Positions 1-64,000 are shown, counted from the first letter of the stretch. The stretch: 64,000 nt of DNA from an uncultured Actinomycetes bacterium (GCA_963704885.1 CAVPIB010000004.1:704001-768000), one strand, 5' to 3'. A program made the numbers and translations. Notes: generated from the letters alone by a model not told the origin.

Positions 1-1
1 G

Positions 2-637
2 GTACTCGTCGGTGAACTCCTCGGGACTCCAGTCCGACGTGAGGTTCTCGATCAGGGTCTTCGCCATCTCGAGCTCCTGCGGACGGACCTTCGCGTCCAC
101 GCTCACGTCGCCGAACTCCGCGGCGCGGATCTCGTCGGGCCAATACATGGTCTCCAGCACGAACGCGTCGCCCTTGAACCGGAGGACAGCGAGGTGTTCC
201 TTGTCGCGGAAACTCACCTTCGCCACGCCGACCTTGTTTTCTTGAGAGAGCGCCTCGCGTAGCAGCGCGTAGGCCTTGGCGCCGGTCTCCTCGGGGATGA
301 GGTAGTACGACTTCTTGTACAGGATGGGATCGATCTCTTCGAGGTCGACGAACTGCACGATGTCGATCGCCCGGCTGGACTCGACCGGCACCTTGTCGAA
401 GTCGTCCTCTGTGAGCACGACGTACTTGTCCTTCTCGTACTCGTAGCCCTTCACGATGTGGTCGAAAGTGACCTCTTCGCCGTCCACGGAGCAGGTGCGC
501 TTCATGCGGATGCGCCCGCCGTCCTCGTCGTGGAGCTGGTTGAACCGGAGCGTCTTCTCCTCGGTGGCCGGGTAGACGGACACCGGGATGGTCACGAGGC
601 CGAAGCTGATGGCCCCCTTCCACATGGATCTGGGCAT
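2..637 (-). CDS. ku: Non-homologous end joining protein Ku (C-terminus runs off the window)
   Basis: Manual translation from ATG 637 gives MPRSMWKGAISFGLVTIPVSVYPAT...FNQLH...IVKGYEYEKDKYVVL, the typical bacterial Ku N-terminus. GGAGG RBS upstream. Missing from the ORF track because there is no stop inside the window. Confidence 0.96.
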   Translation of the reverse strand, partial: MPRSMWKGAISFGLVTIPVSVYPATEEKTLRFNQLHDEDGGRIRMKRTCSVDGEEVTFDHIVKGYEYEKDKYVVLTEDDFDKVPVESSRAIDIVQFVDLEEIDPILYKKSYYLIPEETGAKAYALLREALSQENKVGVAKVSFRDKEHLAVLRFKGDAFVLETMYWPDEIRAAEFGDVSVDAKVRPQELEMAKTLIENLTSDWSPEEFTDEY

Positions 638-790
638 GTCGTCCTCCAAGCAAGCGTGTTCCCACCCGCACGCAGCGGAAACGCGATTCTACCCCGAGCC
701 GCCGACGCTACTTCCTGCGGCTGGTCAGATCGTGGCACCCCGTGCCACATAGCATCGCGACAGCTCGATCGGTATATGTCGCAAGTGAGA

Positions 791-964
791 TCGACGATAG
801 GTCGATCCGACCGTGTGACTCAACCCCAGGAGGAGCGAGGAATCCGCTCGTGCCTCCGGCGAAAGGACTTCGCAGCTGGCCGGGGGGCGCACCAGGAACG
901 AACCCGGCGTATATGCACGTCAGCCGGGTGACAAGAAGCACCCCTCGGGATCGGTCGCCGTCGG
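791..964 (+). ncRNA. Candidate structured non-coding RNA (family unassigned)
   Basis: No credible CDS here. 791-810 pairs with 945-964. Internal stems: 833-837/845-849, 850-860/879-890, 902-908/923-929. G-U pairs favour the + strand. Confidence 0.5.
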
Positions 965-1024
965 AGCGTTTCGGAATCCATGGATCGCGCCGAGCCCGAT
1001 GTGAAGTGCTTCAAGGCCGGCGAC

Positions 1025-1375
1025 TCAAGCGGGAGCGTTCACCTTGAGCCCCTTCACGCGGGTGAAGTCAGCGGCGTTCCGCGTCAAGAGCCCGAGACCG
1101 TGTTCGAGGGCCGTGGCAGCTATCAAGGCATCGGGCGTGCGGACGTTGGTAGCCCGACGGATCCGACCGGCACGTTCGGCGATCGCTCGATCGACCGACA
1201 ACTCTGCGAACGGTGAAAGTAGCAGTCCGAGCGACTCTTCCTCGGCATCGCGACCGGCGAACAATTCGCACCGGGTAACGACCGAGTAGGACAGGCGATG
1301 CGAGCCCACCTTGATCGGAGACGCGCCACGTACATGGTCGACGAAGACGTCGGTGTCGACCAGTAGATCAGCCAT
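1025..1375 (-). CDS. vapC: PIN-domain toxin, VapC family
   Basis: MADLLVDTDVFVD...SVVTRCEL...TPDALIAATALEHGLGLLTRNAADF shows the PIN acidic residues. Start overlaps the antitoxin stop. Confidence 0.92.
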   Translation of the reverse strand: MADLLVDTDVFVDHVRGASPIKVGSHRLSYSVVTRCELFAGRDAEEESLGLLLSPFAELSVDRAIAERAGRIRRATNVRTPDALIAATALEHGLGLLTRNAADFTRVKGLKVNAPA

Positions 1376-1592
1376 CGCGATCCCATTCGTCCCTCGAAGG
1401 GACTCGGAAGTCGGGGGCGATCCCGAACGTGGCATCGAGCGCCACCCTCGGCTCAGGAGGCGCGCCGGCGAGGTAGGCGTCGATCGCTTCACGGACTATC
1501 TCCGCCAAAGATCGGTCCTCCTTTCGGGCGATCGCATCCAGCCGCTTGCGTTGTTCCACCGTCAGATACACCTGCGTCCTAGTCGATACCAT
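1368..1592 (-). CDS. vapB: Ribbon-helix-helix (CopG-like) antitoxin, VapB
   Basis: RTQVYLTVEQRKRLDAIARKEDRSLAEIVREAIDAYL fits the RHH pattern. Lies directly upstream of the PIN gene. Confidence 0.9.
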   Translation of the reverse strand: MVSTRTQVYLTVEQRKRLDAIARKEDRSLAEIVREAIDAYLAGAPPEPRVALDATFGIAPDFRVPSRDEWDRDG

Positions 1593-1611
1593 ATACAGCG
1601 CAGTATACAGC
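1592..1611 (-). promoter_or_regulatory. vapBC -10 box (TATACT) within a TATACAGC direct repeat; putative autoregulatory operator
   Basis: tatacagc at 1592-1599 and 1604-1611 (+ strand); TATACT on the - strand about 9 nt before the ATG. Confidence 0.5.
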
Positions 1612-1719
1612 ATCGCTCTCCGTCTATCACGACCCTACCCCGAAGGACCGACGCTGCTGCTCAGAGACGTGAGCGGCTCTGCCTGGCACCAGCTTCGACC
1701 AAGACCCATACTCCCGTCC

Positions 1720-4700
1720 ATGGACGGAGGTGGTCCCAAGGGCCGCGGCGACGTGGATGATGCGCGGCCACCCCCGGGCGAATCTGGCTCCAACGATGCT
1801 TCGATCAAGACCTTCCTGATCGTCGACGTTCGGGGATGGACCCTCTTCACACAAACGCATGGCGATGAAGCTGCCGCCAAGCTCGCGGCAAGGTTCGCCG
1901 AGGTGGTTCGCGAGGGCGTGCAACGCCGCGACGGGATCGTCCTGGAGCTTCGAGGCGACGAGGCGCTATGCGTGTTCTCCTCCGCACGACAGGCCATCCG
2001 TGCAGCCGTTGACCTCCAAGACCGACTCCTCGAGGAAACCGTCTCCAACCCCGACCTCCCCCTGCCCGCCGGCATCGGCCTGGATGCCGGGGAGGCGGTA
2101 GCGGTCGAGGGTGGCTATCGCGGTGGCGCGCTGAACCTGGCCGCTCGGCTCTGCGGGCAAGCGAAAGCCGGCGAGATCCTGGCATCGAGGGAGGTCGTGC
2201 ATCTGGCGAGGCACGTCGAGGGCGTTCGTTACCAAGAGCACGGAAGCCTCAGCCTGAAGGGACTCGCCGAGCCGGTCGCCGTGGTTCGCGTGATCTCGGA
2301 GACGCACGATCCCGCCGAGAAACTCGCCGCGTTCGCGCCGCCGCCGCCAACCTCTGAGCGGCCATCACGGCGGCGGCGGCGCACCATCCTCGTGGCCGCG
2401 GGCCTGACTATCGCACTGATCGCGGTCGGGATCCCTGTGGTCCGTTCGCTGTCGAAGGGCGACCCGATCGTGATCGAGACGAACTCGCTCGTCTCGATGG
2501 ACCAGGACGGACGGGTCGAGGCGTCGGTTCCGCTAGGCACCCGTCCCGGCGCGGTCGCCGCCGGAGCAGGTGCCGTGTGGGTCGCGAGCCCCGACGACGG
2601 CCGCGTAAGCCGGATCGACCCGGGTTCGGGGGCAGTGGTCGACACGATCAAGGTCGGCGTCGACCCGTCGGCGATCGCGGTCGGCGAGGGATCGGTCTGG
2701 GTCGCCAACGCGGGAGGGCCTAGCGTCTCGCGGATCAGCCCGGACACGAACGAGGTCGTGGAGACCATCGAGACCTGCAGCGGCCCGAACGCGATCGCCA
2801 CCGGGCTCAGCGCCGTCTGGGTCACCTGCGCCTTCGACTCCCTGGCGCTCAGGATCGACCCGGGAACCGGCGAGACGGTGCAGATCCGGCTCCCCGGGAC
2901 CCCTACCGGGGTGGCCGTCGCCGATGGAGCCCTGTGGGTGTCCATCACCACCTCGGCCACGGTGGTACGGGTCGACCCGGCAACCTTCGAGGTCGTGGGC
3001 GAGATCGAGGTGGGCAACGGTCCCGAGGCCATCGTGTCGACCTCCGGAGCGATCTGGGTGGCGAACCGGCTCGACGGCACGGTCGACCGACTCGACCCCG
3101 AGACCGGCACGAGGCGCGTCACGATCGAGGTCGGGCGCGACCCGAGCGCCCTCGCGGCGACCGAGGGCGCCGTTTGGGTCACGACAGCCTTCGAGGGGCG
3201 CGTCGTGAGCATCGACACAGGAACGAACCAGATCGATCGGGAAGTCGATATGGGGAAGACGACCGCGTCGATCGCCGTTACCGGCGAGCAGATCTGGGCG
3301 ACCGCTGGCGCCCCCGCCGGGGGTCATCGCGGTGGCACGCTACGGATCTCGATGCCCCTTGTCGATATCCTCGATCCGGGCTTCGCCTATGGTCCGGAGT
3401 GGCAGATCATCTCCCTCACGAACGATGGCCTCGTCGGATACCGACGCGTCGGAGGGATCGGCGGCACCACGCTCGTACCCGACCTCGCCCTGTCATTGCC
3501 GACCCCGACCGAGGACGGCTTGACGTACCGATTCCAGCTCCGTCCCGGCATCCGCTACTCGACCGGCGAGATCGTCGAACCGACCGATGTCCGATTCGCG
3601 ATCGAACGCGTGCTGGCATCCAGGTCGGACGGACGGCAGTTCTACCAGGCGATCTTGGGAGCCGACGGCTGCATCGTCGGCGGTGCATGCGACCTGTCCG
3701 ACGGGATCGTCGTGGATCCCACGGCCAACACGATTACGTTCCACCTGAGCGAGCCTGATCCCGAGTTCCTCTACGAGCTGGCGATGCCGTTCGCCTTCCC
3801 GGTGCCACCCGATACCCCGGAGGGCAACCAAGCGCTCGATCCCGTTCCCGCGACGGGCCCCTACATGATCACCAGCAGCAGCGGGGACGTCGTCGAGCTC
3901 GACCGGAACCCCGAGTTCCAAGCATGGAACTCCCCAGCCCGTCCGGATGGGTTCCCCGATCGGATCGTGATCGAGATCCTGGGTGACGGCGATGCCGCGA
4001 TCGAGCGGGTCCTCGACGGCTCCCTCGACTGGACGAACTCCGAGCCGTCTCCGGAGGTCCTCGATGAGCTCCTCACGCAGCGACCCGGCCAGATCCATCT
4101 CGCCCCGACCACCGCGATCTGGCACATGATCCTCAACACGACGGCACCGCCGTTCAACGACGTCCGGGTCCGTCAAGCGGTGAACCTCGGCATCGACCGC
4201 GACCGCATCGCCGCCATCTTCGGCGGGACCGGCCGATCCACGTGCCAGATCCTCACGCCGAACTTCCCCTCGTACGATCCGTACTGCCCGTTCACGCTCG
4301 ACCCTGGCCCCACTTGGAACGGACCCGATCTGGAGGGCGCTCGCGCGCTCATCTCGCGCGCCGGCGAGGTGGGACGAAAGGTCGAAGTGGCGGTCTGGAC
4401 CGGGCTCCCCGCTCCAGTGGAGGCTGTCGCCGACCACTTCGCCGGTCTGCTGCGCGATCTCGGACTGCGCGCGACTATCAAGGCTACGTCGGATCCGGGC
4501 GAGTTCTTCGCTCTGATCTCCCAGGGGAAGACACAGATGGCGCTGCTGGGGTGGTCACCGGACTACCCGGCCCCCGCCGGAGTGCTCCCTCCGGAGTTCC
4601 GCTGTGGCTTGAGCACCAACGTCTTCTTCTTCTGCGAGCCCGGGATCGACGAGGCTATGGATCAAGCGAGAGCACTGCAGGTGGAAGATCCGGCCGCCGC

Positions 4701-4860
4701 GACGGTCGCCTGGACGGACATCGAACACCGGATCGTCGACCTCGCCCCGCTCGTTCCGCTCGTCGTGCGTCTCGAGAGCGGCCTCGTGTCGGAAAGGACC
4801 GGCAACTACCAAAGCCATCCCCAGTGGGGGGCACTGCTGGATCAGCTCTGGGTCGTCTAG
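1720..4860 (+). CDS. Membrane receptor: class III nucleotide cyclase - TM - beta-propeller - ABC solute-binding family 5 domain
   Basis: Cyclase motifs FLIVDVRGWT, ELRGDEAL, GALNLAARL. RRRRR followed by a hydrophobic helix. Repeated P.A(V/I)A.G.G.VWV...G.V.RIDP blades. SBP5 motifs PDLA...DGLTYRFQLR, PATGPY, PFNDVRVRQA. CATACT 7 nt before ATG 1720 supports this start. Confidence 0.88.
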   Translation: MDGGGPKGRGDVDDARPPPGESGSNDASIKTFLIVDVRGWTLFTQTHGDEAAAKLAARFAEVVREGVQRRDGIVLELRGDEALCVFSSARQAIRAAVDLQDRLLEETVSNPDLPLPAGIGLDAGEAVAVEGGYRGGALNLAARLCGQAKAGEILASREVVHLARHVEGVRYQEHGSLSLKGLAEPVAVVRVISETHDPAEKLAAFAPPPPTSERPSRRRRRTILVAAGLTIALIAVGIPVVRSLSKGDPIVIETNSLVSMDQDGRVEASVPLGTRPGAVAAGAGAVWVASPDDGRVSRIDPGSGAVVDTIKVGVDPSAIAVGEGSVWVANAGGPSVSRISPDTNEVVETIETCSGPNAIATGLSAVWVTCAFDSLALRIDPGTGETVQIRLPGTPTGVAVADGALWVSITTSATVVRVDPATFEVVGEIEVGNGPEAIVSTSGAIWVANRLDGTVDRLDPETGTRRVTIEVGRDPSALAATEGAVWVTTAFEGRVVSIDTGTNQIDREVDMGKTTASIAVTGEQIWATAGAPAGGHRGGTLRISMPLVDILDPGFAYGPEWQIISLTNDGLVGYRRVGGIGGTTLVPDLALSLPTPTEDGLTYRFQLRPGIRYSTGEIVEPTDVRFAIERVLASRSDGRQFYQAILGADGCIVGGACDLSDGIVVDPTANTITFHLSEPDPEFLYELAMPFAFPVPPDTPEGNQALDPVPATGPYMITSSSGDVVELDRNPEFQAWNSPARPDGFPDRIVIEILGDGDAAIERVLDGSLDWTNSEPSPEVLDELLTQRPGQIHLAPTTAIWHMILNTTAPPFNDVRVRQAVNLGIDRDRIAAIFGGTGRSTCQILTPNFPSYDPYCPFTLDPGPTWNGPDLEGARALISRAGEVGRKVEVAVWTGLPAPVEAVADHFAGLLRDLGLRATIKATSDPGEFFALISQGKTQMALLGWSPDYPAPAGVLPPEFRCGLSTNVFFFCEPGIDEAMDQARALQVEDPAAATVAWTDIEHRIVDLAPLVPLVVRLESGLVSERTGNYQSHPQWGALLDQLWVV

Positions 4861-4883
4861 CGGGTGCCGACTACCATCGCGGT

Positions 4884-7381
4884 ATGCCACCCAAGCGGCA
4901 GCGCGCCCGCACCTCCCCGACCCCGTTCACCGTCGAGTTCCCGCTGGCGCTGGACGCGCGCCGGGACGGCGACGCTTGGTGGTTCGAGGTGGACGGGCGC
5001 GAGCTCCGCCTGTCCAACCTGGACAAGATCTTCTGGCCCGACGAGGGCTACACGAAAGGCGACCTTGTCGCGTACTACATGAACGTTGCGCATCTGATCG
5101 TGCCGCACCTGGCCGAGCGTCCGCTCACCTTGAAGCGGATGCCCGACGGCATCACGGGCCCGCACTTCTACGAGAAGTCGGCGCCCTCGCACGTCCCCGA
5201 CTGGATCGGCCGCTGCCCTGTCATGAGCGAGGACAGCAAGAAGGGCGTGATCGACTACATGACGATCGCCGACACGGCCGGCCTGCTCTTCATCGCGAAC
5301 CTGGGCTGCATCGAGTTCCATCCGCTGCATTCGCGGTGCGAAGACGTCGCGCACCCCGACTACATGTTCTTCGATCTCGATCCGTTCCCGCCTTACACGT
5401 ACGAGGACGTCCTCACGGTCGCGCGCCACATCAAGGTGCTCCTGGATCAGCTCGGCCTGGCCGCGTTCCCGAAGACGAGCGGTGCGACCGGCTTGCAGAT
5501 CTACATCCCCGTCGAGCGGGGCACCTATACGTACGAGCAGGTCCGCGATCTCGTCGGCCGCTGCGGACGGCTGATCCACGACGCCGACCCCGACCGCGTG
5601 ACCATGGCGTGGAAGATCGCCGATCGAACAGGCAAGACCTTCATCGACCACAACATGAACCGCTCGGGCGCGAACATCTCGGCCGCGTATTCCCTGCGAC
5701 CGGAACCGCGCGCCCCGGTCTCCACGCCGCTCACGTGGGACGAGGTGTTCGAAGGCGGGTTCGAGCCCCAGGACTTCCGGATCGACAACGTCTCCGAACG
5801 GTTCGCCCGCGTCGGCGATCTGTTCGAGGGCGTGCGCGCCCAGGCGATGGACCTGACCAACGCGTTCGAGGCGGTCGGCATGAGCGCTGAGGGTGACGCG
5901 AAGCCCACGCGCACCCGAACGTCCGAGGACGTGATCGCCGCCTCGAAGGATCCGAACCTGGCCGAGTACATCCGCAAACGGGACTTCGAGGGAACGCCTG
6001 AGCCCGCGCCCGGCGCTTCGGAGGGCCAGGGCAACTCGTTCGTGATCCACAAGCACCGCGCGACGCGCCTGCACTACGACGTGCGGCTGGAGCGCGACGG
6101 CGCCCTGCCGAGCTGGGCCGTGCCCAAGGGCCTCCCCACGGTGAAGGGCGACAAGCGCCTGGCCGTTCGCACCGAGGATCACCCGCTGGAGTACGGCAAG
6201 TTCTCGGGGACGATCCCCGCCGGGCATTACGGCGCGGGCGAGGTCCGGATCTTCGACGACGGCTGGTACGAGTCCGTCGAGTGGGACGACAAGAAGGTCT
6301 CGTTCCGCTGCACGGCCGGCGGTACCCCGGGCTCGAGTTCCACTTCGTGAAGACGAGGACCGATTGGCTGGCGTTCCTGGCGAGCGCGCAAGAGGCACCG
6401 ATGATCGAGTCGCCGAGGCGGTTCCAACCGATGCTCGCCGAGGGCGGGTGGCAGGCGTTCGACGACGACGGCTGGTGGTTCGAGCCCAAGCTCGACGGCA
6501 TCCGCTGCCTGGCCGAGATGACGACCGGCGAGACCAAGCTCATCACGCGCACCGGTCGCGACGTCACGTCGCAGTACCCCGACATCCATATGATCCACGA
6601 GCTGGTCGACCAGGTGAACGCGGTGCTCGACGGCGAGATCGTGGCGTTCGACGCCGAGGGGAAGAACTCGTTCGAGGCTCTCCAGCAACGCATGAACCTG
6701 GCGAACGAGCGCGAGATCAAGCGGCTGGCCAAGCAGCTGCCGGTGGCGCTGGTGGTGTTCGATCTGCTCTGGCTCGACGGTCGTGAGACGACGGGGCTCA
6801 CGCTCGAGGAGCGCCGAGAGTTGCTCGAGCTGATCGTCGAGCAGGACGATCGCCTCCAGCTCATGACACACGTGGAGGGCGAGGGCAAGGCGTTCACGGA
6901 GGCGGCGCGCGGCCTGGGCCTGGAGGGCGTGGTGGCCAAGAAGAAGGGCTCGAAGTACCTGCCCGGCAGACGTTCCGACACGTGGCGCAAGATCAAGCTC
7001 ACGAACACCCAGGATTGCGTGATCCTGGGCTGGACACCCGGGCAGGGCGGGCGCTCCAAGACGTTCGGTGCACTCCTGGTCGGCGCGCTCGACGACGGAG
7101 TGTGGCGATGGATCGGTCAGGTCGGTACGGGATTCACCGACCAGATGCTCGTGACCGTGCAGGAGCAGCTCGATCCGCTGGCGCGCGACACTCCGCCGAT
7201 CGAAGATCCGGAGCTGGCGGTGGTGAAGGGCGCGCGATTCGTGGAGCCCGAACTCGTCTGCGAGGTCGAGTTCCTGGAGATCACGAAGGGCGCGAAGAAG
7301 ATGCGCGCCCCGTCGTTCAAGGGGCTACGCCCCGACAAGACGCCCGACGATTGCCTCCTCGAGGGCCCCCGCGGTCGGTGA
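4884..7381 (+). CDS. ligD: DNA ligase D (polymerase-phosphoesterase-ligase), frameshifted near 6308
   Basis: LSNLDK..TKGDL, FDLDP, KTSG (Pol); HRATRLHYDVRLE, TEDHP (PE); EPKLDGIR, DGEIV, EGVVAK (ligase). One missing base at cgc[c]tgcac would join the two ORFs. Confidence 0.93.
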
Positions 7382-7385
7382 TGGA

Positions 7386-7706
7386 TTACGCGCCCGGAGC
7401 GCGGTACGGCACCGCCTTCGCTGCGCCGGCATCGACGTCTTCGCCGGTCAGCAGGACGGTGGTCTCTATCGAGACTGCGCCGCTCGCCCCCACCGTCATC
7501 GCGACCCCTGCGGCCGTCTGGTTGTCCGGCATATCCGCGATCGCGTACAGGTCGTGTTCGCCGAAAGCCCAGTAGAACGACTCGACGGTGCCGCCGAGAT
7601 CGGCGACGAGCTTCGAGATGTACTCCCGACGGCTCACCGCGCCTTCCTTGATCAGACCCTGCAGGCCTGACTGCGTGTACGACACCTTCCACAGGTACTT
7701 GCTCAT
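7386..7706 (-). CDS. GYD domain protein
   Basis: MSKYLWKVSYT..G...GGTVESFYWAFGEHD pattern; GGAGG RBS. Confidence 0.8.
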   Translation of the reverse strand: MSKYLWKVSYTQSGLQGLIKEGAVSRREYISKLVADLGGTVESFYWAFGEHDLYAIADMPDNQTAAGVAMTVGASGAVSIETTVLLTGEDVDAGAAKAVPYRAPGA

Positions 7707-7770
7707 CGCGGCCTCCATCCGTTCGGGTCCGACATATTGCGCCTGGATCAGGTGCGGGCGCAAACCGAAC

Positions 7771-8280
7771 TCAGAAGGGCTCGTAGCCCGCCTTCACCAG
7801 GAGCGCCCGGACCTCGCGCTCCTCCATCCCGCGGCCGACCATCTCGTGGTACAGGCGTACCGCGCCGAGCGACCGGCCACACCGCGGGCAGAAGTGGAAG
7901 TGGGGCTCGAACGCCGTCTCACACCACGGACACTGTGCGACCTCGATCTTGCGGTCGGGCTCCAATCCCGTGTCGGCCAGAGCGTCGATGTAGCCCTTGC
8001 CGTAGTCCCACTGGATGTACTCCTCTTCCAAGATCTCGAACGCCGGCTCGTGCATCCGCGGCTCGCCCGTCTGGAGCATGTTCTCCAGGTTGTCCTGCAA
8101 CAGCGCCCATTCGTAGAAGTGGTTCGCGCCGCAGTCCTGGCAGGCGATCACCACGCCCTTCACGCTTTGGGGCGAGAAGAGCCCACGCATGGCGGCAAGG
8201 TCGTGGAGGTCCGCCTCGACGTCCGCGCGCTCGTCGGGAGTGAGCTCGATCGGCTCCTCGGCGTCGGAGTTGTCTTCCAT
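7771..8280 (-). CDS. DUF5319-like protein with C-terminal double zinc ribbon
   Basis: DVEADL.DL...GVVIACQDCG..H...W..L...HEPAF....YIQWDY..GY, then CPWC...CPRCG. Confidence 0.7.
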   Translation of the reverse strand: MEDNSDAEEPIELTPDERADVEADLHDLAAMRGLFSPQSVKGVVIACQDCGANHFYEWALLQDNLENMLQTGEPRMHEPAFEILEEEYIQWDYGKGYIDALADTGLEPDRKIEVAQCPWCETAFEPHFHFCPRCGRSLGAVRLYHEMVGRGMEEREVRALLVKAGYEPF

Positions 8281-8987
8281 CACGCCTCTTCATCGTCGTC
8301 AACGAAGCGGAACGTCTTGAACGCCTCGGCGAACTCGTGCCCCGCCTCCCGACCGATCTCCTGAGCGCGTTCCCGCACCCGCGCCCCGGTGTCGGGACCC
8401 ACCTGCGAGACGTGCTCCGCCAGCGCCTTCAGCTTGATCTCGATCGTGTCCGTGATGTCCACATGGGTATCGGGCTCGCCCGAGCTCAGCCACAGGTTGC
8501 GCACCTCGAACGGTTCGATCCCCTCGTCCAGAAGCTCGGGGAACATCAGACGTGTGGGCGCGTCGGGCATGACCGCGGACAGCGCAAGCATGCCGGCCGC
8601 CTTATGATCGGAATGGTTCACGTACCCGTTCCCGTGCCACAGGCGCGACGGATCCGGGGCGACGATCACGTCGGGGCGCAGGCGCCGGACCTCCCGCGTC
8701 ACCTTGCGACGCGTCTCGAGCGTGACCTCAAGCATCCCGTCCACCTCGCCCAGGAACGTGATAGAGCGAACCCCCAGCACCTCGGCGGCGGCGCGCTGCT
8801 CCCGTTCGCGGATAGGGCGTAGCTCCTCGCGGGTCACCCCGGGTTCGTTGGATCCGGCAGATCCGTCGGTGACCACCACGTAGTGGATTTCGCAGCCCTC
8901 GAGCGCCCACTTGGCGACGGTTCCGCCGCACATGAACTCGGCATCGTCGGGATGGGCGAACAGGACCAACGCACTCGGAAAGGCCAT
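8280..8987 (-). CDS. PIG-L/LmbE family deacetylase
   Basis: AHPDDAE motif, REREQRAAA, NHSDH; TACCCT -10 directly upstream (leaderless). Confidence 0.9.
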   Translation of the reverse strand: MAFPSALVLFAHPDDAEFMCGGTVAKWALEGCEIHYVVVTDGSAGSNEPGVTREELRPIREREQRAAAEVLGVRSITFLGEVDGMLEVTLETRRKVTREVRRLRPDVIVAPDPSRLWHGNGYVNHSDHKAAGMLALSAVMPDAPTRLMFPELLDEGIEPFEVRNLWLSSGEPDTHVDITDTIEIKLKALAEHVSQVGPDTGARVRERAQEIGREAGHEFAEAFKTFRFVDDDEEA

Positions 8988-9023
8988 GTCAGGAGGGTAG
9001 CGCCTCGAGGTGGTAGCAGCACG

Positions 9024-9376
9024 AACGCAGGCTTCACCCCTTCGAAGGGCGGGCGGATACCTTTGCCTGTGATCGTCGGGGCCGATGTCAGCGACGCCAC
9101 CTTGCGCTTCTGGGTCCAAGACGAAGGGATCGGGATCGCCACCGACGACATCCCCAGGATCTTCGACCGCTTCTACCAAGTGGATCGATCGGCTACGCGA
9201 GCTTACGGTGGTGTTGGACTGGGTCTGCACATCTCGCTCGAACTCGTCGAGTCCATGGATGGAACCATCGAGGTCCGGAGCGAACTGGTGCGGGAAGCAC
9301 ATTCACGGTCTCCGTGCCGCTGCTCGTCTCGGTGACCGACGACCGGGCCGCGGTCACCGGATCCTCGCTCGGCTGA
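9024..9376 (+). pseudogene. Remnant of a histidine kinase ATPase (HATPase_c) domain
   Basis: VQDEGIGI...IFDRFYQVD...GGVGLGL (G1/F/G2 boxes). The N-box is degraded (NAGFTP), GAGSTFTV lies in another frame, and there is no HisKA or sensor part. Confidence 0.7.
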
Positions 9377-9397
9377 TCGCGCTCGGCCCCCCGTCGG

Positions 9398-10804
9398 CTA
9401 GGGCCAGGTACGCGCCGCCAGCGTGGCCTCGATCCCGACCGCCTGTCGCTCGACCTCACTCGCCGAGGGACCCCCCGGCATGGTTCGCGCACGAACCGAA
9501 ACGTCCGGATCGAGCAAGGCCGAGCCGTCGGGAACCCCGTACGCCTTCCACTCTTCGTCGACAAGATCCCGCAGGCCGCGCCCTTCGCGAGCGAGCTCCC
9601 TCAACAGCGCTCCGGTTCGATGATGGGCCTCACGGAAGGGCACGCCGTCTAGGACCAGGGCCTCGGCGAGGTCGGTCGCGAACAGCGACTCGTCCGTCGC
9701 GTCCCGACGCATGACATCCGGATGGAAGCGAACGGTCTCCAGCGCTCCGATCAGCGCGCTGAGGGTTAGCTCCAAGGTGTCCGCGGCATCGAACGCGGGC
9801 TCCTTGTCCTCCTGGAGATCCCGGTGGTACCCAAGGGGCAAGCCCTGGAGCACCGCCGTCAGGGCTGCGAACGATGCGGCCACCCGGGCCGCCTTCGCCC
9901 GGGCCAGCTCTGCGGTATCGGGGTTCCGTTTCTGGGGCATCATGCTCGACCCGGTGCTGTAGGCCTCGTCCAGATCTGCCCAGCCGAGCGAAGGATCTGT
10001 GAAGCGGGTCAGGTCGGCGGCCAACCGGGACAGATGGGTGGCACAGATCGCGGCGTTCGCCAGGAACTCCTGAACGAAGTCGCGATCCGACACAGCATCG
10101 ATCGAGTTGGAGAACGCCCGTCTGAAGCCCAGTCGTGTGGCCGTCATGTCCGGATCGAGACCCAACGTGGACGTCGCGATCGCGCCGGCTCCGAGCGGCG
10201 ATGTAGACGTGCGTTCCGCCCATTCGTCGAGCCTCTCCAGATCTCGGAGCAACGCCCACGCGTGCGCCAGCAGATGGTGTCCGAGCGTCACGACCTGCGC
10301 GGCGCGAGCGTGCGTGGTGCCCGGCATCACGGTCGACGAGTGCTCGCGTCCCCGAGCCACCAGCGAGCGGATCAGCAGGGTGACGAGGCCGTCGGCCCGG
10401 CGACCGGCTGCCAGCAACCACAGGCGCAGGTCGGTCACGACAAGATCGTTGCGACTACGCCCCGCGTGGAGCCTGGCACCCAGATCCCCGAGCCGGTCGG
10501 TCACGCCTCGCTCCACAGCCGAATGCACGTCCTCGTCCGCGGGGTCGAACTCGAATCCGCCCTCCGACATCAGGTGACCGACCGACGCCAGTGCCTCCTC
10601 GAGCTCGGCGGCCTCGTCCGCCTGGAGCAGGCCCGCATCCTGAAGCGCCCGGACATGCGCGATCGACGCATCCACGTCGAAGGTGGCCAAGCGGACGTCG
10701 AACCTGAGGCTCCGGCCGAGCGCAAGCGCCTCGGGCGCCGGGGTGGACTCGAAGCGGCCGGACCACAGCGGCGAGCTGGTCCCGGTGTCGGAACGATCGG
10801 TCAT
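9398..10804 (-). CDS. argH: Argininosuccinate lyase
   Basis: LWSGRF, EDVH, GRSRND, GSSMMPQKRNPD, YHRDLQEDK. Confidence 0.97.
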   Translation of the reverse strand: MTDRSDTGTSSPLWSGRFESTPAPEALALGRSLRFDVRLATFDVDASIAHVRALQDAGLLQADEAAELEEALASVGHLMSEGGFEFDPADEDVHSAVERGVTDRLGDLGARLHAGRSRNDLVVTDLRLWLLAAGRRADGLVTLLIRSLVARGREHSSTVMPGTTHARAAQVVTLGHHLLAHAWALLRDLERLDEWAERTSTSPLGAGAIATSTLGLDPDMTATRLGFRRAFSNSIDAVSDRDFVQEFLANAAICATHLSRLAADLTRFTDPSLGWADLDEAYSTGSSMMPQKRNPDTAELARAKAARVAASFAALTAVLQGLPLGYHRDLQEDKEPAFDAADTLELTLSALIGALETVRFHPDVMRRDATDESLFATDLAEALVLDGVPFREAHHRTGALLRELAREGRGLRDLVDEEWKAYGVPDGSALLDPDVSVRARTMPGGPSASEVERQAVGIEATLAARTWP

Positions 10805-11988
10805 GCGCCGCCCTGCTTCGCCGACCACACCTTGAGCGGCAGCCCGTACAACCGAACGTATCCCTCGGCGTGGGACTGATCGAACGCGTCGCCACCACCG
10901 TAGGTCGCCAGCGAAAGATCGTAGAGGGAATGCGGCGAGCGGCGACCTACCACCGTGCACGATCCGGCTTCGAAGCGCAGCCGCACGTCACCGGTCACGT
11001 GGGTCTGAGTCCGGTCGACGAACGCGTCCAGCGCCGCTCGCAACGGCGAGAACCATTGGCCGTCGTAGACCAGCTCGGTCCAGCGCTGCTCGATCTTCGG
11101 CTTCTCGTGAGCCACCTCGCGCTCTAGCGTGAGGTCCTCCAACGCCCGGTGCGCCGTGATGATCGCGAGCGCGCCCGGGACCTCGTAGAGCTCGCGCGAC
11201 TTGATGCCCACCCGGCGGTTCTCGATCATGTCGACCCGCCCGAACCCGTAGGATCCGCCGAGCGCGTCCAGCCCGCGGATGACGGCGGGGAGAGGGGTGG
11301 CCTCGCCCTCGAGCGCCACGGGCAGGCCGCGCTCGAAGGTGAGCACGATCTCGGTCGGTTCGCTCGGTCGTTCTCCTGGCGGCGCGGTCCGCGCGAACGC
11401 GTCCTCGGGCGGGGCCACCCACGGGTCCTCCAGCGGTCCGCACTCGACTGTTCGTCCCCACAGATTCTCGTCGATCGAGTACGAACCCACGATCGACGCC
11501 AAAGGGATGCCCCACTCGTCTGCCAAGACCATCGCCTTCTCGCGCGGGATGTTCGCGTCGCGGATCGGCGCCAGCACCTCCAGATCGGGGGCCAGCACGC
11601 CGAACGACACCTCGAAGCGCACCTGGTCGTTCCCCTTGCCGGTGCAGCCGTGCGCCACCACGTCCGCACCGACCTCGCGGGCCACGCCCACGACCTCCTC
11701 CGCGATCAGCGGGCGCGCCAACCCAGACACCATGGGGTACTTTCCCTCGTAGAGGCCGTTCGCCTGGATCGCATGGGTCAGGTACTCGGCGGCGAACCGC
11801 TCCACCGCGTCAACCACTCGCACGTCGGTCGCTCCGGCCAGCCGTCCGCGCTCCACCACCGCGTCGAACTCTTCCTGTTGCCCAACGTCGACTGCCACCG
11901 CGTGCACGTCGTAGCCCTGTTCCACCAGCCACCTGATCGTGACCGACGTGTCCAACCCGCCGCTGTACGCGAGAACCGCCCGTTTCAT
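10801..11988 (-). CDS. argG: Argininosuccinate synthase
   Basis: LAYSGGLDTS, HGCTGKGNDQVRFE, SIDENLWGR, GIKSRE. Confidence 0.98.
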   Translation of the reverse strand: MKRAVLAYSGGLDTSVTIRWLVEQGYDVHAVAVDVGQQEEFDAVVERGRLAGATDVRVVDAVERFAAEYLTHAIQANGLYEGKYPMVSGLARPLIAEEVVGVAREVGADVVAHGCTGKGNDQVRFEVSFGVLAPDLEVLAPIRDANIPREKAMVLADEWGIPLASIVGSYSIDENLWGRTVECGPLEDPWVAPPEDAFARTAPPGERPSEPTEIVLTFERGLPVALEGEATPLPAVIRGLDALGGSYGFGRVDMIENRRVGIKSRELYEVPGALAIITAHRALEDLTLEREVAHEKPKIEQRWTELVYDGQWFSPLRAALDAFVDRTQTHVTGDVRLRFEAGSCTVVGRRSPHSLYDLSLATYGGGDAFDQSHAEGYVRLYGLPLKVWSAKQGGA

Positions 11989-12464
11989 CCGTCAGCCTCC
12001 ATGATCGTCGTTAGCGACCTTTCGAGCGTCGTCGCGGCGATGCCCTCCCGGCCGAGGATGAGGATGGTGTTGTCACCGGCGATCGTGCCTGCCACCTCTG
12101 CAAGCCCCATGCGATCGATGCCCTCGGCGAGGGCGGCGGCAGCACCGGGCGGGGTCCGAATGACCAGCCCGTGGTCGCTACGCGTGAACGACAGCGCGAA
12201 CTCGTCGAGCAGATGCTTGAGGAGCCCCGAGGGAGCGGCGGCGCGCGATTCGCCGGGCACCACGTAGCGCAGACCGTCGTGGTCGTGTACCCGCGCAAGA
12301 CCCAGCTCCTCCACGTCACGCGAGATCGTGGACTGCGTGGCGTCCATACCGAGCGCCTCCAGCCGCCTGCGGATCTCCTCCTGCGAGGACAGGCGTTCCC
12401 GTCCGACCAGCGACAGGATCGTCTGCTGGCGCTTGGACTTGAGAGCGCCGTTGCCGCGGCTCAC
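11985..12464 (-). CDS. argR: Arginine repressor
   Basis: RQQ.I..L, SQEE, TQSTISRD, GTIAGDNT; GTG start overlaps the argB stop. Confidence 0.95.
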   Translation of the reverse strand: MSRGNGALKSKRQQTILSLVGRERLSSQEEIRRRLEALGMDATQSTISRDVEELGLARVHDHDGLRYVVPGESRAAAPSGLLKHLLDEFALSFTRSDHGLVIRTPPGAAAALAEGIDRMGLAEVAGTIAGDNTILILGREGIAATTLERSLTTIMEADG

Positions 12465-13357
12465 GGATCGAGCCCCGCGTCGGGCGTGATCATGGTGCCC
12501 ACGCCCTCCGGCGTGAACAGCTCGAGCACCAGGGAATGCTCGACGCGTCCGTCGACGAGATGTATCCGGGCCACCCCGGCCTTGATCGCATCGACGGCGC
12601 TCTCGAGCTTGGGGATCATCCCGCCTTCGACCACGCCGTCCCTGCCGAGCAGATCGAGGCATTGCTCGGCCGATAGCTCCGACAGCAGGTCGCCGGTGGG
12701 CCCGATCAGGCCAGGAACGTCGTTCAGGAACACCAGCTTCTCGGCGCCGAGCGCGATCGCGAGCTCGGCCGCCACCACGTCGGCGTTCACGTTGTACGCC
12801 TGGCCGAACTCGTCAACGGCGATCGAGGCCACGACGGGCACGAAACGCTCCGCCATGAGCGTGCGGACCACGTCTGCGTTCACGTGGACAACCTCGCCGA
12901 CGAACCCCAGATCGGGAGCGGTCTGTTTGCGAGCTAGCAATAGACCACCGTCGACCCCCGACAACCCGACCGCGGGCACGCCCCCGGTCACGAGGGACGC
13001 GACCACATCGGTGTTCAGCTTGCCGGCCAACACCATGGTGGCCACATCGAGCGTCTCCGCGTCGGTCACGCGAACGCCATCGACGAAGGTGGTCTCTATG
13101 CCCAGACGTGCGGAGAACTTCGTCACCTGCGGCCCGCCGCCGTGCACGATCACAGGCAGGATCCCCGCGCTCTGCAACAGCGCCACGTCTTGCGCGAAGG
13201 ACGCGATCAGTGGCGTCTGCTCCATCGCGGCGCCGCCGTACTTCACCACGATGACTTTGCCGTGATGCTCCCGCATGAACGGCAGCGCCTCGAGCAGCGT
13301 ACGGGCCTTGGCAACGGTGCGTTGGCGCGTCTGCGGCGGAAGCTCGGTTTGGCTCAA
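12461..13357 (-). CDS. argB: Acetylglutamate kinase
   Basis: EALPF, VVKYGG, VHGGGPQ, YNVNAD, GGMIPK, ELFT.EGVGT. Confidence 0.97.
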   Translation of the reverse strand: MSQTELPPQTRQRTVAKARTLLEALPFMREHHGKVIVVKYGGAAMEQTPLIASFAQDVALLQSAGILPVIVHGGGPQVTKFSARLGIETTFVDGVRVTDAETLDVATMVLAGKLNTDVVASLVTGGVPAVGLSGVDGGLLLARKQTAPDLGFVGEVVHVNADVVRTLMAERFVPVVASIAVDEFGQAYNVNADVVAAELAIALGAEKLVFLNDVPGLIGPTGDLLSELSAEQCLDLLGRDGVVEGGMIPKLESAVDAIKAGVARIHLVDGRVEHSLVLELFTPEGVGTMITPDAGLDP

Positions 13358-14547
13358 GTCGTGTACTCCCCGTTGATCCGCACGTACTCATAGGAGAGAT
13401 CGCACCCGAGCACCCGGCTACGGCCGGGGCCTTCCCCCACCGACACGTGGATCCGGATCTCGGGTTCCTTCATGGCGACACGCGCCGCCGAGGCGAGCGG
13501 ATCCTCTCCGAAATAGGCGGGTGGGATGACGCCGTTGGCCACCAGCCGATGTTCGCCTATCGCGATGTCGATCCGCGTGGGGTCGACGTCGACACCCGAA
13601 GAACCCACCGCTTGCAGGATGCGACCGGGGTTGGGATCGCCGCCGAACGCGGCGGTCTTGACCAGGGGTGAATCCGCGACCGCCTTGGCGATCACACGGG
13701 CATCCTGTTCCGTGCGCGCGCCTTCCACATCGATCAGCAGGACGTGGTTCACGCCCTCGGCGTCGGCCGCCAGCTGACGGAGCAGCGACTCCCCCACTTC
13801 GCCGATCGCACCGGCGAGCGCGTCCCAGTTGGCCGATGTCTGCGTGAGCGGCCCGTCGGCCCCCGCGCCGCTCGCGAAGACGAGCACGGTGTCGTTGGTG
13901 CTGGTACATGCATCGACCGTGAGCGCGTTGAAGCGAGGCTTGAGCTGTTCGTCCGCAAGGAGCTGAAGATCTCGTCTTCCGACCGCCGCGTCCGTCGTGA
14001 CGAATACGAGCATCGTGGCCAGGTTCGGCGCGATCATGCCGACGCCCTTGGCGCAGCCGCCCACCCGGAACGCTCCGGCATCCGCCGTGGCCTGCTTCTC
14101 CACGGTGTCGGTGGTCATGATCGCCCGCGCGAAGTCCGCACCGCCCTCGCTCGAGAGCGTCCCCGCGAGCGTGGGGATAGCGGGGAGCATGACGTCCAGG
14201 TGCAGCGGCTCGCCTATCACGCCGGTCGAACACGCCAGCATGTCTGCGGGATCCACCCCGAGCGCGGTCGCGGCGGCAGCCGCGACCGCGCGGGCGTCGG
14301 CATCGCCTCGTTCGCCGGTCGCCGCGTTCGCCTGTCCGCTGTTTACCACGACCGCGCGTCCGCGATCGGCGGACAACACCTCGCGGCAGTACCGCACCGG
14401 CGCCGCCGCGACCCTGTTCGTCGTGAACAACCCGGCGACCGTGGTTCCGGGATCGCCGATCAGGAGTCCCAGGTCGGGGCGTCCCGAGGGTTTGAGACCG
14501 GCGCTCATGCCGGCAGCGCGGAACCCGCGTGGATAGGTGACGCTCAC
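13354..14547 (-). CDS. argJ: Ornithine acetyltransferase
   Basis: NSGQANA, STGVIG, IMTTD, KGVGMIAPNLATML, STND, YVRING.YTT. Confidence 0.97.
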   Translation of the reverse strand: MSVTYPRGFRAAGMSAGLKPSGRPDLGLLIGDPGTTVAGLFTTNRVAAAPVRYCREVLSADRGRAVVVNSGQANAATGERGDADARAVAAAAATALGVDPADMLACSTGVIGEPLHLDVMLPAIPTLAGTLSSEGGADFARAIMTTDTVEKQATADAGAFRVGGCAKGVGMIAPNLATMLVFVTTDAAVGRRDLQLLADEQLKPRFNALTVDACTSTNDTVLVFASGAGADGPLTQTSANWDALAGAIGEVGESLLRQLAADAEGVNHVLLIDVEGARTEQDARVIAKAVADSPLVKTAAFGGDPNPGRILQAVGSSGVDVDPTRIDIAIGEHRLVANGVIPPAYFGEDPLASAARVAMKEPEIRIHVSVGEGPGRSRVLGCDLSYEYVRINGEYTT

Positions 14548-15604
14548 GGGTAGACCGCCACGGTCGGCAAAGCCGTTGACTCATCCAGGCCGAGCACCAG
14601 ATTCATGTTCTGGATCGCCTGCCCGGCCGCGCCCTTGATCAGGTTGTCCAGCGCCCCCACCACGACCGCCGACCCGCTTCGCGGGTCGGCTACCGCCTGC
14701 AGTTCGACCACGTTGGTGCCCCGGGTTCGCTTGGAGTCGACCATCTCACCCGGAGGCAGCACGCGAACGAACGAACGCCCGGCGTAGGCCCCGGCCAAGC
14801 ATGCCGTGAGCGCATCCGTGGTCACCCCGGCCGCGAGCGGCGCGTAGCAAGTGGTCACCACGCCGCGGACCGCCGGAACCAGATGGGGAACGAACAACAC
14901 CGGCGGGGTGAATCCCGTGGCCAGCTCAAGCCCTCGTTCCATCTCGGGTGTGTGCTGGTGGCGCGGCACCCTGTAGGGACGCACACTCTCCTCGCTCGGC
15001 GGTGTACAGGGTCGCGTCGCTCATCGACCGGCCCGCTCCGGACAGGCCGGTCTTTCCGTCGACGTGGATAGTGCCGGGCTCCACCAGACCGGCCGACAGG
15101 AGCGGCGCCAGTCCCAGGATGACGGGGGTCGGGAAACAGCCGGGGTTCGCCACCAGCTGCGCACCGGGAAGCTGTTCGGCGAAGAGCTCGGGAAGGCCGT
15201 AGATGGACTTGCCGAGCCAATCGAGTGCCTGATGCTCGAACCCGTACCAGTCCGGATAGGCCGAGGCCGGCAGACGGAAGTCCCCCGCCAGATCGATCAC
15301 GCGCAGGCCGGCTTCCAGCAGCGCCGGTGCAAGCTCCGAGCTCACGCCGTGCGGAAGGGAGCAGAAGGCGATGTCCGCCGCCTGGATCACGTCGGCCGCC
15401 TCGAGCCCTCCGATGATGGCGCTCCCGACCGGCAGCGAACCGAGGTGCGGATGCGCCTCGGCGAGCGACGACACCGGCCGCGGTGTGCGCCCCTAGGTAG
15501 GAGACACGGGCCGCGGGGTGTTCCGCCAGCAACCTGATCAGCTCACCGCCGGCGAACCCGGAGGCGCCGAGCACCGCTACCCGTAGCTGGGTGGACTCCG
15601 ACAT
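14544..15604 (-). CDS. argC: N-acetyl-gamma-glutamyl-phosphate reductase, two +1 frameshifts (~15474, ~14997)
   Basis: GASGFAGGELIR, ANPGCF, SGAGR, HQHTPE and DNLIKGAAGQAIQN are spread over three overlapping ORFs. Confidence 0.93.
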
Positions 15605-15640
15605 GACGGATAGTTATGCACAAACTGCATAGAACCGTCA
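15604..15640. promoter_or_regulatory. Tandem ARG boxes (ArgR operator)
   Basis: AT-rich CGGATAGTTATGCA and TGCATAG; TATGCA-caaac-TGCATA palindrome at 15615-15631 immediately upstream of argC. Confidence 0.8.
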
Positions 15641-16687
15641 ACCAGCCGTTCGTATCACCCTGAACGGACCGTCCGGGAGGTCCTCCACCCCTTCGACCGG
15701 TCCGTCCTCCAGAAGGGCGCTGTCCCTGCCGCTCACGCCCCCGGGCCGGGCGCGGGCGATCGACCCGCGGGCCTTGCCCAGGTTGGAACGGAGCTCGTCG
15801 GCGCCGTTCGTGAGCATGGTCGCGGCGCGCGCCAGCTTGTTCTCGACGACGGCCCCCATCGCCTCGAGCGCCGACGAGACCTCCGCCAGGCTGGCCTGCA
15901 CATCGGCCGCATCGCCGAACCGCTGAACCAGGCTGTACAGGAACAGGACGATCGGGAGCGCCGACGTGTAGGGCACGATCACGACCCCTTTGGACCAGGC
16001 GTCCGCATGGGCACGCTTGAGCACGGCATAGGCCGCATCGGGAACCGCCGCGACCGCTACAGGGGAGGTCACCGCCGGGTCGAGGTACAGCGCGACCTCC
16101 TTCGCCCGGGCGGCGACGGCGCGCTCCACATCACGGGCGCAGGCGGCGCGAGCGACGGGGTCCTCCGCGGCCTCCAGCGACTCGAGCTCGGCGAGGGCGG
16201 TCCACTTGGAGTCGATAGGCATCCTCCGACCGTCCGGCAGCAGCAACGCGAACTCCACCACCTTGCCACCCACACGCAGATCGTTGACCAACATGCCCGG
16301 CGGCAGCTGTGCCAGGTGTTCGCGCAGCACGTTCTCGCCCGCGCGACCCTTCGATGCGCCGCCCGCCAGGACGGTGGAGAGCCGCTTGATCACCTCACGC
16401 CCCTCCACGTCGGCTTGACGGCGCTCCTGTTCGCGAGTGCTCAACTCCTGGAGCACCCGGCGGGCACCGTCGAGTCCGGCGCGCAGCTGCTCTCCCGCAA
16501 CGTCGCGTGAGGCCGTGGCGTCGGCGAGGCGTCTGAGCTCGGCCGACTGGGCCTCCAGCCGAGCCTGCACGATCCCGAGCGAGCCGTCGCCGTCGCTCAC
16601 CACGCGCGAACGGCGCGAGGCCACGAGGGCTCCGCCCACGGCCACGCCCACAGCGAGCGCCGCGAGTCCCATCCACAGCTGATCCAT
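15638..16687 (-). CDS. rmuC: DNA recombination protein RmuC family
   Basis: N-terminal TM and coiled coil, then KGRAGE..L and LPDGRRMPIDSKW (restriction-endonuclease-like fold motif). Confidence 0.82.
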   Translation of the reverse strand: MDQLWMGLAALAVGVAVGGALVASRRSRVVSDGDGSLGIVQARLEAQSAELRRLADATASRDVAGEQLRAGLDGARRVLQELSTREQERRQADVEGREVIKRLSTVLAGGASKGRAGENVLREHLAQLPPGMLVNDLRVGGKVVEFALLLPDGRRMPIDSKWTALAELESLEAAEDPVARAACARDVERAVAARAKEVALYLDPAVTSPVAVAAVPDAAYAVLKRAHADAWSKGVVIVPYTSALPIVLFLYSLVQRFGDAADVQASLAEVSSALEAMGAVVENKLARAATMLTNGADELRSNLGKARGSIARARPGGVSGRDSALLEDGPVEGVEDLPDGPFRVIRTAG

Positions 16688-16770
16688 GCGAGCACCTCCG
16701 TCGAAGGGGAACCGCTCCACCGTACGGACGGGCTCTGACATGCGGAGGAACCCCGTGTCACGATCCTTGG

Positions 16771-17340
16771 GTGGACGAGCTGATCAGAGACGGCGATCTG
16801 GCGATACGCCGGATGCGCGACGATCCGACCGACTTCGAGCTGTTAGCGCGGTGGCGGGCCGAGCCGCACGTGGCCGAATGGTGGGATACGGACGACGCCG
16901 GAGAGGAGGCACTGACGGAGCGATACCGCCCCCGGACGGAGGTCTCCTCGCCCACCGTCGCCGGCATCATCACCCTCGAGGATCGCCCGGTCGGCTACCT
17001 GCAGTTCTATCCGTGGGACGACCACCCAGACGAGATGACCGCGATGGGCTTCGCCGCCGATGAAGACATGTTCGGGCTGGACATCCTCATCGGCGAACCC
17101 GACCTGATCGATCGAGGCGTCGGGTCCGCGGCAGTCGCGCTGCTGTGTCGCTACCTGTTCGATGAGCGCGGGGCCTCCGCTGTTGCGCTCACGACCGCCG
17201 AGGCCAACATCCGCGCGCAACGCGCATACGAGAAGGCCGGCATGCGCAAGGTCGCCCGCGTCTTGGATACCGACACCGTGAACGGAGAGCGCGTCCCCTC
17301 CTGGCTGATGGTGATCGATCGTCCCGGCCTGCCATCATGA
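16771..17340 (+). CDS. GNAT acetyltransferase (AAC(6')/siderophore acyltransferase-like)
   Basis: W..EPHVAEWW, GYLQFY, GLDILIGE....RGVGS, N.RA.RAYEKAG. Confidence 0.8.
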   Translation: MDELIRDGDLAIRRMRDDPTDFELLARWRAEPHVAEWWDTDDAGEEALTERYRPRTEVSSPTVAGIITLEDRPVGYLQFYPWDDHPDEMTAMGFAADEDMFGLDILIGEPDLIDRGVGSAAVALLCRYLFDERGASAVALTTAEANIRAQRAYEKAGMRKVARVLDTDTVNGERVPSWLMVIDRPGLPS

Positions 17341-17347
17341 GGCGGTC

Positions 17348-18708
17348 ATGACCGCCTCCGGCGACATCGACCGAGAACTGACTCCAACGCATCAAGGACC
17401 GCGAGGATGCGGCGTTCGTGGCCGCGCGTCCCGCGCTCGGCGGAGCTGTGGACGAAGGCGCGATCCACGATGCCGGACGGCGTTCCGATGTCGTGGCATC
17501 GGAGCTCGTACGACCATCCTCCGCTGTTCGTGGCCGAGGGCAAGGGCGCACGGTTCCGGGACGTCGACGGACACGAGTACTCGGACTTCAACATCGCGGA
17601 CATGTCGATGTTCGGCGGCTACGCGCCGGAACCCGTCGTCCAGGCGATCGCGCGCCGTGCGGAGCAGGGCACGCAGTTCCTGCTTCCCGGCGAGGACGCC
17701 CTATGGGTGGCCGAGGAGCTGGGTCGCCGTTACGGGTTGCCGAAATGGCAGTTCACGCTGGCTGCATCGCAGGCCAACACCGAGGCGATCCGCATCGCAC
17801 GCGTGCTCACCGGCCGCGACAAGGTCCTGTTCTTCGACGGCAAGTATCACGGCCACTTCGACGAAGCGCTCGTCGAACTGAAGGACGGCGCGCTCGTGCC
17901 CGAGGTGGCTGGCTTGCCGCGCGACGTCACCGCCAAGACCGCGATCGTGCAGTTCAACGACCCGGAAGTGCTTAGGCAAGCGCTGGAGCCGCGCGAAGTG
18001 GCGATCGTGATCACGGAGCCCGCGCTGACGAACAACGTGGGCTTGCTCCTGCCCGAGCCCGGGTTCCACGACGCCCTCCGCACGATCACCCGCGAGACGG
18101 GCACCGTCCTGGCCTACGACGAGACCCACACGCACGTCGTCGGTCCGGGCGGGCTCACGAAGATGTGGAACCTGGACCCCGACGTCGTCACCATCGGCAA
18201 GGCGATCGCGGGCGGCGTGCCTCTGGGCGCGTACGGCATGAGCGAGGCCGTTGCAGAGACGCTGCAGCATCCTACGGGCGGATCCGAGGCTGCGGAGTCG
18301 ATGACCGGGGGCACGCTGTTCGGCAACCCGCTCTCCATGGCGGCGGCTCGGGCGACGCTGGGCGAGGTCCTGACCGGTGACGCGTACGCACACACGCACG
18401 GCCTTGGCGCCGTGCTCGCCGACGGTATCGAGAAGGCGATAGGCGACGCCGGCTTGCCCTGGACCACCCACCGGTTCTGGCCACGCTCCGGCGTGACGTT
18501 CGCGCCGGCGATGCCAAGGAACGCGCTCGAGGCGTACGCGGCCAAGGACGTGCTCCTCAGCCTGACCCTTCGTGTGTACCTGGCCAACCGCGGAGTGTGG
18601 GAGGCGATCGTCGGGGCCGGTCCGACCTGCTCGGTGCCCGCCACGGATGAGGACGTGGAGCTCTACCTAGGGGCGTTCGACTCCTTCATCCAGGAACTGA
18701 CGGCCTAG
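17348..18708 (+). CDS. Class III PLP aminotransferase (GSA-aminomutase-like), two +1 frameshifts near the 5' end
   Basis: DVDGHEY.DF, FDGKYHG, DETHT, IGKAIAGG, GGTLFGNPL. The N-terminus MTASGDIDRE..IKDREDAAFVAAR lies in shifted frames. Confidence 0.85.
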
Positions 18709-18769
18709 GCCGGCGCGGTCGGGGCTCGGGTAGCCTCTGCCACAGAGGCAGATCTGGGAGGGATGCTCG

Positions 18770-19735
18770 ATGCGATTCCGTCGTCCGCTGCTCTTGGCCG
18801 CGTTGATCCTGGGTGCTTCGATCGTCATCGCCGCGCCGGCGTTCGGGGATCGTTTCGCGCAGGGGCCACTGCTGGACGAGCCCTTCGTCGTCCTGACGGG
18901 AGAGTTACGTCTGCCGGTCGGGAGCAGCGCCGACGATGCGATCATCTTCAACGGACCGGCCCAGATCGACGGAGAGGTTTCCGGGCAGGTCGTCGCGTTC
19001 AACGGTGACGTGATCGTCTCGGGAACGGTGAACGAAGGCGTCGTCGCGATCAACGGCCGCGTGTACCTGGACGACGGCGCCCATGTCGGCGGCGATGTCG
19101 TGTCTAGGTATCGGCCGGTGATCTCGGAGTCCGCGACCGTGGAAGGCCAGATACGACGAGCGGCCCGCTTCAACACCGACCTCGGCGACTTCGCCGTGGT
19201 CAGCCGGATCCTGGTGTGGTTGGCCACGTCGGTCTCCTCGTTCCTGCTGGGACTCCTGCTGATCCTGTTCGTGCCGAGGGCGGCAGACATCGCGTCCCGT
19301 ACCGCCACCGAACGGTTCGGCGCCTCGCTCGGCTTCGGTGCTCTCGCGTTCGTCGCGTTGCCGCTCGCAGCCGTCGTGGCGATCGCGATCCTGGTCGGCA
19401 TCCCGCTCGGGATCGGTCTGCTCCTCGGTCTCGGACTCCTCTACTGGCTGGGTTACACGGCGGGCGCGTACTCACTCGGACGCCGGCTCGTCGCCGCGCC
19501 CAAGCACAGGCTGCTCGCGTTCCTGGCCGGCTTCGCCATCCTGCGGGCGATCGCGCTGATCCCCGTCATCGCCGGCTTCGCCTGGCTGGCGGCGACCGTC
19601 TGGGGCCTCGGCGCCCTGGTCATCGCCGCGCGGGCCACCGGACGTGACGCGGGAGAGATGGCTCCGGTGGTCGCGGGCTCGACCCCGCCACCGCCCATCC
19701 CGCCACCTCCTCCGCTGACCACGCCGCAGCCATGA
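18770..19735 (+). CDS. Bactofilin-like beta-helix membrane protein
   Basis: Signal peptide, G.V.G.VVA.NG.V repeats, several TM helices and a Pro-rich tail. Confidence 0.7.
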   Translation: MRFRRPLLLAALILGASIVIAAPAFGDRFAQGPLLDEPFVVLTGELRLPVGSSADDAIIFNGPAQIDGEVSGQVVAFNGDVIVSGTVNEGVVAINGRVYLDDGAHVGGDVVSRYRPVISESATVEGQIRRAARFNTDLGDFAVVSRILVWLATSVSSFLLGLLLILFVPRAADIASRTATERFGASLGFGALAFVALPLAAVVAIAILVGIPLGIGLLLGLGLLYWLGYTAGAYSLGRRLVAAPKHRLLAFLAGFAILRAIALIPVIAGFAWLAATVWGLGALVIAARATGRDAGEMAPVVAGSTPPPPIPPPPPLTTPQP

Positions 19736-20808
19736 CGCCGCATACGATCCCGCTGTTCCGGTTCGAGGGGTCGTATCGAGAGGTTGGAGAGCAGATCGGG
19801 GAGGCGTGCGGCGACGTTCTGCAGAACGCCGTGGCCTTTGATGACCGGCTACCCGCCGGACGCACCCGAGCCGAGCAGCTCACGCTGGCCGAGCGTTATC
19901 GGGCCTCGACCGCGGAGGCTATACCCTGGGTCCTGGAGGAGCTCGACGGCGCGGCCGTCGCAGCGGATGTGGATCCGCTCGCGCTGTTCGCGTGCACGGT
20001 CGAAGAGATCTGGTACCCGGCACGCTCGACCGCAGGTGGCGCCGCGCTCGACGGTCGTTGCAGCGACCTGGTCGCCGCACCGCCCGCTACCGCCAGCGGT
20101 CATGTGCTTGTGGCACACAACAACGACCTATCGCCTCGCTATCGCGACGAAGTGGTAGCGATAGAGAGGAAGATCCCGGGCGACCCCACCGTCTTCACGA
20201 TCGGCGACGGGGTATGGATCAGCGTCGGATGGAACTCCGCAGGCCTGTCGCTAACGGGCAACGAACTCTCGCCGAACGATGAACGGGTCGGCATCCCCCG
20301 CGAGATACAGGTCCGAGCGATGCTCCGCGACGATTCGCTCGACGCGATGATCGGGACGGCACTGCGTCACGACCGCGCGTCGTCCTATAACAACGTGCTG
20401 GCGTCTTCCGACGGAAGCGTGATCAACGTCGAGGGTTCCGCCACCAGGGCCGAACTGACCGAGCCGGACGAACGAGGCCACCTGGTCCACACGAACCACT
20501 ACGTGTGCGACGCGATGCTCCGCTTCGAAGGGGATCCCACCTATGCGAAGCGGTCCGCCGTGCGCTACCGACGTGCGGGGGAACTACTGGCTGAGCGGCC
20601 CGACGGAACGGTGACCGAGGACGACATGCGGACGATCCTCTCCGACCACGAGCACGCGCCGGACTCCATCTGCCGCCACGAGGCGGAAGGCGACGAAGGA
20701 CCCGTGACGTGCTTCTGGTGCGTCGCCGACGTGACCGACATGCGGATCACGTTCGGTCGCGGGAATCCGTGTGACTCGGTCGAGCAGGAGTACGTCTTCG
20801 CCGGCTAG
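19732..20808 (+). CDS. Peptidase C45 family Ntn-hydrolase
   Basis: GSYREVGEQIG, autocleavage site GR-CSD, AHNND, GWNSAGL, HTNH, SICRH. Confidence 0.85.
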   Translation: MTPHTIPLFRFEGSYREVGEQIGEACGDVLQNAVAFDDRLPAGRTRAEQLTLAERYRASTAEAIPWVLEELDGAAVAADVDPLALFACTVEEIWYPARSTAGGAALDGRCSDLVAAPPATASGHVLVAHNNDLSPRYRDEVVAIERKIPGDPTVFTIGDGVWISVGWNSAGLSLTGNELSPNDERVGIPREIQVRAMLRDDSLDAMIGTALRHDRASSYNNVLASSDGSVINVEGSATRAELTEPDERGHLVHTNHYVCDAMLRFEGDPTYAKRSAVRYRRAGELLAERPDGTVTEDDMRTILSDHEHAPDSICRHEAEGDEGPVTCFWCVADVTDMRITFGRGNPCDSVEQEYVFAG

Positions 20809-20896
20809 TCCTCGAGTGCACCGCGGATGATCGCGATGCTGTGCGTGTCCCCCGTCCTCGATGCTTGCCATGTGTCATCCTCCGTGCGAGACTTTC

Positions 20897-20917
20897 ATTT
20901 GCTTAGGCTAAGCAAAT
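20897..20917. promoter_or_regulatory. Perfect palindrome, putative MarR operator overlapping the TAGGCT -10 box
   Basis: ATTTGCTTAG-G-CTAAGCAAAT (10-bp arms) directly before the marR-family gene start. Confidence 0.8.
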
Positions 20918-20918
20918 A

Positions 20919-21383
20919 GTGATGAGCTCGTCAAGGCGGACTTCTCCAGCGCGGGAGGTGGACGCGGTGGCCGACCGGTTGCATTCGGCCACGCTCCACC
21001 TCTTGCGCCGCCTGCGCGCCGAGGACGAGACCCTGGGTATCTCCGCTCCCCGCCTGTCTGCTCTCTCCGTCCTTGTGTTCGGCGGACCGCGCCGGATCGG
21101 CGAGCTGGCCGATGTCGAGCAGGTGGAGCCGCCGACCATGACGCGGCTGGTGGACGCACTGGAACGCGACGGATATGTCACGCGCACTCCCGACCCGGAC
21201 GACCGGCGCGCAGTGGTCATCCGCGCGACCGCGTCGGGGTCGCGAGCTCTGAAGAGAGGCCGGGCCCAGAGGGTGGAGGCTCTGGCCTCGACGCTCCGCA
21301 CGCTGCCCGCCGAAGAGCTCTCGATCTTGGCCGACGGCGTGGACGTGCTGGAGCGCGTGGTCGGCGGTCCTGGTGGGTCCTAG
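20919..21383 (+). CDS. MarR family transcriptional regulator
   Basis: LSALSVL...ELA..EQV.PPTMTRLV..LE..GYV.R..DP.DRR. Confidence 0.92.
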   Translation: MMSSSRRTSPAREVDAVADRLHSATLHLLRRLRAEDETLGISAPRLSALSVLVFGGPRRIGELADVEQVEPPTMTRLVDALERDGYVTRTPDPDDRRAVVIRATASGSRALKRGRAQRVEALASTLRTLPAEELSILADGVDVLERVVGGPGGS

Positions 21384-22372
21384 TCGTTCGCCGCGTGCCA
21401 CGAGTCGAGCAGCTCACGTTCGCGTTCCGCGGTTAGCCCGGCCTTCATGGGTTCCGATCTATCTCGACCGCTGTCCCACGCGAGCGTGTCGGCGATCGTC
21501 TCGCGGAGCGGTCGGTAGGTGAGCCCGGCAGCGATCGCCCGGCGCATGTCGTACCGGTGCAGGCCCTGGTAGGGATAGTCGCGCAACGGAAGGGCCGCGT
21601 CGATATCCTCGCCGAGCTCGGCCTCCAGATGCGCGCGACCCACCCAGGTGAGCGACGGTTCGGCCCCGGCCACATCGCAGCCGAGCCGAAGGAACGAGCC
21701 CCACGTGAGCGGCTCCGCCGGACCCGTGACGCCGAAGAGGCCGGCCGTGCCCGATTCCAGGTGGTCCAGCATGAACGCCCCCAGATCGCGGGCGTCGACC
21801 ACCTGCAGATCGCCGTCCTCTGGACCCGGAGCCAGGATGTCGCCGCCTGTTCGCGCACGACGGAGCCAGTAGGTGAAGCGGTCCGTGGGGTCGTTCGGCC
21901 CCACGATGTATCCGGGGCGGATCACCAGGCACCGGCCGGGGAGCGCCGCCCGCGCCTCCAGCTCGCACGCCACCTTGAGCGGGCCATAGCTCTCTTCGGT
22001 GATCTCCTCGGTGTCGGGGAACGGCGGCTGGTGGACGGGCGTTTCCTCGTTCGCCCCCGCCATGGCGTCATCCGGCAACGCAGAGAGGCTGGACACGAAG
22101 CAGTACGTGCCGACCGCGTCGGACAACAGCCGGGCCGAATCGCGGACAACCCTCGGCACGTAGCCGCAAGTGTCGAGCGCGGCGTCCCAGGTTCGGCCGC
22201 GGAGCGCGTCGAGACCTCCGTCACGATCGCCGTGGATATGCTCGACCGCTGCCAGCTCGTTGGGTTCACGCTCTCCCCGGTGGAACACGGTGACGTCGTG
22301 ACCACGATCGACGGCCCCCTCGACCGCCGCGCGGCCGACGAACGAAGTGCCGCCGATCAAGAGCAACTTCAT
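21380..22372 (-). CDS. NAD-dependent epimerase/dehydratase (atypical SDR)
   Basis: IGGTSFVG, YGPLK, RPGYIVGP.DPTDRFTYW. Confidence 0.88.
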   Translation of the reverse strand: MKLLLIGGTSFVGRAAVEGAVDRGHDVTVFHRGEREPNELAAVEHIHGDRDGGLDALRGRTWDAALDTCGYVPRVVRDSARLLSDAVGTYCFVSSLSALPDDAMAGANEETPVHQPPFPDTEEITEESYGPLKVACELEARAALPGRCLVIRPGYIVGPNDPTDRFTYWLRRARTGGDILAPGPEDGDLQVVDARDLGAFMLDHLESGTAGLFGVTGPAEPLTWGSFLRLGCDVAGAEPSLTWVGRAHLEAELGEDIDAALPLRDYPYQGLHRYDMRRAIAAGLTYRPLRETIADTLAWDSGRDRSEPMKAGLTAERERELLDSWHAAND

Positions 22373-23566
22373 GGAGCGACCCCCTCTCCGGCGACGACGT
22401 CGCCGGCCTTCATCACCAGGTGGGGTGACAACAGAGCACCGATATCCTCGAGCGGGTTGCCGGCGTAGAGAACGACGTCGGCCTCCTTGCCCGGCTCCAC
22501 GGTTCCGACCAGAGGCAGACGCAGCAGCTCCGAGCCGCTAGCCGTTGCCGCCTGCATCGCCCTCAGCGGCGTCAACCCCCACTCCACCATGTGGATCAGC
22601 TTCGTTAGGCGCGCTGCCATGCGGGTTGAACGGAGTGCCGGCGTCGGTCCCGCAGACGTGTCGCACACCCGCACGGACCGCGCGGCGGAAGGAATCCCTC
22701 GCATCGGCCTCGAGCGCCTTGGCCTTCTCCACCGCGTACTCGGGAACCTGATCCGCGTTGTCGATGATCCCGCGGATCGCGCAGAGCGTGGGCGAACGGA
22801 ACGTCCCGCGCTCCTTCATCTCGCTCGCGAGCCGGGCGTTCACCTGGCTGCAGTGCTCGACCGAATCCACACCGGCGACGACGGCGTTCCAGGCGCCCTC
22901 GGCGCCGATCGCGTGCGCGGCCACGCCGCGCCCCCACTTGTGCGCTTCGTCGACCGCCGCGGCGAGCTCCTCGGGGGTGAACGCCGTGAACGTCGCGTCG
23001 ATCCCAGGCGTGAGTACACCGCCGGTCGCGATCACCTTTATGACGCGTGCCCCGCCCTTGATCTCTTCGCGGACCGCCCGACGGACGTTGTCGGCTCCGT
23101 CGACCTCGCGGGCCAGGGACAGGTTGTGGCCGTGGCCGCCGGTGACGGTCAGGGCCCTGCCGGCCGCGAGGATGCGGGGGCCCGGGACGATGCCCTCGTC
23201 GACCGCTCGCCCCACGTCGCAGATCGCGGAGTCCACGCCACCCAGATCGCGAACGGTGGTGACGCCGCGCGCCAGATGACGAGTGGCGTTGCGCGTCGCC
23301 TTGATCGCTGCCCTCGCCTGCGTGAGCCCGGCGGCCTCGCCCGCGAAGTCGGCCCCTCCATCGAACGAGAGATGGACGTGGCAGTCGATCAGACCGGGCG
23401 TGAGCGTGCGGCCGGAGCCCTCGATCTCCGAGGCGGCACGCGCGACCCTGGGAGCCCGAGCGTGCGAGCCGACCCACTCGATCGTGCCGCCTGCCACATG
23501 CACGCCCTGCTTCGTCTTGACGGTGCGTCCGTCGAACAGCGTGACGTTCGAGAAGTAGTGCGACAT
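22369..23566 (-). CDS. Metal-dependent amidohydrolase (prolidase-like subgroup), +1 frameshift ~22602
   Basis: PGLIDCHVH, IKVIATGG, AAHA, SVEH, GTDAG. The C-terminal LIHMVEWGLTP...GTVEPGKEAD is in the next frame. Confidence 0.87.
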
Positions 23567-23937
23567 CACCGCACCCACTCGGGCACGGCCTCGGAGCCGT
23601 CGTCCCGGATCATCTTGTTGCCGGGAAGCATCGTGACGATGAACGACGCACCAGCCGGCCCTGCCGACATGGTGTGGCGAACCCCAACAGGAACAACGAC
23701 CGAATCGCCGGTGACCAGGTCGAACGTCTCTTCGTCGAGGTGGAAAAGGCCTCCCCCTGAAACAACGATGAACACGTCGAGGTGATCATGTCGATGCGCA
23801 GGAAGACCACCACCCGGCGGCATATCAACGCGGTAGAGCGCCACCTCGTAAGCGCCGCGGGCCGGTGCCGCGAAGCTCGTGATCGTGTTCCCGCCGAGCT
23901 CGAAGGTCGGGTGGTCTGAGGCGCGTTCGACGGGCAT
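23566..23937 (-). CDS. Cupin domain protein
   Basis: PGGGLPAHRH...GDSVVVP.G.RH; AGGAG RBS. Confidence 0.85.
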   Translation of the reverse strand: MPVERASDHPTFELGGNTITSFAAPARGAYEVALYRVDMPPGGGLPAHRHDHLDVFIVVSGGGLFHLDEETFDLVTGDSVVVPVGVRHTMSAGPAGASFIVTMLPGNKMIRDDGSEAVPEWVR

Positions 23938-23978
23938 GGTGCTGCTCCTTCCGGCGGGCGGTGCGACGGGCGGCAATC

Positions 23979-26900
23979 CTATCCGGTGAGCGCCGCGAGC
24001 TTCGCCCGGGCAGTGCCTGCCTGCAGCTCGTTGCCCTTGCCCTCGTAGAGCTGGATCGCTTCCTGGATCGCCGTGGCCGCCTCGTCGGGGCGGCCGGCGA
24101 GCTGCAGGACTTCGGCGAGCGCCATCCTGGCGTCGCCCCGCTCACTGGGGAAGTCGGTCGTGTCCATCTCAATGACAGCATCTCGAGCGATCCGCTCGGC
24201 ATCCTCGAAGAGACCACGGCGCGCGAGCACCATCGCCCGGACCGAGCTTTCCATCACGCGCGTCGACATGTCACGGAATCGCTCGGCGCCTCGATCAACG
24301 GCAACTTCGGCCTCGTCGTAGCGCCCCAGCTCGTACAGCGCCTGCGCGCGGATCGACCAGAGAACGCCGCCCACCTCCGACCCCATAGCCTCGAGCTCAA
24401 CCACCGCCACTTCGGCGAGGCGCTCGGCCTCTTCGAAATCGCCGGCGATGAGCTCCACCCACCCGATCATCTGCGTGGTGAAAGCGGCGGTCTCCCGACG
24501 CCCCAGCTCCCGGAGGAGCTTGTCGTATTCGTGGAAGATGGCCCGGGCTTCGTCGACGTTCCCTTGATAGGCCAGTATCCAAGCGATCGTCGCTTGCAGC
24601 TCCGATTCCGCCTCCACGGATCCGAGCACCTCGACCTCGTAGCCACGAAGCAGCCTGAGCGCTCCATCGCAATCCATCGGGCCGAGAAGGGGTATCCCGC
24701 AGAACCATCCGAAGCATTCCTCCGCCATGCGCCGGTCCCCGGCGCGTCGGAAATGATCCAGCGCTTCTCGCCAGGCGGGCTCTGCCTCATCCGATCGGCA
24801 GCGCTGCCACGCGCAACCGCCGATCACGTACCAAGCCCACGCCAGGCCCAGATCATCGTTAGCTGGCCCCGCGACATCAAGCAGCAGACGCGCGAGTCGC
24901 GCCTCCTCCTCCAGCCACAGAGGGTCGGTCATGACCACCCCTCTGTTGTGATGAACGAGGCGAGCGCGAGCTATGAGGACCTCCACACCCGTCCTCTCAG
25001 CCGTCTCGACCGCGTCCTCAAGGAGTGAAGTACCCACCGCTCGCCAACCCGCCTCGCGAGCCGCCAAGCCGGCGTCGATCAGAGCGTCGACCCGCGCCGG
25101 GTCGTCTGGCGACATCAGCTCGCCCGCCCGCTGCAGGAGGCCCGCAGCCGCCGACATGTCTCCGCGGTCGTAGGCGCGCCGGCCAGCCTCGCGTAGGTGC
25201 TTGGCAGCGCGCTCCGCCAGCGCGGACGCTCGGGCGTCCGCCGGACCAAGCTCTTCGAGCAGGCGGCTCGCTCGTTCGAGGTGGTACCCGGCGATCTCTT
25301 GTTGCTCCGCGATCCGGTCTCCGAGCGCTTCCTCAAGCCAGTCGGCGAACCGCACGTGGAGATCGGCCCGCAGTGCCTTCGGCACCTGGTCGTACGCGGC
25401 GTCTCGGATCAGGAGGTGCCGGAACGCAAGCGCCTCGACGCCCGGAAGATCCGAGCGTTCGGTCCTAACGAACTGCTTGCGCGCGAGCGACGAAAGCGCC
25501 GTTCGCGCCTGCGGCCCGTCGGGCCTAGATAGAGCCTCTACCGCGTCGGAGTAGAAGACGTGGCCGATGACGGAGGCACGTTCCAGGACGGCGCGTTCCG
25601 CAGGATCCAGCCGGTCGAGCCGAGCGGCGAGCAGGGCAGCGATCGTCGGCGGAACGACAACCTCCGCGAGGTCGGCTGCCGCGATCCACACACCGTCGTC
25701 TCGGACCAGGATCCCTTCCTCGACGAGCGTCGCGAGCATCTCCTCGGCGAACAGCGGGTGCCCTTCGGCTGCGGCCGCCACCCTTTCGCGCACGTCCGCA
25801 GCCACGTCGTCGACCGCAAGCAGGTTCGCGACCAAGGTCTCGCATTCCTCGGCCGTGAGGGGCTCCAGCGCGATCGCCGTAGCGTTCAGCTTTCCTCCCC
25901 CCCAGGCCGGCCGCTCCTCGAGCAGCTCTGGACGGGCCATGCACGCGAGTAGGATCGGCGCGTCTCGCGACCAGTCGGCGATGTACTCGATCAGCTCGAG
26001 CAGGGTCGGCTCGGCCCATTGGATGTCGTCGATCACGAACACGACCGGCCGGGTCGCGGCCATAGCCTCCAGGAGTCGCCGAACGGCCCAGAGCGTCTCC
26101 TCGGGCACAGCCTCGCCGCCAGCGCCGATGAGCTGCGTCATGCGATCGGCTATCCGGTCGCGGTCTTCATCCTCACCGAGCAGCTCGATCAACTTCCCAC
26201 GGATCTGGTCGGGACCGTCAGCGTCGGCGAGATCCGCTACATCTGCAACAGCCTCGACGATCGGCGAGAACGTGATGCCTTCGCCGTACGACAGGCAGCG
26301 ACCGCGGAGCACGGTCGCGCCATCCGCGAGATCGTCGACGAACGCCCCGATCAACCGCGACTTCCCGACCCCTCCCACGCCGAGCACGGTGAAGAGCTGG
26401 CACGCCCGGTCCGAGATCGCTCTGTCGAAGGCGCCGCGTAGCAGGCCGAGCTCCCTCGAACGCCCGACCATAGGCGCGTCGAGCCGCCGCACGAAGCCAG
26501 CCGCTCCGGGGATCAGGCGAAGGAGCCGAAACGCGGCGACGGGCTCAGACTTCCCCTTCAAGACGAGCGGATCCATCGGCTCGACGTCGACGGCATCTCG
26601 GACGAGGCGTAGGGTCGATCCGCCGATCAACACGTCGCCCGGCGACGCGACCTGCTCCAGGCGAGCGGCAACGTTCACGGGATCGCCCACTACGATGTGT
26701 TCGCTCGCTGCGCGGTTACCCACTATGACTTCTCCGGTGTTCACGCCGATCCGGATCTGCAGGGTCGCGCCGTAGTCTCGATCGAGCTCCTTGTTGAGGG
26801 TCGCGAGCGCCTCGCGCATGTCTTGGGCGGCTCGCACGGCCCGTAGGGCATCGTCTTCGTGCACGTGAGGCACGCCGAAAACGGCCATCACCGCGTCGCC

Positions 26901-27161
26901 GATGAACTTCTCGACAGCACCGCCGTGCGCCTCGATCGGCTCGCGCATCGCCTCGGAGTATCGGGAGACGACTCGGCGGAACGTCTCGGGATCCAACCGC
27001 TCGCCAAGCGCGGTCGATCCGGTCAGGTCGCAGAACAGGATCGTGACCGTCTTGCGGCTCTCGCGGGGCTCCCCCTCATCGACGCGCAGATCGGTGGCGC
27101 ACGCGTTACAGAACCGCGCGCCCACGGGATTCTCAGCTCCGCAGGTGGAACAGACCAGCAT
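23979..27161 (-). CDS. Zinc ribbon + class III adenylate cyclase + STAND/AAA ATPase + TPR protein
   Basis: CSTC..CNAC; LFCDLTGST, EKFIGD, VNVAARL; GVGGVGKS; VIDDIQWAE; FRHLLIRDAAY; helical repeats. Confidence 0.92.
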   Translation of the reverse strand: MLVCSTCGAENPVGARFCNACATDLRVDEGEPRESRKTVTILFCDLTGSTALGERLDPETFRRVVSRYSEAMREPIEAHGGAVEKFIGDAVMAVFGVPHVHEDDALRAVRAAQDMREALATLNKELDRDYGATLQIRIGVNTGEVIVGNRAASEHIVVGDPVNVAARLEQVASPGDVLIGGSTLRLVRDAVDVEPMDPLVLKGKSEPVAAFRLLRLIPGAAGFVRRLDAPMVGRSRELGLLRGAFDRAISDRACQLFTVLGVGGVGKSRLIGAFVDDLADGATVLRGRCLSYGEGITFSPIVEAVADVADLADADGPDQIRGKLIELLGEDEDRDRIADRMTQLIGAGGEAVPEETLWAVRRLLEAMAATRPVVFVIDDIQWAEPTLLELIEYIADWSRDAPILLACMARPELLEERPAWGGGKLNATAIALEPLTAEECETLVANLLAVDDVAADVRERVAAAAEGHPLFAEEMLATLVEEGILVRDDGVWIAAADLAEVVVPPTIAALLAARLDRLDPAERAVLERASVIGHVFYSDAVEALSRPDGPQARTALSSLARKQFVRTERSDLPGVEALAFRHLLIRDAAYDQVPKALRADLHVRFADWLEEALGDRIAEQQEIAGYHLERASRLLEELGPADARASALAERAAKHLREAGRRAYDRGDMSAAAGLLQRAGELMSPDDPARVDALIDAGLAAREAGWRAVGTSLLEDAVETAERTGVEVLIARARLVHHNRGVVMTDPLWLEEEARLARLLLDVAGPANDDLGLAWAWYVIGGCAWQRCRSDEAEPAWREALDHFRRAGDRRMAEECFGWFCGIPLLGPMDCDGALRLLRGYEVEVLGSVEAESELQATIAWILAYQGNVDEARAIFHEYDKLLRELGRRETAAFTTQMIGWVELIAGDFEEAERLAEVAVVELEAMGSEVGGVLWSIRAQALYELGRYDEAEVAVDRGAERFRDMSTRVMESSVRAMVLARRGLFEDAERIARDAVIEMDTTDFPSERGDARMALAEVLQLAGRPDEAATAIQEAIQLYEGKGNELQAGTARAKLAALTG

Positions 27162-27191
27162 CGCCCGCAGCGTAGCGGGGTGGACCTTCCG

Positions 27192-27647
27192 CTAGAAGGG
27201 TTTGAAGACCATCAGCCAGACGATCACTACGATGCCTGCGGTCTCGACCACCGCGATGACGATCGGCCTTGGGGACATCAGGAGCTCGGCGAGCTCGTCC
27301 GGAGTGGTGGTCGCGTCCTCAGCGACCGCCTTGCGAACCCGCATGTAGTACGGAACGGCGAGAGGGAAGGCGGCCAGGAGCAGCACCACCAGCAAGATCA
27401 GAGCCACCCAGATCCACGCTTGCCCCCACCAGTGACCCAGGAAGCCGCCGACGATGCCGGCGGCGAGCAGTACCAGCAGCGATACGTACATCCAGGGGCG
27501 CGTCGAGCGCGACAGGCCCAGGAGGGCGCGGATCTTCGCCGGGTCGCGCTCCTTCCGCAGGCGCAGCGCGACCGCCGCGGTCGCGCCGTGCGCCGCCAGG
27601 AAGCCGAACGCGCCGACCACGTGGACGAACCTCCACCACGGGTACAT
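27192..27647 (-). CDS. DUF2269-like membrane protein
   Basis: FVHVVG at the start, four TM helices, WLMVFKPF at the end. Confidence 0.7.
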   Translation of the reverse strand: MYPWWRFVHVVGAFGFLAAHGATAAVALRLRKERDPAKIRALLGLSRSTRPWMYVSLLVLLAAGIVGGFLGHWWGQAWIWVALILLVVLLLAAFPLAVPYYMRVRKAVAEDATTTPDELAELLMSPRPIVIAVVETAGIVVIVWLMVFKPF

Positions 27648-27669
27648 CAGCCGGCGGGCTCCTGTTCCC

Positions 27670-27942
27670 TCACACCTTGCCTTCCGCCTCGGCCTCCATC
27701 CGGTCCAGACGATCGTAGTAGTCGGGGAACTCGCGCAGATGCGCCCACGCGATCTTGCCCGTTAGGATCGGATCGTCGTCCGTCACGTTCGTGAGCGGGT
27801 CGTGCGAGCCGTGTTCGAGCTCGACCTCCATCCCCCGCCGGAACTGCTCAAGGTCGAACCCTACGCGCTCGAAGTGGATGCCGATCTCGGCGGCCACCGC
27901 CGTCGCCTGCTCCGCTGTGAACGCATCCTCCGCCGTGGTCAT
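27670..27942 (-). CDS. DUF5661-like small protein
   Basis: GMEVELEHG...KIAWAHL.EFPDYY.RL; GAGGAGG RBS. Confidence 0.7.
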   Translation of the reverse strand: MTTAEDAFTAEQATAVAAEIGIHFERVGFDLEQFRRGMEVELEHGSHDPLTNVTDDDPILTGKIAWAHLREFPDYYDRLDRMEAEAEGKV

Positions 27943-28066
27943 GACCGCAACACCTCCTCAGTCTCCGGCAGCCTACTCAAGTGGCCGTCGGTGGCCTCGG
28001 GTACGATGCCCCCCGTTCGGCCGGGCCTTCGGACCCGGCCATGCGGTTCCTCCAGGGGGTGCGGAC

Positions 28067-29509
28067 GTGTCGCTGGACGTCGCGAAGATGGCCGTCGAGG
28101 CTGCGGTGAGAGCTGGAGCCGACTACTCCGACGCGCGGATGGGCACCGACGAGACCGAGTCCCTCACCATCCGCAACCAGGAGATGGAAGGGATCGACCG
28201 GTCCACATCGACCGGCGTTGGGGTGCGAGTCCTGGTCGCGGGTCGCTGGGGGTTCGCGGCCACGTCTCGGCTGGACGAGGCCGAGGTCGAACGCGCGGCC
28301 GAGCTGGCCGTGCAGATCGCCAAGGCAGCCTCCCATCAGCCCGGCGTCCCGGTGGAGCTCTCACCCGTCGAGCCCGTGGTGGCATCGTGGCGGAGCCCGA
28401 CGGGAGAGGATCCGTTCACGGTGCCCCTTGAAGAGAAGGTGGCCCTGCTGATGGAGGCCACCCGCCGGATGCAGACCGTGAGCGGCGTGACGTTCGCCGA
28501 GGGCGGTCTCGACCTCTTCCGACGATCGACGTGGTTCGCCTCGAGCGACGGCGCGGCGATCGACCAGGTCGTGGTCCACGCGGGCGGCGGGATCGAGGCC
28601 ACCGCCGTGGGGGACGGAGAGGTGCAGCGTCGCTCCTACCCGAACTCCTTCCGTGGTCACATCAAGGCGGCGGGCTGGGAGCACATCCGCACTCTCGGGT
28701 TGATCGAGGAGGCCGAGCGCACCGGCAGGGAGGCCGTCGAGCTGCTGGCCGCTCCAGAATGTCCGAGCGAGGTGACGACCCTCGTGCTCGACAGCGGGCA
28801 GATCGAGCTCCAGGTCCACGAGTCCATCGGTCACCCGATCGAGCTCGATCGGGTGCTCGGCATGGAGGAGGCCTACGCGGGTTCGTCGTTCCTGAAGCCC
28901 GAGGATCGCGGAACCCTGCGCTACGCGAGCCCCCTGGTCTCGATCACGGCCGACGCCTCGCTCCCCGGTGGACTCGGCTCGTTCGGATACGACGACGAAG
29001 GGGTACCTGCACAGCGGGTTCCGATCATCGAGGACGGCATCTTCCAGAACTTCTTGACCAGCCGGGAGACCGCGGCGGCCGTCGGGCAGGTCTCGAACGG
29101 AACCAGTCGCGCCGACGGTTGGTCGCACCTCCCGCTGATCCGGATGACGAACATCTCGATCGAGCCACGCGAGGGCTCGCTCGCCGAGATCATCGGAGAC
29201 ACGAAGGACGGCGTCTTCATGGCCACGAACCAGTCGTGGTCGATCGACGACAAGCGGATCAACTTCCAGTTCGGCTGCGAGATCGCGTGGCGTATCAAGG
29301 ACGGCAAGCTCACCCAGCTCTACCGCAACCCCAACTACACGGGCATAACGCCCGAGTTCTGGGGATCGTGCGACGCGGTGGCAGGACGCGAGGAGTGGAC
29401 CCTGTGGGGAACGCCCAACTGCGGAAAGGGCCAGCCGGGGCAGGTGGGCCGCGTGGGTCACGGCACGTCGCCCGCCAGGTTCCGCGACGTCCAGATCGGC
29501 GTGCGCTGA
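28067..29509 (+). CDS. tldD: TldD metalloprotease
   Basis: GVGVRV..GRWGFA, HESIGH..E.D, YDDEG, RMTN, CGKGQP. Confidence 0.92.
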   Translation: MSLDVAKMAVEAAVRAGADYSDARMGTDETESLTIRNQEMEGIDRSTSTGVGVRVLVAGRWGFAATSRLDEAEVERAAELAVQIAKAASHQPGVPVELSPVEPVVASWRSPTGEDPFTVPLEEKVALLMEATRRMQTVSGVTFAEGGLDLFRRSTWFASSDGAAIDQVVVHAGGGIEATAVGDGEVQRRSYPNSFRGHIKAAGWEHIRTLGLIEEAERTGREAVELLAAPECPSEVTTLVLDSGQIELQVHESIGHPIELDRVLGMEEAYAGSSFLKPEDRGTLRYASPLVSITADASLPGGLGSFGYDDEGVPAQRVPIIEDGIFQNFLTSRETAAAVGQVSNGTSRADGWSHLPLIRMTNISIEPREGSLAEIIGDTKDGVFMATNQSWSIDDKRINFQFGCEIAWRIKDGKLTQLYRNPNYTGITPEFWGSCDAVAGREEWTLWGTPNCGKGQPGQVGRVGHGTSPARFRDVQIGVR

Positions 29510-30858
29510 TGCCCGGGCTGATCGGGGCGGACGGCTTCGCGGAAGTGGCCGCTGCCGCGCTCAGTCTTCCCGGCGTCGACGGGGTCGAGGTGTTATCGAT
29601 CCATGAATGGAGTGGGATCACCCGATTCGCCAACTCCGAGATCCACCAGTCCACCTTCCGGGAAGACACGGCGCTTCGGGTCCGAGTGGTATCGCGCGGT
29701 CGCACCGGTGTCGCATCGTCGAACGACTTCAGCCAAAGCGGGGCCCGGGAAGCGGCCCGCAGTGCCAAGGAGATGGCCGACGTGGCGGCTCCCGATCCAC
29801 ACTTCCCCGGGCTCGCACCCAAGGTCGATATCCCCTCGGTCGACCGCTTCTCCGAGGCGACCGCCGGCGCCACGCCCGCATCCCGCGCCGACGCCGTGGC
29901 CGAGCTCATCGGCCAGAGCCCGGACGGCTTCGTGGCCGCCGGCGCCTTCGAGACGGCCGCGGTCGAGCTGGGGCTCGCCAACACCGAGGGACTCGCCTGC
30001 TGGTCGCCGTCGTCCATGGCGTCGCTGACCACCGTCATGACGGGGGGCGAACATGGAAGCGGGTTCGCAGAGTCGTTCGCAGGTTCGGCCGACCAGATCG
30101 ACGCCCAGGCGATCGGACTCCGCGCGGCGGACAAGGCTGTTGCCAGCCAGCGGCCCGTTGCGCTCGACCCCGGGACCTACGCCGTGGTCCTGGAGCCGTC
30201 CGCGGTGGCGACCCTAGCGGGGTTCCTGGCCTACGTCGGGTTCGGCGGGCGGACCTACCTGGAGGATCGTTCGTGCTTCAGCGGCAAGCAGGGCATGCAG
30301 GTGGCCGCCCCGTCCATCTCCATGTGGGACGACGCCACCGATCCCAGGACGTTGGGCGCGCCGTTCGATTTCGAGGGTGTGCCGCGCCAACGGGTCCAGC
30401 TCATCGAGGACGGGGTCTTCCTGGACGCCGTCTACGACATGCGAACGGCCAAACAGGCAGGACGAACCTCCACCGGGCATGGACTCCCCTCACCCAACCC
30501 CGAGGGGCCGTTCCCGCTCAACGTCTTCATGGCCGAAGGCGAGAGCACCGTCGAGGAGATGATCGGCGCCACGGAGCGAGGGCTGTTGGTGACCCGGTTC
30601 CACTACTCGAACATCGTGAACCCGGTGGAGTCGAGCATCACCGGCATGACCCGCGACGGCACGTTCCTGATCGAGCGCGGCGAGGTCGTTGGCCCCGTCA
30701 TGAACTTCCGGTTCACTCAGTCCATCCTCGATGCCCTATCGAGTGTCTCGCTCGTTGGGAATCGAGCGGAGCTCGCGAGCGAGTTCTTCTTCTCCGCCTC
30801 CCGCGTCCCAGCGCTCAAGGTCGAGGCGTTCCACTTCAGCGGCCGCAGCGACCACTAG
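29509..30858 (+). CDS. pmbA: PmbA/TldE partner subunit
   Basis: TRFANSEIHQ, PG.Y.VVLEP.AV, FDFEG, TGMTRDG; lacks HExxxH; TGATG coupling to tldD. Confidence 0.88.
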   Translation: MPGLIGADGFAEVAAAALSLPGVDGVEVLSIHEWSGITRFANSEIHQSTFREDTALRVRVVSRGRTGVASSNDFSQSGAREAARSAKEMADVAAPDPHFPGLAPKVDIPSVDRFSEATAGATPASRADAVAELIGQSPDGFVAAGAFETAAVELGLANTEGLACWSPSSMASLTTVMTGGEHGSGFAESFAGSADQIDAQAIGLRAADKAVASQRPVALDPGTYAVVLEPSAVATLAGFLAYVGFGGRTYLEDRSCFSGKQGMQVAAPSISMWDDATDPRTLGAPFDFEGVPRQRVQLIEDGVFLDAVYDMRTAKQAGRTSTGHGLPSPNPEGPFPLNVFMAEGESTVEEMIGATERGLLVTRFHYSNIVNPVESSITGMTRDGTFLIERGEVVGPVMNFRFTQSILDALSSVSLVGNRAELASEFFFSASRVPALKVEAFHFSGRSDH

Positions 30859-30913
30859 TAGTCTGTGGGTGGCGCGGCCCGTGTCCGCGCGGCCCGGTGA
30901 TCTAGGAGGAGCC

Positions 30914-31381
30914 ATGCAGGTCGGGGACATCATGCACACCGACGTGAAGACGGCCGACGCCGAGGACACGTTCGCAGACGTGGCGAAGACCATGCGGACG
31001 AACGGCATCTCCTCAGTCGTCGTGCTCGAGGGCAAGAAGCTGGGAGGCATCGTCACCGAACGGGACATCGTCAATCTGGTGGCGGCCGGAGGCGACCCTC
31101 ACTCAGTCAGGGTGGCGCACGGCATGACTCGACGCGACCTGATCACGGTGGGCCCGAAGACGGATATCGCCGAAGCCGCGGAGCTGATGGTGGATCGCAA
31201 CATCCGACACCTCCCGGTGGTGGATCGCACCCGCGTCGTCGGGTTGGTCTCCATCCGCGATCTCACGAAGTGGGCCGCCGAGGAGCTGGCCGGCGGTCAC
31301 GAGATGCCGGACATCGCGCGGAGCCACAAGGCGTTGCAGGCCGCGAGCGAACTCCAGAAGCAGCGTCGCAAGGGCGCCTAG
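30914..31381 (+). CDS. CBS-pair domain protein
   Basis: GIVTERD and IRHLPV..VGLVSIRD; AGGAGG RBS. Confidence 0.9.
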   Translation: MQVGDIMHTDVKTADAEDTFADVAKTMRTNGISSVVVLEGKKLGGIVTERDIVNLVAAGGDPHSVRVAHGMTRRDLITVGPKTDIAEAAELMVDRNIRHLPVVDRTRVVGLVSIRDLTKWAAEELAGGHEMPDIARSHKALQAASELQKQRRKGA

Positions 31382-31429
31382 CTCGCGGATCTCGGAAAGA
31401 GTCAACCTGGGATCGGACGCGCTCGCCGG

Positions 31430-32101
31430 TCACAGCCCCGTCGCCAGCATCGCCCGAAGCGCGCCCGGCAGCTCATCCAAGCCGTGGATCGCGGCATCGG
31501 CCTCGGCGAGCTGTCCCGGGGTCGGATCGTCGGGCGCCTCACCTCTCAGCAGCCAGACGGCACGCATCCCGGCGGCCCTCGAAGGACGAACGTCGTAGTC
31601 CAGGCGATCGCCCACCATCGCGCTCCGGCCAGGCGCTACCGCGGCCGTCTGCAGAACGTGTGCGAACAACCGTGGGTCTGGCTTCTCCAGTCCAACGTCC
31701 TCGGAAACTCCCCACACCTCGAAGTACCCGTCGAGACCGTCACGACTCATGGCGTCTCTCACCGCGCTCGGCTGGTTGGCGATGACGCCCAAACGGTACT
31801 TCCCCGCGAGCGCCTCGAGGCACGGGACCACGTCGGGTTCAAGCGCGTCCGGCGGATACGCCCAATGCCGCGAGGCCTCGGCCTCGAGCGCCGCCACGTC
31901 GGCATGCTCCCCCAGGAATCGCTTCGCGAGCAGCCGGCGGAACGAGCCCGACTGCGCCGCGCGAGCCTGCCGGTAGACGTCGTCGAACTCCAGGTCGCTG
32001 AACTCGGCCCCGAGCGTGCGGAGCGCGGCGTTCAGCGCGCGAGCATAGACCGTGTCGTCGTAGATCACGCCGCCGATGTCGAAGAACACCATCTCGAGCA
32101 C
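31430..32101 (-). CDS. HAD family hydrolase
   Basis: FFDIGGV, KPDP, MVGDRLDYD. Confidence 0.88.
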   Translation of the reverse strand: MLEMVFFDIGGVIYDDTVYARALNAALRTLGAEFSDLEFDDVYRQARAAQSGSFRRLLAKRFLGEHADVAALEAEASRHWAYPPDALEPDVVPCLEALAGKYRLGVIANQPSAVRDAMSRDGLDGYFEVWGVSEDVGLEKPDPRLFAHVLQTAAVAPGRSAMVGDRLDYDVRPSRAAGMRAVWLLRGEAPDDPTPGQLAEADAAIHGLDELPGALRAMLATGL

Positions 32102-32124
32102 GCCCCGATGCTAGCGGGCGATGC

Positions 32125-32973
32125 TCAGCGAGGTCGTGACTGGCGACCGGCGCGACGCCGGAGCTCGGCGAATCGATCGGCGTCCGTGGTATCGCACCCC
32201 ATCCGGACGGGCTCGTAGCGATGGCCGTGACAATCAGAAGCGCCCGTGGCCACCAGGTCAAGTCGATCCGCAATGGCTCGGTACCGGGCGCGCTGCGCCT
32301 CGTCGTGATCCGGGTGATCGACCTCCAGTCCCACCATGCCACCCTCGGCCATGGCCTCGATCAGGTCGTCGGGCACCGACCCCTGACCCTTCCACATCCC
32401 AGGGTGAGCCAGCACGCAGACCCCGCCGGCCCCACCGATCAGCGTGAGCGCGTCGAGTGGATGCAAGGCATGCTTGGGAACCCACGCGAGACCGCCGTCG
32501 GCGATGAACTCCTCGGTGAACGCCGCCTTCTCGTTCGAAACGATCCCGGCCTCCACCATCGCCTGAGCAACGTGGGGACGGGCGATCGTGTCGCCGCCGG
32601 CGATCTCCCGTACGCGCCCGAAGTCGATCGGGTAACCCAGCTCCTGTAGCTTCTCCACCATGAGCTCTCCACGACGGAACCTGGTGTCGGTCAACCGCTG
32701 CAGCTCGGCCAGCAGGTCCTCGTTCGCCGGGTCGATCCAGTAGGCCAACACGTGGAGGCTGGCCTCCTCGTACTCGGCGGAGAACTCGATGCCGGGGATC
32801 ACCACGATCCGGCCGTGAGCTGACGCCTCAGCCTCGTTCAACCCTTCCAGCGTGTCGTGATCGGTGATCGCGACGCCGGTCAGCTCAAGTTCGATGGCGA
32901 GCTGTACCGCCTCCGTCGGCGTGAACGTGCCGTCGGAGCGGTTGGTGTGAACGTGGAGGTCGTATCCGGCCAT
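32125..32973 (-). CDS. PHP domain phosphoesterase (TrpH/YciV-like)
   Basis: DLHVHT..SDG, ITDHD, RPH, LAHP, SDCH. Confidence 0.92.
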   Translation of the reverse strand: MAGYDLHVHTNRSDGTFTPTEAVQLAIELELTGVAITDHDTLEGLNEAEASAHGRIVVIPGIEFSAEYEEASLHVLAYWIDPANEDLLAELQRLTDTRFRRGELMVEKLQELGYPIDFGRVREIAGGDTIARPHVAQAMVEAGIVSNEKAAFTEEFIADGGLAWVPKHALHPLDALTLIGGAGGVCVLAHPGMWKGQGSVPDDLIEAMAEGGMVGLEVDHPDHDEAQRARYRAIADRLDLVATGASDCHGHRYEPVRMGCDTTDADRFAELRRRAGRQSRPR

Positions 32974-33021
32974 GACCGTCGATGGTGACAGATGCCGGCG
33001 AGCGCCGTCACGCCGGAGGCT

Positions 33022-34047
33022 CTAAGGAGCTGGAGTCACGAGAGCATCGGTGATCTCGGTGACCGTGCGGCATCCGGTGAGGGCCATGGCATTCTCGAAC
33101 TCCGCACGCAGCAGATCGAGCACATGTGACACGCCCGCCTGCCCGTCGACCGCGAGACCCCAGATGAGCGGCCTGGCCACCATCACCGCAGCCGCCCCGA
33201 GCGCGAGGGCTTTCAAGATGTCGGTCCCCCGCCGCACGCCGCCGTCGACCAGTACAGGAACGCGGCCGGCCACGGCGTCCACCACCTCGGGCAGCGCCGT
33301 GATACCGGCGGGCGCCCCATCAAGCTGTCGCCCCCCGTGGTTCGATACGACGATCCCGTCGACACCGGCCGCGACCGCGAGCTCGGCGTCCTCGGCCGTG
33401 AGGATTCCCTTGACCAGAACCCCCAGGCCGGGCGTGCGCTCACGGATCCACCCGATGTCATCCCAGGAAAGCAGTGGGTCGAAGGTGAGCGACGACTTCG
33501 GCATGCCGATCGGCAGCTTGAAGCCGTTCCGCGTGTCGCGGTGCCGCAGACCCATCACGGGGAAATCGACGGTCAGACAGACCGCGCCGTAGCCGGCGGC
33601 CACGACCCTGCTCAGCATCTCCGACGTGATCTTTCGATCCTCGAAGACGTAGAGCTGCCACCACTTCGGTCCGGCGGACGCCTCGGCGACATCCTCCAGG
33701 AACTCGATCGCGGTGGACGACACCACCATGGTGGTGCCGGCGGCGGCGGCGGCCCTGGCCGTGGCGAGCTCACCGTCCGGGTGAGCCAGCCCCTGGTACG
33801 CCCACGGCGCCACCAGAACCGGGAACGAGATAGGCACCCCGAGGATGCTCGTGGAGGGATCCGGTCTGCCCGCCCCGCGCAGGTAGCGCGGCCGGAGCCT
33901 CCAACGATCGAACGCATGGCGGTTCTCCGCGAGCGTCCACTCATCGCCTGCGCCGCCCGCGTAGAAGTCGTACACGTCGCCTGGGAGATGCTCTCGCGCG
34001 ATCGGCTCGTAGTCGTCGACAGTCACGATCTGCCGGGTATCGTCCAC
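33022..34047 (-). CDS. FMN-dependent alpha-hydroxy acid oxidase
   Basis: GGAGDE, WWQLY, VKGI, SNHGGRQLD, DGGVRRG.D..KALALGA. Confidence 0.93.
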   Translation of the reverse strand: MDDTRQIVTVDDYEPIAREHLPGDVYDFYAGGAGDEWTLAENRHAFDRWRLRPRYLRGAGRPDPSTSILGVPISFPVLVAPWAYQGLAHPDGELATARAAAAAGTTMVVSSTAIEFLEDVAEASAGPKWWQLYVFEDRKITSEMLSRVVAAGYGAVCLTVDFPVMGLRHRDTRNGFKLPIGMPKSSLTFDPLLSWDDIGWIRERTPGLGVLVKGILTAEDAELAVAAGVDGIVVSNHGGRQLDGAPAGITALPEVVDAVAGRVPVLVDGGVRRGTDILKALALGAAAVMVARPLIWGLAVDGQAGVSHVLDLLRAEFENAMALTGCRTVTEITDALVTPAP

Positions 34048-34094
34048 GGCCCGAGCCTAGCGGACCGAGGACCCACTGCTACGATGCGGCGGTC

Positions 34095-34676
34095 GTGGTG
34101 AGCTCTCCGGACGCGCGCGCCGCTGCCTTCCTGAAGGGCATCACTTACCTCCGCATCGTGCTGACGCCCGTCGTGATGGCCTTGGTGCTCATCCCCGAAA
34201 GCAGCAGGACCGTCGACTTGGCCGCGGCCGCCCTGTTCGCGATCGCTGCTGCCACGGATTTCTTCGACGGACGGCTGGCCCGGCGCTGGAAGCAGACCAC
34301 AACCCTCGGCACGTTCCTGGACACCACGGCCGACAAGCTGTTGGTGTCGGGCGTCCTGATCGCCCTGGTCTCCGTGGGGCTCGCGTCGGCGTGGGTCGCT
34401 TTCATCATCGTGGGGCGTGAGGTCGTGATCTTGGGATTGCGCGGCGCGGTCAGCGCCGCCGACGGCACCGTCGTGAAGCCGTCGATCTGGGGGAAGTTGA
34501 AAGCTAACGTTCAGTTCCTGGCGATCTTCCTGGCGATCCTTCGTGCGGGAGAGCCCATCGGTCCGCTCTACCTGGACCAGTACGTCATGCTCGCGGCGGC
34601 CGTGGTCACCCTCGGTTCGGGGGTCGAATACTTCGCCAGGTTCGGCGGGATGCTCACCCGGCGATCCGACCGGTAG
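34095..34676 (+). CDS. CDP-alcohol phosphatidyltransferase (PgsA-like)
   Basis: TDFFDGRLARR.....LG.FLD..ADK. Confidence 0.9.
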   Translation: MVSSPDARAAAFLKGITYLRIVLTPVVMALVLIPESSRTVDLAAAALFAIAAATDFFDGRLARRWKQTTTLGTFLDTTADKLLVSGVLIALVSVGLASAWVAFIIVGREVVILGLRGAVSAADGTVVKPSIWGKLKANVQFLAIFLAILRAGEPIGPLYLDQYVMLAAAVVTLGSGVEYFARFGGMLTRRSDR

Positions 34677-34680
34677 CTGC

Positions 34681-35688
34681 GTGTCGGGGCCCGCGTTCGT
34701 CACGGGGGGGAGCGGGTTCGTCGGCGGGGCGTTGCTGGCCAGGCTCATCGCGGACGGTCGTGACGTTCGGGCGCTCGCCCGGTCGGCGGAGGCCGCCGCA
34801 TCCGTGGAGGCCGCAGGCGCCCGCTCGGTCGCGGGCGATCTGTCAGACGTAGCCGCATTGCTCGAAGGTATGCGTGGCTGCGAGACCGTGTTCCACGTGG
34901 CCGGCATGAACGCGATGTGCATGCGGGACCCCGAGGCCATGCTTCGCACGAACGTGGAAGGCTCCGAGGCCGTGCTGCGCGCCGCGGCGGCGGTGGGTGC
35001 GCGGAGGCTGGTGCTGACCTCGTCGGCCACCACGATCGGCGAACCCATGGGGGTCGTCGGCCGTGAGGACACCCCGCACCGCGGAACGTTCCTCTCCGAG
35101 TACGAGCGCTCGAAGTTCCTCGCCGAGCAGCGGGTGCTCGGCCTCGCCGAGGAACTGGACGTCCAGGTGGTGTGCGTGAACCCCTCATCCGTCCAGGGTC
35201 CGGGACGGACCGGTGGTTCGGCCCGGATCCTCATCCGCTCTGTGGACGCGCGGCTCCCGTTCATCGTCAACACCCATCTGTCGATCGTTGACGTGGAAGA
35301 CTGCACGCAGGCGCACGTCTTGGCGGAGTCGCGCGGCACGTCCGGCCAAAGGTACGTGGTCAGCGGGGCGAGTCTGACGACGCGGCGAGCGGTGGAGCTG
35401 ATAAGGAGCGTCGCCGGTCGACCAAGGCGCGCGTTCCGTCTGCCCAGGAGCGCGGCGACCGCCGCGGGAGTCATCGCGTCGGGGATCTCCGCCGTGACCG
35501 GCCGCTCCGTCCCCTTCTGCCCCGAGCTCGCGCGCACGCTGCTGCATGGGCACCGCTACGACGGTTCGTTGGCGACCCGGGATCTGGGACTCTCCTACTG
35601 CCCGCTCGAGGACACCATCGAACGCACGTTGCGCTGGTACGCCGACCGGGGTGTGATCCGGCCGCTGCCCACCGGAGGCGTACCATGA
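34681..35688 (+). CDS. NAD-dependent epimerase/dehydratase (dihydroflavonol reductase/HpnA-like)
   Basis: [29 protein letters not shown]. Confidence 0.85.
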
Positions 35689-35734
35689 CGGTCCGACCGC
35701 CTTGCCCGCGACGCGTCCGACCACGGAGGGCCTT

Positions 35735-36727
35735 GTGAACGAGAGCCGACCAGACCGCAACCTCGCGCTGGAGCTGGTCCGCGTGACCGAAGCGGCGGCG
35801 CTTGCCGCCGGTCGCTGGATCGGTCACGGCGACAAGATCGCGGCCGATGGGGCCGCGGTCGACGCCATGAGACTGATGATCGACACGGTCTCGATGCACG
35901 GAACGGTCGTGATCGGCGAGGGTGAGAAGGATGAAGCGCCGATGCTCTTCAACGGTGAGGAGGTTGGCGACGGCACCGGGCCGGGGGTCGACGTTGCGGT
36001 TGACCCGATCGACGGCACGCGCCTCACCAGCCTCGGTCAGCCGAACGCCCTGGCGGTGATCGCGCTCGCCGAACGGGGCACCATGTTCTTCCCAGGCGCC
36101 GCGGTTTACATGGAGAAGGTCGCCACCGGACCCCAGGCCGCCGATGCGATCGACGTGGCCGCGCCTCCCGCGGAGAACGTCAGGCGCGTCGCCAAGGCGA
36201 AAGGTGTCGGTCCCGAGGACATCACCGTGACGATCCTCGATCGGGACCGCCACGTCGACATGATCGAGGCCGTTCGCGGGGTGGGCGCTCGCGTGTTCCT
36301 GATATCCGACGGCGACGTTGCCGGCGCCATCGCGGCCGCCACCCCACGGTCCGGGATCGACCTGCTGCTCGGGATCGGAGGCACGCCCGAAGGGGTGATC
36401 GCGGCCGCCGCATTGAAGTGTCTCGGCGGTGCCATCCAGGGCCGGCTGTGGCCGCGGGACGACCAGGAGCGCGCGACTCTGGTGGAGCAGGGCTTCGACC
36501 TGGATCGGGTCCTCGGGACGGACGATCTGGTGTCGGGGGACGAGGTCTTCTTCGCGGCCACGGGGATCACCGACGGCTCCCTCCTGCGCGGAGTGAAGTA
36601 CTGGCCCGACGGCGCAACCACGCATTCCATGGTGATGCGCTCGCATTCGGGAACCGTCCGCTACGTCGAGGCCGAGCATCAGTTCCAGAAACTCGAACGA
36701 TTCTCGGCGATCGCGTACCGCCGGTAA
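35735..36727 (+). CDS. glpX: Class II fructose-1,6-bisphosphatase
   Basis: [40 protein letters not shown]. Confidence 0.97.
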
Positions 36728-36811
36728 GGGTCGCAGCGATACCTGGCAGCCGTCAGTACCGCTCCGATTCGGCTATCGTGCGCCCCGAACGACCTGAAGG
36801 AAGGAGCCAGG

Positions 36812-37069
36812 ATGGCCGAGAAGACGATCCTCGTCTGCGACACATGCGGCAAGCCCGCTGCCGAGACCGTCACCATCAAGACCTCGCGCGGGAACTTCGT
36901 GAAGGACCTCTGTCCGTCGCACGTGAACGAGCTGACCGCGGGAGCGCGCAAACCGCGCCGCGGGCGGCCTCGCGCGGTTGCAGGCACCGCTCCGAGGAAG
37001 CCCGCCGCCAAGAAGACGACACGCGCCGCGCCCAAGCGTCGCGGGCGGCCGCGGAAGAAGCCGGTCTAG
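36812..37069 (+). CDS. Lsr2-like small basic nucleoid protein with CxxC/CxxH and two AT-hooks
   Basis: MAEKTILVCDTCG..AAETV......F..DLC..H resembles the Lsr2 oligomerisation domain; PRRGRPR and KRRGRPRK; AAGGAG RBS. Confidence 0.7.
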   Translation: MAEKTILVCDTCGKPAAETVTIKTSRGNFVKDLCPSHVNELTAGARKPRRGRPRAVAGTAPRKPAAKKTTRAAPKRRGRPRKKPV

Positions 37070-37302
37070 CCGCTCCCCGACTCGCCTTCTGGTTCGGCGA
37101 TCGCGTATACGCCCTTCCCTGTCTTCATCACCGTGCCCGCGCGCACGCCCTCGCGCAACGCCAGCTGCACACGGCCGCGGACGTCCGTGGTAGTGAATGG
37201 GTCGATCAGGCCTTGGCGAAGGACCCTATCCAGGACCACCGTCCAGTGCAGCGGTTCGCCGGCGGTTCGCAGGACCTCTTCCACGGCGTGGGCGGGGTCC
37301 AT
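37066..37302 (-). CDS. Small winged-helix protein (HARE-HTH-like)
   Basis: AVEEVLR.AGEPLHW...L..GLI...KTGKGVY; start overlaps the LLM gene stop. Confidence 0.6.
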   Translation of the reverse strand: MDPAHAVEEVLRTAGEPLHWTVVLDRVLRQGLIDPFTTTDVRGRVQLALREGVRAGTVMKTGKGVYAIAEPEGESGSG

Positions 37303-38312
37303 CAGGCGTGGACATCGCCGTAGGCGATGAGCTCCTGTGCGAAGAGCTCGAGCTGTTCCGGCTCCTGGAGCGCGAACGGAAGTACCCACGGCGAGATGAC
37401 TATCTCCTCGACACCGAGCCCGGCGAAGGTCCGGACACGGTCGCGCACCTGCTCCGGCGTCCCGGACAGGGTATCCGCACGCCAGTCGTCGTGCGACTCG
37501 CCGTCCAACGCCCCGCCGGGCATGGAGGCGCGCCCACGCTCGAAGACGGCTCGAGCCGCGCTCTCATCCATGCCGATCAATCCATAGAGCCCCACAGACA
37601 GACGAAGCGTCGCCGGGTCGCGACCTACGGCCTCGCACGCCCGCCTGGCGGCCGCCACCCGCTCACCGTAGGCCTCGGGCGTCCATCTCCAGGCCGCGTT
37701 CCATCCGTCCGCGTAGCGGGCCGCCAGGTCCAGGGCACGGTCGCCGCCCTTCGCTCCCAACCACACCGGGACCTGGGGCTCCTGGATCGAGGGAGGCAGC
37801 AGCACGGCGTCGCGGAGATGGAACGGGCCCGCGTCCAACGTGACCGGCTCGGGACCTCGCAACGCGGTCAGCAACTCCAGGGCATGCTCCAACATGTCGA
37901 ACCGGTCCCCCGCCGATCCGAACGGCAGACCGAAGGCGGTGAACTCCTCCTCGAACCACCCCGCACCGATGCCCAGGTCGAACCGGCCGCCGCTGATCCT
38001 GTCGATGGTGGCGGCCATCTTGGCAAGGAGCGCGGGATGGCGGAACGGAGCCGACAGGACCAGGCTGCCCAGACGCACCCGCTCGGTCACGGCCGCGAGC
38101 CCCGCGAGGGCGGTCATCGCCTCGAGCGAGGCTATCGGTGCAGGTTCCACACCGTAACGAGAGAACGTGTAGAGGAGGTGATCGGACACCCAGAGCGAGT
38201 CGAACCCCAACGCCTCGGCACGTCGCGCGACCGCCGACATCGCGTGGAAGCTGATGGGCTCGGCGTCCGGGAGCGAGAAGCCGTAGTGAGGCAGAGCCAG
38301 CCCGAAGCGCAT
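37302..38312 (-). CDS. Luciferase-like (LLM) oxidoreductase, probably F420-dependent
   Basis: AE.LGFDSLWVSDH, RHPALLAKMAATID.ISGGR..LGIGAGW, ADGWN. Confidence 0.9.
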   Translation of the reverse strand: MRFGLALPHYGFSLPDAEPISFHAMSAVARRAEALGFDSLWVSDHLLYTFSRYGVEPAPIASLEAMTALAGLAAVTERVRLGSLVLSAPFRHPALLAKMAATIDRISGGRFDLGIGAGWFEEEFTAFGLPFGSAGDRFDMLEHALELLTALRGPEPVTLDAGPFHLRDAVLLPPSIQEPQVPVWLGAKGGDRALDLAARYADGWNAAWRWTPEAYGERVAAARRACEAVGRDPATLRLSVGLYGLIGMDESAARAVFERGRASMPGGALDGESHDDWRADTLSGTPEQVRDRVRTFAGLGVEEIVISPWVLPFALQEPEQLELFAQELIAYGDVHA

Positions 38313-38351
38313 GCGCGGAGGATACGACGCGGCGTCAGCGCGGCTCGGTCG

Positions 38352-39149
38352 CTAGGGGGCGGGAGTGGAGATGGCGTTCTGGAGGGTCACGCTGCCTTGC
38401 AGCACGATCGACCCGTCCGAGCTACGCACCTCGATCCCGGTGTACCGGGAGAGATCCAGGTTGAACCGCCGGAACGCGATCGCGCCGCCACCCGAATCGA
38501 GTGACCTGATCACGCCTACCCGGAGCATCCGGCCGCGCTCCGAGAACAGGAACACCCGGAACGGGAGCCCCTCGGCATCCGAAGGCCCGAACCCGTTCAC
38601 CATCACGATCGCCACGTCGGGTGTGGTCGACGACGCCAACGTGACGGCGGAACCGCTGGCCGTCGCTCCGCGGGTCTCAGCGGTCAGATTGGCGACGGAC
38701 ACCTGGTTGCTTGGGTCGGCGAACTCCAGCTCGGCCAAGAGCTGCTGGAACCGCTGGGCGGCATCGGCCTGTTCGTCCTTCACCTGCTCTGAGAGATCCT
38801 CGAAGCGCGCAGCCCGCCCGGCCATGACCGCCCCCCAACCCAGGCCCGAGACGGCGACCATCCCAGCCACGGCGAGCGCGACAGCTAGCCGACCACGGCG
38901 AGCCACGAGCGGCTGGCGTTTCGAAGTCACGGAGCCGACGACGTCAACGATGCGGTCCGCGAGATCCGGGCCGGGCTCCACGGGAGCGAGCGCGAACGCG
39001 AACGTCGCCGCCGCGCTCTCTAACTCGCCGGCCTCCTTCCTGCAGGCGGCGCACCAGGCGAGATGCCGATCCAACACCTGAACCTCGCTCGGCGGCACGG
39101 CGCCGAGCGCGCGCTCGGGAAGTCTGTCGCGAACCGCGACGCAGTTCAC
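38352..39149 (-). CDS. Zinc-finger (ZAS) transmembrane anti-sigma factor, RskA-like
   Basis: HLAWCAAC (HxxxCxxC), one TM helix and an extracytoplasmic domain; coupled to the sigma gene. Confidence 0.85.
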   Translation of the reverse strand: MNCVAVRDRLPERALGAVPPSEVQVLDRHLAWCAACRKEAGELESAAATFAFALAPVEPGPDLADRIVDVVGSVTSKRQPLVARRGRLAVALAVAGMVAVSGLGWGAVMAGRAARFEDLSEQVKDEQADAAQRFQQLLAELEFADPSNQVSVANLTAETRGATASGSAVTLASSTTPDVAIVMVNGFGPSDAEGLPFRVFLFSERGRMLRVGVIRSLDSGGGAIAFRRFNLDLSRYTGIEVRSSDGSIVLQGSVTLQNAISTPAP

Positions 39150-39718
39150 GACGGCTCCTTGCCTTCGTTCGCGCGACGGACCTTGATGAGAGCGGCACGC
39201 AGCCTCGTCTTCACCGTGCCCAACGGGATCCCGTCCGCCTCGGCGATCTCACGGGCGGTGAGGCCCCGGAAGTACGACCGCGCCAGCAACCGGCGTTCCG
39301 CGTCCGAGAGCGACGCGAGCGCGCGCATGGCCGCATCGCGTTCGAGCACCACCGCCTCTTCGTCGACGCCCGGGCGCTCCGGCACCTCGTCGACCAGCAC
39401 CAGCGTGGGTCGAGTCACCCCAGTTTCACGCCTGAGCCGATCGACCGCCAAGTTGTGCGCGATCGTCATGAGCCATGTAGACAGGCGACCCCGCGTGGCG
39501 TCGAACCGAGCCGCCTTGCGCCAAGCCGTGAGGAAGACGTCCTGCGTGAGCTCCTCGGCCGCCTCGCGGGTTCCGAGCAGGCGCATGCCAAGCGTGTAGA
39601 CCGGTCGTCCGAAGCGCGCATAGATCGCGCGGATGGCAACGTCGTCACCTGCCAGGAGTCCTTCCACCAATCGCTGTTCCTCTCGAGGGAGGAGCGGACC
39701 GTCGTTCCGAGCTTGCAC
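39146..39718 (-). CDS. ECF RNA polymerase sigma factor (SigK-like)
   Basis: AEELTQDVF..AW, WL.TIA.N.AVD, EIA...GIPLGTVKTRL. Confidence 0.92.
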   Translation of the reverse strand: MQARNDGPLLPREEQRLVEGLLAGDDVAIRAIYARFGRPVYTLGMRLLGTREAAEELTQDVFLTAWRKAARFDATRGRLSTWLMTIAHNLAVDRLRRETGVTRPTLVLVDEVPERPGVDEEAVVLERDAAMRALASLSDAERRLLARSYFRGLTAREIAEADGIPLGTVKTRLRAALIKVRRANEGKEPS

Positions 39719-39883
39719 CCGATGTTCCCTTCGATATACGGCGCCTGGACTCCGCGCGGCTTGCGGGCCACCGGCGCTTCGATTATCACCTGTCCACCTT
39801 CAAACATGCACGACTTCGAACCCAGGGCGTAGGCTGACGGCTATCGGCACGCGTAACAAGGGGTGGCCTTGCGGGTTGTGCGC

Positions 39884-41245
39884 ATGAGCGAGCGACGAGC
39901 TTGGATGGTCCGCTTCACCCTGGTCGCACTCGTCGTATCGCTGGGGCTGACCTCGGCCGGAACCGCACGGGGCCAGGATCTGGACACCCCCGGGATCATC
40001 GGCCTGCGCCTTGACGGCGTGGTGGATCCGTTCCTGGCCGACTACATCCGCCGCGGGGTGGGATCGGCGAACGACGAGGGCGCTCTCGCCGTGCTCATCA
40101 CGATAGACACACCCGGAGGGCTCTCCTCCTCCATGCGCGAGATGACGCAGGCCATCCTCGGCTCTCGGATCCCCGTCATCTGCTACGTGGCGCCCGAGGG
40201 AGCCCGCGCCGCATCTGCCGGGGCGTTCGTGCTGATGTCGTGCCCGGTCGCAGCCATGGCAGCCGGAACCAACGTGGGGGCGGCAACGCCGGTCGGCGTG
40301 TCGGGGGTCGTGCTGCAGCGCAAGGTCACGCAGGACGCGATCGCTTCGATCCGAAGCATGGCGGAGACCTACGACCGCAACACAGACGTCGCCGAGTCGT
40401 TCGTGCGCGATGCCACAAGCATCACGGCGGAGCAGGCACTCGCCGAGAACGTCATCGACCTGATCGAGCCGAGCGTAGATGCTCTTCTCGCCGACGTGAG
40501 CGGCACGACGGTGACGCTCGGCGATGGCTCCACCGTCGTCGTGCCCGGTCTCGAAGATGCGTCGATAGACGAACGCGCCCTGTCGCCGGGGGCCTCCTTC
40601 CTGCACGGGCTCATCGACCCGAACCTCGCCTTCATCTTCTTCTGGCTGGGCCTGGGCCTGATCATCTTGGAGCTGCTCGTACCGGGACATATCTTCTCCG
40701 GAACCATCGGCACGATCTTGCTGGTCACCGCGGTCGCGTCGTTCGGGCTCCTTCCGGTGCGACTGCTCGGGATAACCCTGCTGATCGCATCGGCAGTCTT
40801 CTTCGTGGTGGAGATCACTGCGCCCGGGCTCGGCGTCTGGTCGATCGCGGGGCTCGTCTCGTTGCTGGCTGGTGGGTTGCTGCTCTACGACGGCTCTGGG
40901 GGGGTCCATGTGTCACCCCTGGTCCTGATCTTGGTGACGGCCGGCGTCGGCCTCTTCTTCGGCCTGGCCGTCTCCAAGGTGCTCGAGATCCGACACATAC
41001 CACCGGTGCCGCACGGCGCCGATGCCCTGGTCGGTAAGGATGGGGTCGTGATCGGCGCCGGACTCGGGCCGAGCGGCGTGGTTCGGATCGCCGCCGAGGA
41101 GTGGCGGGCGACGTCGCCCGCCGGACCGCTCCCCGGAGGCACCCGGGTCCGCGTCACTGCGCTCGACGGGTTGGTGCTCACCGTCGAGCCGTTCTCGGAC
41201 GAGCACGTGTCGGCCTCCGCGCCGACGGAAGGAGCTGCTCAATGA
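39884..41245 (+). CDS. nfeD: NfeD membrane serine protease (long form)
   Basis: IDTPGG, RAASAG, GAATPV, TM region and C-terminal OB fold (G.V....EEW.A). Confidence 0.92.
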   Translation: MSERRAWMVRFTLVALVVSLGLTSAGTARGQDLDTPGIIGLRLDGVVDPFLADYIRRGVGSANDEGALAVLITIDTPGGLSSSMREMTQAILGSRIPVICYVAPEGARAASAGAFVLMSCPVAAMAAGTNVGAATPVGVSGVVLQRKVTQDAIASIRSMAETYDRNTDVAESFVRDATSITAEQALAENVIDLIEPSVDALLADVSGTTVTLGDGSTVVVPGLEDASIDERALSPGASFLHGLIDPNLAFIFFWLGLGLIILELLVPGHIFSGTIGTILLVTAVASFGLLPVRLLGITLLIASAVFFVVEITAPGLGVWSIAGLVSLLAGGLLLYDGSGGVHVSPLVLILVTAGVGLFFGLAVSKVLEIRHIPPVPHGADALVGKDGVVIGAGLGPSGVVRIAAEEWRATSPAGPLPGGTRVRVTALDGLVLTVEPFSDEHVSASAPTEGAAQ

Positions 41246-42168
41246 ACTACGCGTTCCTGATCGGGCTCGCGGTCGTGGTGTTCATCGTGGTGGCGCTGCT
41301 CGCCTCCGCGATCCGCATCGTCCGCGAATACCAACGCCTCGTCGTGTTCCGACTGGGGCGCGTGCTCGCCACGAAGGGTCCCGGCCTCGTGATCCTGATC
41401 CCCTTCATCGACAAGGCGGTCCCCGTCGACCTCCGCGAGTTCTACCTGGAGATCCCGCAACAGACCGCCATCACCGAGGACAACGCCTCCATCTCGATCG
41501 ACTTCATCGTCTTCAACAAGGTGATGGACCCACAGCTGTCAACCTTGGCCGTCCAGAACTTCTCGGGAGCCGCGCAGAACATCGCGGCCACGACGCTCCG
41601 CTCGGTGGTGGGCGATATGTCGCTCGACGATGTGCTCGCCAAGCGCGAGCACATCAACGAGACCCTTCGCACGAAGCTTGATGAGGTCACGGAGCGGTGG
41701 GGCGTGAAGGTCACTAACGTGGAGATCCGCGAGATCATGCCGCCGCCCGCCGTACAGGAGGCGATGACCCGCCAGATGTCGGCCGAGCGGACGCGTCGCG
41801 CCGTCGTGACAGAGGCCGAGGGATCCAAGCAGGCCGCGGTCACGGTGGCCGAGGGCAACAAGGCCTCAGCCATCCTCAATGCAGAGGGCCAGAGGCAGGC
41901 CGCGATCTTGAACGCCGAGGGTGAGCGGCAGGCGGCCATCCTGCGCGCCGAGGGCTTCTCTCTGGCGCTCGACAAGATCAACGAGGTGGCCAACCTCGTG
42001 GCCACGAATACCATGAGCCTGCAGTACCTCGACACCCTGAAGCAGATCGGCTCGTCGCCGTCCTCGAAGATCGTCGTGCCCATGGAGCTAGCTGGGCTGG
42101 CGGCAGGGGTCGTGGCGCTGGCCGAACAGGCGTCGGGTGACGGGCGAGCGGAACCTGCCCAGGAGTGA
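41242..42168 (+). CDS. SPFH/stomatin-like (band 7) protein
   Basis: EYQR.VVFRLG, TTLRSVVG, WGVKV..VEI, AER.RRA....AEG. Confidence 0.94.
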   Translation: MNYAFLIGLAVVVFIVVALLASAIRIVREYQRLVVFRLGRVLATKGPGLVILIPFIDKAVPVDLREFYLEIPQQTAITEDNASISIDFIVFNKVMDPQLSTLAVQNFSGAAQNIAATTLRSVVGDMSLDDVLAKREHINETLRTKLDEVTERWGVKVTNVEIREIMPPPAVQEAMTRQMSAERTRRAVVTEAEGSKQAAVTVAEGNKASAILNAEGQRQAAILNAEGERQAAILRAEGFSLALDKINEVANLVATNTMSLQYLDTLKQIGSSPSSKIVVPMELAGLAAGVVALAEQASGDGRAEPAQE

Positions 42169-42169
42169 C

Positions 42170-43273
42170 CTAGACGGGAACCGTCATCCCCGCTTGCTGC
42201 AACGCGAGCGAGAAGTCGTGCTGCGACGAGACCGCCTTCATCGCCGCCTCGATCGTCACTGTGCCCTTCTTGACCAGCTCCAGCATGTACTGATCGAACG
42301 TGACCATCCCGTAGTAGCCACCGTCGGCGATCACTTCTTTGATCTCGGCGGTCAGATCCGGGTCGGCGATCCGCTCCGCGATGCGACCCGTGTTGATCAG
42401 GATCTCCAGGCCCGGCGTCCGGCCGCCATCGATGGTCGGGACCAGCCGCTGACACACGATGCCGCGCAACGTGCCTGCGAGCGCCAGGCGCACCTGCTTC
42501 TGCTGATGCGGCGGGAAGAAGTCGATGATGCGGTTCACGGTCTCTGTGGCATCTACCGTGTGGAGAGTCGACAGGACCAGGTGACCCGTCTCCGCAGCCT
42601 GGATCGCCGTCCTCACGGTGTCGGTGTCGCGCATCTCGCCGATCAGGATCACGTCGGGGTCTTGCCGAAGCGCGGCGCGGAGCGCGGACAGGAAGTCGTC
42701 GGTGTCGTTGCCGACCTCGCGCTGGTTGATCGACGCCGTCTTGTCGTGGTGCAGGACCTCGATCGGGTCTTCGATCGTCACGATGTGCACGGGCTTCGTT
42801 TGATTGATGTATTCGATCATCGCCGCGAGGGTCGTGGTCTTGCCCGCGCCCGTAGGGCCGGTGACCAGGATCAGGCCGCGCTGCGCGTCGGCGATCTCCC
42901 GCACGGCGTCCGGCAGCCCGATCTCCCCGAAGGATGGACCGCCCACCCGCAGACGGCGGAACACCATGCTGAGGGATCCGCGCTGGCGGAACACGTTGGT
43001 GCGGAACCGTCCGACATCGTGTACCGAGTACGCGAAGTCGGCCTCGCCGTGGTCCTCCAGCCGGTCGCGCCGGTTACCCGGGACGATCGCGTCGGCGATC
43101 GAGGTGGTCTCCTCGCTCGTGAGCGGCGCGCGATCCAGCCGGTGAAGACCCTCGGGCATGCGGTACATCGGAGGGGAGCCGACCTTGACGTGCAGATCGG
43201 AGCCCTCGCCCTCCAGAAGGCCTTCGAGCCAACCATGGAACTCCTCGACTATCGGTTCGGTCACGCCTTCCAT
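42170..43273 (-). CDS. pilT: Type IV pilus retraction ATPase PilT/PilU family
   Basis: SDLH, GPTGAGKTTT, TIEDPIE, QREVG.D, LRQDPDVILIGEMRD, AAETGHLV.STLH. Confidence 0.93.
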   Translation of the reverse strand: MEGVTEPIVEEFHGWLEGLLEGEGSDLHVKVGSPPMYRMPEGLHRLDRAPLTSEETTSIADAIVPGNRRDRLEDHGEADFAYSVHDVGRFRTNVFRQRGSLSMVFRRLRVGGPSFGEIGLPDAVREIADAQRGLILVTGPTGAGKTTTLAAMIEYINQTKPVHIVTIEDPIEVLHHDKTASINQREVGNDTDDFLSALRAALRQDPDVILIGEMRDTDTVRTAIQAAETGHLVLSTLHTVDATETVNRIIDFFPPHQQKQVRLALAGTLRGIVCQRLVPTIDGGRTPGLEILINTGRIAERIADPDLTAEIKEVIADGGYYGMVTFDQYMLELVKKGTVTIEAAMKAVSSQHDFSLALQQAGMTVPV

Positions 43274-43330
43274 CAAGACCTCTCTCCTCGTTCGGGTACG
43301 CGCCGCCGCCAGCCGAACGGCACCCTCTAC

Positions 43331-43359
43331 TCATCGGACACCGGCCGGGACGACTTCAG
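43331..43359 (-). promoter_or_regulatory. Sigma28/WhiG-like promoter of pilT
   Basis: CTGAAG-N15-TCCGATGA. Confidence 0.55.
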
Positions 43360-43394
43360 TGCCGTTAGGAAGCAACCCCAACGAGTTCGAGGAT

Positions 43395-44072
43395 CTAGGA
43401 GCGGCGAGCCACCAGGCGACAGATCGTCGAACGGTCGGCGAGCGGTTCGAACTCGCTCAGACGAAGCGGCGGCCGGGAGGCGCTCAACATGCCCTCCAGC
43501 AGGCCGCGGTGGACCGCGCAGACCAGCTCACGGTGATCGTCGAGAAGGTCGCGGAACGGGCAGTCGCGCAGAGAGATCTCCACGATCTTGGCGCTCTTGC
43601 GCCTGAAGCGCGGATCGAACCCGGCCTCGGCAAGCGCCTCCTGAAGCACCGCCAGATTGAGGCCGGACGGACCCCGGGCGTTCGGACGGGGGGCGCTGCG
43701 TCCGATCAGGTAGGCCCCCCACTCACTGGCCGCCGCCTCGGCTCGCTCGCGTTGACGCACCCCTGTCAGCAGACCGGCGAGGATGTCGCCCAGGAGCCGA
43801 TAGTCGCGGCCCTCGCGTTCCTCACGGTCGATCGCCGAGTACAAGACCTGCGGACGCCCGACGCTCGTGCCACGGTGGACCTCGCTGGATACCAGACCCG
43901 CTTCCTCGAGCCGACGCAGGTGCGGGCGGAGCGTGTTGGCGTGCAGCGACAGGCGCGAAGAGAGCTCGCGTACCGGCACCGGCCGGCCGGACAGACGCAG
44001 GTAGCGGTAGAGGCGGTAACGCGTGTCCTCCGCGAGAGCTTTGTGGACCTCGATGGGTGATGGGTCGGGCAT
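43395..44072 (-). CDS. ArsR/SufR-like HTH transcriptional regulator
   Basis: ALA..TR..L...LH.NT.R.HL..LE.AGLV, GRP...Y, CPF...VC..H. Confidence 0.82.
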   Translation of the reverse strand: MPDPSPIEVHKALAEDTRYRLYRYLRLSGRPVPVRELSSRLSLHANTLRPHLRRLEEAGLVSSEVHRGTSVGRPQVLYSAIDREEREGRDYRLLGDILAGLLTGVRQRERAEAAASEWGAYLIGRSAPRPNARGPSGLNLAVLQEALAEAGFDPRFRRKSAKIVEISLRDCPFRDLLDDHRELVCAVHRGLLEGMLSASRPPLRLSEFEPLADRSTICRLVARRS

Positions 44073-44148
44073 CAGCGGGACCTCGCCGTATGATGGATTT
44101 CCACGGTTCGCACCGTGTCAACCAAGCTTAGAGCCTGAAAGGACACCG

Positions 44149-45313
44149 GTGGTCACCGAAGCCAAGGTCCGCGAAGCCCTCCGAAACGTGCTGGATCCCG
44201 AGATCGGACGCCCGATCGAAGACATCGGCATGCTCCGGGGCATCGGGATCGACGGCGGCGCGGTGAACGTCGACGTCCTGATCACGATCGAGGGCTGCCC
44301 GCTGAAGGACCGCATCACGAGCGACGTCACCGCCGCGGTTTCGCCGCTCGAGGGCGTCGAACGGGTGACGGTCTCCCTCGAGCCGATGTCGCAGGAGCAG
44401 CGAGAGGCGCTGGTGCAGCAACTCCGCGGAGGCACGCCGGCCGCGCCGCAGCAGAGCCGGATCTCGTTCCCACCGTCCACCGCGATCGTGGCGGTGGCCT
44501 CGGGCAAGGGCGGCGTCGGCAAATCGAGCGTCACCGTGAACCTGGCGTGCGCGCTCGCCGCCGAAGGTCACCGGGTCGGCGTGCTGGACGCGGACGTGTG
44601 GGGGTTCAGCGTTCCGCGGATGCTCGGGGTGCACGGCAAGCCGGTCGGCTTCAACGACATGATCCTGCCGCTCGAGGGCCACGGCGTGAAGGTGATCTCG
44701 ATGGGGTTCTTCGTGCCCGAGGAGACGCCCGTGATCTGGCGCGGACCCATGCTCCACAAGGCGATCGAACAGTTCCTGGGCGACGTGTACTGGGGCGACC
44801 TGGACTTCCTGCTCTGCGACCTGCCGCCCGGCACCGGCGACGTGTCGATCTCGTCTGGCCTCGTTCATCCCGGGCGCGTCGATGCTGGTGGTGACCACCC
44901 CCCAAGAGGCCGCCCGCAAGGTGGCCGAACGCGCCGGCAAGATGGCCGAACGCACGAACCTGCGACCGATCGGCGTGGTCGAGAACATGAGCTTCTACGT
45001 CTGTCCGCACTGCGGTGGCCGCGACGACATCTTCGGGACGGGCGGCGGGCAGGAGGCGGCCGACACGCTCGGCGTGCCGCTGATGGCGCAGGTCCCCCTG
45101 GTGCCGGCGCTCCGCGCCGGCGGCGACTTGGGCGCGCCGATCGTGGTCACGGATCCGGAGGCCCCGGCGAGCGAGGCTCTGCGCGAAGCGGCACGCGCCG
45201 TCGCGCGCGCCACGAAGTCCAAGGTGGGAAAGCCGCTCACTCTGATGACGAATGCCCCGGTCGCAGCGGCAGCTGGACACGCCGGTCACGATCACGCTGG
45301 ACACAACCACTGA
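44149..45313 (+). CDS. mrp: Mrp/ApbC Fe-S carrier ATPase with N-terminal DUF59-type domain, +1 frameshift ~44854
   Basis: V.DPEIG, GCP, SGKGGVGKS, DADVWG, WRGPM, DLPPGTGD; then in the next frame VTTPQ, ENMS, CPHC and a His-rich tail. Confidence 0.92.
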
Positions 45314-45804
45314 CCACCCCCGACGACGTCCTGCGCGCGAGCTTCGCCCACCACGTGTGGGCGACGATCGCGCTGATCGACGCGCTGGAAGCGCTCTCGG
45401 CCGACCCCGACTCCGCGATCCCCGGGACCTACGGGTCGATCGCGCAGACCCTCACGCACCTCGTGGACGCGGACGACCGCTACCTGCAGCGACTCACCAT
45501 CCCGACCCTGCCCCCGTACGAGGATCATGGCGCTCAGCCGCTCGCGGAGCTGCGAGAGCGGATGACGAGCCACGCGGATCGCTGGACGGAGAAGCTGGAC
45601 CGGCTGGACGCAGGAACCCTCGACGCCACGATCGCCGGTCACGAGGACTACCCCGACACGCCGCACGCGGAGACCCTGCTGCTCCTCCAGGCGCTGCACC
45701 ACGGCGACGACCATCGAACTCAGGTGTGTTCGACGCTAGGTGCGCTCGGACTCGAGGTCCCCGATCTCGACGGCTGGACCTACTGGGCCGAAGGCCGCGA
45801 CTGA
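45310..45804 (+). CDS. DinB/YfiT family metalloprotein (start uncertain; CTG overlapping the mrp stop)
   Basis: HHVWA, GSI..TL.H...AD..Y, HHGDDHR.QV...L..LG...PDLD. Confidence 0.78.
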   Translation: MTTPDDVLRASFAHHVWATIALIDALEALSADPDSAIPGTYGSIAQTLTHLVDADDRYLQRLTIPTLPPYEDHGAQPLAELRERMTSHADRWTEKLDRLDAGTLDATIAGHEDYPDTPHAETLLLLQALHHGDDHRTQVCSTLGALGLEVPDLDGWTYWAEGRD

Positions 45805-46769
45805 AGCTCGTCGGCGGAGGCTGCCGCCGTCTCGCCCTCCGGTTCATGGGCACTCGCGTCCGGCGGCGACTTGGCCGGGTGGAACGCCCACCAGATCAGG
45901 ATGCTGGCCGAGATGCTCGCGACCGCAAGCGCGGTCCACTGGCTGCCGGAGAACGGCCCGAAGAACCGCTTGTCGATCCGGAGGGAGTCCTCGAGCAGCC
46001 GGGCGAGCCCGTAGTAGAGCCCGAACGTGAGCGCGAGCACCCCTTCGCGCCGAGGCTTCTTGTTCATGTTCCACAGGATCGCGAAAAGGATCCAGGCAAG
46101 GATCATGTCGTAGAGCGCGGTTTGATGGACGCCGACGCCCTGGGCGATGACGGTCTGCCCCTTGAGCAACTGTGCCCCTGCCCGGGAGATCGTTTCGACA
46201 TGATCGTTCTGGAGCTGGGCTCCCCAGAAGCCCAGACTCCCCGGCTGCTGGTTGAACGGTGGCGCAAGGTTGCCCCCTTCATAGGTCCACGCCAGGAGCC
46301 AGCTCGTGGGCCTGCCCAGGTGATCCCCGATGATCAGATCGCCGATCCGCCCGATCGCGATCCCCAGGGCGAGCGCGGGCGCCACCGGGTCCATGACCTG
46401 GAGGAAGCGATAGCCATACCCGCGCATCCGCGGCACGTTGATCAAGATCGCGCCGGCTATCCCACCCAGGAGCGAGATCCCGCCCTTCCACACCTGCAGC
46501 CACTCGAGCGGGCTCTCGAACTCGCTGAGATGGGCTATCACGTAGAAGAGCCTCGAACCGACGATGGCGCCGATCAGTGCCCAGAAGAGCATCGTGCTGA
46601 TGTGCTCGGCCGAGACACCGTGCTTGGGTCCGATCCGGCCGAGGAGCCACCCGCCGATCAGGAAGCCGATCGCGATGCCCAGACCGTGCGGCGAGATAGC
46701 GAAGGCATCGCCGATGCGGATCCTGTCGAGCACGGGCCAGCCGACGGAGGCGAGGAGCGATAGCACCAC
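45780..46769 (-). CDS. lgt: Prolipoprotein diacylglyceryl transferase
   Basis: GAIVGSRLFYV, W.GGISL.GG, AIGRIG, HQT.LY, Y...R...D.LR.D. Confidence 0.88.
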   Translation of the reverse strand: MVLSLLASVGWPVLDRIRIGDAFAISPHGLGIAIGFLIGGWLLGRIGPKHGVSAEHISTMLFWALIGAIVGSRLFYVIAHLSEFESPLEWLQVWKGGISLLGGIAGAILINVPRMRGYGYRFLQVMDPVAPALALGIAIGRIGDLIIGDHLGRPTSWLLAWTYEGGNLAPPFNQQPGSLGFWGAQLQNDHVETISRAGAQLLKGQTVIAQGVGVHQTALYDMILAWILFAILWNMNKKPRREGVLALTFGLYYGLARLLEDSLRIDKRFFGPFSGSQWTALAVASISASILIWWAFHPAKSPPDASAHEPEGETAAASADELQSRPSAQ

Positions 46770-46777
46770 GTTCGAGT

Positions 46778-47374
46778 CTACCGGGGGGCGTGAGAACGGC
46801 CGGGCCACAGGCGGGCCACGGCGCGGCCCAGCAGCAAACCGCTCAAGACGTCCGACGGGTAGTGCACGCCCACGTAGACACGAGAGGCTGCCACCGACAT
46901 GTCGAGTGCCGACAGACCGGTCCGAGCCAAGGACCCGATCCCCAGTTCGCGCCCGGCGACCGTGGCGAACGCCGTCAGTACGGCGGGGTGGCTGCTCGGC
47001 CAGGAGGAGCCGTGAGGCGGACCGATCAACAGACGCGTGCCGTCGCCGTCGGCCTCGTACGGGCGGGACCGGTTCGCCACGCGTTTCAGTCCCTGGCCCG
47101 CGAGCCATGTGATCCCGGCCGCGCCCAACGCGCTCGCGGCTGCGCGGCGGCGTCCCGTGATCGCGAGCACACCCGCCGCCCCCGCGGCTGCCCAGAGCGA
47201 CCCCAGTTCCGTCACCCCGGTGAAGAACCGATCCGCCTCGTGACCGTGCCCGCGGTTCAGCGTTTCGAAAAGCTCCGCGTCCACCTCGCGCCCCTCTGCC
47301 GTGGACGACCTCCTACCCACGGCGGCCGTGGCGACGAGGAGGGCCGTCCCGATCAAGACGTTGCGCGGCTTCAT
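46778..47374 (-). CDS. PAP2 family phosphatase
   Basis: K....RSRP, SWPSSH, SRVYVGVHYPSD. Confidence 0.9.
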   Translation of the reverse strand: MKPRNVLIGTALLVATAAVGRRSSTAEGREVDAELFETLNRGHGHEADRFFTGVTELGSLWAAAGAAGVLAITGRRRAAASALGAAGITWLAGQGLKRVANRSRPYEADGDGTRLLIGPPHGSSWPSSHPAVLTAFATVAGRELGIGSLARTGLSALDMSVAASRVYVGVHYPSDVLSGLLLGRAVARLWPGRSHAPR

Positions 47375-47397
47375 GGTCGAGCGATGATAGGCGACGG

Positions 47398-47838
47398 TCA
47401 GCCCGCTTCGATGTCGCGCTTCTGCGCGAGCACGCCACGCTTCAAGGCCAGCTGGGATCCACCCACGGCCTGGATGCTCCGCGCCCCCAACCCGCCGAAC
47501 GGTCCGCGGAACCGGTACGCGATCTCGTGACGCAGCACGCTGCGTTCGAAAGGCAACGCGGCGATCGAGGTGGAGACGGTGGCCTCGAGCAACCCGGAGA
47601 GTCGAACCACCGCCCGCCACGGCGGCTCCCACTCCAGGACCTCCGCATCGACGGTGGTTCGGAATGCCACGAAACGCATCATCACCTCGTATCGGACCCC
47701 GAGGTTGAGCCCCTCGGGCGGGACGCGTACCGACTCGATATGCCGGTCCCAGTGCGGGAGGTTCGCCGGATCGCTCGTGACCGCCCAGACACGCTCGGGC
47801 GGCGCGTCGACCTCCACAGAGAACTCGACCGTCGTCAT
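47398..47838 (-). CDS. SRPBCC/START family protein
   Basis: VEVDAPPERVW...SDP..LP.W, WEPP. Confidence 0.8.
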   Translation of the reverse strand: MTTVEFSVEVDAPPERVWAVTSDPANLPHWDRHIESVRVPPEGLNLGVRYEVMMRFVAFRTTVDAEVLEWEPPWRAVVRLSGLLEATVSTSIAALPFERSVLRHEIAYRFRGPFGGLGARSIQAVGGSQLALKRGVLAQKRDIEAG

Positions 47839-47866
47839 CAGGCGGTGAGGCTAGCGGACGGTGAAG

Positions 47867-48814
47867 CTATCCGACGCCGAGACTCCCGCTGGTCCATCCC
47901 TTCCACCAGACCATGCGGGCGGGTTTGATCCGCAATAGCGCTCCGGCCTCGGGGTCGATCGAATTCGCCAGTGCTCGGGCTGACTTCGCCCCCGACCCAA
48001 GGGCGTCCAGCACGAAGATCCCGCCGGTTCCCTGCACCATGGCTCCGACCATGTCGCGGGCCCGCCACTCCGAAGCCCGGTCCATGGTGAGCGCGACCGG
48101 TGTCTCGGGTCCGGCACCCGCCAGTGCCAGCGTTTCGGCGGGGAGGGCCGAGTAAAGTCCCCCACCGTCCACGCGCCACCGGGCCGGGAGAACCACGAGC
48201 CCACGTGCGCCTGAGATGGTGAGCGATGCCTCGCCGTCGCTCCCCAGCGCCTCCCGCACGTCGGCTGGAAGTCCGCTCAGGGGATCGGCGCCGCGCTTGG
48301 ACGAGCGGAAGGTTTCGTTCGACAGACTCTCGCCGCCCCATCGGCCGCGCCCTTCCTGCACGCCGTCTTCTCCCAGGAGAGCCGTCCGCTCCACGTCGAT
48401 GCCCACGAACACGCGCCCGGGAGGCATCCACGCGAACGGGACCTGGCGGGCGTCGACCGCATAGCCGGCGAAGAACTTCGCGTTCTTCTTGCCGAACGCC
48501 GTGCCGGCGCGCGCGATCGACGTGGCGCCCGACAGCGCCGCGGCCCACGTGCTGCGATCGAACACGTCGTAGGTGCGGACGGTGCCGGTGAAGGTGATCG
48601 AGAGCTCCCCTGAGCGCACCAGCCCCGCCACGCCCGGGTCGACCTTCCAGGCGCGGGCCTTGACCGATCGGCGAGACGTCGTGAGCCAGACGCGACCACC
48701 CGAGTACGCGAACACCAGCGGCGTGCAGTGCGGTCCTCGCGGGGTGGTGGAGGCAACGGCGCAGAACGAACCCTGCTCCAGGACCTGCTGCACCGCGGTT
48801 GACAGGAAGCTCAT
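47867..48814 (-). CDS. Pyridoxamine 5'-phosphate oxidase-like split-barrel protein (apparently two domains)
   Basis: AVAS....GPH.TP......GG.VWLTT.R.S.K pattern, with a second similar half. Confidence 0.6.
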   Translation of the reverse strand: MSFLSTAVQQVLEQGSFCAVASTTPRGPHCTPLVFAYSGGRVWLTTSRRSVKARAWKVDPGVAGLVRSGELSITFTGTVRTYDVFDRSTWAAALSGATSIARAGTAFGKKNAKFFAGYAVDARQVPFAWMPPGRVFVGIDVERTALLGEDGVQEGRGRWGGESLSNETFRSSKRGADPLSGLPADVREALGSDGEASLTISGARGLVVLPARWRVDGGGLYSALPAETLALAGAGPETPVALTMDRASEWRARDMVGAMVQGTGGIFVLDALGSGAKSARALANSIDPEAGALLRIKPARMVWWKGWTSGSLGVG

Positions 48815-49437
48815 GACGCTCGCACCCTCCGCCCGGCCCCGGGAGGGAGCGCGAGCATCAGTCCGGTCCAGAGCATATGGCTCACGAGACTCGCGAGCAT
48901 CCCGCCCGACCAGACAGCGAGCCCCGCCCAGAGGGCGCCACCGACGACGGCCCCGGCTACGATCGGCAGACTAGCGCTCGCCGAGTTGACCCCCACGTAC
49001 GCCAGCCACGTCCAAGCGCCCGCCGCGGCCCCCGCCAACGCCTGACCCAAGCGCGCCTGGAACAACCCGCGCCAGAAGAGTTCCTCGCCTGGTACCAGGA
49101 TGAACAGGGAGAGGCCAAGCGAGCGCGCCAGAGAGATCTCCGCCGCCTCCTCGTACTTGTCGATCACCTGTCGGCGGAACGGCTCCCAGCGTGCGGCCAA
49201 GGCGACGAACGCGCGGGTCGCCACGTAGAGCGTGAGCCCGCTCACCACGCCCATCGCGAGAGCGGTCCCCTCGTCCACCTCCGTCGCTGCGACCGGTCGC
49301 TGCGCAAGCGCGGCGACCACCCCCATGCCCAGCAGGATCGGCGGCATCAGGCGCCAGACGACCGCGCGGCCGGTGGCCACCAGCCGCCAGCCGGCAGCCT
49401 CAGCGAGCGCCCCGAGCAACATCAGGAGCGGTTGCAC
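48811..49437 (-). CDS. CPBP/CAAX intramembrane protease
   Basis: EELFWRG, SH.LW, multiple TM helices. Confidence 0.85.
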   Translation of the reverse strand: MQPLLMLLGALAEAAGWRLVATGRAVVWRLMPPILLGMGVVAALAQRPVAATEVDEGTALAMGVVSGLTLYVATRAFVALAARWEPFRRQVIDKYEEAAEISLARSLGLSLFILVPGEELFWRGLFQARLGQALAGAAAGAWTWLAYVGVNSASASLPIVAGAVVGGALWAGLAVWSGGMLASLVSHMLWTGLMLALPPGAGRRVRAS

Positions 49438-49440
49438 CGT

Positions 49441-50220
49441 CTACACCGGGAGGAACCTGACCTTCACGGCGACCTCCGCCGTGAAGGCCGTCACGACGGC
49501 AAGGTAGAAGAAGCCGGTCGCCGACTGCACCGCGGAGGCGCGCTCACCGCGCAGCGCGGCCTTCACCATGACGGCGACGAGGGCGGTGGTCCCGACCATA
49601 CCGAGCGCTATCCACGGCGCCAGAGCACCCGCCGTCAGGAGCGGGTTGAACGCCTCCGACGAGCCCACCCCGCCGAACCCCCCAGCGATGACTGCCACGG
49701 CCTCGACCGTGACCGCCACCAGCATGATCGTCGTGGCTCGGTTGATCGGCGTCCGGCCGAGCCCGCGATCAGTCAGGTACCAGTGTCCGAGCAACAGACC
49801 GTCTAGCACCGACCCCAGGAAGGCGGCCCCGGCCAGGAGCCCGAACAGCGCGAGCGCCGGCTCCTGCCGTCCCGTCCCGGCCATAGCCACGAGCACGGCT
49901 ATCGACACCGGGACGGAGAGCAACCCCAGGACACGTGCGGCCGAGTTAGCCTTGAAGAGTTGGAGCGCCGTCCAGGCGAGCGTCACGACCATGCTTGCGA
50001 GTGCCAGACGCACGCTCCAAGTGCCGGCGTCGTCGCCGACGATCGCTCCGGCCGCGGCCGCCCGCCAGGCCGCGAACGCCACCACGGACAGGAGCACCCC
50101 CGAGAGCGTGAAGTACCCGCGTTTCACCTCGCCCCAGAGGGGGGTGAACCACAGGAAGGCCAGGGAGCCCGCCACCGTCTCGGCCAGCACGAGCGCCATC
50201 ACCCCCGCCGAGCCGCTCAT
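49441..50220 (-). CDS. Polytopic membrane protein of unknown function
   Basis: About 8 hydrophobic helices; conserved-looking LLGHWYL and SATGFFY. Confidence 0.65.
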   Translation of the reverse strand: MSGSAGVMALVLAETVAGSLAFLWFTPLWGEVKRGYFTLSGVLLSVVAFAAWRAAAAGAIVGDDAGTWSVRLALASMVVTLAWTALQLFKANSAARVLGLLSVPVSIAVLVAMAGTGRQEPALALFGLLAGAAFLGSVLDGLLLGHWYLTDRGLGRTPINRATTIMLVAVTVEAVAVIAGGFGGVGSSEAFNPLLTAGALAPWIALGMVGTTALVAVMVKAALRGERASAVQSATGFFYLAVVTAFTAEVAVKVRFLPV

Positions 50221-50308
50221 GTGCGCCGCTTCCGCATAGGCAGTAGAGCGTACCGGTCGCGTGCAAGCGACCGAGCGTTGGGCGCGCCGCCCGGTAGGCT
50301 TGCCGCCC

Positions 50309-51100
50309 ATGAACGACTGGCGCTCCTACGACGAGGTTGCCGAGACCTACGAGCGCGTCCACGCGCCTCGGCTGCTGGAGATCGCGCACGCATTGGTCGG
50401 GCTCGCCGAGGTGAGCGAGGGACAGCTCGTGCTGGACGTCGGAACCGGAACGGGCGTGGCGGCACAGGCGGCATCGGAGAGCGGGGCACGAGTGGTCGGC
50501 ATCGATCCCTCGACCGGGATGCTCACGGTGGGGCATCGCGAGCGCTCGTCGCTCACGCTCGTGGGCGCCCAAGCGATCGACCTGCCGTTCCGCGACGGCA
50601 CGTTCGACACGGTGACCGGCAACTTCGTGCTCTCACACTTCCGCCAATACGACACGGCGTTGTTCGACATGCTCCGCGTGACCAAGTCGGGGGGACGGAT
50701 CGCACTGACTTCATGGTCCGACGTGAAGGACGAGCTCCAGGAGACGTGGGCCGAGCTGGTCGCCTCCGTGGTGCCGCGCGAGATGCTGGAGCCGGTCTGG
50801 GCCGCGGCCGCCCCGTGGCACGCGAAGTTCGCCGATCGACAGGCTCTCGAAGACGTCCTGATCGGGAGCGGCCTGCGGCGCGTTCGGACCGAGAAGCGGC
50901 AGTTCCGGTTCCAGTACTCGCAGAACGACTACCTGGACGGTCTCGGGATCTGGGCGACCGGCAGGTTCGTGCGGGAGATGATCGGCGACGAGGGGTGGCC
51001 CGCGTTCCAGGAAAGGGCCCGCGCGGCCTTCAAGGAGCGGTTCTCCGATCCGCTGAACGACTTCCGCGACGTCATCCTGGCGGTAGGCACCAAGCCGTAG
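50309..51100 (+). CDS. Class I SAM-dependent methyltransferase (UbiE-like)
   Basis: VLDVGTGTG, GIDPS.GML, LPF.DG.FD.V, RV.K.GG. Confidence 0.9.
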   Translation: MNDWRSYDEVAETYERVHAPRLLEIAHALVGLAEVSEGQLVLDVGTGTGVAAQAASESGARVVGIDPSTGMLTVGHRERSSLTLVGAQAIDLPFRDGTFDTVTGNFVLSHFRQYDTALFDMLRVTKSGGRIALTSWSDVKDELQETWAELVASVVPREMLEPVWAAAAPWHAKFADRQALEDVLIGSGLRRVRTEKRQFRFQYSQNDYLDGLGIWATGRFVREMIGDEGWPAFQERARAAFKERFSDPLNDFRDVILAVGTKP

Positions 51101-51126
51101 CGTCCACGCTCGCAGATCGACCCCGT

Positions 51127-51155
51127 CTACAGCGGCTGTTGCATCGTCCCGATAC
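51127..51155 (+). promoter_or_regulatory. Sigma28/WhiG-like promoter of the membrane diguanylate cyclase
   Basis: CTACAG-N15-CCCGATAC, 7 nt before the ATG. Confidence 0.55.
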
Positions 51156-51162
51156 TTCGACC

Positions 51163-52620
51163 ATGGAGACCCTCTCCCAGCGTGTCGTCGGTCGGATGGC
51201 CAGCGTGCTGTTCATCGGCGCCGGCCTCGTGGTTCTCGTGCTCTCGCTGTCCGGGCTGGAACCCCAGTTCAACGCGCCGGTGGTAAGGGTCGCGGGTGGG
51301 CTTGCACTCCTGGCGGGCATCGTGTGCTGGTTCCTCCCTTGGCAACGTTGGCCGCGCTCACGAACGCTCTGGCTCCTGCCTTTGGGGCTGGGTCTGGTGA
51401 CCGTCAAGTTCGCCTTCGGCAGCTTCAGCGCGTACTCGTTCGCCGCCTACTTCGTTGTGGCGTTCATGTGGATCGGCATCTCTCACCCGCGGGGGACCTC
51501 GCTCTGGTTCCTACCTCTGGGAGCCGTCGCCTACGCCGTGCCGGTCTGGATGCACGCGCGATCGTCGGCAGCGGTCGTTTCCGGGTTCGAGATCCTCGCC
51601 ATCTGCGCCTTGGTGGGCGAATCCGTGGGATGGGTGTCGCAGCAGTTGCGCCGCGCCGAGGCCCTGGAGGCCAAACGCTTGTGGGACATGCAGGGGTTGT
51701 TGCACGCCGGCGACATCCTCGCCCGCCTGACCGAGGCGTCGCGAGCCGCCGAGGTTGCATCGGACCTGTCGACACAGCTGCTGCGGGCCGCCGGCGCCAT
51801 CGTCCTCCTCCCAGATGACGGAGGCTCGCTCGTCATCGGAGGAACGGCCAGATGGCCCGACGCCCAGATCGGAGCGCGGTTGTCGGAAGCGGAGGCGCCG
51901 TCTCTGTTCGGCGCACTTCGGGGAACCGCCCCCATGGTGGCTACGCAGGATCAGCTTCCAGCCAGCCTCGCGCTCCGACCCGACGACGGAGGCACCTTGC
52001 TGTTCGTCCCCCTGCGCGGCGTGTCCACGGTTCAAGGCGTGCTCCTCGCCGACCTGGATCGGGAAGAGAAGGCCCTCGACCGCTTCGACGTGGACATGGC
52101 GATGAGCTTCGCCACCCAGGCCGGTCTCATGCTCGAGCGGCTGCACGCCGTCGAGTCTCTGGTGAGCGACACCCTCCGGGACGAGCTGACCGGACTGGGC
52201 AACCGGCGATCGTTGAATCACGCGCTCGCACGCCTGGAGTCGGGCGATGCGATCGTCCTGATGGACCTCGATCGGTTCAAAGAGCTGAACGACACGAGGG
52301 GCCACGCGGCGGGAGACGAGGCGCTACGGTGGTTCGGCGCCCATCTCGCCAAGGGCCTGCGAGAAGGTGACGCGGCGATCCGCTACGGCGGCGACGAATT
52401 CCTCCTGCTGCTCCGGGGGGTCGGAGAGCGGTCCCAGGCGATCGTCGAACGCCTCCGCGAGGGCTGGCTCCAAGGACGCCCTCCGGTCGGGTTCAGCGCC
52501 GGCATCGCGGTGCACGCAGAGGGCGAGCTACCGGCGAACACGGTGGCGCGCGCGGATCAAGCCCTCTACGAGGACAAGGAAGGCAACGCGCGGGACGACC
52601 GGATCGAATGGGTCAGCTGA
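51163..52620 (+). CDS. Membrane sensor diguanylate cyclase (TMs + GAF-like + GGDEF)
   Basis: About 6 TMs; DELTGLGNRR, DLDRFK..ND..GH..GD, REGD I-site, RYGGDEF. Confidence 0.92.
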   Translation: METLSQRVVGRMASVLFIGAGLVVLVLSLSGLEPQFNAPVVRVAGGLALLAGIVCWFLPWQRWPRSRTLWLLPLGLGLVTVKFAFGSFSAYSFAAYFVVAFMWIGISHPRGTSLWFLPLGAVAYAVPVWMHARSSAAVVSGFEILAICALVGESVGWVSQQLRRAEALEAKRLWDMQGLLHAGDILARLTEASRAAEVASDLSTQLLRAAGAIVLLPDDGGSLVIGGTARWPDAQIGARLSEAEAPSLFGALRGTAPMVATQDQLPASLALRPDDGGTLLFVPLRGVSTVQGVLLADLDREEKALDRFDVDMAMSFATQAGLMLERLHAVESLVSDTLRDELTGLGNRRSLNHALARLESGDAIVLMDLDRFKELNDTRGHAAGDEALRWFGAHLAKGLREGDAAIRYGGDEFLLLLRGVGERSQAIVERLREGWLQGRPPVGFSAGIAVHAEGELPANTVARADQALYEDKEGNARDDRIEWVS

Positions 52621-53335
52621 GGTCCAGGACGCGGAACTGCTCGGCGCGCTCGACACCTATCTTCTTGCCTGCGCTCACGGCCTCCTCGGTCAGGAACTCC
52701 TCGAAGAACCGGATCCCTTCGACGAGCTGACTCGCATGCTCCGCGAGCCCCGCTACCTTGCGTTCGAACCAGTCGCTCACGTCCTCGGTGTGGTTCGCCT
52801 CGTTCGTCCACCCGAGCCAGATGTCGTGGATCTCGCGCACGTCGAGCCCTTCGCCTAGGTGCTCGGGGAAGAAGTGCGGATTGCCCGCCCCCGGGAACGC
52901 GGCGTCGAGCGCGATCTCGCCGGCGCGACGGTGATCCGTGTGGTTGTAGTAGCGGTTCTCGAAGAACCACGCGGTCGGGTCCACCGAGACCACGGTCTCG
53001 GCACGTACCTCGCGGATCCTGCGGATCACGGCCTCGCGAACCACCTGGGTGTTCTCGAGCTCTCCGTCGGGGATACCCATGATCTGGGCGCTCGCGAGGC
53101 CCAGGACCTCTGCCGCCGCCTGCGTCTCCCCCAAGCGGGTCATGGCGAGCTCACCACGGTCGCGGAGCGGATCGCTCGAGCCGCGATCGCCGTTCGTGAG
53201 GACGAGCAGATGCACCTCGCGACCCGCCGCGCACCACTTGGCGAGAGTGCCTCCCGCCGCGATCTCTGCGTCGTCGGGATGAGCGAATACCCCGAGCACC
53301 GGGCCCGTCCGAGGTGTTGGCGTGTCGTCGGGCAC
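52613..53335 (-). CDS. PIG-L/LmbE family deacetylase (second paralog)
   Basis: AHPDDAE, TNGDRG, NHTDH. Confidence 0.9.
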   Translation of the reverse strand: MPDDTPTPRTGPVLGVFAHPDDAEIAAGGTLAKWCAAGREVHLLVLTNGDRGSSDPLRDRGELAMTRLGETQAAAEVLGLASAQIMGIPDGELENTQVVREAVIRRIREVRAETVVSVDPTAWFFENRYYNHTDHRRAGEIALDAAFPGAGNPHFFPEHLGEGLDVREIHDIWLGWTNEANHTEDVSDWFERKVAGLAEHASQLVEGIRFFEEFLTEEAVSAGKKIGVERAEQFRVLDLS

Positions 53336-53343
53336 CGATACTC

Positions 53344-54816
53344 CTACGCGCTCTGATCCAAGATGTAGCGGACGAGTGTCCGAACCGGCACGCCCGTACC
53401 CCCTTTGGGGCCCAGGTCGTTCCCCTTGTCGCTGAACGCGGGGCCCGCGATATCAAGGTGGATCCAGGGCGTGTCACCCACGAACTCCGCCAGGAACCAG
53501 GCGGCCGTGATAGCGCCACCGTATCGTTCGCCGATGTTCTTCACGTCGGCGATGTTGGAGTCGATCAGGCGCCGGTAGTCCGCGAAGAGAGGGAGCTGCC
53601 ACATGGTCTCGCCGACCGCCTCGCCCGCGGCGGCGATGTCGCGGAACAGGGCGTCGTCGTTGCCCATGGCGCCGGTCACCAGGTCGCCGAGAGCGACCAT
53701 GCACGCGCCCGTGAGCGTGGCCGTGTCGATGATCACCTTCGGCTTCTTCTCGGCCAGGTAGGCCAGCGAGTCTGCCAGGACCAGCCGGCCCTCGGCGTCG
53801 GTGTTCAACACCTCGGAGGTCTTGCCGCCGCGATGCCGGAGCACGTCTCCCGGTTTGGTGGCGGACCCGCTCGGCATGTTCTCCGACGACGGGATCGCGG
53901 CGATCACGTTCACCTTGGGTTTCAGCTGCGCGATCGCCTTCATGGTGGCCATGATCGACGCGGCTCCGCCCATGTCGTCCTTCATGGTCTCCATGCCCTT
54001 GGCGTCCTTGATGGACAGACCACCCGAGTCGAACGCGATCCCCTTGCCCGTGAGGGCGATCGGAGTCTGTGTGCCCGCACCCGTATACGACAGCTCGATC
54101 AGCCGCGGGGGGTTCACGCTGCCCGCGCCGACTCCTAGGATCCCGCCGAACCCGCCCTTCTCAAGTTCCGGCTTGCCCCAGACCTTGCAGCGAAGACCCA
54201 CCTGGCGTGCCATCTTCTGCGCCTCACGGGCGATCTGCGCCGGCGGCATATCCCCCGCCGGCGTGTTCACCAGGTCACGCGCCCAGCAGACCGCTTCGGC
54301 CACTATCCGACCGCGGCGTATCCCCTCGCGCGCCGACGTCGCGTTCGCCCGAGCGGATCCCACGACGATCACGCGTGACAGGCTGGGCGCGGCCTTCACG
54401 GTCTTGTAGCGATCGAATCGATAGCCGCCGAGCACGACGCCTTCCACCGCGGCTTGCGCCGCGGCAGCGAGGTCGCGAGCGCCCGCCGCCTGCGGGAAGG
54501 TGGTGGCTGCCGTGCCGAATCGACTGAGGGAGCCCGACACCCGGCCGAGAGCGCGACGCATGCTCGTTGGCGTGAAAGCTCCCTTGTCGCCCACGCCGAC
54601 CAGCAGGACGGCGTTCGCCACGAACCGGTCGCCGTCTCGCCGGATCACCAACAGGTTCTCGTTCGGCTTGCCGGTGAGCTTCGCGTCGCGGTAGGCACGC
54701 TCCAGACCCACCTCCTTGACCCCCGGCCCGGGCACGGGACCCTGGAAGACGGGCAGGACCAAGACACCGGCGCGGACCTTCGCCGGCGCGTCGGACGAGT
54801 ACGTGAACGTGGTCAA
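53344..54816 (-). CDS. pepA: Leucyl aminopeptidase (M17)
   Basis: GKGIAFDSGG, MKDDMGG, NTDAEGRL, ATLTGA, HLDIAG. Confidence 0.96.
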   Translation of the reverse strand: MTTFTYSSDAPAKVRAGVLVLPVFQGPVPGPGVKEVGLERAYRDAKLTGKPNENLLVIRRDGDRFVANAVLLVGVGDKGAFTPTSMRRALGRVSGSLSRFGTAATTFPQAAGARDLAAAAQAAVEGVVLGGYRFDRYKTVKAAPSLSRVIVVGSARANATSAREGIRRGRIVAEAVCWARDLVNTPAGDMPPAQIAREAQKMARQVGLRCKVWGKPELEKGGFGGILGVGAGSVNPPRLIELSYTGAGTQTPIALTGKGIAFDSGGLSIKDAKGMETMKDDMGGAASIMATMKAIAQLKPKVNVIAAIPSSENMPSGSATKPGDVLRHRGGKTSEVLNTDAEGRLVLADSLAYLAEKKPKVIIDTATLTGACMVALGDLVTGAMGNDDALFRDIAAAGEAVGETMWQLPLFADYRRLIDSNIADVKNIGERYGGAITAAWFLAEFVGDTPWIHLDIAGPAFSDKGNDLGPKGGTGVPVRTLVRYILDQSA

Positions 54817-54924
54817 CTTGGACTCCTTCTGACGAACGACGGGCGGCGGTCAGTCTAGCCGTGGCCGGACGGATACTGCCGGCCGCCCGTCCTCCGGACC
54901 CGTCCGGCCGCTACGCTTCGGACC

Positions 54925-55260
54925 GTGAAGCCACGAGACATCCGCGACCTTGTGCGTTTCTCAGAGGGCGAACCCCACCATGAGACCCTGTTCGAATCCC
55001 GACACCTATGGTCTGAGGTGATCTGCCTCGAAGGGACCCAGGGGCTCGGTCCCATGAGCGACCCCGCGTCCGACGCGATCCTGGCGGTGATCTCCGGAGA
55101 GGTAGCGGCCCAGGTCGGGAAGGGCCGGTCCCGGATGAAGCAGTGGGATTCGGTGCTGGTGGAGGCGGGGGTCGAGCTGACTGTACGCAACGCGTCACCC
55201 GATCCTGCCGTCCTGCTGCTGGTCGCCGCCCCGCCCCCCGCCCCGTCGCTCCAGCCCTGA
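54925..55260 (+). CDS. Cupin-like small protein
   Basis: Beta-rich pattern V.SGE.......DSVLVEAG.....RN; TACGCT -10 just upstream. Confidence 0.65.
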   Translation: MKPRDIRDLVRFSEGEPHHETLFESRHLWSEVICLEGTQGLGPMSDPASDAILAVISGEVAAQVGKGRSRMKQWDSVLVEAGVELTVRNASPDPAVLLLVAAPPPAPSLQP

Positions 55261-55264
55261 CGGG

Positions 55265-55738
55265 TTACCTGTCGAGCCGCGTCCGCGGCGCTCTCACGGG
55301 TCCGATGGCGATGATGTGCCGCCGGAGCGAGGACTGCGCTCGTCCCATCAGCACCCACATCAAAGGGCGGTAGCACCAGGCCGCCAGCTCTCCCAGGAGA
55401 GGGACCCGCAGCCGGACGTCCTCCGACCACGTGAAACGCGTTCCACCCTCCACCCTTTCCAGCCGCCAGACACCGAGTCCTACCACCACGCTGCCGTGAC
55501 GGATCTCCAGCCGCTGAGGGGGGTCCCACCGTGTGACCTCCATCGGCTCGTCGAACGCGCCGATCCCCATGATCCGGGTCCTGATGGACAACCGGACCCC
55601 CACGCCTTCTCGCCGCGAGGAGATGACCTCCACCCGATCGGCGTCCAGCATCCAGTCGGCCTGGCGCTCCCAATCCATCAGCACCGCCCACGCCTCCTCG
55701 GCCGTCGTAGGCAAGACGATCTCTCGTTCGACCCGCAT
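55265..55738 (-). CDS. SRPBCC/START family protein
   Basis: W.VLMDWERQ.DWM, GVG, V..WDPP.R..I.H; TAGACT -10. Confidence 0.8.
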   Translation of the reverse strand: MRVEREIVLPTTAEEAWAVLMDWERQADWMLDADRVEVISSRREGVGVRLSIRTRIMGIGAFDEPMEVTRWDPPQRLEIRHGSVVVGLGVWRLERVEGGTRFTWSEDVRLRVPLLGELAAWCYRPLMWVLMGRAQSSLRRHIIAIGPVRAPRTRLDR

Positions 55739-55789
55739 ACCTCGGAGTCTATGGACGTAGGCGATGCCGACCCAGGCTAGGCTTCGCGC

Positions 55790-57025
55790 ATGATGGGTAC
55801 CCGGGGGGCGGCGGTCGCCGCCGCGCTGGCGACGGCCTCGGGTCCGCTCCCGGCTAGAGGCGCGGCGGCGACCGCGAGCGTGCTGACCGAACCGGCCGGG
55901 GTGGCATGGGAGGACGGGATCTTGACCTACGTCGGTCCGGCAGGCGGCCTGCCCTGGCCCGCCGCGGTCGGCTCCGCCGACCGCGGCCTCCTGATCCCCG
56001 GGTTCGTCGACTGCCACGTGCACCTCCCGTTCTACGGATGGCGCGCGGACGAGTTCGATGCGCGACTGGCAGGAGCGAGCTACCGCGACCTCCACGGCGA
56101 GGAGGGCGGGATCTTCCGGAGCGCACGGATGCTCGCGGCGGCCTCGGACGACGAGGTTCTCGCGTTCTGCCTGCCGCTCGCGCGGGAGATGGCCTCGCAC
56201 GGCACCACGGCGATGGAGCTCAAGACCGGGTACGGCCTGTCGGTCGAGGCCGAGCTGCGTCAGGCGCGGTTGGCGCGCGCGCTCGCCGACACGGCCCCGC
56301 AGACCTGCACCGTGACCCTGTTGGCGTGTCACGCGGTGCCGCACGGCATGGCGCGCGAGGACTGGGTGCGGGTCGCGTGCGACGAGCTGATCCCGGAGGC
56401 CGCCGCGGCGGGCCTGGCCGACCAGGTGGACATCTATGTCGAGGACATCGCGTTCTCGCTGGACGATCTATCCGACGTGGCGGAGGCTGCCTCGCGAGCC
56501 GGGCTCCCGCTGCGCGTCCACGCCGATCAGCTAGGTCCGAGCGGCGCCGCGGAGGCCGCGGTCGCGCTCGGCGCGCGGAGCGCCGATCACCTGAACCACT
56601 TGAGCGGCGATGGCGTCGCCGCGTTGCGCGCGGCGGCCGGCACGGTCGCCGTCCTTCTGCCTGCATCGTCGTTCCTGCTGCGTGCCTCCCGGCCTCCGGT
56701 CGCCGAACTGAGGAACCCGGGCGCTGCGCTCGCGATCGCGACCGACTTCAACCCGGGAACGTCCGCCGTGTCGTCCATGCCCGAGACGATCGCGTTCGCG
56801 TGCACGAGCTACGGACTGAGGCCGCTCGAGACCCTGACCGCGGCGACCGCTAACCCGGCGTTCGTCCTGGGCCTGGACGATCGGCTCGGAACGTTAGAGG
56901 TGGGCAAGCGTGCCGATGTCCTACTGCTGGAGGAGGCGACGTTCGCGCAGCTCCCCTACCGGCCGGGACACAACCCTGTCGTCGCCACGATCATCGGCGG
57001 CGAGCTCGCCCCCACTGGTCCGTGA
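55790..57025 (+). CDS. hutI: Imidazolonepropionase
   Basis: PGFVDCHVH, GGI, ELKTGYGL, HADQL, SADHL, ATDFNPGTS. Confidence 0.94.
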   Translation: MMGTRGAAVAAALATASGPLPARGAAATASVLTEPAGVAWEDGILTYVGPAGGLPWPAAVGSADRGLLIPGFVDCHVHLPFYGWRADEFDARLAGASYRDLHGEEGGIFRSARMLAAASDDEVLAFCLPLAREMASHGTTAMELKTGYGLSVEAELRQARLARALADTAPQTCTVTLLACHAVPHGMAREDWVRVACDELIPEAAAAGLADQVDIYVEDIAFSLDDLSDVAEAASRAGLPLRVHADQLGPSGAAEAAVALGARSADHLNHLSGDGVAALRAAAGTVAVLLPASSFLLRASRPPVAELRNPGAALAIATDFNPGTSAVSSMPETIAFACTSYGLRPLETLTAATANPAFVLGLDDRLGTLEVGKRADVLLLEEATFAQLPYRPGHNPVVATIIGGELAPTGP

Positions 57026-57029
57026 TGGA

Positions 57030-58565
57030 CTAGTCGAGAGCGCCGACCACGCCGGCTGCTGCGGCGACCAGCTCTCCCTCGCGCACCAGCCAGGCGCAAG
57101 CCTCGATGTCCCGTCCCAGCTCGCGATCGGCGTCCAGGAACGGCACGGCCTGTCGGATGGCGGCTCGTGCCGAGTCCGTGGCCGCCGCCGGCTCGAGAGG
57201 CGCTCGCAGGTCGAGCGCCTGCGCCGCGGCCAGAGCCTCCATGGCAACCACGAGCTCCGCGTTCGCCACTATGTCGCGGGCGTGGCGCGCCGCGATCATG
57301 CCCATGCTCACGTGATCCTCCTGGCCCGCCGACGACGTGATCGAGTCGACCGAGGCCGGGTGTGCGAGCGACTTGCATTCCGACACCAACGAGGCGGCGG
57401 TGTACTGCACGAGCATCAGGCCGGAATTCAGCCCGCTCCCCTGCACGAGGAACGGGGGAAGACCGTTGCTGAGCTTGGCGTCCAGCAACCGGTAGAGCCG
57501 ACGCTCGCTGATGCTCGCCAATCCCACCGTGGCGAGCGCCAGAGCGTCGAGCGCCACCGCCACGGGTTGGCCGTGGAAATTCCCGCCGGAACGGACCTCG
57601 TCGTCGTCCGGCAAGACGATCGGGTTGTCCGAAACGGCGCCAGCTTCGATCTGCAGGACACCTTGCGCATATGCGAGCGCGTCGCGCGTGGCCCCGTGCA
57701 CCTGGGGCGCGCAGCGCAACGAGTACGCGTCCTGCACCAGGTGGGGGCTCTCGCGGTGCGACGCCAGGATCGTCGACCCGGCCAGCAGCCGCCGGAGGTT
57801 GGCGGCCGATGCCATCTGACCCGCATGCGGGCGCAGCCGCTGGAGCCGTTCGTCGAACGGCGCGTCTGTTCCGAGACACGCCTCCACCGACATCGCAGCT
57901 ACGACATCCGCGGCGCGGGCCAGGTTGGCAACGCGTGCCGCTGCCAAGATCCCTACGGCAACCATGCCCTGGGTGCCGTTGACGAGCGCAAGACCCTCCT
58001 TCGCCCGGAGGTCCAGCGGCTCTAGGCCGGCGTCGGCAAGGACGGCCGCTGCCGGCTCGGTCCCGCCTTCCGCAGCGAGCAGCTCACCGTGACCGATCAG
58101 CGGCAGAGCGAGGTTGGCGAGCGGCGCCAGGTCTCCAGAGGCTCCCAGCGAGCCTTGCTCGGGAACCGCCGGGATCAGGTCCCGGTTCAGCATCTCGACC
58201 ATCCGGTCCACGATCAACGGCCGGACGCCAGAGTGACCGAGCGCCAGCACGTGCGCGCGGAGCAGCAGCATCGCGCGGGCCTCCTCGCGCGAGAGCGGTC
58301 TGCCGACGGCCGTCGCGTGCGAACGCACGATCCCCAGTTGCAGTGCGGCTGCCTGCGACGGCTCGATGCGCACATCGGCGAGCGATCCGAAGCCGGTGGT
58401 CACGCCGTACACGGTCTCCCCCGAGGCGACCACGCGCTCGATCACGTCGTTGGCCGCCACCACTCGCTCGCGAGCCAAGTCTGGGAACTCCACCGCGGCG
58501 CCGCGCGCCACCGCCACGACATCCGCCAGCGTGAGCTCGCCCCCGAGCGCGACCATCCCTATCAA
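57030..58565 (-). CDS. hutH: Histidine ammonia-lyase
   Basis: [14 protein letters not shown] (MIO), [32 protein letters not shown]. Confidence 0.97.
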
Positions 58566-60223
58566 GCCTCGCGCATCGGGATGCGGACGCCTCGCTCCGC
58601 CGCCACTTCGAGGGCGCGGTCGTAGCCGGCGTCTGCATGACGGATCACGCCCATCCCCGGGTCGGACGCCAGCACGCGTTCGAGCCGTTCGCGAGCGTTC
58701 TGGGTGCCGTCGGCGACCACGACCATCCCCGCGTGGATCGAGTAGCCGATCCCCACCCCACCTCCGTGGTGAACGCTCACCCAGTGAGCGCCGGCCGCCG
58801 TGTTGATCAGCGCGTTCAGGATCGGCCAGTCGGCGATGGCATCGGAGCCGTCCTTCATGTCCTCCGTCTCGCGGAACGGCGACGCTACGCTGCCACTATC
58901 CAGGTGATCGCGTCCTATCACGATCGGCGCGGCGAGCTCGCCGCTCGCAACCATCTCGTTGAACCGCAGCCCGGCCTTCGCGCGCTCCCCATAACCCAGC
59001 CAACAGATCCGTGCCGGCAGGCCCTGGAACACCACCCGCTCAGACGCCATCCGTAACCAGCGATGCGATCGCTCGTCGTCGGGGAACAGCTCCACGACCG
59101 CGCGGTCCGTCTTCGCGATGTCCTCCGGATCGCCCGAGAGCGCCGCCCACCGGAACGGCCCCTTCCCTTCGCAGAAGAGCGGCCGGACGAAAGCCGGGAC
59201 GAACCCGGGGTAGGAATACGCGCGATCGTGAGCCAGCCCGCCTATCTCGGCGCCCGCCCGCAGGTTGTTCCCGTAGTCGAACACGACCGCGCCGCCGTCC
59301 AGGAACCCGACCATCGCGCTCACGTGCTCGGCCATCGAGGCGTAGGAGCGGCGCTGGTAGTCATCGGGGTCGGATGTCCTCATCGCGGCGGCGTCGGCGA
59401 GGGAGAGCCCGGCAGGCACATAACCGCCCAAGGGGTCGTGCGCGCTCGTCTGGTCCGTCACGATGTCGGGCTTCCAGCCGCGTCGGAGCAGTTCCGGCTC
59501 CACCTCGGCGCAGTTGCCCACCAGTCCGATCGAGACGGCCTCACCGCCTGATCTGGCCTCGTCGACCCATCCGAGCGCGATGTCCAGATCGTCCGTCTCG
59601 CGGTCCAGGTACCGGGTCTTCACACGGCGTTCGATCCGCGTGGGGTCGACGTCGATGCAAAGAGCCACGCCCTCGTTCATGGTGACCGCCAGCGGTTGCG
59701 CGCCGCCCATCCCACCGAGCCCGCCGGTGAGCGTCACGGTGCCACGAAGCGTTCCCCCGAACCGCTGATGCGCGCACTCGGCCAGCGTCTCGAAGGTCCC
59801 CTGCAGGATGCCCTGGGTCCCGATGTAGATCCAAGAACCGGCGGTCATCTGTCCGTACATGGTGAGCCCGGCCGCCTCGAGCTCGCGGAACGTGTCCCAG
59901 TCCGCCCACTTGGGCACGAGCATGGAGTTGGAGATCAGCACCCGGGGCGCCATCGCGTGGGTCCGGAAGACGCCCACGGGCTTGCCCGACTGCACCAGCA
60001 GGGTCTCGTCGTCACCGAGCGTCTGGAGAGTTCGAACGATGGAATCGAACGCCTCCCAGGAACGCGCGGCCCGACCCGTGCCCCCGTACACGACCAGATC
60101 CTCGGGTCGTTCAGCAACGTCGGGGTCGAGGTTGTTCATGAGCATCCGCATCGCGGCTTCCTGTGGCCACGAACGACACGACAACGTCGTGCCTCGCGGA
60201 GCCCTGACCTCGCGTGCGCTCAT
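58562..60223 (-). CDS. hutU: Urocanate hydratase
   Basis: [39 protein letters not shown]. Confidence 0.98.
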
Positions 60224-60317
60224 GGTTCGAGCCCTCCTTGGAACGATGCTCGACCTGCGCGATGATACGCCGGTTGGGGGATGCGCCCGGGTGGAACCTC
60301 CTGGCTCATCGGGGTGA

Positions 60318-60346
60318 TTGAACGCCCCGGTCCCTGCGGGTACGGT
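60318..60346 (+). promoter_or_regulatory. Housekeeping-type promoter for a leaderless REC-EAL gene
   Basis: TTGAAC-N17-TACGGT, 7 nt before GTG 60354. Confidence 0.6.
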
Positions 60347-60353
60347 CCTGGCC

Positions 60354-61547
60354 GTGGTTTCCGTCGGAACTTCCCCCGGCGGTCCGGAGCTTGCTGGACA
60401 GCCGATCCGGATCCTGATCGCCGATGATGAGCCCGCCCTGCGCGGAGCCATCGCCGACCTGCTCTCGCACGAGGACGGCGTGGTGCTCGTGGGCGAGGCC
60501 GGCGATGCCGATCAGGCGATCGCGATGGCGGTGTCGCGGCGGCCAGATGTCGCGCTCGTGGACGTCAGCATGCCGGCCGGAGGCGGTCCGCGCGCCGCTC
60601 GCGAGATCATCCGCCTGTCCCCCGAGACCCGTGTTATCGCGCTCTCCGCGTTCGAAGACCGACCTACCGTGCTCGAGATGCTCAGGGCCGGCGCCGTGGG
60701 CTACCTGGTCAAAGGAACCGCGAGCGAAGACCTGATCGGATCGATCTCCAAGGTCTTCGACGGAGGCGCCAGCCTGTCCGCCGAGCTGCTCGACGGCATC
60801 GTGCACGAGCTCTCCTCGCAGCTCCGGCGCGAAGAGATCGAACTGGAAGAGCGACACGCCCTCCGTGGCGAGATCGACCGGTTCCTGACGGGCGAGGGCC
60901 TGACCATGGTCTTCCAACCGATCATGGAGCTCCGCAGCCGCCAGATCGTCGGGTGGGAGGCGCTCGCCCGCTTCCACTCTCTGCCGCTGCGGCCGCCGAA
61001 CGAGTGGTTCGCCGAGGCGGTCGAGCTGGAGTTGGGTGTGCAGCTGGAGCTGATGGCCATCCGGAGCGCCATGCGGTCGCTCCCCAGCGTGCCTGCCGGC
61101 GCCTACCTATCCGTCAACTGCTCCCCGCGCGCGGCGATGTCTCCGGAACTCGGCAAGACGCTCGGCGAGCACGCTCCACGGATGGTAGTGGAGATCACCG
61201 AGCACGAAGCGATCGAGGACTACGCGGCGCTGGCGACGACGCTCGAGGGACTGCGGACGCTCGGCCTGCGCATCGCGATCGACGACGCCGGCGCGGGGTT
61301 CGCCAGCCTGCGCCACACCCTACTGCTGCGACCCGACATGCTGAAGGTCGACATCAGCCTCACCAGGGACATCGACAACGATCGCGCCAAGCGCGCGCTG
61401 ACCTCCGCGCTCATCTCGTTCGCCGACGAGATGGGGATGTCGATCATCGCGGAGGGGATAGAGACCCAGGCCGAGCTGGAGACGCTCCAGTCCCTGGGTG
61501 TTCCGTTCGGGCAGGGGTACTTCCTGGCCGAGCCCGCCCCGCGCTAG
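60354..61547 (+). CDS. Response regulator c-di-GMP phosphodiesterase (REC-EAL)
   Basis: ILIADD, DVSMP, GYLVK; FQPI, EALAR, EITE, DDAGAGF, KVD, AEGIE, QGY. Confidence 0.92.
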
Positions 61548-61550
61548 CGC

Positions 61551-62516
61551 TCAGTCGATACGGCGGTCGATCGCCCACGAGGATCCGGCGGTCGACTTGG
61601 TGAAGGTCTTCATCTCGGTCGCTATCGCTACGGCCTCGGCGTAGTGCGCGAAGGATCGATGTTGTGTGGTGGCGATGCCGATCGAGATCGAGAGCATCGG
61701 GAAACGCTGGAGCTCACCGCGACGGTTGGCCACCTCGACGTAACCCCGCTCGCGGTCCTCCGGGTCGTAGAGCGTCGGTATCTCGGCGTCGAAGCGCGCG
61801 ACGATGCCCTCTGCGACATCGGTCGCCTTGTCCGGCGAGACGATCAGTACGAAGTCGTCGCCACCCACATGCCCGACGAAGGCCTCTGCGGCGGTCACCT
61901 CTCGTGAGACCTCCTCCAGCAACGTCGACGTCGCCTGGATGACCTGATCGCCGCGCATGAAGCCGTAGTGATCGTTGTAGGCCTTGAAGTGGTCGAGATC
62001 GGCGTACAGCAGTGCGAATTCCCGCCCGCTCTCAACCAGCTGATCGATCTCCTCTTCGATCCGAACGTTGCCCGGGAGCCCCGTGAGCGGAGACTGCGCT
62101 CGCATCTCTCGGGCCCGGCGCAAGACGCCGCGGATCCGGGCGAGCAGCTCCGGAGTGTCGAACGGCTTCACGATGTAGTCGTCCGCACCGATCGCGAACC
62201 CCTCCAGCTTGTCGGCGGAGAGGCCGCGTGCCGTGAGCATGATGATCGACACGGTAGCCGTGCGTGGGTCCTGGCGCAGACGGCGGGTCAGTTCGAACCC
62301 GTCCATGTTCGGCATCATGACGTCGGCCAGGACGAGATCGGGGCTGCGCTCCTGGGCGAGCTCCAAGGCCTGGTTGCCGTCACTCGCGACGCGCACATCG
62401 TAGCCGGCCGCCCGCAACTCGATCTCGAGCAGACGCGCGATGAACGGGTCGTCGTCGGCTACCAGCAGGCTCTCGCCGCCCGCAGCCTCGGACTGGTCGA
62501 TCTGTTGGTCGCTCAC
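61551..62516 (-). CDS. Response regulator diguanylate cyclase (REC-GGDEF, GGDDF variant)
   Basis: LVADDD, DVMMP, DDYIVKPF; SPLTGLPGN, DLDHFK.YND.YG..GD, HVGGDDF. Confidence 0.92.
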   Translation of the reverse strand: MSDQQIDQSEAAGGESLLVADDDPFIARLLEIELRAAGYDVRVASDGNQALELAQERSPDLVLADVMMPNMDGFELTRRLRQDPRTATVSIIMLTARGLSADKLEGFAIGADDYIVKPFDTPELLARIRGVLRRAREMRAQSPLTGLPGNVRIEEEIDQLVESGREFALLYADLDHFKAYNDHYGFMRGDQVIQATSTLLEEVSREVTAAEAFVGHVGGDDFVLIVSPDKATDVAEGIVARFDAEIPTLYDPEDRERGYVEVANRRGELQRFPMLSISIGIATTQHRSFAHYAEAVAIATEMKTFTKSTAGSSWAIDRRID

Positions 62517-62567
62517 GCCTCCCCCTGCTTGGTCAGGTGGGACATCCGCCCACGTCCACCGTCCCTA

Positions 62568-62596
62568 GGTTCGGCACTTTACTCTCGAAGATGTAG
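62568..62596 (-). promoter_or_regulatory. Sigma28/WhiG-like promoter of the REC-GGDEF gene
   Basis: CTACAT-N15-GCCGAACC. Confidence 0.5.
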
Positions 62597-62698
62597 CCAA
62601 TCCCGGTATTCGCTTCCGGCCGCTCTCAGGGGGCAACCCCATGCCGGGACGTCGTCGGCCGCGCGTGGCACGATAGGGCCACGGACGAGAGGGGTTGC

Positions 62699-64000
62699 AT
62701 GGAGACGCTCGACACGTTCCTGGATGCGATGGGCAACACCCCGCTCGTGCGTCTGCACTCGGTCACGCGCGGCGTGCGTCCGACCGTGCTCGCCAAGCTG
62801 GAGATGCTGAACCCCGGCGGGAGCGTCAAGGACCGCATCGGGATCAGGATGATCGAGGCGGCCGAGAGATCGGGCCTGCTGAAGCCTGGCGGCACGATAG
62901 TGGAGCCCACATCGGGCAACACCGGTCACGGATTGGCGATCGCCGCGGCCATCCGCGGATACAAATGCATCTTCGTTATGCCCGACAAGATGAGCCAGGA
63001 GAAGATCGGGCTCCTGCGAGCCTACGGCGCCGAGGTCGTGATCTGCCCGACGGCGGTCGCGCCCGAGTCGCCCGAGTCCTACTACAGGGTCGCCGATCGG
63101 CTCGCCGAGGAGATCCCAGGGGCTTACCAACCCAACCAGTACTTCAATCCCGAGAACCCCAAGACCCACTACGAAACGACGGGACCGGAGGTCTGGCGTC
63201 AGACCGACGGGGCGATCGACGTGTTCGTGGCCGGTGTAGGGACCGGCGGCACCATCAGCGGCGTCGGGCATTACCTGAAGGAGCAGAACCCGAACGTGAT
63301 GGTGGTCGGCGCCGACCCCGAGGGCTCGGTCTACTCCGGTGACGAGCCTCGCCCCTATCTGGTGGAGGGGATCGGGGAGGACTTCTGGCCGGGAACGTTC
63401 GACCCCGCTGTGGTGGACCGGTATGTGAAGGTGTCGGACAGGGATTCGTTCCGGACGGCGCGCGCCGTTACTCGACAGGAGGGGATCTTGGTCGGTGGCT
63501 CTGCGGGGACGGCTGTCTTCGCCGCCCTGCACGTCGCGCGCGAGCTGGACGAGACCAAGACGATCGTGGTCCTGCTCCCGGACACCGGGCGCCAGTACCT
63601 GTCCAAGATCTACTCCGATTCGTGGATGCTGCAGCACGGGATGCTCGACCGCCCCGACGTGGTGCGCGTCGAAGAGGTGCTCACGCACAAGCACACGGAG
63701 ATGCCGCCGCTCATCACTGTCGGCGCGCACGACAAGGTGCGCCAGGCCGTGGACCGGCTGCAAGAGCACGACATCTCGCAGGCACCCGTCGTGCGCGAGG
63801 ACAGCACCGACGTGTCGCAGTTCGTGGGCTCGATCCGCGATCGTGAGCTGCTGGATCGGATCTTCCGCGACCCGGATGCGCTGCAGGCCGACGTGGCCGA
63901 GGTCATGGCAGCGCCGATCGCCATGGTGGAGTTCGACGACCCGATCGAATCGGCGTTCGCCGAGCTGGAGCACGGGTCCGCGGTGCTGGTGACCAAGGCG
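62699..64000 (+). CDS. cbs: Cystathionine beta-synthase (with C-terminal CBS domains; runs off the window)
   Basis: Manual translation: METLDTFLDAMGNTPLVRL...NPGGSVKDRIG...EPTSGNTG...GVGTGGT...EGIG, then CBS motifs. Confidence 0.93.
   Translation, partial: METLDTFLDAMGNTPLVRLHSVTRGVRPTVLAKLEMLNPGGSVKDRIGIRMIEAAERSGLLKPGGTIVEPTSGNTGHGLAIAAAIRGYKCIFVMPDKMSQEKIGLLRAYGAEVVICPTAVAPESPESYYRVADRLAEEIPGAYQPNQYFNPENPKTHYETTGPEVWRQTDGAIDVFVAGVGTGGTISGVGHYLKEQNPNVMVVGADPEGSVYSGDEPRPYLVEGIGEDFWPGTFDPAVVDRYVKVSDRDSFRTARAVTRQEGILVGGSAGTAVFAALHVARELDETKTIVVLLPDTGRQYLSKIYSDSWMLQHGMLDRPDVVRVEEVLTHKHTEMPPLITVGAHDKVRQAVDRLQEHDISQAPVVREDSTDVSQFVGSIRDRELLDRIFRDPDALQADVAEVMAAPIAMVEFDDPIESAFAELEHGSAVLVTKA

Follow-up and report, generated by a model that had tools for sequence, protein, structure and literature searches.

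Class III nucleotidyl cyclases, whose active sites form only across a dimer interface, include STAND-linked enzymes of the Rv0386 type, which have a cyclase-AAA_16-TPR-LuxR architecture and among which Rv0386 itself has Gln/Asn as its base-selecting residues. STAND NTPases oligomerise upon activation. In the mycobacterial PknD-type kinases, an N-in catalytic domain is followed by a single transmembrane (TM) segment and an extracellular propeller, and the Pizza designer propellers were derived from the sensor domain of PknD.

Cya2 of the cyanobacterium Synechocystis PCC 6803 (PDB 2w01) is a characterised guanylate cyclase with a Glu-Gly pair at its base-selecting positions, as the preliminary description of the present locus had stated (PMC4215837 and PMC4886424, in their available text). 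Ma1120, an adenylate cyclase of Mycobacterium avium (PDB 4wp9) crystallised as a catalytic domain of 162 to 210 residues, carries a natural Lys/Asp pair and lacks the transition-state Asn, which is replaced by Ala164. According to the accessible part of PMC4215837, its K101E/D157G mutant has the highest guanylate cyclase activity among the Ma1120 mutants and still prefers ATP (kcat/Km of 1.92 for ATP versus 0.29 for GTP, x10^6), equal preference for the two nucleotides having required A167Y, at the counterpart of the specificity-enhancing Tyr of Cya2. The natriuretic-peptide receptor guanylate cyclases of animals and the receptor adenylate cyclases of trypanosomatids combine a Venus-flytrap ectodomain, one TM segment, and a class III cyclase that depends on dimerisation (PMC6027212, available text). 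In the accessible text of a 2021 review of SBP signalling, the SBP-stimulated receptors are chemoreceptors, sensor kinases, GGDEF/EAL enzymes, and Ser/Thr kinases, mononucleotide cyclases being absent from them (PMC8050422). Bacterial cGMP signalling has been established in a few cases only, including Cya2, GcyB/GcyC-CgrA in Rhodospirillum centenum, and Clr in Sinorhizobium (PMC4215837 and PMC10187061, available portions), and the literature searched yielded no characterised case in Actinomycetota.

Architecture of the receptor

Within the window, i.e., the whole 64-kb stretch of DNA that was analysed, an open frame at 1546-4860 on the plus strand encodes 1046 aa from an ATG at 1720. This ATG is the plausible start because the TTG at 1546 would bring the gene into overlap with an 81-aa minus-strand ORF (1368-1613), itself directly upstream of a PIN-domain gene (1025-1492). 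ORF calls, Pfam, and a full-length AF2 model (mean pLDDT 90.2) bear out the cyclase-TM-propeller-SBP architecture originally proposed, with the following features:

1720..4860, plus strand: whole gene, 1046 aa and stop; cyclase-homology domain (CHD), Arg5, TM, seven-bladed propeller, family-5 SBP (ORF, Pfam, AF2; identical to database protein P0002)
1801..2304, plus strand: CHD, residues 28-195, assigned to the Glu/Gly clade (PDB phmmer, AF2, Foldseek)
1825..1827, plus strand: D36, first metal-binding Asp (IVD), kept in 118 of 120 homologs, the remaining two being N-terminally truncated
1945..1959, plus strand: E76-L-R-G-D80, comprising Glu in place of the base-selecting Lys and the second metal-binding Asp (E76 and D80 each in 118 of 120 homologs)
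2113..2121, plus strand: G132-Y133-R134, with Gly at the second base-selecting position and then a clade-specific Tyr-Arg (G in 119, Y in 117, R in 119 of 120)
2134..2148, plus strand: N139-L-A-A-R143, the transition-state Asn/Arg pair, with A142 at the Cya2 Tyr position (N139 and R143 each in 119 of 120)
2305..2382, plus strand: short Pro-rich linker ending in RRRRR (residues 217-221), without HAMP or coiled-coil transducer
2383..2442, plus strand: single TM helix, residues 222-241 (top Kyte-Doolittle windows)
2485..3309, plus strand: seven-bladed YVTN/PknD-like beta-propeller, residues 256-530 (AF2, PDB, Pfam propeller families)
3331..4857, plus strand: family-5 (cluster C, Opp/Dpp-like) SBP domain, residues 538-1046, with six invariant Cys (PF00496, PDB)

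We assign a probability of about 0.5 to the explanation that the gene encodes a receptor-type class III nucleotidyl cyclase, of predicted catalytic activity, that crosses the membrane once with its N terminus inside, taken together with the readings of its product and activation developed below.

The best solved relative of the CHD retrieved by a phmmer search of PDB is Ma1120 (E 1.1e-14, query residues 31-192). Its AF2 model (pLDDT 96.8) gave 193 Foldseek matches in PDB at E<=0.001; the top matches listed are all class III cyclases, and the Ma1120 catalytic-domain chains listed align with TMq of 0.81-0.86 and TMt of 0.93-0.95, Ma1120 being the nearest solved structure in fold as well as in sequence. 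The Pfam model PF00211 scores 13.6 bits on the domain, under its cut-off of 21.9 (E 0.052). The assignment of the CHD to class III is one made on predicted fold and residues, its clade being a divergent branch outside the reach of that model. The catalytic set claimed for it is complete and essentially invariant, comprising D36, D80, and N139...R143, and the phosphate-binding Lys (K180 in LKG) is also present and nearly invariant among homologs. Across 112 distant full-length homologs, the CHD is the most constrained part of the protein, with a median identity of 73%, as against 45% in the propeller and 46% in the SBP. A homodimer prediction for the CHD with GTP and Mg scored 0.08 against a mark of 0.42 and weighs neither way. 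A GGDEF reading of the RGDEA string was rejected (E of 0.12 for Pfam GGDEF and at least 0.13 for solved GGDEF domains, versus 1e-14 for CHDs). The 'hidden cyclases' of DUF2652, as presented in the available text of PMC4886424, are a different family, absent from the Pfam scan of the CHD up to an E of 10.

The linker is poorly conserved (39% column identity over residues 196-219) and has AF2 pLDDT below 50 at residues 212-230. The top Kyte-Doolittle windows (maximum 2.65) all fall in the TM segment, the highest value outside it being 1.60, and AF2 places a helix at residues 226-244. The RRRRR stretch ahead of this sole strong hydrophobic segment upholds the cytoplasmic N terminus proposed for the protein. 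In the SBP part, Cys651, 657, 842, 856, 962, and 972 are invariant across 118 homologs, which is consistent with extracytoplasmic disulfides and hence with this topology.

The propeller was described as having about seven blades, and the 28 strands of its AF2 model resolve into exactly seven of four strands each; its PDB matches include 1l0q (4.6e-16) and the Pizza propellers. The receptor thus resembles the PknD type in its N-in catalytic domain, single TM segment, and extracellular propeller and differs from it in having a cyclase in place of the kinase and an SBP added after the propeller. That SBP domain is complete, as claimed: PF00496 (SBP_bac_5) matches residues 584-960 over profile positions 1-361 of 368 (E 2.5e-58, 198 bits), the alignment of the domain with 8upi covers residues 24-498 of the latter, and the domain is confidently folded in the full-length AF2 model. 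Its PDB matches include 8upi at 2.5e-38 and 2wok at 4.7e-32, and the solved structures nearest to it are those of peptide binders, namely 8upi, Streptomyces clavuligerus OppA2, OppA, DppA, and MppA (2.5e-38 to about 1e-16), with NikA matching at 4.6e-10 or weaker. Of 118 homologs, only 96 retain D948 (GWSPDY), which lines up with the Asp in GWCADY of OppA and in GWTGDN of DppA, a residue that presumably binds the amino group of the peptide ligand in those proteins. The likeliest ligand would be a peptide whose amino terminus is free. Other ligands of family-5 SBPs include nickel, heme/glutathione, AI-2, and oligosaccharides (PMC8050422, available text). The earlier peptide-sensing claim was not upheld as such, the ligand being argued only at the level of the family.

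The receptor was also likened to a topologically inverted analogue of the animal peptide-receptor guanylate cyclases. The logic of the analogy holds, in that a binding-protein-type ectodomain, one TM segment, and a dimerisation-dependent cyclase are common to it and to the animal and trypanosomatid receptors. Membership in their group does not: the cyclase is N terminal and the sensor C terminal, sensing would fall to a family-5/cluster C SBP with a propeller rather than to an N-terminal LivBP-type flytrap, and neither a kinase-homology domain nor a signalling helix was detected in the product by Pfam or AF2.

The fusion and the Glu/Gly clade

The fusion is real. The whole CHD-TM-propeller-SBP architecture is shared by 118 full-length homologs, and contigs from independent metagenome runs (four examined) span CHD-TM-propeller (1796-2864 and 2268-3240) and the propeller-SBP junction (2751-4862). 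The runs listed by a sequencing-run search included no RNA run, and their DNA shares were all <=0.13.

The Glu/Gly CHD clade comprises 744 representative clusters at E<=1e-30, found in several families, mostly of uncultured Actinomycetota, and its proteins are largely annotated 'ABC transporter substrate-binding protein' or 'YVTN propeller protein'. Roughly half of the best 150 representative clusters have no TM segment after the CHD. Among 43 members scanned, the partners of the CHD include nSTAND1/AAA_16 NTPases, WD40, TPR, Pkinase, and BTAD, with STAND-type NTPases (nSTAND1, AAA_16, AAA_22, or NB-ARC) in 26; PF00211 misses the Glu/Gly domain at 1e-6 in all 43. Propeller-only receptors also occur in the clade. 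Since the clade escapes the standard cyclase model of Pfam, cyclase censuses and annotations probably under-count its members. No description of the clade or of the CHD-propeller-SBP fusion was found in the open-access literature searched.

In placing their CHD N terminal to AAA_16/TPR/GerE or nSTAND1/WD40, some clade members resemble the Rv0386-type STAND-linked cyclases, of which the window itself holds an example at 23979-27161 on the minus strand. The receptor differs from these in having a TM ectodomain instead of an NTPase-repeat sensor, and the reported contrast between Glu in its E-L-R-G-D and Lys in the K-F-I-G-D of the window's STAND-linked cyclase was reproduced for both proteins. 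E/G occurs in just 2 of the genome's 19 cyclase-like domains, and in the others the first position is occupied by K, D, or S.

A survey for covariation of the ELRGD/GGYRG signature with the ectodomain, suggested in the preliminary description, gave a negative answer: E-x-x-G-D is present in 146 of the best 150 representative clusters, whatever the partner domain. The converse also fails, in that locus L002 and a paralog of this genome with a frameshift combine this very TM-propeller-SBP ectodomain with another type of CHD (D-T-A-G-D-G-F-F). The signature is, by these comparisons, best regarded as a property of a large uncharacterised CHD clade and not of this receptor alone. A 1570-aa paralog in this genome carries a kinase and a Glu/Gly-clade CHD, with an ectodomain like that of the receptor. 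The scan of the genome contigs gave three related loci, of which the L003 copy, broken into several ORFs, was left out. Next to L002 lie a transposase gene, a further cyclase, and a further SBP receptor, which have nothing informative in common with the neighbours in the window.

Base-selecting pocket and predicted product

In a residue-level sequence alignment, E76 falls on K101 of Ma1120 and G132, seven residues ahead of N139, on D157, which establishes Glu and Gly at both base-selecting positions, as had been proposed. Since adenylate cyclases carry Lys and Asp here, the predicted product is cGMP. The same residues occupy the aligned positions in the KDA-to-EGY mutant of Ma1120 (5d0g/5d0h); the natural enzyme differs from the receptor in its K/D pair and missing Asn. 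Cya2, a structural match at Foldseek rank 13 (E 2.7e-13, 24% identity over the structural alignment), shares with the CHD the Glu/Gly pair and the D, D, N, R set of a bacterial class III cyclase.

The accessory selectors are not matched. At the position of the Cya2 Tyr the receptor has A142, with Ala in 119 of 120 homologs, and position 130, presumably the site of the Arg in the animal E-R-C triad, is E/Q/H and never Arg. Y133-R134, after the Gly, occupies the positions of a pair that is normally hydrophobic, and Gly takes the place of the canonical Arg in the 'vRiGiH' strand; a pocket this atypical could therefore accept a substrate other than GTP. Thus, the guanylate cyclase reading was correct as to the selector residues but claimed too much for them: cGMP remains a prediction because Glu/Gly alone failed to make the published Ma1120 mutants GTP preferring. 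We consider the odds that this CHD produces cGMP to be close to even. The searchable literature yielded no enzymology for members of the clade, and the protein is a good candidate for the first actinobacterial guanylate cyclase. The accessible sources describe no ectodomain for Ma1120 and none comparable for Cya2.

The same receptor, activated in the same way, might instead be an adenylate or promiscuous adenylate/guanylate cyclase, with Glu/Gly as an idiosyncrasy of the clade and not a GTP selector. The ATP preference of the Ma1120 double mutant and the missing Tyr speak for this, as do the identity of the closest solved relatives, which are the adenylate cyclases Ma1120, Rv1900c, Rv1264, and CyaB, and the richness of the genome in K-type cyclases and CNB domains. 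We nonetheless judge it unlikely, given that Lys donates a hydrogen bond to adenine N1, a role that a Glu carboxylate cannot take over, and that the near-constancy of Glu among the best representative clusters points to selection on base contacts. Moreover, the Glu-bearing cyclases characterised apart from the engineered Ma1120, Cya2 and CYG12, are guanylate cyclases (PMC4215837, available text).

Proposed mechanism and implications

In the preferred reading, that of a candidate receptor guanylate cyclase, the extracellular seven-bladed propeller bears an Opp/Dpp-like SBP that would capture a small ligand, and the intracellular CHD hangs on a short, flexible linker. Because a rigid signalling helix is absent here, the ligand would most likely change how closely two receptor chains approach each other, or how they pair, rather than drive a piston motion, and the receptor is probably switched on by the resulting proximity of its CHDs. 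The occurrence of this clade at the N terminus of oligomerising STAND NTPases fits the notion of a proximity-activated output module. The predicted product would be cGMP, perhaps with some cAMP, and the many proteins of the genome with cNMP-binding domains would read the signal.

That the clade serves TM receptors as well as STAND NTPases suggests a general design, activation by bringing two copies together, which could be useful for engineering. As the accessible text of the SBP-signalling review has no mononucleotide cyclases, a covalent SBP-cyclase receptor would add a further class of output to those recorded there, and the present protein is a compact and directly testable candidate guanylate cyclase. 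That the entire clade consists of genuine guanylate cyclases, and that cGMP is a major unrecognised second messenger in these lineages, is a tentative extension that we lean slightly against. If it is true, cGMP would be made by a proximity-activated module in soil and sediment lineages of mostly uncultured Actinomycetota, one that evolution has plugged onto TM SBP/propeller receptors, cytoplasmic STAND NTPases, and Ser/Thr kinases.

Genomic surroundings and other cyclic-nucleotide genes

As noted in the preliminary description, no ABC genes lie near the receptor gene; a scan of 60 ORFs in the window turned up neither an ABC permease nor an ABC ATPase domain. Around the gene lie a PIN pair, an ORF of unknown function, and a gene for an ATP-dependent ligase, which offer no functional clue. 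The genome has four matches to oligo_HPY (Opp/Dpp-type ATPase), all at C4:218830-220082 and C1:418850-420048, and the receptor gene is at about C4:705720.

These two ATPase pairs, the completeness of the SBP domain, and the names given to it and its homologs in public sources, 'ABC transporter substrate-binding protein' or 'peptide/nickel transport system substrate-binding protein', could point to a membrane-tethered SBP that feeds an Opp/Dpp-type importer encoded elsewhere, its CHD being inactive or a dimerisation or regulatory appendage. This is improbable, however, in that each pair adjoins its own ordinary SBP_5 gene (C4:215473 and C1:423130), hundreds of kilobases from the receptor gene. 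Invariant catalytic residues in the best-conserved part of the protein are likewise unexpected for a decayed appendage, and the ectodomain is also joined to other signalling outputs, including that of the kinase-containing 1570-aa paralog.

Highly improbable is another product, e.g., a pyrimidine cyclic nucleotide, which would fit the atypical pocket, the frequent fusions to STAND NTPases of the conflict-system type (26 of the 43 members scanned), and weak matches to the Pycsar PycC model (best 1.2e-9), but these matches are generic, that of the window's K-type cyclase being far stronger (4.9e-22), no Pycsar-type effector gene lies beside the receptor gene, and Glu is the classical guanine selector. 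Because PycC models match class III cyclases in general, a Pycsar assignment with PADLOC was rejected as well (best PycC 36 bits, versus 76.5 bits for the window's canonical cyclase, and no adjacent effector).

The search for CRP-like cNMP receptors that had been advised gave 24 PF00027 matches above the cut-off in the 3.0-Mb genome. The cGMP-activated CRP CgrA has RT at the position where CAP has RS (PMC10187061, available text). The phosphate-binding cassette reads R-T-A in 12 of the 24 matches and R-S-A in 5, and the R-T-A cassettes would be permissive for, but not diagnostic of, a cGMP readout.

Domain architecture of the receptor

The genes of the window discussed here are the following.

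1025-1492, minus strand: PIN-domain gene (E 6.4e-13)
1368-1613, minus strand: 81-aa ORF directly upstream of the PIN-domain gene
1720-4860, plus strand: whole receptor gene, open frame from ATG 1720, 1046 aa
14544-15474, minus strand: argC-like gene in an arg cluster, split into two overlapping ORFs
23979-27161, minus strand: second cyclase, 1060 aa, with a Zn-ribbon, a canonical PF00211 cyclase-homology domain (CHD; 82.5 bits, K-F-I-G-D), AAA_16 and TPR
61551-62516, minus strand: response regulator with a GGDEF domain

The plus-strand frame is open over 1546-4860; since a reading from TTG 1546 would overlap the 81-aa ORF, ATG 1720 is the plausible start, and the resulting 1046-aa protein has an identical database entry (P0002). 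Its N-terminal domain misses the PF00211 threshold of Pfam (13.6 bits versus 21.9). HMMER searches against solved structures matched residues 31-192 to the Mycobacterium avium adenylate cyclase Ma1120 (E 1.1e-14), followed by the class III cyclases 3mr7, Rv1900c, CyaB, Cya2, and Rv1264. An AF2 model of residues 25-207 (pLDDT 96.8) superposes on the Ma1120 catalytic-domain chains with a TMq of 0.81 to 0.86 and a TMt of 0.93 to 0.95, and its structure matches include Cya2 (rank 13) and soluble guanylate cyclase. Judged by its modeled fold and its conserved residues, the domain belongs to the class III CHD superfamily even though it misses the Pfam threshold.

The CHD is followed by RRRRR (217-221) and, directly after it, a hydrophobic core (222-241); all top Kyte-Doolittle windows lie at about residues 220 to 245 (maximum of 2.65 at 223; next elsewhere, 1.60). 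Pfam places several β-propeller families at residues 254-528 and SBP_bac_5 at 584-960 (E 2.5e-58). The full-length AF2 model (mean pLDDT 90.2, from 77 aligned sequences) comprises the CHD, a helix at 226-244, a propeller of 28 strands forming seven four-stranded blades (256-530), and a two-lobed SBP. All the elements listed in the preliminary description, namely, cyclase, TM segment, propeller, and oligopeptide-binding domain, were thus recovered by Pfam, solved-structure matches, AF2, or hydropathy. The linker is short, Pro rich, and of low model confidence, and Pfam detected no HAMP domain, coiled coil, or signaling helix in the protein.

Active-site residues and predicted product

A word-indexed search scored 8000 candidates and retrieved 5977 proteins at E ≤ 0.001, the best 120 being listed. 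HMMER alignment to wild-type Ma1120 and its KDA-to-EGY mutant equates E76 with K101, G132 with D157, N139 with A164, A142 with A167, and R143 with R168. D36, E76, and D80 are kept in 118 of the 120 listed homologs, both exceptions being N-terminally truncated entries, and G132, R134, N139, and R143 are kept in 119. In the available text of PMC4215837, K101 and D157 are the base-selecting residues of Ma1120, and Cya2 carries the E-G pair that the preliminary description gave for it (likewise PMC4886424). The Glu/Gly pair that it reported for the receptor is indeed present at the positions aligned to K101/D157, and the second cyclase of the window (23979-27161, minus strand) has Lys, as it had said.

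We put the probability that the receptor CHD is an active cyclase at roughly 0.75. On account of Glu76/Gly132, the predicted product is cGMP; a preference for GTP has at best an even chance. The receptor CHD has the two primary guanylate cyclase determinants and lacks the accessory ones. Data on Ma1120 mutants weaken the case for cGMP. Of these mutants, K101E/D157G had the best guanylate cyclase activity, yet its kcat/Km was still 1.92 × 10^6 for ATP versus 0.29 × 10^6 for GTP, and parity was reached only with A167Y; this position is Tyr in Cya2, where it enhances guanylate cyclase activity (PMC4215837, available text), and the aligned residue of the receptor is Ala (A142). A noncanonical substrate is also conceivable: the pocket carries a clade-specific Y133-R134 and has lost the canonical strand Arg (Gly in 'aGiGlD' versus 'vRiGiH' in Ma1120). 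Among the literature searched, subscription-only papers aside, we found no characterized guanylate cyclase in Actinomycetota.

Candidate readers of the signal are plentiful in the window's own genome (G000), which has 24 PF00027 matches above the cutoff, part of them on small contigs of duplicated look. The cassette reads R-T-A in 12 of the 24 and R-S-A in 5. The cGMP-activated CgrA has RT at the RS position of CAP (PMC10187061, available text), a likeness that is permissive only. Near-identical cNMP-binding domains (GE[IV]ALYTG[IV]PRTADV) recur on the small contigs C7, C15, and C17 and may represent either a multicopy family or redundant contigs; the assembly has an estimated contamination of 4.5%.

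Extent and partners of the Glu/Gly clade

Searches with the CHD alone (residues 25-207) against a representative set of 1.84 billion proteins gave 31,860 matches at E ≤ 1e-3, 4,724 at ≤1e-10, and 744 at ≤1e-30. The patterns E-x-x-G-D-[EG]-[AV] and G-[YFWL]-R-G-x3-N-x-A-[AS]-R each occur in 146 of the 150 best matches, and 143 have both. A TM-like hydrophobic segment lies 30 to 130 residues past the CHD in 75 and is missing in 73 (2 lack the anchor motif). Pfam was run on 43 of these 150, chosen for lengths other than ~1050 aa, and the proportions are accordingly not representative: a STAND-type NTPase (nSTAND1, AAA_16, AAA_22, or NB-ARC) is present in 26, usually with WD40 or TPR and in some cases with BTAD, Trans_reg_C, HTH_31, or GerE; a propeller with SBP_bac_5 in 7; a Ser/Thr kinase domain in 5; and a propeller only in 4. 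PF00211 matched the Glu/Gly domain at 1e-6 in none of the 43.

Because the motif recurs in 146 of 150 whatever the partner, the signature marks a CHD clade and not the TM-propeller-SBP receptor. The suggested covariation of ELRGD/GGYRG with this ectodomain was therefore not borne out, the motif being kept across STAND, kinase, and propeller-only partners. The converse fails too, as related receptors carry a different CHD type. One of them, at the related locus L002, is 36% identical and has the same ectodomain with M-D-T-A-G-D-G-F-F in its CHD. The other relatives are as follows.

G000 contig C1, 604485-607649, minus strand: third SBP receptor, outside the window, with TM, propeller, and SBP_bac_5
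L043, 1948-6660 (= G000 contig C4, 34947-39659), plus strand: 1570-aa paralog with Trans_reg_C, BTAD, Pkinase, Glu/Gly CHD, and SBP_bac_5
L002, 10602-15395: second long receptor, in an uncultured Actinomycetota MAG locus, with Glu/Gly CHD, propeller, SBP_bac_5, and an extra C-terminal propeller (DUF5074/DUF6923, residues 1345-1548)

The C1 receptor has the different CHD type (LDTAGDGFF ... GKLGGLAVVVGAR) split over two reading frames, so either the gene is a pseudogene with a frameshift or the assembly is in error. The second long L002 receptor lies ~3 kb from the D-type-CHD receptor, so both CHD types coexist on one kind of ectodomain in one neighborhood. The CHD motifs of the 1570-aa paralog are FMIADVRGYT, ELRGDEA, and GGYRGGALNLAAR; one polypeptide here carries DNA-binding, kinase, and cyclase domains together with an extracytoplasmic binding protein.

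Only the receptor and this paralog, 2 of 19 cyclase-like domains in G000, have Glu/Gly CHDs. At E ≤ 1e-30, the clade occurs in 19 of 301 sampled phylum genomes, counting G000 and G088 (flagged unpublished), or in 17 of 299 with these two left out. Its occurrences cluster in the family to which the window belongs, with 8 of its 16 other genomes, and in a few further families; at that threshold, it was not found in the remaining genomes of the 301-genome sample.

Ectodomain and candidate ligand

Median identity to 112 distant full-length homologs is 73% for the CHD, 45% for the propeller, and 46% for the SBP; the linker and TM have a column identity of 36 to 39%. Six Cys residues of the SBP part are invariant and would pair as three disulfides (651/657, 842/856, and 962/972), which, with the Arg5-TM arrangement, speaks for an ectodomain outside the cytoplasm. 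For the propeller, the matches are to 1l0q, a YVTN surface-layer propeller (4.6e-16), and to the 'Pizza' designer propellers.

The closest solved relatives of the SBP are peptide binders: 8upi (2.5e-38), Streptomyces clavuligerus OppA2 (2wok; 4.7e-32), OppA (2.4e-23), DppA (5e-19), and MppA and HbpA (about 1e-16); NikA follows at 4.6e-10 or weaker. D948 (G-W-S-P-D-Y) aligns to the Asp of OppA G-W-C-A-D-Y and DppA G-W-T-G-D-N, which presumably binds the peptide α-amino group. The 'peptide-sensing' of the preliminary description agrees with these relatives and sits less well with the retention of D948 in 96 of 118 homologs and with the other ligands of family-5 SBPs, which include nickel, heme/glutathione, AI-2, and chitin or cello-oligosaccharides (PMC8050422, available text). 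Given these nonpeptide ligands, a peptide is the best guess and not a finding, and we give it less than an even chance.

By its sequence, the receptor SBP is classed in family 5, but not by any genomic association with a transporter. The seven SBP_bac_5 matches of G000 comprise four frames of ordinary length (about 620 to 640 aa) and three long receptor-type ones, and two of the four ordinary frames adjoin the only two Opp/Dpp-type ATPase pairs of the genome.

Proposed mechanism and comparison with known receptors

Class III cyclases build their active sites at the interface of a dimer, and STAND NTPases oligomerize on activation. As the CHD sits on a floppy linker and the same clade is N terminal on STAND NTPases, we infer that the receptor is a proximity switch: ligand on the ectodomain would change receptor pairing, and the changed pairing would assemble or disassemble the CHD dimer. 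A receptor-cyclase mode of action is predicted for the protein, and its closest functional counterparts are the natriuretic-peptide receptor guanylate cyclases of animals and the receptor adenylate cyclases of trypanosomatids, whose ectodomains are likewise binding-protein-like flytraps (PMC6027212, available text). Unlike these, the receptor has an inverted topology, another SBP class, and an added propeller, and unlike animal receptor guanylate cyclases it has no kinase-homology domain. The literature searched, subscription-only papers aside, yielded no description of this CHD clade or of any SBP-cyclase fusion.

Integrity of the fusion and gene neighborhood

The fusion recurs in homologs and reads, with 118 of the 120 listed homologs being full length (1000 to 1120 aa, 97 to 100% query coverage, 47 to 85% identity); they are mostly metagenomic, and the named entries read 'MAG: ... 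[Actinomycetota bacterium]'. Logan contigs of four metagenome runs from four studies, at ≥85% likeness, include pieces that span the domain junctions as follows.

1796-2864: CHD through TM to propeller
2268-3240: across TM into propeller
2751-4862: propeller through SBP to stop

An assembly chimera is thereby ruled out as the source of the fusion.

Upstream, the PIN-domain gene and the 81-aa ORF, which is probably its antitoxin partner in a VapBC-like toxin-antitoxin pair, lie divergent from the receptor gene (1025-1613, minus strand) across a gap of about 106 bp. A gene with an architecture like that of the second cyclase (double zinc ribbon, PF00211, AAA_16) adjoins the receptor homolog at L002 (7677-11234). 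The split argC-like gene, with a NAD-binding domain and the start of the dimerization domain in ORF 14926-15474 and the remainder in ORF 14544-14984, suggests an assembly frameshift or a broken gene and cautions against taking G000 frameshifts as biology. The response regulator with a GGDEF domain indicates that c-di-GMP signaling is also encoded in the window.
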